Shown piece by piece: positions 1 through 64,000 of a stretch of DNA of 64,000 nucleotides. The stretch's first letter is position 1, and every line of letters starts with the position of its first letter. A program made the translations under genes and the position numbers. The notes under the pieces were generated by a model. That model had not been told where the DNA came from. It worked only from the letters and a program-made list of their open reading frames with translations, and ran no database searches. Source of the stretch: Eledone cirrhosa (lineage: Eukaryota); contig OZ024764.1 in NCBI GenBank assembly GCA_964016885.1, positions 10,106,001 through 10,170,000 of the forward strand, read 5' to 3'.

Positions 1-14099: not shown

Positions 14100-14166
14100 T
14101 TTTATTATGCGCATTTCAAAAACAAACATCATCATGCAATAATATTTGTGTTTTCATCAGATAAAA
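14100..14166 (-). ncRNA. Minimal type-I hammerhead ribozyme motif
   Basis: Minus strand: TTTTAT-CTGATGA-AAAcACAAATATTAT...ATGATGTTTGTtTTT-GAA-ATGCGCAT-A-ATAAAA; palindromic stem III. Confidence 0.72.
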
Positions 14167-14225
14167 CAGGAGAACATGATATGAAGGCTAAAAAACACTT
14201 GTGGATAGTGCAGTTTTAAATCAAC

Positions 14226-14281
<56 letters not shown>

Positions 14282-14786
14282 TGAAAGTTTTCATGAAATA
14301 GTCTTTTAAGACTATACATAGCATTTGATGTTATTCCAAATTGAAGGATAAGTGTTTCAAACTTTATTTTATCATGAGTTAAAGGTCTATAGATTTTTCC
14401 CTGGATTTTACTAAATTCTGTGGATGAATTTATATCCTGATTCTCTTTTGAGATGAGTTTGAGTTATTTTTCCTAAATCTTTCGTTAACTACTTTTCCCA
14501 TCTTGACGTTATAGTCGCATATATGTTATAGAATGCCGTTAGCTTCTTGCTAAAACAATCTCTATACCTCTCATTTATATATATATATATATATATATAG
14601 TAATAATAATAAATTTGAAGACTAAAATGGCTCGATAAGGATAAATATATATATATGCAAAAGTTTTATTTAAAATTGTTGGGTTACAACAAGTAAATAT
14701 TTTATAACTGATATAAAGCACTCAACAAGTTTTGGAGTAGATATACGATATTAAACAAATGGAAACTATATTTATAAAACCATATT

Positions 14787-14852
14787 TATTTCATTATACA
14801 TATTTCAGGGATACCATATTAAAAATATGGCATGCCTTCTTCAGATAAAATA
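14787..14852 (-). ncRNA. Minimal type-I hammerhead ribozyme motif (same family as 21967-22031)
   Basis: Minus strand: TATTTTAT-CTGAAGA-AGGcATGCCATATT(ttt)AATATGGTATcCCT-GAA-ATATGTAT-A-ATGAAATA. Confidence 0.72.
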
Positions 14853-14951
14853 CAATATATAAGCAGTTTTATAAATAAATTTGACGTACCATAAATATTG
14901 ATCAACTTTTATGTAAAAAGTTGGTTTGGTAGTATATATATATATATATAT

Positions 14952-15069
14952 ATAGGAACGAGTAGGACCCCGACGGCTGAGCTCAAGCCGTTTCGACGGC
15001 TAATTCTGGACCCAGAATTAGCCGTCGAAACGGCTTGAGCTCAGCCGTCGGGGTCCTACTCGTTCCTAT
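14952..15069. repeat. 58-bp perfect palindrome, 2-nt spacer
   Basis: 14952-15009 is the reverse complement of 15012-15069. Confidence 0.95.
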
Positions 15070-15148
15070 TACCCACTCTACTACCCTAAGTATTGAGTAC
15101 TTTGGTGCGTTATGGTCCACCTGGTTCCTTACCACATTTCCTTCATTA

Positions 15149-15179
<31 letters not shown>

Positions 15180-15409
15180 TTATTTATGTATCTATTTATA
15201 TATTTATTTATTGACCATTTGATGTTGATGTTGTTGTTATATGTGTATGTAATCCACTGTTTAGCTTCAGCGACACAAAGAGATGTGCACACGTTCACGC
15301 CATTGTCTGCTCCAGAACAACGTCTTTTTTACAGCGATGTGACCTGTGCACAAACCTTCCACCACCCACCCCACCGCTTCAGCCCTTTGTTGTCACTTCA
15401 GTTTGTCAT

Positions 15410-15428
15410 CTCTCTCTCTCTATCTCTA

Positions 15429-15462
<34 letters not shown>

Positions 15463-16670
15463 CCTATTCTCTCTCTCCCTTTCTCTCTCCTTCCTCTCTC
15501 CCTCAACACTCTCCCCCACTCCACTCTCTCCACTACTCTCTGCTCAACACTCTCTCTCTCTCCTCTCCATTCTCTCTCCTCAACTCTCTCTCTCTCCTCT
15601 CCACTCTCTCTCCTCTCCACTCTCTCTCCTCTCAACACTCTCTCTCTCCTCTCCACTCTCTCAACACTCTCTCTCCTCTCCACTCTCTCCACACTCTCTC
15701 TCTCCTCAACACTCTCTATCTCCTCTCCACTCTCTCTCCTCTCCACTCTCTCCACACTCTCTCTCTCCTCTCCACTCTCTCCACACTCTCTCTCTCCTCT
15801 CCACTCTCTCCACACTCTCTCTCTCCTCTCCACTCTCTCTCTCTCTCCTCTCCACACACTCTCTCTCCTCTCTCCACACTCTCTCTCTCCTCTCCACTCT
15901 CTCTCTCTCTCCTCTCCACACACTCTCTCTCCTCTCTCCACACTCTCTCTCTCCTCTCCACTCTCTCTCTCTCTCCTCTCCACACACTCTCTCTCCTCTC
16001 TCCACACTCTCTCTCTCCTCTCCACTCTCTCTCTCCTCTCCACTCTCTCTCTCTCTCCTCTCCACACACTCTCTCTCCTCTCTCCACTCTCTCTCTCCTC
16101 TCCACTCTCCTCTCCACTCTCTCTCCTCTCTCCACTCTCTCAACACTCTCTCTCTCCTCTCAACACTCTCTCTCTCCTCTCCACTCTCTCTCCTCTCTCC
16201 ACTCTCTCAACACTCTCTCTCTCTCCTCTCCACTCTCTCTCCTCTCAACACTCTCTCTCTCCTCTCAATACTCTCTCTCTCCTCTCCACTCTCTCAACAC
16301 TCTCCCTCTCCTCTCCACTCTCTCAACACTCTCTCTCTTCCATCCACTATCTCCTCTCCACTCTATCTCTCCTCTCTCTCCTCTCCACACTCTCTCTCTC
16401 CTCTCCACTCTCTCTCTCTCTCTCCTCCACACTCTCTCTCTCTCCACACACTCTCTCTCCTCTCCTCTCTCTCCACACACTCTCTCTCCTCTCCACTCTC
16501 TCAACACTCTCTCTCTCCTCTCCACTCTCTCTCCTCTCCACACTCTCTCTCTCTCCTCTCCACTCTCTCCACACTCTCTCTCCTCTCAACACTCTCTCCA
16601 CAACTCTCTCTCTCTCCACAACACTCTCAAACTTCACGTGTCTCTTGTCCCTCTCTCTCTCTCTCCCCAC
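15410..16670. repeat. CT-rich low-complexity tract abutting the exon A acceptor
   Basis: ctctccactctct-type units over about 1.2 kb. Confidence 0.95.
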
Positions 16671-16675
16671 TCTAG

Positions 16676-16759
16676 CGACTAATCTACCTCACTACCCCTG
16701 TACCATGGAAGCGCAAGAAGAAAACTGGTAAATCGAAGATAACGAACAGCCGAATATAA
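16676..16759 (+). CDS. DAT: DAT-like terminal exon A (short tail)
   Basis: Long pyrimidine tract, then ctctag|[27 protein letters not shown]; phase 0; paralogous to exon B. Confidence 0.75.
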
Positions 16760-16786
16760 CCCCTTGTTTCACCTCCCTTTTTGTAG

Positions 16787-16903
16787 CGCTTCAAATATTT
16801 GTTGACCCCAGTACCGGAGAAAAGACGCAAGAAGACTGGAAAATCCAAGAAAACCAACACTCGGATTAATGGAGGGAGTGGTGCAGTTGCTGAACAGGTG
16901 TGA
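16787..16903 (+). CDS. DAT: DAT-like terminal exon B (long tail ending EQV)
   Basis: cctccctttttgtag|[38 protein letters not shown]; RFxxLxTP is the usual SLC6 C-terminal motif. Confidence 0.85.
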
Positions 16904-17029
16904 ATATAATGTATATATATATAGCTATATATATGTATGTATATATATATATATATGTGTATATATGTATATATGTATGTATGTATGTATGTATATGTGT
17001 ATATATATGTATGTATATATGTATGTATG

Positions 17030-17061
<32 letters not shown>

Positions 17062-17133
17062 TGTATGTATGTATGTATGTATGTATATATATATATGTAT
17101 GTATGTATATATATGTATGTATGTATGTATATA

Positions 17134-17169
<36 letters not shown>

Positions 17170-17175
17170 TGTATA

Positions 17176-17211
<36 letters not shown>

Positions 17212-17215
17212 TATG

Positions 17216-17254
<39 letters not shown>

Positions 17255-17289
17255 ATATATATGTATGTATGTATATATATATATATATG

Positions 17290-17321
<32 letters not shown>

Positions 17322-17334
17322 TGTATGTATGTAT

Positions 17335-17368
<34 letters not shown>

Positions 17369-17541
17369 GTGTATATATATGTATGTATATATATATATAT
17401 GTATGTATGTATATATATATATATGTATGTATGTATGTATATGTATATATATGTATGTATGTATATATATATGTATATATGTATGTATGTATATATATAT
17501 ATAAATATATATGTGTGTATGTATGTATATGTATATATAGC

Positions 17542-17572
<31 letters not shown>

Positions 17573-17945
17573 GTATATGTATATGTACACAGATAGACAG
17601 ACAGACAGATATATATACATCTATATACATACATACATACATACATACATACATACATACATACACACCTACCTACATACATACATACATACATACATAC
17701 GTACCTACATACATACATACATACATACATACATACATACATACGTACGTACATACATACATACATACGTACATGCATACATACATACATATAGATACAT
17801 AAATATACCCAGACATATATACATATACAGACACTCATATAAATATATACATACACATATAAAAAATATACAGAAATAGCAAAGCAAACAACACAGTACA
17901 ATGAAGAAATATATTAGTTTAACGCTTGAAATAGCAGGAAGAGGG

Positions 17946-17981
17946 TCTTAACGTTTCAGACGCTAGTCCCTCATCAGGAAA
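17946..17981 (-). ncRNA. Hammerhead motif, ACGT family, stem I partly broken
   Basis: Minus strand: tttc-CTGATGA-g-GGAC(tagc)GTCT-GAA-ACGT-T-AAGA. Confidence 0.55.
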
Positions 17982-18421
17982 TAGAATGAGAGAAATAAAA
18001 GGTAAAATAGAAAGGTAAAGAGCGAGAAGAAAGAATGGAAGAAAAGAAATTGAGAAAAAGACACGTACATATTTAGTCAGCCATATTGGAAATTATATAC
18101 ACACACACATACACAATTATATACACACACACACACACACATTCACACACATATATATATATACTCTTTTACTCTTTTACCTGTTCCAGCCATCCGGCTG
18201 AAGTCATGATATATTTAATGTGTGTATAGTGAGTTATATTCATGTTCTTACAACATGGTCACGGATGTTTCAGCAATGCAGGTGTTCGCTAAGCTTCATC
18301 ATTCCCTAATGAAGCTTAGCTAACTAACATCGTGATGGTATTGTTAGAACAGGAAGAAATCTCAGAGCACCAGTAACGCACTGGGATAATTGCTGGCCTT
18401 TGTCCCAAAAGTAGAAACAAT

Positions 18422-18458
<37 letters not shown>

Positions 18459-18650
18459 GTATATTTTCTACCTGGAGTTGCGACCGATAGATAGTATTAG
18501 CAATTGGAAAGACCAACGGAAACATTGTTTCCTCAGTCCGATTTGACGAAAGTTGATTGACCAAATTTTCATTTTATATATATATATATATGTATATAAA
18601 CAAGAAGTGTATGTCAACAGGTTAAAATTTTACTTTGTTTATTCATAGTT

Positions 18651-18709
18651 GCTGTTATACATATTTTGGTGATAACTATTATGTAACAACTATGACCTCA
18701 TCAGACAGC
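18651..18709 (-). ncRNA. Degenerate hammerhead motif (G12A)
   Basis: Minus strand: GCTGT-CTGATGA-GGTcATAG...TTATcACC-AAA-ATATGTAT-A-ACAGC; stems intact, catalytic G12 lost. Confidence 0.55.
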
Positions 18710-18833
18710 TAGAACTTGAACAGAAAAAAACAAAGAAACATAATGATGGAATATAGCTTACATCTGTTATTTTGATATTGAGATATGCTCAGTGCTGAAG
18801 TTTGGTGTTGTTTTCTCAAAGCACTGGTCCCAT

Positions 18834-18867
<34 letters not shown>

Positions 18868-18954
18868 GTAAAAGGTAAACAGAAATAACAACACAATCGG
18901 TAAAGTATATGGAAGGAATATATTAGGTTAACACTTGAAATAGCAAGAAGAGGG

Positions 18955-18990
18955 TCTGAACGTTTCGGACGCTAGTCTTTCATCAGAAGA
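18955..18990 (-). ncRNA. Hammerhead motif, ACGT family, degenerate
   Basis: Minus strand: TCTT-CTGATGA-a-AGAC(tagc)GTCC-GAA-ACGT-T-CAGA. Confidence 0.55.
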
Positions 18991-19076
18991 AAGAATCAGA
19001 AATAAGATAGATTGAAGGGACGGGCGGGGTGGAACTGGAAAAAATGTCTTTAGATAAAAATAACAGGTCCATATAT

Positions 19077-19155
<79 letters not shown>

Positions 19156-19715
19156 CATGCATATATATACATATATACATGCATATATATATACATACAT
19201 ATATACATACATTTATATGTATATATGCATATATATATATGATCTTACATATATGAAGGGACCAGGAAATCTTTCGTATCACTGAAATTTTCTTTGCTTC
19301 TTATATATATTTATATATATATATAGTAATAATAATAAATATGAAGACTAAAATCTTCATGAAGACTAAAGAGGGGTCGATAAGGATAAATATATATCAA
19401 ATATATAAGAACCATAGAGCGAAGAAGATCCATTAGGGGTGAATGCAGCAATTCTTTAATCTGTTATTTTAATAAATATATCTATATATAGTAATAATGA
19501 GATTATAGTGTACTAATTCACTATATTAATTGGTAAAATAATTTAAGCGCAATGCTCATTTTTACCCTTGTTCTTCAGGAGCAAATAGTTTATAGTATTA
19601 CAGCATTTATAATTCAAAACTAAATAAAAACTAAATAAGGCCCAGGGATGTAAATGAATTAATAAATAATAACATTTATCGTTAGTCTTATTGAATTTTC
19701 ACTATATACACACAT

Positions 19716-19818
<103 letters not shown>

Positions 19819-20049
19819 TATATGCCGGCATACAAGTTGATCCGGCACATAGGTCAACCCCTAAAATTATGAGGTGTAGTTCAGGTTTAGGCCTATATTC
19901 ACCAGATAAGGAGAGACCCCCCCCCCCCCAAAGAAAAAGAAAAAAAATAATAAGGTAGTTGCAGGGGAAATAATTCAAAAAATTTACTGGCATGCTAAAG
20001 GCTAAGACACTTCAGTCGCAAGTGAGTTCTAACTCACTGAGTAAAGCAG

Positions 20050-20650
20050 CCTATGGTAACTAACCTATGGTAACCTACCCTATGGTAACCTACTCTATGG
20101 TAACCTAACCTATAGTAACCTACCCAATGGTAACCTACCCTATAATAACCTACCCTATAGTAACCTACCCTATGGTAACCTACCCTATAGTAACCTACCC
20201 TATGGTAACCTACCCTATGGTAACCTAGCCTATGGTAACCTAACCTATGGTAACCTATCCTATGGTAACCTAGCCTATGGTAACCTACCCTATGGTAACC
20301 TAACCTACAGTAACCTACCCTACGGTAACCTACCCTATGGTAACCTACCCTATGGTAACCTACCCTACGATAACCTACCCTATAGTAACCTACGATAACC
20401 TACCCTGTGGTAACCTACTCTATGGTAACCTACCCTATGGTGACCTACCTATGGTAACCTACCCTATGGTATCCTAACCTACAGTAACCTACCCTATGGT
20501 AACCTACCCTACGGTAACCTACCCTATGGTAACCTAACCTATAGTAACCTACCCTACAGTAACCTACCCTACAGTAACCTACCCGATGGTAACCTACCCT
20601 ATGGTAACCTACCCTACAGTAACCTACCCGATGGTAACCTACCCTATAAG
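20050..20650. repeat. 15-bp minisatellite
   Basis: Unit taacctaccctatgg, about 40 copies. Confidence 0.95.
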
Positions 20651-20889
20651 CTACAGCAAGTCATCGATATTACTATAATCACTACGTTAAATAGATTTAA
20701 CAAATATGAGATTCAGTAGGAAATAATTGTAGTGGGCTGCTAGAGTTATGGTAAGTGGTGTACAAGTGTTAGGCAGGCAGTTTCACTGTTTACCCCTCAG
20801 TGGTAAAGGTTCACATTCTATATTTGGCGGACATTCGACCCCTGGTTTTGGAGAGATATCTTTAGGCTTCAAATGTCGACTTTTACACC

Positions 20890-20933
<44 letters not shown>

Positions 20934-21674
20934 AGATTTGAATGGATACAGTTTAGTTGAAAGGAATTTATTGACACGTGTTTCTATAACAGTTACATAA
21001 CCTAAAACAGCTATCTACAAACTTTTAGTTATGCAGACATTCAATATTTCAATGTTATTATTTACTGTCATTTCATCAGAATAATATTACTGAGGACCTA
21101 TTTAGTTTTTATAGAGAATATTAGGAGGGAGGGGTGAAGTTGTTAGAAGAATAGTTGAAGGAGTGGTTTTTCGATAGCAGTGAGATGTATATATATATAT
21201 ATATACATATAAATATATATATATGTATATATGTGTAATCTGAGTTTTTCGAATATTAATAACAACATTCGATTCGTTTGCAATTATGCAAACAAGCCTC
21301 ATTTTTAAAGCCATGTCCATAGAATGAACCCTTCATTCTTGCTCTTGTGTTGGCATGTAAACAGAACTGCAGATACTAATATTTCTGGGTATCACCCTTC
21401 ATCAGTACAGCTCTCTGTTCACCTGCCAACTATTCAGCCATGTAGAACGAAACATATTTTTATTATTATATATATTCATTAAAATAACAGATTAAAATTT
21501 AAGCAAAGAATCGGTGCTTTTCAGAAGATCCCGTTAAGGGTCAAAGCAGCGATTCTTTGCTTAAACTTTAATTTGTTATTTTAATAAATATTTGCTCTAG
21601 GGTTCCTATATATTTGATATATATTTATCCTTATCGAGCCCTCTTTGGATTTTAGTCTTCGCATTTATTATTAT

Positions 21675-21736
<62 letters not shown>

Positions 21737-21966
21737 ATATATATATATTTCGTTTCTGAATTTGTTTAGCAAGATTCTTTATCTGAAAACGTGTGTTGAA
21801 ACCGATATTGTTATACTTTGGGAGGGTCATGTTGCCAATAAGAAACACACGCACCAGTTGCATTCATTCCAATTTATTATAAATTAAAAAATGTTTTCAA
21901 AAAAATTGTATATATATATATATATACGATATTAATAAATGGAAACTATATTTATAAAACCATATT

Positions 21967-22031
21967 TATTTCATTATACATATTTCAGGGATACCACATT
22001 AAATTATGGTATGCCTTCATCAGACAAAATA
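21967..22031 (-). ncRNA. Minimal type-I hammerhead ribozyme motif
   Basis: Minus strand: TATTTTGT-CTGATGA-AGGcATACCATA...TGTGGTATcCCT-GAA-ATATGTAT-A-ATGAAATA; differences from the 14787 copy fall at N7 or keep pairing via G-U. Confidence 0.72.
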
Positions 22032-22170
22032 CAATATATAACAGTTTTACAAATAAGCTTTGACGTACCCTATTAAAATGCAACCATTATTTTTGGAAGC
22101 CATCCGGATAGTGAGTTGTTTATATTATTTTAATAAATCGTAGTGTTAAGGACAATTAGAAAAAGACGGA

Positions 22171-22239
<69 letters not shown>

Positions 22240-22277
22240 ATATATATATATATTGTATATATATATATGTACGGAAG

Positions 22278-22318
<41 letters not shown>

Positions 22319-22611
22319 TTTCCTTTAATGCTATCTACCATGACTGACCCCCCACTGATCTTATAGACATCTGTTAGCTTAAGAGAAACTTAATGACAAG
22401 GAATGGTATGCCATCCGGAACCTGTTTATAGAATTCTGTCTGCCTTTGTTACTCTAAAAACAAAAATTAATAAAAATAAACTATAGCTTTGTAGAATTAG
22501 CTTTTAATGAATTCCCTTTTCTATCAACCAATGACCTACACCCATCCCACTCCCCACCCTCTCCTACCACTTGTAGAGACCTATAAATACCATATTTATT
22601 TTTTGATACCC

Positions 22612-22662
22612 AGATTCCTGATGATTTCTAAAGAATGAAACAGTTCTAGTCCTGTAGAAGCT
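22612..22662 (+). ncRNA. Type-I hammerhead motif (same family as 59099-59145)
   Basis: agaTTC-CTGATGA-tTTC(taaa)GAAt-GAA-ACAG(ttctagtc)CTGT-A-GAAgct; GUA site. Confidence 0.6.
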
Positions 22663-22745
22663 CTTCTATATTAAAACTTTTATACTCTGCAATGTATTGA
22701 GTACCTTACTTACTGTGGTTACCTCCAATTCAACCCGGAATAACG

Positions 22746-22782
<37 letters not shown>

Positions 22783-23278
22783 AATGTGGTTGGTGTTAGG
22801 AAGGGCATCCAACTGTAGAAAACCCGCCAGACAGTCCTATGCGAGCAAGACAATCACTCTTGCCTCAAGTGGGAAAACCCCACGTCCAAACCCATGCAAG
22901 CGTGGAACACGGACGCTAAACCTGATGATGATGATGATGATGATGATATATATATATATATATTGTATATATATATATATATAAATGAGGATATAATTAT
23001 GTATTTAAGTTCATACACAGAACAAAAACGCTAAGATTTCAAGGCCGAATATTGACTATATCTTCAGTAAGTGAGAGGGATAAAAATTATGAGCTATCTC
23101 CAGGACCTAATACGAGTTTATCATATATAAGCTAGCTGTTGAAACAGTAAGAGCTCAGCCGGCGGGTCTCAACCTTTTTATATAATAGCTATGCTCTACT
23201 AACCCAATTATTGAGTACTGTACTCTGTTGAGTAATGGTCTAACCAGTTTCAAACTTGATCCATCCTGATAGATATAC

Positions 23279-23384
<106 letters not shown>

Positions 23385-23406
23385 TACATATAGAAACATA
23401 TATATG

Positions 23407-23452
<46 letters not shown>

Positions 23453-23486
23453 TGTATATGTATATATATATATGTATATATATATG

Positions 23487-23568
<82 letters not shown>

Positions 23569-23578
23569 TGTAAATATA

Positions 23579-23655
<77 letters not shown>

Positions 23656-23699
23656 ATAATGATGATGATATATATATATATATATGATGATGGTGATGA

Positions 23700-23744
<45 letters not shown>

Positions 23745-23832
23745 AACATATATATGTATATATATATATATACATCATCATCATCATCATCACCGTTTTA
23801 TATCCGTTTTTCCACGCTAGCATGGGTTAGAC

Positions 23833-23918
<86 letters not shown>

Positions 23919-23929
23919 TATATATACAC

Positions 23930-24016
<87 letters not shown>

Positions 24017-24292
24017 GATAGATATTGACACATATATATACATATAAATATGTAATGTTATCTGAAAGAGATTCAACAATACATTGGTTAACAAACTATA
24101 TACACACGCATATACATACATACTGCTTATGTATGTGTACATGTATAACTATGTGGTGGTATGTGTGTGTGTTTATAATCTGCATAAACATGTATATTTA
24201 CATGCATATATGTGAATATACACACACATATATGTGTCTGTTTGTGTGTGTATATATATATATATATATACACATACATATATGTGTCTGTT

Positions 24293-24368
<76 letters not shown>

Positions 24369-24465
24369 CATATATACAATTATAACTATGCATATATATT
24401 TGTGAAAAATATATATACATGTTTGTATATGTATGTATATATGTATATAAATTATAAATTGTGTG

Positions 24466-24555
<90 letters not shown>

Positions 24556-24685
24556 CATACATATATATTTATATATATACACACACATCACATATATATA
24601 TATTTTTATAAATGTGTGTGTGTGAATTTGCAGTTCCCGTGTGTCTATATATTTCATAGAACCTTATAGTTAAATAATTTGTGTG

Positions 24686-24716
<31 letters not shown>

Positions 24717-24725
24717 ATGTGTGTG

Positions 24726-24758
<33 letters not shown>

Positions 24759-24859
24759 ATGTATATATATATATATGTATGTCCCACCCTTGCAAGCAGG
24801 GAAGAGCGGACGTAAAATGATGATATATGTACATATATATATATATACACACACACACA

Positions 24860-24939
<80 letters not shown>

Positions 24940-25569
24940 TATCCATATATACACACATATATATATATATATATATATATTAATACTTAAAAATTCACTC
25001 AACGTCTTGTAAGCTGGTGACATCTGGTGGTGACAGTAGCAAAATGTTTTACACTTTTCCTTGGTTGTTGTTGTTACTGTTTTTGTTACTGTTGTTGTTG
25101 TTTTTACTGTTGTTGTTGTTATTGTTGTTGTTACTGTTGCTGTTGTTACTGTTGTTGTTGTTACTGTTGTTGTTGTTACTGTTGTTGTTGTACTGTTGTT
25201 GTTGTTACTGTTGTTGCTGATGTTACTGTTGTTGTTGTTGTTGTTGTTGCTGAAGATGGTTACATTGGGTGTTCATGATGATGATGATGGTAGGGGTGAT
25301 GGTGATAATGATGATGATGATGGTAATGATGGCGGCGGTGGTGGTGATGGCGGTGGTGGTGATGGTGATGTGGTAATGGTGATGGCGGTGGTGGTGATGG
25401 TGATGTGGTAATGGTGATGGTGTGTAACGCTTATAAAACTTACTGCACCCACCACCACCACCACCATCACCATCATTGCCACCACTACCATCATCATCAT
25501 CAACGTTAGCAAGCCTAGCCTGATCCAGTAGACCTATGATATGATAAAAGATGTTCCAGATGTGACCAC

Positions 25570-52900: not shown

Positions 52901-53850
52901 AGGACTGAGGACAGATGCCTTTCTCTCCGGACAACAATTGATTCCCTTCTTTAAGTATCACTTTAGAAGGAGAATCAGGGTGGAGAGAGAGGCACTGCAC
53001 CCCAGTAAATTTACTGAAAGGTGGGTGAATGAAGCGAAAATGGCCCGAGTGATTGGGCCTTCTCTGTTTATAAGCCTGTAGGTTGAGGAAGAGAGCAAAA
53101 GGAAGAAAGGAGCACTTGCACAACACGCTCCTCGAGTTGAGGGTTGTTCTATCGACGGGGTATTAAACAACCCATTTGTGGCGCCTCCCCCCTATTGGGG
53201 ATTTCGATTGTTGAAATTGTTTGTTTTTATATTTTTTACACGACTGTATGTAAAATCCCTGGCATGTCTTTGTATTGTCCCCTTTCTTGTTGCGCCCTTG
53301 TGGCTAATAAAGAAATCTATCTATCTATCCCTCTATCAAACCGCCAACTTCTTTCAAAAACGAAAGAGAGGCAGTTTTCCTCTGTATAGTGGCTATGGTG
53401 AAAGAGGTTATATGGTGGACGAGGTTGAGAGGACTGAGGACAGATGCCTTTATCTCCGGACAACAACTCATTCCCTTCTTTAGATACCACTTTAGAAGGA
53501 GAATCAGGGTGGAGAGAGAGGCACTGCACCCCAGTAAATTTACTGAAAGGTGGGTGAATGTGGCCAAAATGGCCCGAGTGATTGGGCCTTCTCTGTATAT
53601 AAACCTGAGGGTTGAAGAAGAGAGCAAAAGGAAGAAAGGAGCACTTGCACAACATGCTCCTGGAGTTGAGGGTTGTTCTATCTACGGGGTATAAAGCAAC
53701 CCATTTGTAACGCCTACCCCCTATTGGGGATTTCGATTGTTTAATTTGTTTGTTTCAATATTTTTACACGACTGTATGTAAAATCCCCGGCATGTGTCTT
53801 TGTTTTGTCCCCATTTCCTGTGCGCCCTTGTGGCAAATAAATAAATATAT
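52901..53850 (+). mobile_element. Two tandem 3' ends of the same L1/Tx1-like LINE
   Basis: Homologous to 46255-46700; each bounded by (ATCT)n. Confidence 0.55.
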
Positions 53851-53884
53851 CTATCTATCCATCTATCTATTTATCTACCATTAG

Positions 53885-53978
53885 ACACTATGTAGTCAGT
53901 TCCAGTGTGATAGTCAACACCAACCACAGTTAAATATATTCAACAAACCACCTCAACGTCCAAATTTCATCACACAGT
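53885..53978 (+). CDS. KIAA0753: Moonraker-like exon 6
   Basis: cattag|TLCSQFQCDSQHQPQLNIFNKPPQRPNFITQ-t|gtaagt; 94 nt; supplies the phase 0 to 1 change needed by the next exon. Confidence 0.65.
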
Positions 53979-54027
53979 GTAAGTTAATCCCCACCGCTCT
54001 CTATCTCTCTCTCTGTATATATGTGTG

Positions 54028-54882
54028 TCATCATCATCATCATTTTACGTCCGCTTTTCCCTGCTTGCAAGGGTGGGACGGGTCCTATTCAGCACAGCAT
54101 CTCTCCACTTGTCACAGTCCTTCGTCATCTCCTCCGTGAGCTTCAGCTATCTCAGGTCTGCTCTTACCACCTCCGCCCATGTTTTTCGTGGTCTTCCTCT
54201 ACTGTGTCTTCCTTCTACTGGAATTTCTTGGCTCTTCTTTACCCAGCAGTCTGTACTGTATATATATATATGTATGTGTGTTTGTATCTATCTATATATA
54301 TAGGTATGTGTGTGTGTTCCGCCATATTATCCAGAATAAGGACGGGTTGGAAGAAGTTTAGGGAGCTGCTTCCTCTGCTGACAAAGAAGGGTTTCTCCCT
54401 GTATATGTAAGGCTGATTATATGATGGCTGTGTGAGATGTGCGATGCTGTATGGTAGTGAGACATGGGCAGCAACTGCAAGGGATATGTGACGGCTGGAG
54501 AGAAATGCAGCAAGCATGCTCCATTGGATGTGCAATGTCAATGTGTGTGAATGACCAAACATTGATGAGTTGAGAAAGAAACTGTGTATAAGAGGGATAA
54601 ATTGTAGTGTGCGGGAGAGAAGACTGAGATGGTATGGACATGTGATGCGCATGGAGGATGACTGCTGGGTAAAGAAGTGCCGAGAAATCCCCAGTAGAAG
54701 GAAGATGCAGTCAAGGAAGACCACGAAAAACATGGGCAGAGGTGGTGAGAGCAGACCTCAGATAGCTGAAGCTCACGGAGCAGATGACGAAGGACCGTGA
54801 CAAGTGGAGAGATGTTGTGCTAAATAGGACCCATCCCACCCTTGCAAGCAGGAGAAAAGCGGACGTAAAATGATGATGATGA

Positions 54883-54885
<3 letters not shown>
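54028..54885. mobile_element. Two RTE LINE fragments in opposite orientation
   Basis: 54028-54249 is a minus-strand 3' end; 54315-54885 is plus strand (RIRTGWKKFRELLPLL...RRLRWYGHV) with stops. Confidence 0.85.
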
Positions 54886-54919
<34 letters not shown>

Positions 54920-55016
54920 TATTAAAGAGTTAAACAAGATTCAATGAGTACATCAAAGAATGAGTTTTACAGTAGATTGGAAGCACTCTACAGTAAAATA
55001 TTTTCCAGAATTATTA

Positions 55017-55235
55017 ATATTAAAATACAAATATTAATAAAATAGATGTTCTTGTGATCAATTAAATTTTACTACCTTGATTAAATCTTAACCATTTAAC
55101 ATCTCAGGGTATGTTGTGTATCATTTTATTTTTATTTTATTTGATGAGGACGTACTGTTGTACCTCTGAAATATGTATAATAAAATTTTATTGATCACAA
55201 GAACATCTATTTTATTAATATTTGTATTTTAATAT
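55017..55235. repeat. 55-bp inverted repeat (1 mismatch) around a hammerhead motif
   Basis: 55017-55071 versus 55181-55235. Confidence 0.88.
55134..55186 (+). ncRNA. Hammerhead motif with C3U change
   Basis: ATTTTAT-TTGATGA-GGAcGTAC(tgtt)GTACcTCT-GAA-ATATGTAT-A-ATAAAAT. Confidence 0.6.
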
Positions 55236-55359
55236 ATATACATATATATATAATGTTATTTTCCCCACCAAAAAATGAAGTCCCTTCATATTAAGCTTCT
55301 ATCTCTCTCTCTCTCTCATGTTTCCATCATGGTACACTACCCTACCTCTATCTGTGCAG

Positions 55360-55526
55360 TTTCTAAGCCATCAGACAACATAAAGACCAAAAAACACAAA
55401 GAGATAAACAAGATGAAGCCCACCCCATTCAAGTCTATCCGTGCCAAAGGGAAGGCCTCAGTGAAAGTGGGACCGAGGCCATTAGCATCAAAGAAAAGTA
55501 GTGTCATATACCCAGCTGAAGTTCAG
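55360..55526 (+). CDS. KIAA0753: Moonraker-like exon 7
   Basis: tgtgcag|(F)[31 protein letters not shown]...YPAEVQ|gtgggt; 167 nt, phase 1 to 0. Confidence 0.68.
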
Positions 55527-55634
55527 GTGGGTGCTGTTGATTTTTGCTGTTATTTATTTTGAGAACAATACCTTAACATCAGTAGGAGTGGCCAGTTATA
55601 TATATATACACACACACAAACACAAACAAATATG

Positions 55635-55696
<62 letters not shown>

Positions 55697-55767
55697 CATA
55701 TATATATATACAAACATATATATACATACATATATATATATACAAACATATATATACATACATATAT

Positions 55768-55804
<37 letters not shown>

Positions 55805-55849
55805 TATATATGTACATATACATATATATATACATACATATATATATAC

Positions 55850-55886
<37 letters not shown>

Positions 55887-56268
55887 CATACATATACATA
55901 TATATATACATATATATATATATATACATACACACATATATATAGATATAGATATACATATATATACATACACACACACATATATACATACACTTATATA
56001 TATACATACACAAACACACACATATATATATATATACATACACACATATATATATATACATATATATATATTTATATACATATATATATACATATACACA
56101 TATATATATATATGTATATATATATACACACATATATGTATACATATATATATATATATATACATATATATGTGTATATATACGTATATATCTATGTATA
56201 TATACACACAAAGTAACAAAAGGGTTAAAAACCTTATAGTAATTATCTTTTCCTCTACCCCCCTCCAG

Positions 56269-56387
56269 CACTACCGCAAGGCATTCCCCGCCTCCAGTAA
56301 ACACCGGCCATCTGTGGCACGAAGGCTCCCTCTACATGGACCCAGTGGGACACACCAGAGTGCCGTGACAAAGAGTTATGACTACAG
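56269..56387 (+). CDS. KIAA0753: Moonraker-like exon 8
   Basis: ctccag|[39 protein letters not shown]-ag|gtatag; 119 nt, phase 0 to 2. Confidence 0.65.
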
Positions 56388-56409
56388 GTATAGTAGCTTT
56401 TGTCCACTA

Positions 56410-57275
56410 GCATTATATGCAGCAAAGAGTTACGGCCCTTTATGGTCTGAGTTTAAATCCCGCCGAGGTTGACTTTGCCTTTCATCCTTACGGGGTCGAT
56501 AAAATAAAGTACCAGTAATGTGCTGGGTTATTGCTGGCCTTGTGCCTAAAGTAGAAACGATTATATGCAGCAAAGAGTTACGGCCCTTTATGGTCTGAGT
56601 TTAACTTTGCTTTTCATCCTTACGGGGTCGATAAAATAAAGTACCAGTAATGTGCTGGGTTATTGCTGGCCTTGTGCCTAAAGTAGAAACAATTATATGC
56701 AGCAAAGAGTTACGGCCCTTTATGGTCTGAGTTTAACCTTGCCTTTCATCCTTACGGGGTCGATAAAATAAAGTACCAGTAATGTGCTGGGTTATTGCTG
56801 GCCTTGTGCCTAAAGTAGAAACAATTATATGCAGCAAAGAGTTACGGCCCTTTATGGTCTGAGTTTAACCTTGCCTTTCATCCTTACGGGGTCGATAAAA
56901 TAAAGTACCAGTAATGTGCTGAGTTATTGCTGGCCTTGTGCCTAAAGTAGAAACAATTATATGCAGCAAAGAGTTACGGCCCTTTATGGTCTGAGTTTAA
57001 CCTTGCCTTTCATCCTTACGGGGTCGATAAAATAAAGTACCAGTAATGTGCTGGGTTATTGCTGGCCTTGTGCCTAAAGTAGAAACAATTATATGCAGCA
57101 AAGAGTTACGGCCCTTTATGGTCTGAGTTTAACTTTGCTTTTCATCCTTACGGGGTCGATAAAATAAAGTACCAGTAATGTGCTGGCCTTGTGCCTAAAG
57201 TAGAAACAATTATATGCAGCAAAGAGTTACGGCCCTTTATGGTTTGAGTTTAACTTTGCTTTTCATCCTTACGGT
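56410..57275 (+). repeat. Tandem array of about 132 bp derived from SINE family 2
   Basis: ttatatgcagcaaagagttacggccc at 56561, 56693 and onward. Confidence 0.9.
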
Positions 57276-57494
57276 TGTGGTAGGTTGAAGTGGGGGCCAA
57301 CGGGTGCGTGTGTTTTTGTTGGCAACGTGGCTCTCTCCTGGAGTGTAACAATATATATATATTTATATTGTTACACTCTGGGAGACACGCTGCCAACAAA
57401 AATAATAATTATAATAATATAATAATAAAATAATAATGAAATTATTGTGTGCAGTGCTCAGGTGCACTACAACTCATCAAAGGTGCATGTATAT

Positions 57495-57831
57495 CATCAT
57501 CATCATCATTTTACGTCTGCTTTTCCCTGCTTGCAAGGGTGGGACGGGAACTGATTCTGGCTTGATTTCTACAGCTGGATGCCCTTCCTAACACCAACCT
57601 CATTTACAGTGAGTGCTGGGTGCTTTTTTGCCATGGCACCTCCACGACCACTTTGCAGTGGAATGATAGGGACCCCAGTCCCTATCATCTCATTTCTATA
57701 GCTGAGTAAACTGGAGCAATGTGAAATAAAGTGTCTTGCTCAAGGAAACAACACATCACCCGGTCTGAGAATTGAACTCACAACCTTTCGATTGCAAGGC
57801 CAATGCTCTAACCACTAAGCCATGTGCCTCC
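57495..57831 (-). mobile_element. tRNA-derived SINE family 1
   Basis: Reverse complement of family 1; further partial copies near 39240, 44810, 46915, 62570 and 62850. Confidence 0.88.
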
Positions 57832-58395
57832 ATATAGTATAGTATAGTACAAAATAATACACTGGGATAATTGCTGGCCTTGTTCCAAAAGTAGAAACAA
57901 TTATATATAACATCATCATCGTTTTACGTCCGTTCTTCCACACTAGCATGGGTTAGACGAGTTGTCCTGTTGTGGGCAGTGTCTGGTCGGCTGACCTTGT
58001 CTTGCTCATGCAGGAACAGATTCTGGCTTGATTTCTACAGCTGGATGCCCTTCCTAACACCAACCTCATTTACATTGAGTGCTGGGTGCTTTTTACCATG
58101 GCTTCTCCACGACCACTTTACAGTGTGGCCTGGGTGCTTTTTGTCGACCACTTTGCAGTGGGTGGGAGTGGGGGCATATTGTCTATATGCTTCAGCTTTG
58201 GCTTGTTCCCGGGGGAAATCTGGTCTTCTGTATTACTGCGTGACGCCAGAGGTCATGGTCATGTGTCATTGCCTTTGAGAGGTGCTATTGGGTAAGGTCG
58301 GCTTTTATCACCTCATCTCATATATATATATAGTGATAATAAATATGAAAACTAAAATCCAAAGAAGGGTCGATAAGGTATATATATATATATAG

Positions 58396-58432
<37 letters not shown>

Positions 58433-58438
58433 TATATA

Positions 58439-58649
58439 CAGGGTGGTCCAAAAGTCACACGGGTTTTAGTTTTTAGTAACTTCCTGAATTGTACAGATTT
58501 CATGTATGAAATTTTGATACAACTTAAAGGACATAATGGAAATTATTTTGCACTTGTCAATCCTTGTCACACCTCTACATTACTTATGAAAAATTAAATA
58601 AAAAAATGATAAACAGTTGCAACCCATGTGTGACATTTGGGCCACCCTG
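58439..58649. mobile_element. Tc1/mariner-type MITE
   Basis: TA|CAGGGTGGtCCAAAaGTCACAC...GTGTGACaTTTGGgCCACCCTG|TA. Confidence 0.8.
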
Positions 58650-59080
58650 TATATATAAAAATCTGTAGATCAAATATTTATTATAAGAACAGATTAAAGT
58701 TTAAGCAAGATTGATTTTTTTTCAGTTTCAGGAGATCCCATTAAGGGTGAAAGCAGTGATTCTCTGCTTAAACTTTAATTATAATATTATAATATAATAA
58801 TAATATATATATATATATATATATAAACAAGGTTTAGTAAATAATGAAAAAGTATCAAAATAAATTTTAAAAAATTGACTATTTGTTCTGGCTCATTAAT
58901 TTATTAACCCGCCATTGAACCACACTGGCATTTGGTTGGACAATACATGCGTACCTTGGCGCCTTGTGCGTGAAGGAATGTATTTCCTATATATATATAT
59001 ATATATATATATATGTTATTCCGGGTTGAATCGGAGGTAACCACAGTAAGTAAGGTACTCAATACATTGCAGAGTATAAA

Positions 59081-59204
59081 AGTTTTAATATAGATGAGAT
59101 TCTACAGGACTAGAACTGTTTCATTCTTTAGAAATCATCAGGAATGATGATTTCTAAAGAATGAAACAGTTCTAGTCCTGTAGAATCTCATCTATATTAA
59201 AACT
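59081..59204. repeat. 60-bp perfect palindrome, 4-nt spacer
   Basis: 59081-59140 is the reverse complement of 59145-59204. Confidence 0.95.
59099..59145 (-). ncRNA. Type-I hammerhead motif inside a perfect palindrome
   Basis: Minus strand: ATTC-CTGATGA-tTTC(taaa)GAAt-GAA-ACAG(ttctagtc)CTGT-A-GAAT. Confidence 0.62.
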
Positions 59205-59220
59205 ATATATATATATATAT

Positions 59221-59251
<31 letters not shown>

Positions 59252-59521
59252 CGTTTAACGTCCATCTTCCACGCTAGCATGGGTTACACATATATATATA
59301 CCAACACACATATATACGTACATACATACATATATATATACATATATATACCCACATACATATACACACACACACACATATATATACCCACACATACATA
59401 TATACACACACACACACCTATATATATATATATACACACACACACACATGTATGTACATGTATATACAGATTTCTGTGTTTATATATAACGCCATCATGG
59501 CTAATATTGTTGTTATTTCAG

Positions 59522-59570
59522 TAAACATGCTAGAAGTGTACCAGTAATTACCTCAGGGAAGCTAGATTCA
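59522..59570 (+). CDS. KIAA0753: Moonraker-like exon 9
   Basis: tttcag|(S)KHARSVPVITSGKLDS|gtaagt; 49 nt, phase 2 to 0. Confidence 0.62.
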
Positions 59571-59699
59571 GTAAGTAGAAATGTGTCCATCACTTCTACC
59601 TTGGTCTTCCTCTAATACACCTCCCTTCCACTTGCATCTCTCCCTCACCGTCTCACCACCATCACTACCATCAACAACATCATCGCAACTGTTAACCAA

Positions 59700-61755
59700 C
59701 CTCCACCACAAACACTACCACCACCACCACCACCACTACCACCACCAACACCACCACCACCACCACTACCACCAACATCACCACCACCACCACTGCTACC
59801 AACATCACCATTACCCCCACCACCACTGCTACCAACATCACCATCACAACTACCACCATTACCACAACCACCACCACCAACACTACCATCACAACCACCA
59901 CCACAACTACCACCATCACAACCACCACCACAACTACCACCATTACCACTACCACCACCACAACTACCACCATCACAACCACCACCACAACTACCACCAT
60001 TACCACTACCACCACCACCAACACTACCATCACAACCACCACCACAACTACCACCATTACCACTACCACCACCACCAACACTACCATCACAACCACCACC
60101 ACAACTACCACCATTACCACTACCACCACCACCAACACTACCATCACAACCACCACCACAACTACCACCATTACCACTACCACCACCACCAACACTACCA
60201 TCACAACCACCACCACAACTACCACCATTACCACTACCACCACCACCAACACTACCATCACAACCACCACCACAACTACCACCATTACCACTACCACCAC
60301 CACCAACACTACCATCACAACCAACACCACAACTACCACCATTACCACTACCTCCACCACCAACACTACCATCACAACCACCACCACAACTACCACCATT
60401 ACCACAACCACCACCACCAACACTACCATCACAACCACCACCACAACTACCACCATTACCACTACCACCACCACCAACACTACCATCACAACCAACACCA
60501 CAACTACCACCATTACCACTACCACCACCACAACTACCACCATCACAACCAACACCACAACTACCACCATTACCACTACCACCACCACCAACACTACCAT
60601 CACAACCAACACCACAACTACCACCATTACCACTACCACCACCACCAACACTACCATCACAACCAACACCACAACTACCACCATTACCACTACCACCACC
60701 ACCAACACTACCATCACAACCACCACCACAACTACCACCATTACCACTACCACCACCACCAACACTACCATCACAACCATTTCCTCACCACTACCATCAT
60801 CAACAACACTACCACAACCACCACTACAACTACAACCATTTGCTCGCCACTACCAGCACCAGCACCACCACTACCATTTCCTCACCACTACCAGCACCAC
60901 CAACACTACCACCACTACCACCAACACTACCAACAACACTACCACCACCATTACCATTTCCTCACCACTACCAGCACCACCACCACTACCACCACTACCA
61001 CCACCACCAACAACACTACCACCACCACTACAATTACAACCATTTCCTCACCACTACCACCACCACCAACAATACTACTACCACCACTACCACCGCCACC
61101 AACAACACCACCACCACCACCACTACCACCGCCACCAACAACACCACCACCACCATTTCCTCACCACTACCACCACCACCACTACCATTTCCTCACCACT
61201 ACCACCACCACCACCACCAGTTCCTCACCACTACCACCACCACCACTACCATTTCCTCACCACTACCACCACCACCACCACTACCATTTGCTCACCACTA
61301 CCACCACCACCACCACCATTTCCTCACCACTACCACCACCACCACTACCATTTCCTCACCACTACCACCACCACCACCACTACCATTTGCTCACCACTAC
61401 CACCACCACCACCACCATTTCCTCACCACTACCACCACCACCACTACCATTTCCTCACCACTACCACCACCACCACCACCACCAGTTCCTCACCACTACC
61501 ACCACCACCACTACCATTTCCTCACCACTACCACCACCACCACTACAATTTCCTCACCACTACCACCAACAACACTACCACCACCACCACTACCATTTCC
61601 TCACCACTACCACCACCACCACCACTACCACCGCCACCAACAACACTACCACCACCACCACCACTTCCTCACCACTACCACCGCCACCAACAACACTACC
61701 ACCACCACCACCACCACCATTTCCTCACCACTACCACCAACACTACCACTACAAT
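59700..61755. repeat. (CAC/CAA/TAC) triplet-derived intronic repeat
   Basis: Lies between the exon 9 donor and exon 10 acceptor. Confidence 0.93.
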
Positions 61756-61774
61756 TCCGTCCTCTACATTACAG

Positions 61775-62299
61775 TTCGACAACTGGCACATCCACACCAT
61801 GCTTGACCAGCTAGCAGCACAGTCTTCCTCCACAGCCATCGCTGCCACCACCACTGGTCAAGACAACCACAGCGGCGGAGGCCAAACTGAGAGACCATCA
61901 CAGAAAAAACAGCAACCCCACCACCCCAACCATTACAACGACGAAGACCCCAACCTTTTCCTCCTCTTCCGACAAAAATACCAGCCGTCGCGACCCCAAC
62001 ACAGAACTGGACATGCCACGACCAGCGATGGCTTTGACGAAGATAAAACCGACGTCTGCAGCCCGAATGGTGCTCCGAGCGGCCCCCCCACAATGGAACT
62101 GGACCCCAGAAGGCTTAGGGTCCACTTTAATATGGAGAAGAAGCCAGTCAAGAATAAGTACAATGGAACCACAACCACCCGTCCTCCACCATCTTCTACT
62201 AAACCACAGTTGGAAGAGGAAGATACTGTATCATTGCTGCAGACATACCTCGGAGATTCGTCCATCCAACAGATGCTCCACCGCTTACAGCAAATTGAG
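61775..62299 (+). CDS. KIAA0753: Moonraker-like exon 10 (gene continues beyond window)
   Basis: ttacag|FDNWHIHTMLDQLAAQ...DSSIQQMLHRLQQIE|gtaggt; 525 nt; QQMLHRLQQIE resembles Moonraker MLQRMEEME as recalled. Confidence 0.7.
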
Positions 62300-63035
62300 G
62301 TAGGTCACTTTTAAAAATTATTTCGTTTGTTACCATTTCGGTTTTACGTTTTGCGTTTTTTATGAACCTTTTTGGTGTGTGAAGTGGGGGGAGCATGTTT
62401 ATAGAATACTTTTATGTTTTGGGGGGTTTGGTTTTTTTTTTTTTTTTTTTAAAGAAATAACCTGTATGGGTTTGTGTGTGTGTGACAGCTCACACCTATG
62501 AAGGTTTAGCTGGCCTCCTCCAAGGTATATCTCGTTGGAGGTGTCTTGGGTAGTTTAATGATATGGACCCCAGACCCTATCATCTCATTTCTACAGCTGA
62601 GTAAACTGGAGCAACGTGTTCACAATAGGGATGTAACCCTATGCCATAAAGAATGTTGGCCGAGCTCAACCAATTACTGTCAATAGGGGTGTAAGACTAT
62701 GACAAAGAATGTTGTCCGAGCTCAACCAATTACTGTCTATAGGGGTGTTGTTGTTGTTGTTGTCACAGCTCACACCTATGCAGGTTTAGCTGGCTTCCTC
62801 CAAGGTATATCTCGTTGGAGGTGTCTTGGGTGCTTTAATGATAGTGACCCCAGTCCTATCATCTCATTTCTACAGCTGAGTAAAGTGGAGCAATGTGAAA
62901 TAAAGTGTTTTGCTCAAGGAAACAACACATCACCCAGTCTGAGAATTGAACTCGCAATCTTTCAATTGCAAGGTCAATGCTCTAACCATTAAATCATGTG
63001 CCTCCATATATATAATATATATATATAATCATCCT

Positions 63036-63700
63036 CATCATCATTTTACACCTGCTTTTCCCTGCTTGCAAGGGTGGGATGGATCCTATTCAGCATCTAT
63101 CCACTTGTCACAGTCCTTCGTCATCTCCTCTGTGAGCTTCATTGATCTGAGGTCAGCTCTCACCACCTCCGCCCATGATTTTTGTGGTCTTCCTTCCACC
63201 GGGATTTCTTGGTCATCCTCCATGCACATCACATGTCCATACCATCTCAGTCTTCTCTCCCACACACTACAACTTATCCCGCTTATACACAGTTTCTGTC
63301 TCAACTCATCTATACTTGGTCGTTTACGCACATTGACATTGCACATCCAACGGAGCATGCTTGCTTCATTTCTCTCCAGCTGTCACATATCCTCTTTAAT
63401 TGCTGCCATGTCTCACTACCATGCGGCATCGCGCATCTCACACAGGCATCATATAACCAGCCTTTCATACGCAGAGAGAAAACCCTTGCTTGCCAAAAGA
63501 GGAAACAGATCCCTAAACTTGTTCCAACCCGTCCTTATTCTAGATACTATGGCCTCGGAGCACCCTCCTCCCTTGCTAATCTGATCACCTAGGTATCGGA
63601 AGCTATCAACGACCTCTAGAGAACCCAACTGCATTTGAAAAATGTGTCTATCACTGCGACTTCTACTGTCAAATTTCCCTGTACATCTACTACATATGAA
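63036..63700 (-). mobile_element. RTE LINE 3' fragment
   Basis: LEVVDSFRYLGDQIS...RIRTGWNKFRDL...RRLRWYGHV; another short 3' end at 11281-11423(-). Confidence 0.85.
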
Positions 63701-64000
63701 GTTTTCCTTTCTTGTTAGTTTGCCTGCATCTATTGTGTACCCAAGATCTGCATTGTGTACATTCTATAGAGATATAATATGTTTATATTTGTATATATCA
63801 TGTATTGAGTACTACATTGATAAAGAAAGATGTCAGATAGAGATAGACAGAGAACTATATATAAACTTGTCAACTTAAAAAATACTATAAAAACCATCTC
63901 CTACTCACCCATTAAATGGTAAATAAGATCTCTCCATTGTTAATCCGTTCTTAAGGGGTTTTACATACAGTTTTTTACACTATTGTCATTGCTTACCAAC

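Follow-up and report, generated by a model that had tools for sequence, protein, structure and literature searches.

In the C-terminal splice variants of the mammalian transporter NET, only the last few residues are swapped, for unrelated sequence. These variants differ in expression, trafficking and function, according to the available part of PMC2916826, the introduction of which, dating from 2010, states that splice isoforms of DAT had been unknown before that study. EAAT2a and EAAT2b (GLT-1a/b) differ only at the extreme C-terminus, and the PDZ ligand of one of them confines its diffusion (available part of PMC8076567). A further group of C-terminal isoforms derives from tandem exon duplication: in the portions of PMC8373072 and PMC9741552 that are available, 77 of 236 human substitutions of this origin affect the C-terminus, membrane proteins and isoforms of nervous tissue are over-represented in the class, and its C-terminal cases are credited to alternative poly(A) use; the term 'SLC6' has 0 occurrences in the main text of PMC8373072.

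The DAT gene of the octopus Eledone cirrhosa resembles the NET variants in being a catecholamine transporter with alternative C-termini; unlike the octopus tails, the NET variants are not described as having a duplicated-exon origin in the available text of PMC2916826. EAAT2a/b, as presented in the available part of PMC8076567, are the best functional analogue of the octopus DAT tails, although they belong to another family (SLC1) and homology of their tails is not claimed there. With the tandem exon duplication class, as far as it is described in the available portions of PMC8373072 and PMC9741552, the octopus gene shares adjacent homologous exons (20 of 27 residues identical, 111 nt apart) and tails that are annotated in distinct coding transcripts (X1 and X2 of O. 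bimaculoides); it differs from that class in that its copies are compact, acceptor choice being likelier than poly(A) choice. The octopus DAT tails belong with the known tandem-duplicated C-terminal exon substitutions.

The window (the whole 64,000-nt stretch of DNA that was analysed) contains the 3' part of the gene, the earlier exons of which lie in neighbouring stretches upstream. Its features, in window coordinates, are the following, with the two copies of the terminal exon referred to as A and B:

2 to 88, + strand: DAT coding exon, 5' end cut by the start of the window; Pfam SNF positions 335-363, 29/29 residues identical to XP_014777527.1
899 to 1027, + strand: DAT coding exon, phase 0/0
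2090 to 2222, + strand: dead partial duplicate of exon 3324 and its upstream intron, outside the mRNA model
3324 to 3423, + strand: DAT coding exon
5749 to 5849, + strand: DAT coding exon
11588 to 11755, + strand: penultimate exon, last loop and TM12; 54/56 residues identical to O. bimaculoides
16633 to 16675, + strand: acceptor A region with TAG end; 95% pyrimidine tract, candidate branch point being a consensus match only
16676 to 16759, + strand: terminal exon copy A, 27 aa and TAA, tail end SRI; 25/27 residues identical to XP_052834150.1
16756 to 16786, + strand: acceptor B region with TAG end; 90% pyrimidine tract, candidate branch points being consensus matches only
16787 to 16903, + strand: terminal exon copy B, 38 aa and TGA, tail end EQV; 36/38 residues identical to XP_014777527.1
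17994 to 17999, + strand: first canonical AATAAA past the two stops, a candidate poly(A) signal for both forms

A single phase-0 donor (11755|GTAAGA) is common to both tails. The locus is flanked by long simple repeats, and the last intron contains a long near-perfect inverted repeat (14946-15066, between TA runs), which is probably the remnant of a small mobile element. Positions 17000-64000 of the window hold 143 stop-to-stop frames of at least 90 aa, one of which, near 59700, is a simple repeat of the CAC/ACC type.

The Pfam domain PF00209 (SNF) was matched by all three body exons scanned, by two of them above the cut-off, and in the same domain scan neither tail had a Pfam match. The penultimate exon was 96% identical with the DAT of O. 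bimaculoides and 89% with SLC6A3 of Sepia, and its best PDB matches were DAT constructs of the Drosophila type, which ranked above NET, human DAT and SERT. Against the PDB, the O. bimaculoides orthologue (P0002) scored approximately 840 bits with Drosophila-type DAT, 720 with NET, 700 with human DAT and 667 with SERT. Judged by these match scores and the domain scan, the gene is an invertebrate-type DAT (SLC6), its nearest match being invertebrate DAT and not NET, SERT or GAT.

Downstream of the common donor, two phase-0 TAG|C acceptors (16676 and 16787), 111 nt apart, each open a homologous tail; the open reading frames and their spacing were as the sequence-only reading had claimed, and a recount reproduced its figures of 20 identical residues among 27, 13 of these 20 encoded by different codons, and zero indels. 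Identity between A and B was 21/27, 21/27 and 9/27 at codon positions 1, 2 and 3, respectively, and the Nei-Gojobori proportions were pS = 0.85 and pN = 0.22 (Fisher p = 2e-6). A translated search of the species' own genome with tail B gave two matches among three candidates scored, namely B and A only. A profile built from the two tail sequences had 0 matches at E <= 0.001 among 1.84 billion representatives and also left the cephalopod tails unrecovered, which makes this result uninformative, and when short proteins were searched with the C-terminal 55 aa of P0002, two of three candidates matched, neither of them with a true tail. The position of the locus between long simple repeats could point to an assembly artefact, or the similarity could be due to chance, but either is extremely improbable: A and B are only 63% identical in DNA, an orthologous A/B pair in O. 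bimaculoides refutes this explanation, and one sequencing contig from each of two runs spans 16678-16908 without differences (both runs, of a type that is not stated, come from one sample, possibly the assembly's own, and are therefore not independent). These contigs, which begin just 3' of a repeat at 16620-16677, had neither joints nor loose ends and carry no information on splicing.

In O. bimaculoides, isoform X1 (XP_014777527.1, 682 aa) ends in tail B and isoform X2 (XP_052834150.1, 671 aa) in tail A. The two are identical except for the tail, so that the same two tails as in E. cirrhosa stand on the same body, with 36 of 38 (B) and 25 of 27 (A) residues identical; UniRef A0A0L8GWG7 has tail A as well. 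RefSeq isoforms are usually based on transcript alignments. The proposal that two isoforms are produced by choice of the 3' acceptor is supported by this pair, at the level of annotation and not of reads, and copy A is open and intact in this relative, neither absent nor disrupted in frame. The sequence-only reading also knew of no description of the arrangement, which holds for the papers that could be searched and fails for automatic annotation, where the arrangement is already present as RefSeq X1/X2. No paper on cephalopod DAT isoforms was found by title or by the start of the abstract, most subscription journals lying outside this search, and none was found that treats the tails of X1 and X2, which are automatic models, as homologous, duplicated or selected.

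Every other cephalopod record that reaches the last exon has tail B, these records being annotations that do not imply the absence of A: one O. vulgaris model, which starts as B and then diverges, two partial Argonauta models, and four of four Logan proteins, which are decapodiform-like in that they match Sepia in the preceding exon. The two partial models (P0009 and P0013, Argonauta hians) lie on separate contigs and have a B-type tail in common, which in one of them ends in KIQ and not in Val; two haplotypes, a duplication or an erroneous model could account for the pair. At positions 13 and 21, A resembles the B of octopods and not the tail of the decapodiform-like proteins, suggesting, in a comparison made without an outgroup, that the duplication arose inside the octopod line.

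An old duplication with purifying selection on both copies, as first read from the codons, is supported by the codon pattern, by simulation and by the intact A of O. bimaculoides. Simulated pairs were scored as matching when they had at least 20 identical residues, at least 13 synonymous ones and no stop. With B frozen at the protein level and A neutral since the duplication, the pattern appeared in 1 of 32,000 runs over eight branch lengths, and with both copies at omega 0.1 it appeared in 123 to 786 of 4,000 runs, depending on branch length. When constraint on A was lost recently, the pattern was obtained in 1,079 of 4,000 runs at t = 0.05 and in 416 of 4,000 at t = 0.1 (t being the extra substitutions per site), so the window data, taken alone, leave room for A having lost its constraint lately. 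As a control within the gene, the partial copy of exon 3324 (2187-2222, 32/36 nt identical) has an in-frame TAG stop and an intact CAG acceptor, and approximately 75 nt of its upstream intron can be aligned (0 of 1,000 shuffles reach the score), whereas the flanks of A and B are not alignable (956 of 1,000 shuffles reach the score). Since the dead copy is similar everywhere, including the intron, and A and B are similar at the protein level only, the A/B duplication is old and the dead copy young. The dead copy, at 2090-2222, constitutes a second acceptor-plus-partial-exon duplication within the DAT gene.

Between the two octopods, A differs at 2 of 27 residues, compared with 13 of 42 in a variable stretch of EL2 (Fisher p = 0.034), a comparator that was chosen post hoc because it varies most; over the complete EL2 exon, 105 of 118 residues are identical. 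All 13 differences of the EL2 exon (L006:1230-1589, upstream of the window, 118 residues) fall within this one 42-residue stretch. B differs at 2 of 38 residues, with 0 differences in the first 27, and A thus changes faster than B (2 versus 0 over 27 residues). This faster change, together with the use of B in most cephalopod records and the fit of a recent loss to the window data, would be expected if A were a rarely used or lately dying acceptor, once coding, the sequence of which is partly held by splice signals of B that lie within A; in line with this, the best-placed candidate branch point of B overlaps A's stop codon. However, A is free of stops and has the same end residue in two species in which the EL2 stretch is 13/42 different, it is annotated as an isoform in RefSeq, its acceptor is pyrimidine-rich like the constitutive acceptors of the gene, and splice signals of B would not hold, at the protein level, the first codons of A, which lie some 110 nt upstream, so that we consider a dying A improbable. 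It is quite probable that both forms are made and kept by selection.

The start of the duplicated exon coincides exactly with the SLC6 motif for ER export and the C-terminal helix in the SERT numbering of PMC3581386, the available part of which gives the register of the RI/RL/KL export motif and the +2 rule. The first eight residues of both copies are in register with this motif (Arg1, Tyr at +2, Thr7-Pro8): the motif reads RL in A and RF in B, Tyr occupies the +2 selector in each copy, position 8 is the invariant Pro, and the Phe of B departs from the L/I/V consensus. A switch between the SEC24C and SEC24D paralogues from one tail to the other was considered and rejected, the +2 residue being Tyr in both. 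In AlphaFold models of the two O. bimaculoides isoforms, which are built on 16-17 sequence alignments and have mean pLDDT values of only 59 and 66, a helix (642-650) crosses the exon junction, and disorder or low confidence is predicted past approximately residue 654. Translated tails must keep the helix and export part, which explains some of the conservation between A and B and had escaped the sequence-only reading. The basic K/R block that had been named as common to both tails is kept in A and B, in a region predicted to be disordered.

It could accordingly be argued that both isoforms are made and are functionally equivalent, A being kept only since an mRNA spliced to the upstream acceptor must encode a foldable and exportable tail. 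This account overlaps with the explanation preferred below and differs from it only in denying A a gained role; the conserved part does include elements on which folding depends, namely the helix and the export motif, and SERT tolerates removal of its last 15 residues (available part of PMC3581386). Conservation nevertheless extends to the basic block, predicted to be disordered, and to the stop position and four A-specific residues (Thr6, Trp11, Ile22 and Ser25), which are kept in both octopods, and over so long a time mutation of acceptor A would have been an easy escape, so that we regard equivalence as doubtful.

In most SLC6 members an acidic residue is found nine positions past the export motif (available part of PMC3581386). 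This site is Glu in B and in all cephalopod B-type records and Trp in A of both species; it is Asp in the bivalve and insect records shown and Arg or Asn in gastropod records. Among protostome DAT records that include the last exon, cephalopods left aside, a terminal Val is present in 27 of 27, and R/K-[LIV]-[NT] occurs within the last 16 residues in 26 of 27; this set is partly redundant and leaves out the fused model P0001, a sea-cucumber GAT-like cluster, and P0005, P0041, P0042 and P0047, which have no last exon. The ancestral distal end, with R-I-N-G-G and the terminal Val, is preserved in B, and A stops just after R-I, in the middle of the motif, lacking the last 11 residues and exposing S-R-I. 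By this comparison of tail sequences, B is the ancestral-type tail and A a derived, truncated copy. The two copies, both intact, are not equal partners. PDZ ligands of the form S/T-x-hydrophobic are class I and those of the form D/E-x-hydrophobic class III. The different terminal patterns are as first read, with A ending in S-R-I and B in E-Q-V, ends which we take to be class I-like and class III-like, respectively, three-letter patterns of this kind being common by chance.

Upstream of acceptor A, the candidate that matches the branch-point consensus is TTCAC (A at 16636, position -40), and no other AG was found in the 197 nt scanned; for acceptor B, the candidates that match the consensus are ATAAC (A at 16759, position -28) and TTCAC (position -16). 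ATAAC (16756-16760) overlaps the stop of A, 16759 being the last base of this stop, and one triplet may serve two roles. Pyrimidines make up 90-95% of the tracts at acceptors A and B and 75-95% of those at the remaining acceptors of the gene within the window. The spacer between the stop of A and B, 27 nt long, contains neither AATAAA nor ATTAAA, and neither signal occurs before 17994. AATATA, a weak variant of the poly(A) signal, overlaps the stop of A at 16753-16758 and is also found downstream of the stop of B, and a private poly(A) site for A by way of this variant is possible. The 8-mer GAATATAA is present at 16752-16759, over the stop of A, and at 16902-16909, after the stop of B; this repeat may be accidental, may reflect a weak poly(A) signal common to both copies, or may be the trace of a 39-nt deletion.

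The explanation that we consider probable is that the last exon was duplicated in tandem and that donor 11755 is spliced to either acceptor of one composite last exon, giving two working DATs that are predicted to be alike in folding and ER exit and to bind scaffolds differently through their extreme C-termini, and hence to differ in anchoring. B would be the default, ancestral form. In its simplest version, A would have originated in the octopod line by a 111-nt duplication of the acceptor and the first 28 codons, which would account for its missing last residues without any deletion; alternatively, a duplication of the whole exon may have been followed by a 39-nt deletion. Given the 27-nt spacer and the first AATAAA only at 17994, an mRNA spliced to A would probably carry B as 3' UTR, and it would escape NMD, each of the two stops being located in the last exon; NMD of the A-spliced mRNA was rejected on the same ground. 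Coleoids show heavy recoding by editing, and A, spacer and B could conceivably be translated as a single frame, through stop read-through or A-to-I editing of two stops, the A-B spacing being 37 codons and the spacer being in frame and free of stops from TAA to TAG. With two stops to bypass (three edits), the second of which is simply the TAG of the acceptor, and an RNA structure that is ordinary (z = +0.38; 120 of 200 shuffles fold as well), such a fused product is very improbable.

If the two tails are produced by acceptor choice, as we prefer, the functional difference would most likely lie in anchoring, recycling or surface residence, through the lost or changed C-terminal ligand, and not in transport chemistry. 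Given that both forms are made and kept, the chances for and against a real difference in partner or localisation are about evenly balanced. In the octopus optic lobe, dopaminergic cells are among four large neuron populations, with dat as marker, and both dat-only and dat plus glutamatergic neurons are present (available parts of bioRxiv 2022.06.11.495763, a visual-system paper in two versions in which dat appears as a marker only). Tentatively, and with more doubt than confidence, a regulated octopod DAT switch can be envisaged, in which the ancestral class III-like Val tail and the new class I-like SRI tail without Glu11 would direct DAT to distinct scaffolds according to the dopaminergic population (e.g. 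in the optic lobe, the dat-only neurons and those that are dat plus glutamatergic), with the branch point of B possibly lying inside the stop of A.

The general principles are unchanged by this locus, duplicated terminal exons and transporter tail variants being well known. Each gene model adopts only one of the two tails, and for O. bimaculoides both Iso-Seq and bulk RNA data exist; probes or 3'-end counts cannot separate the isoforms because B would lie in the 3' UTR of A. For octopod biology, two selected DAT tails would provide a testable handle on where dopamine clearance is localised in the optic lobe.
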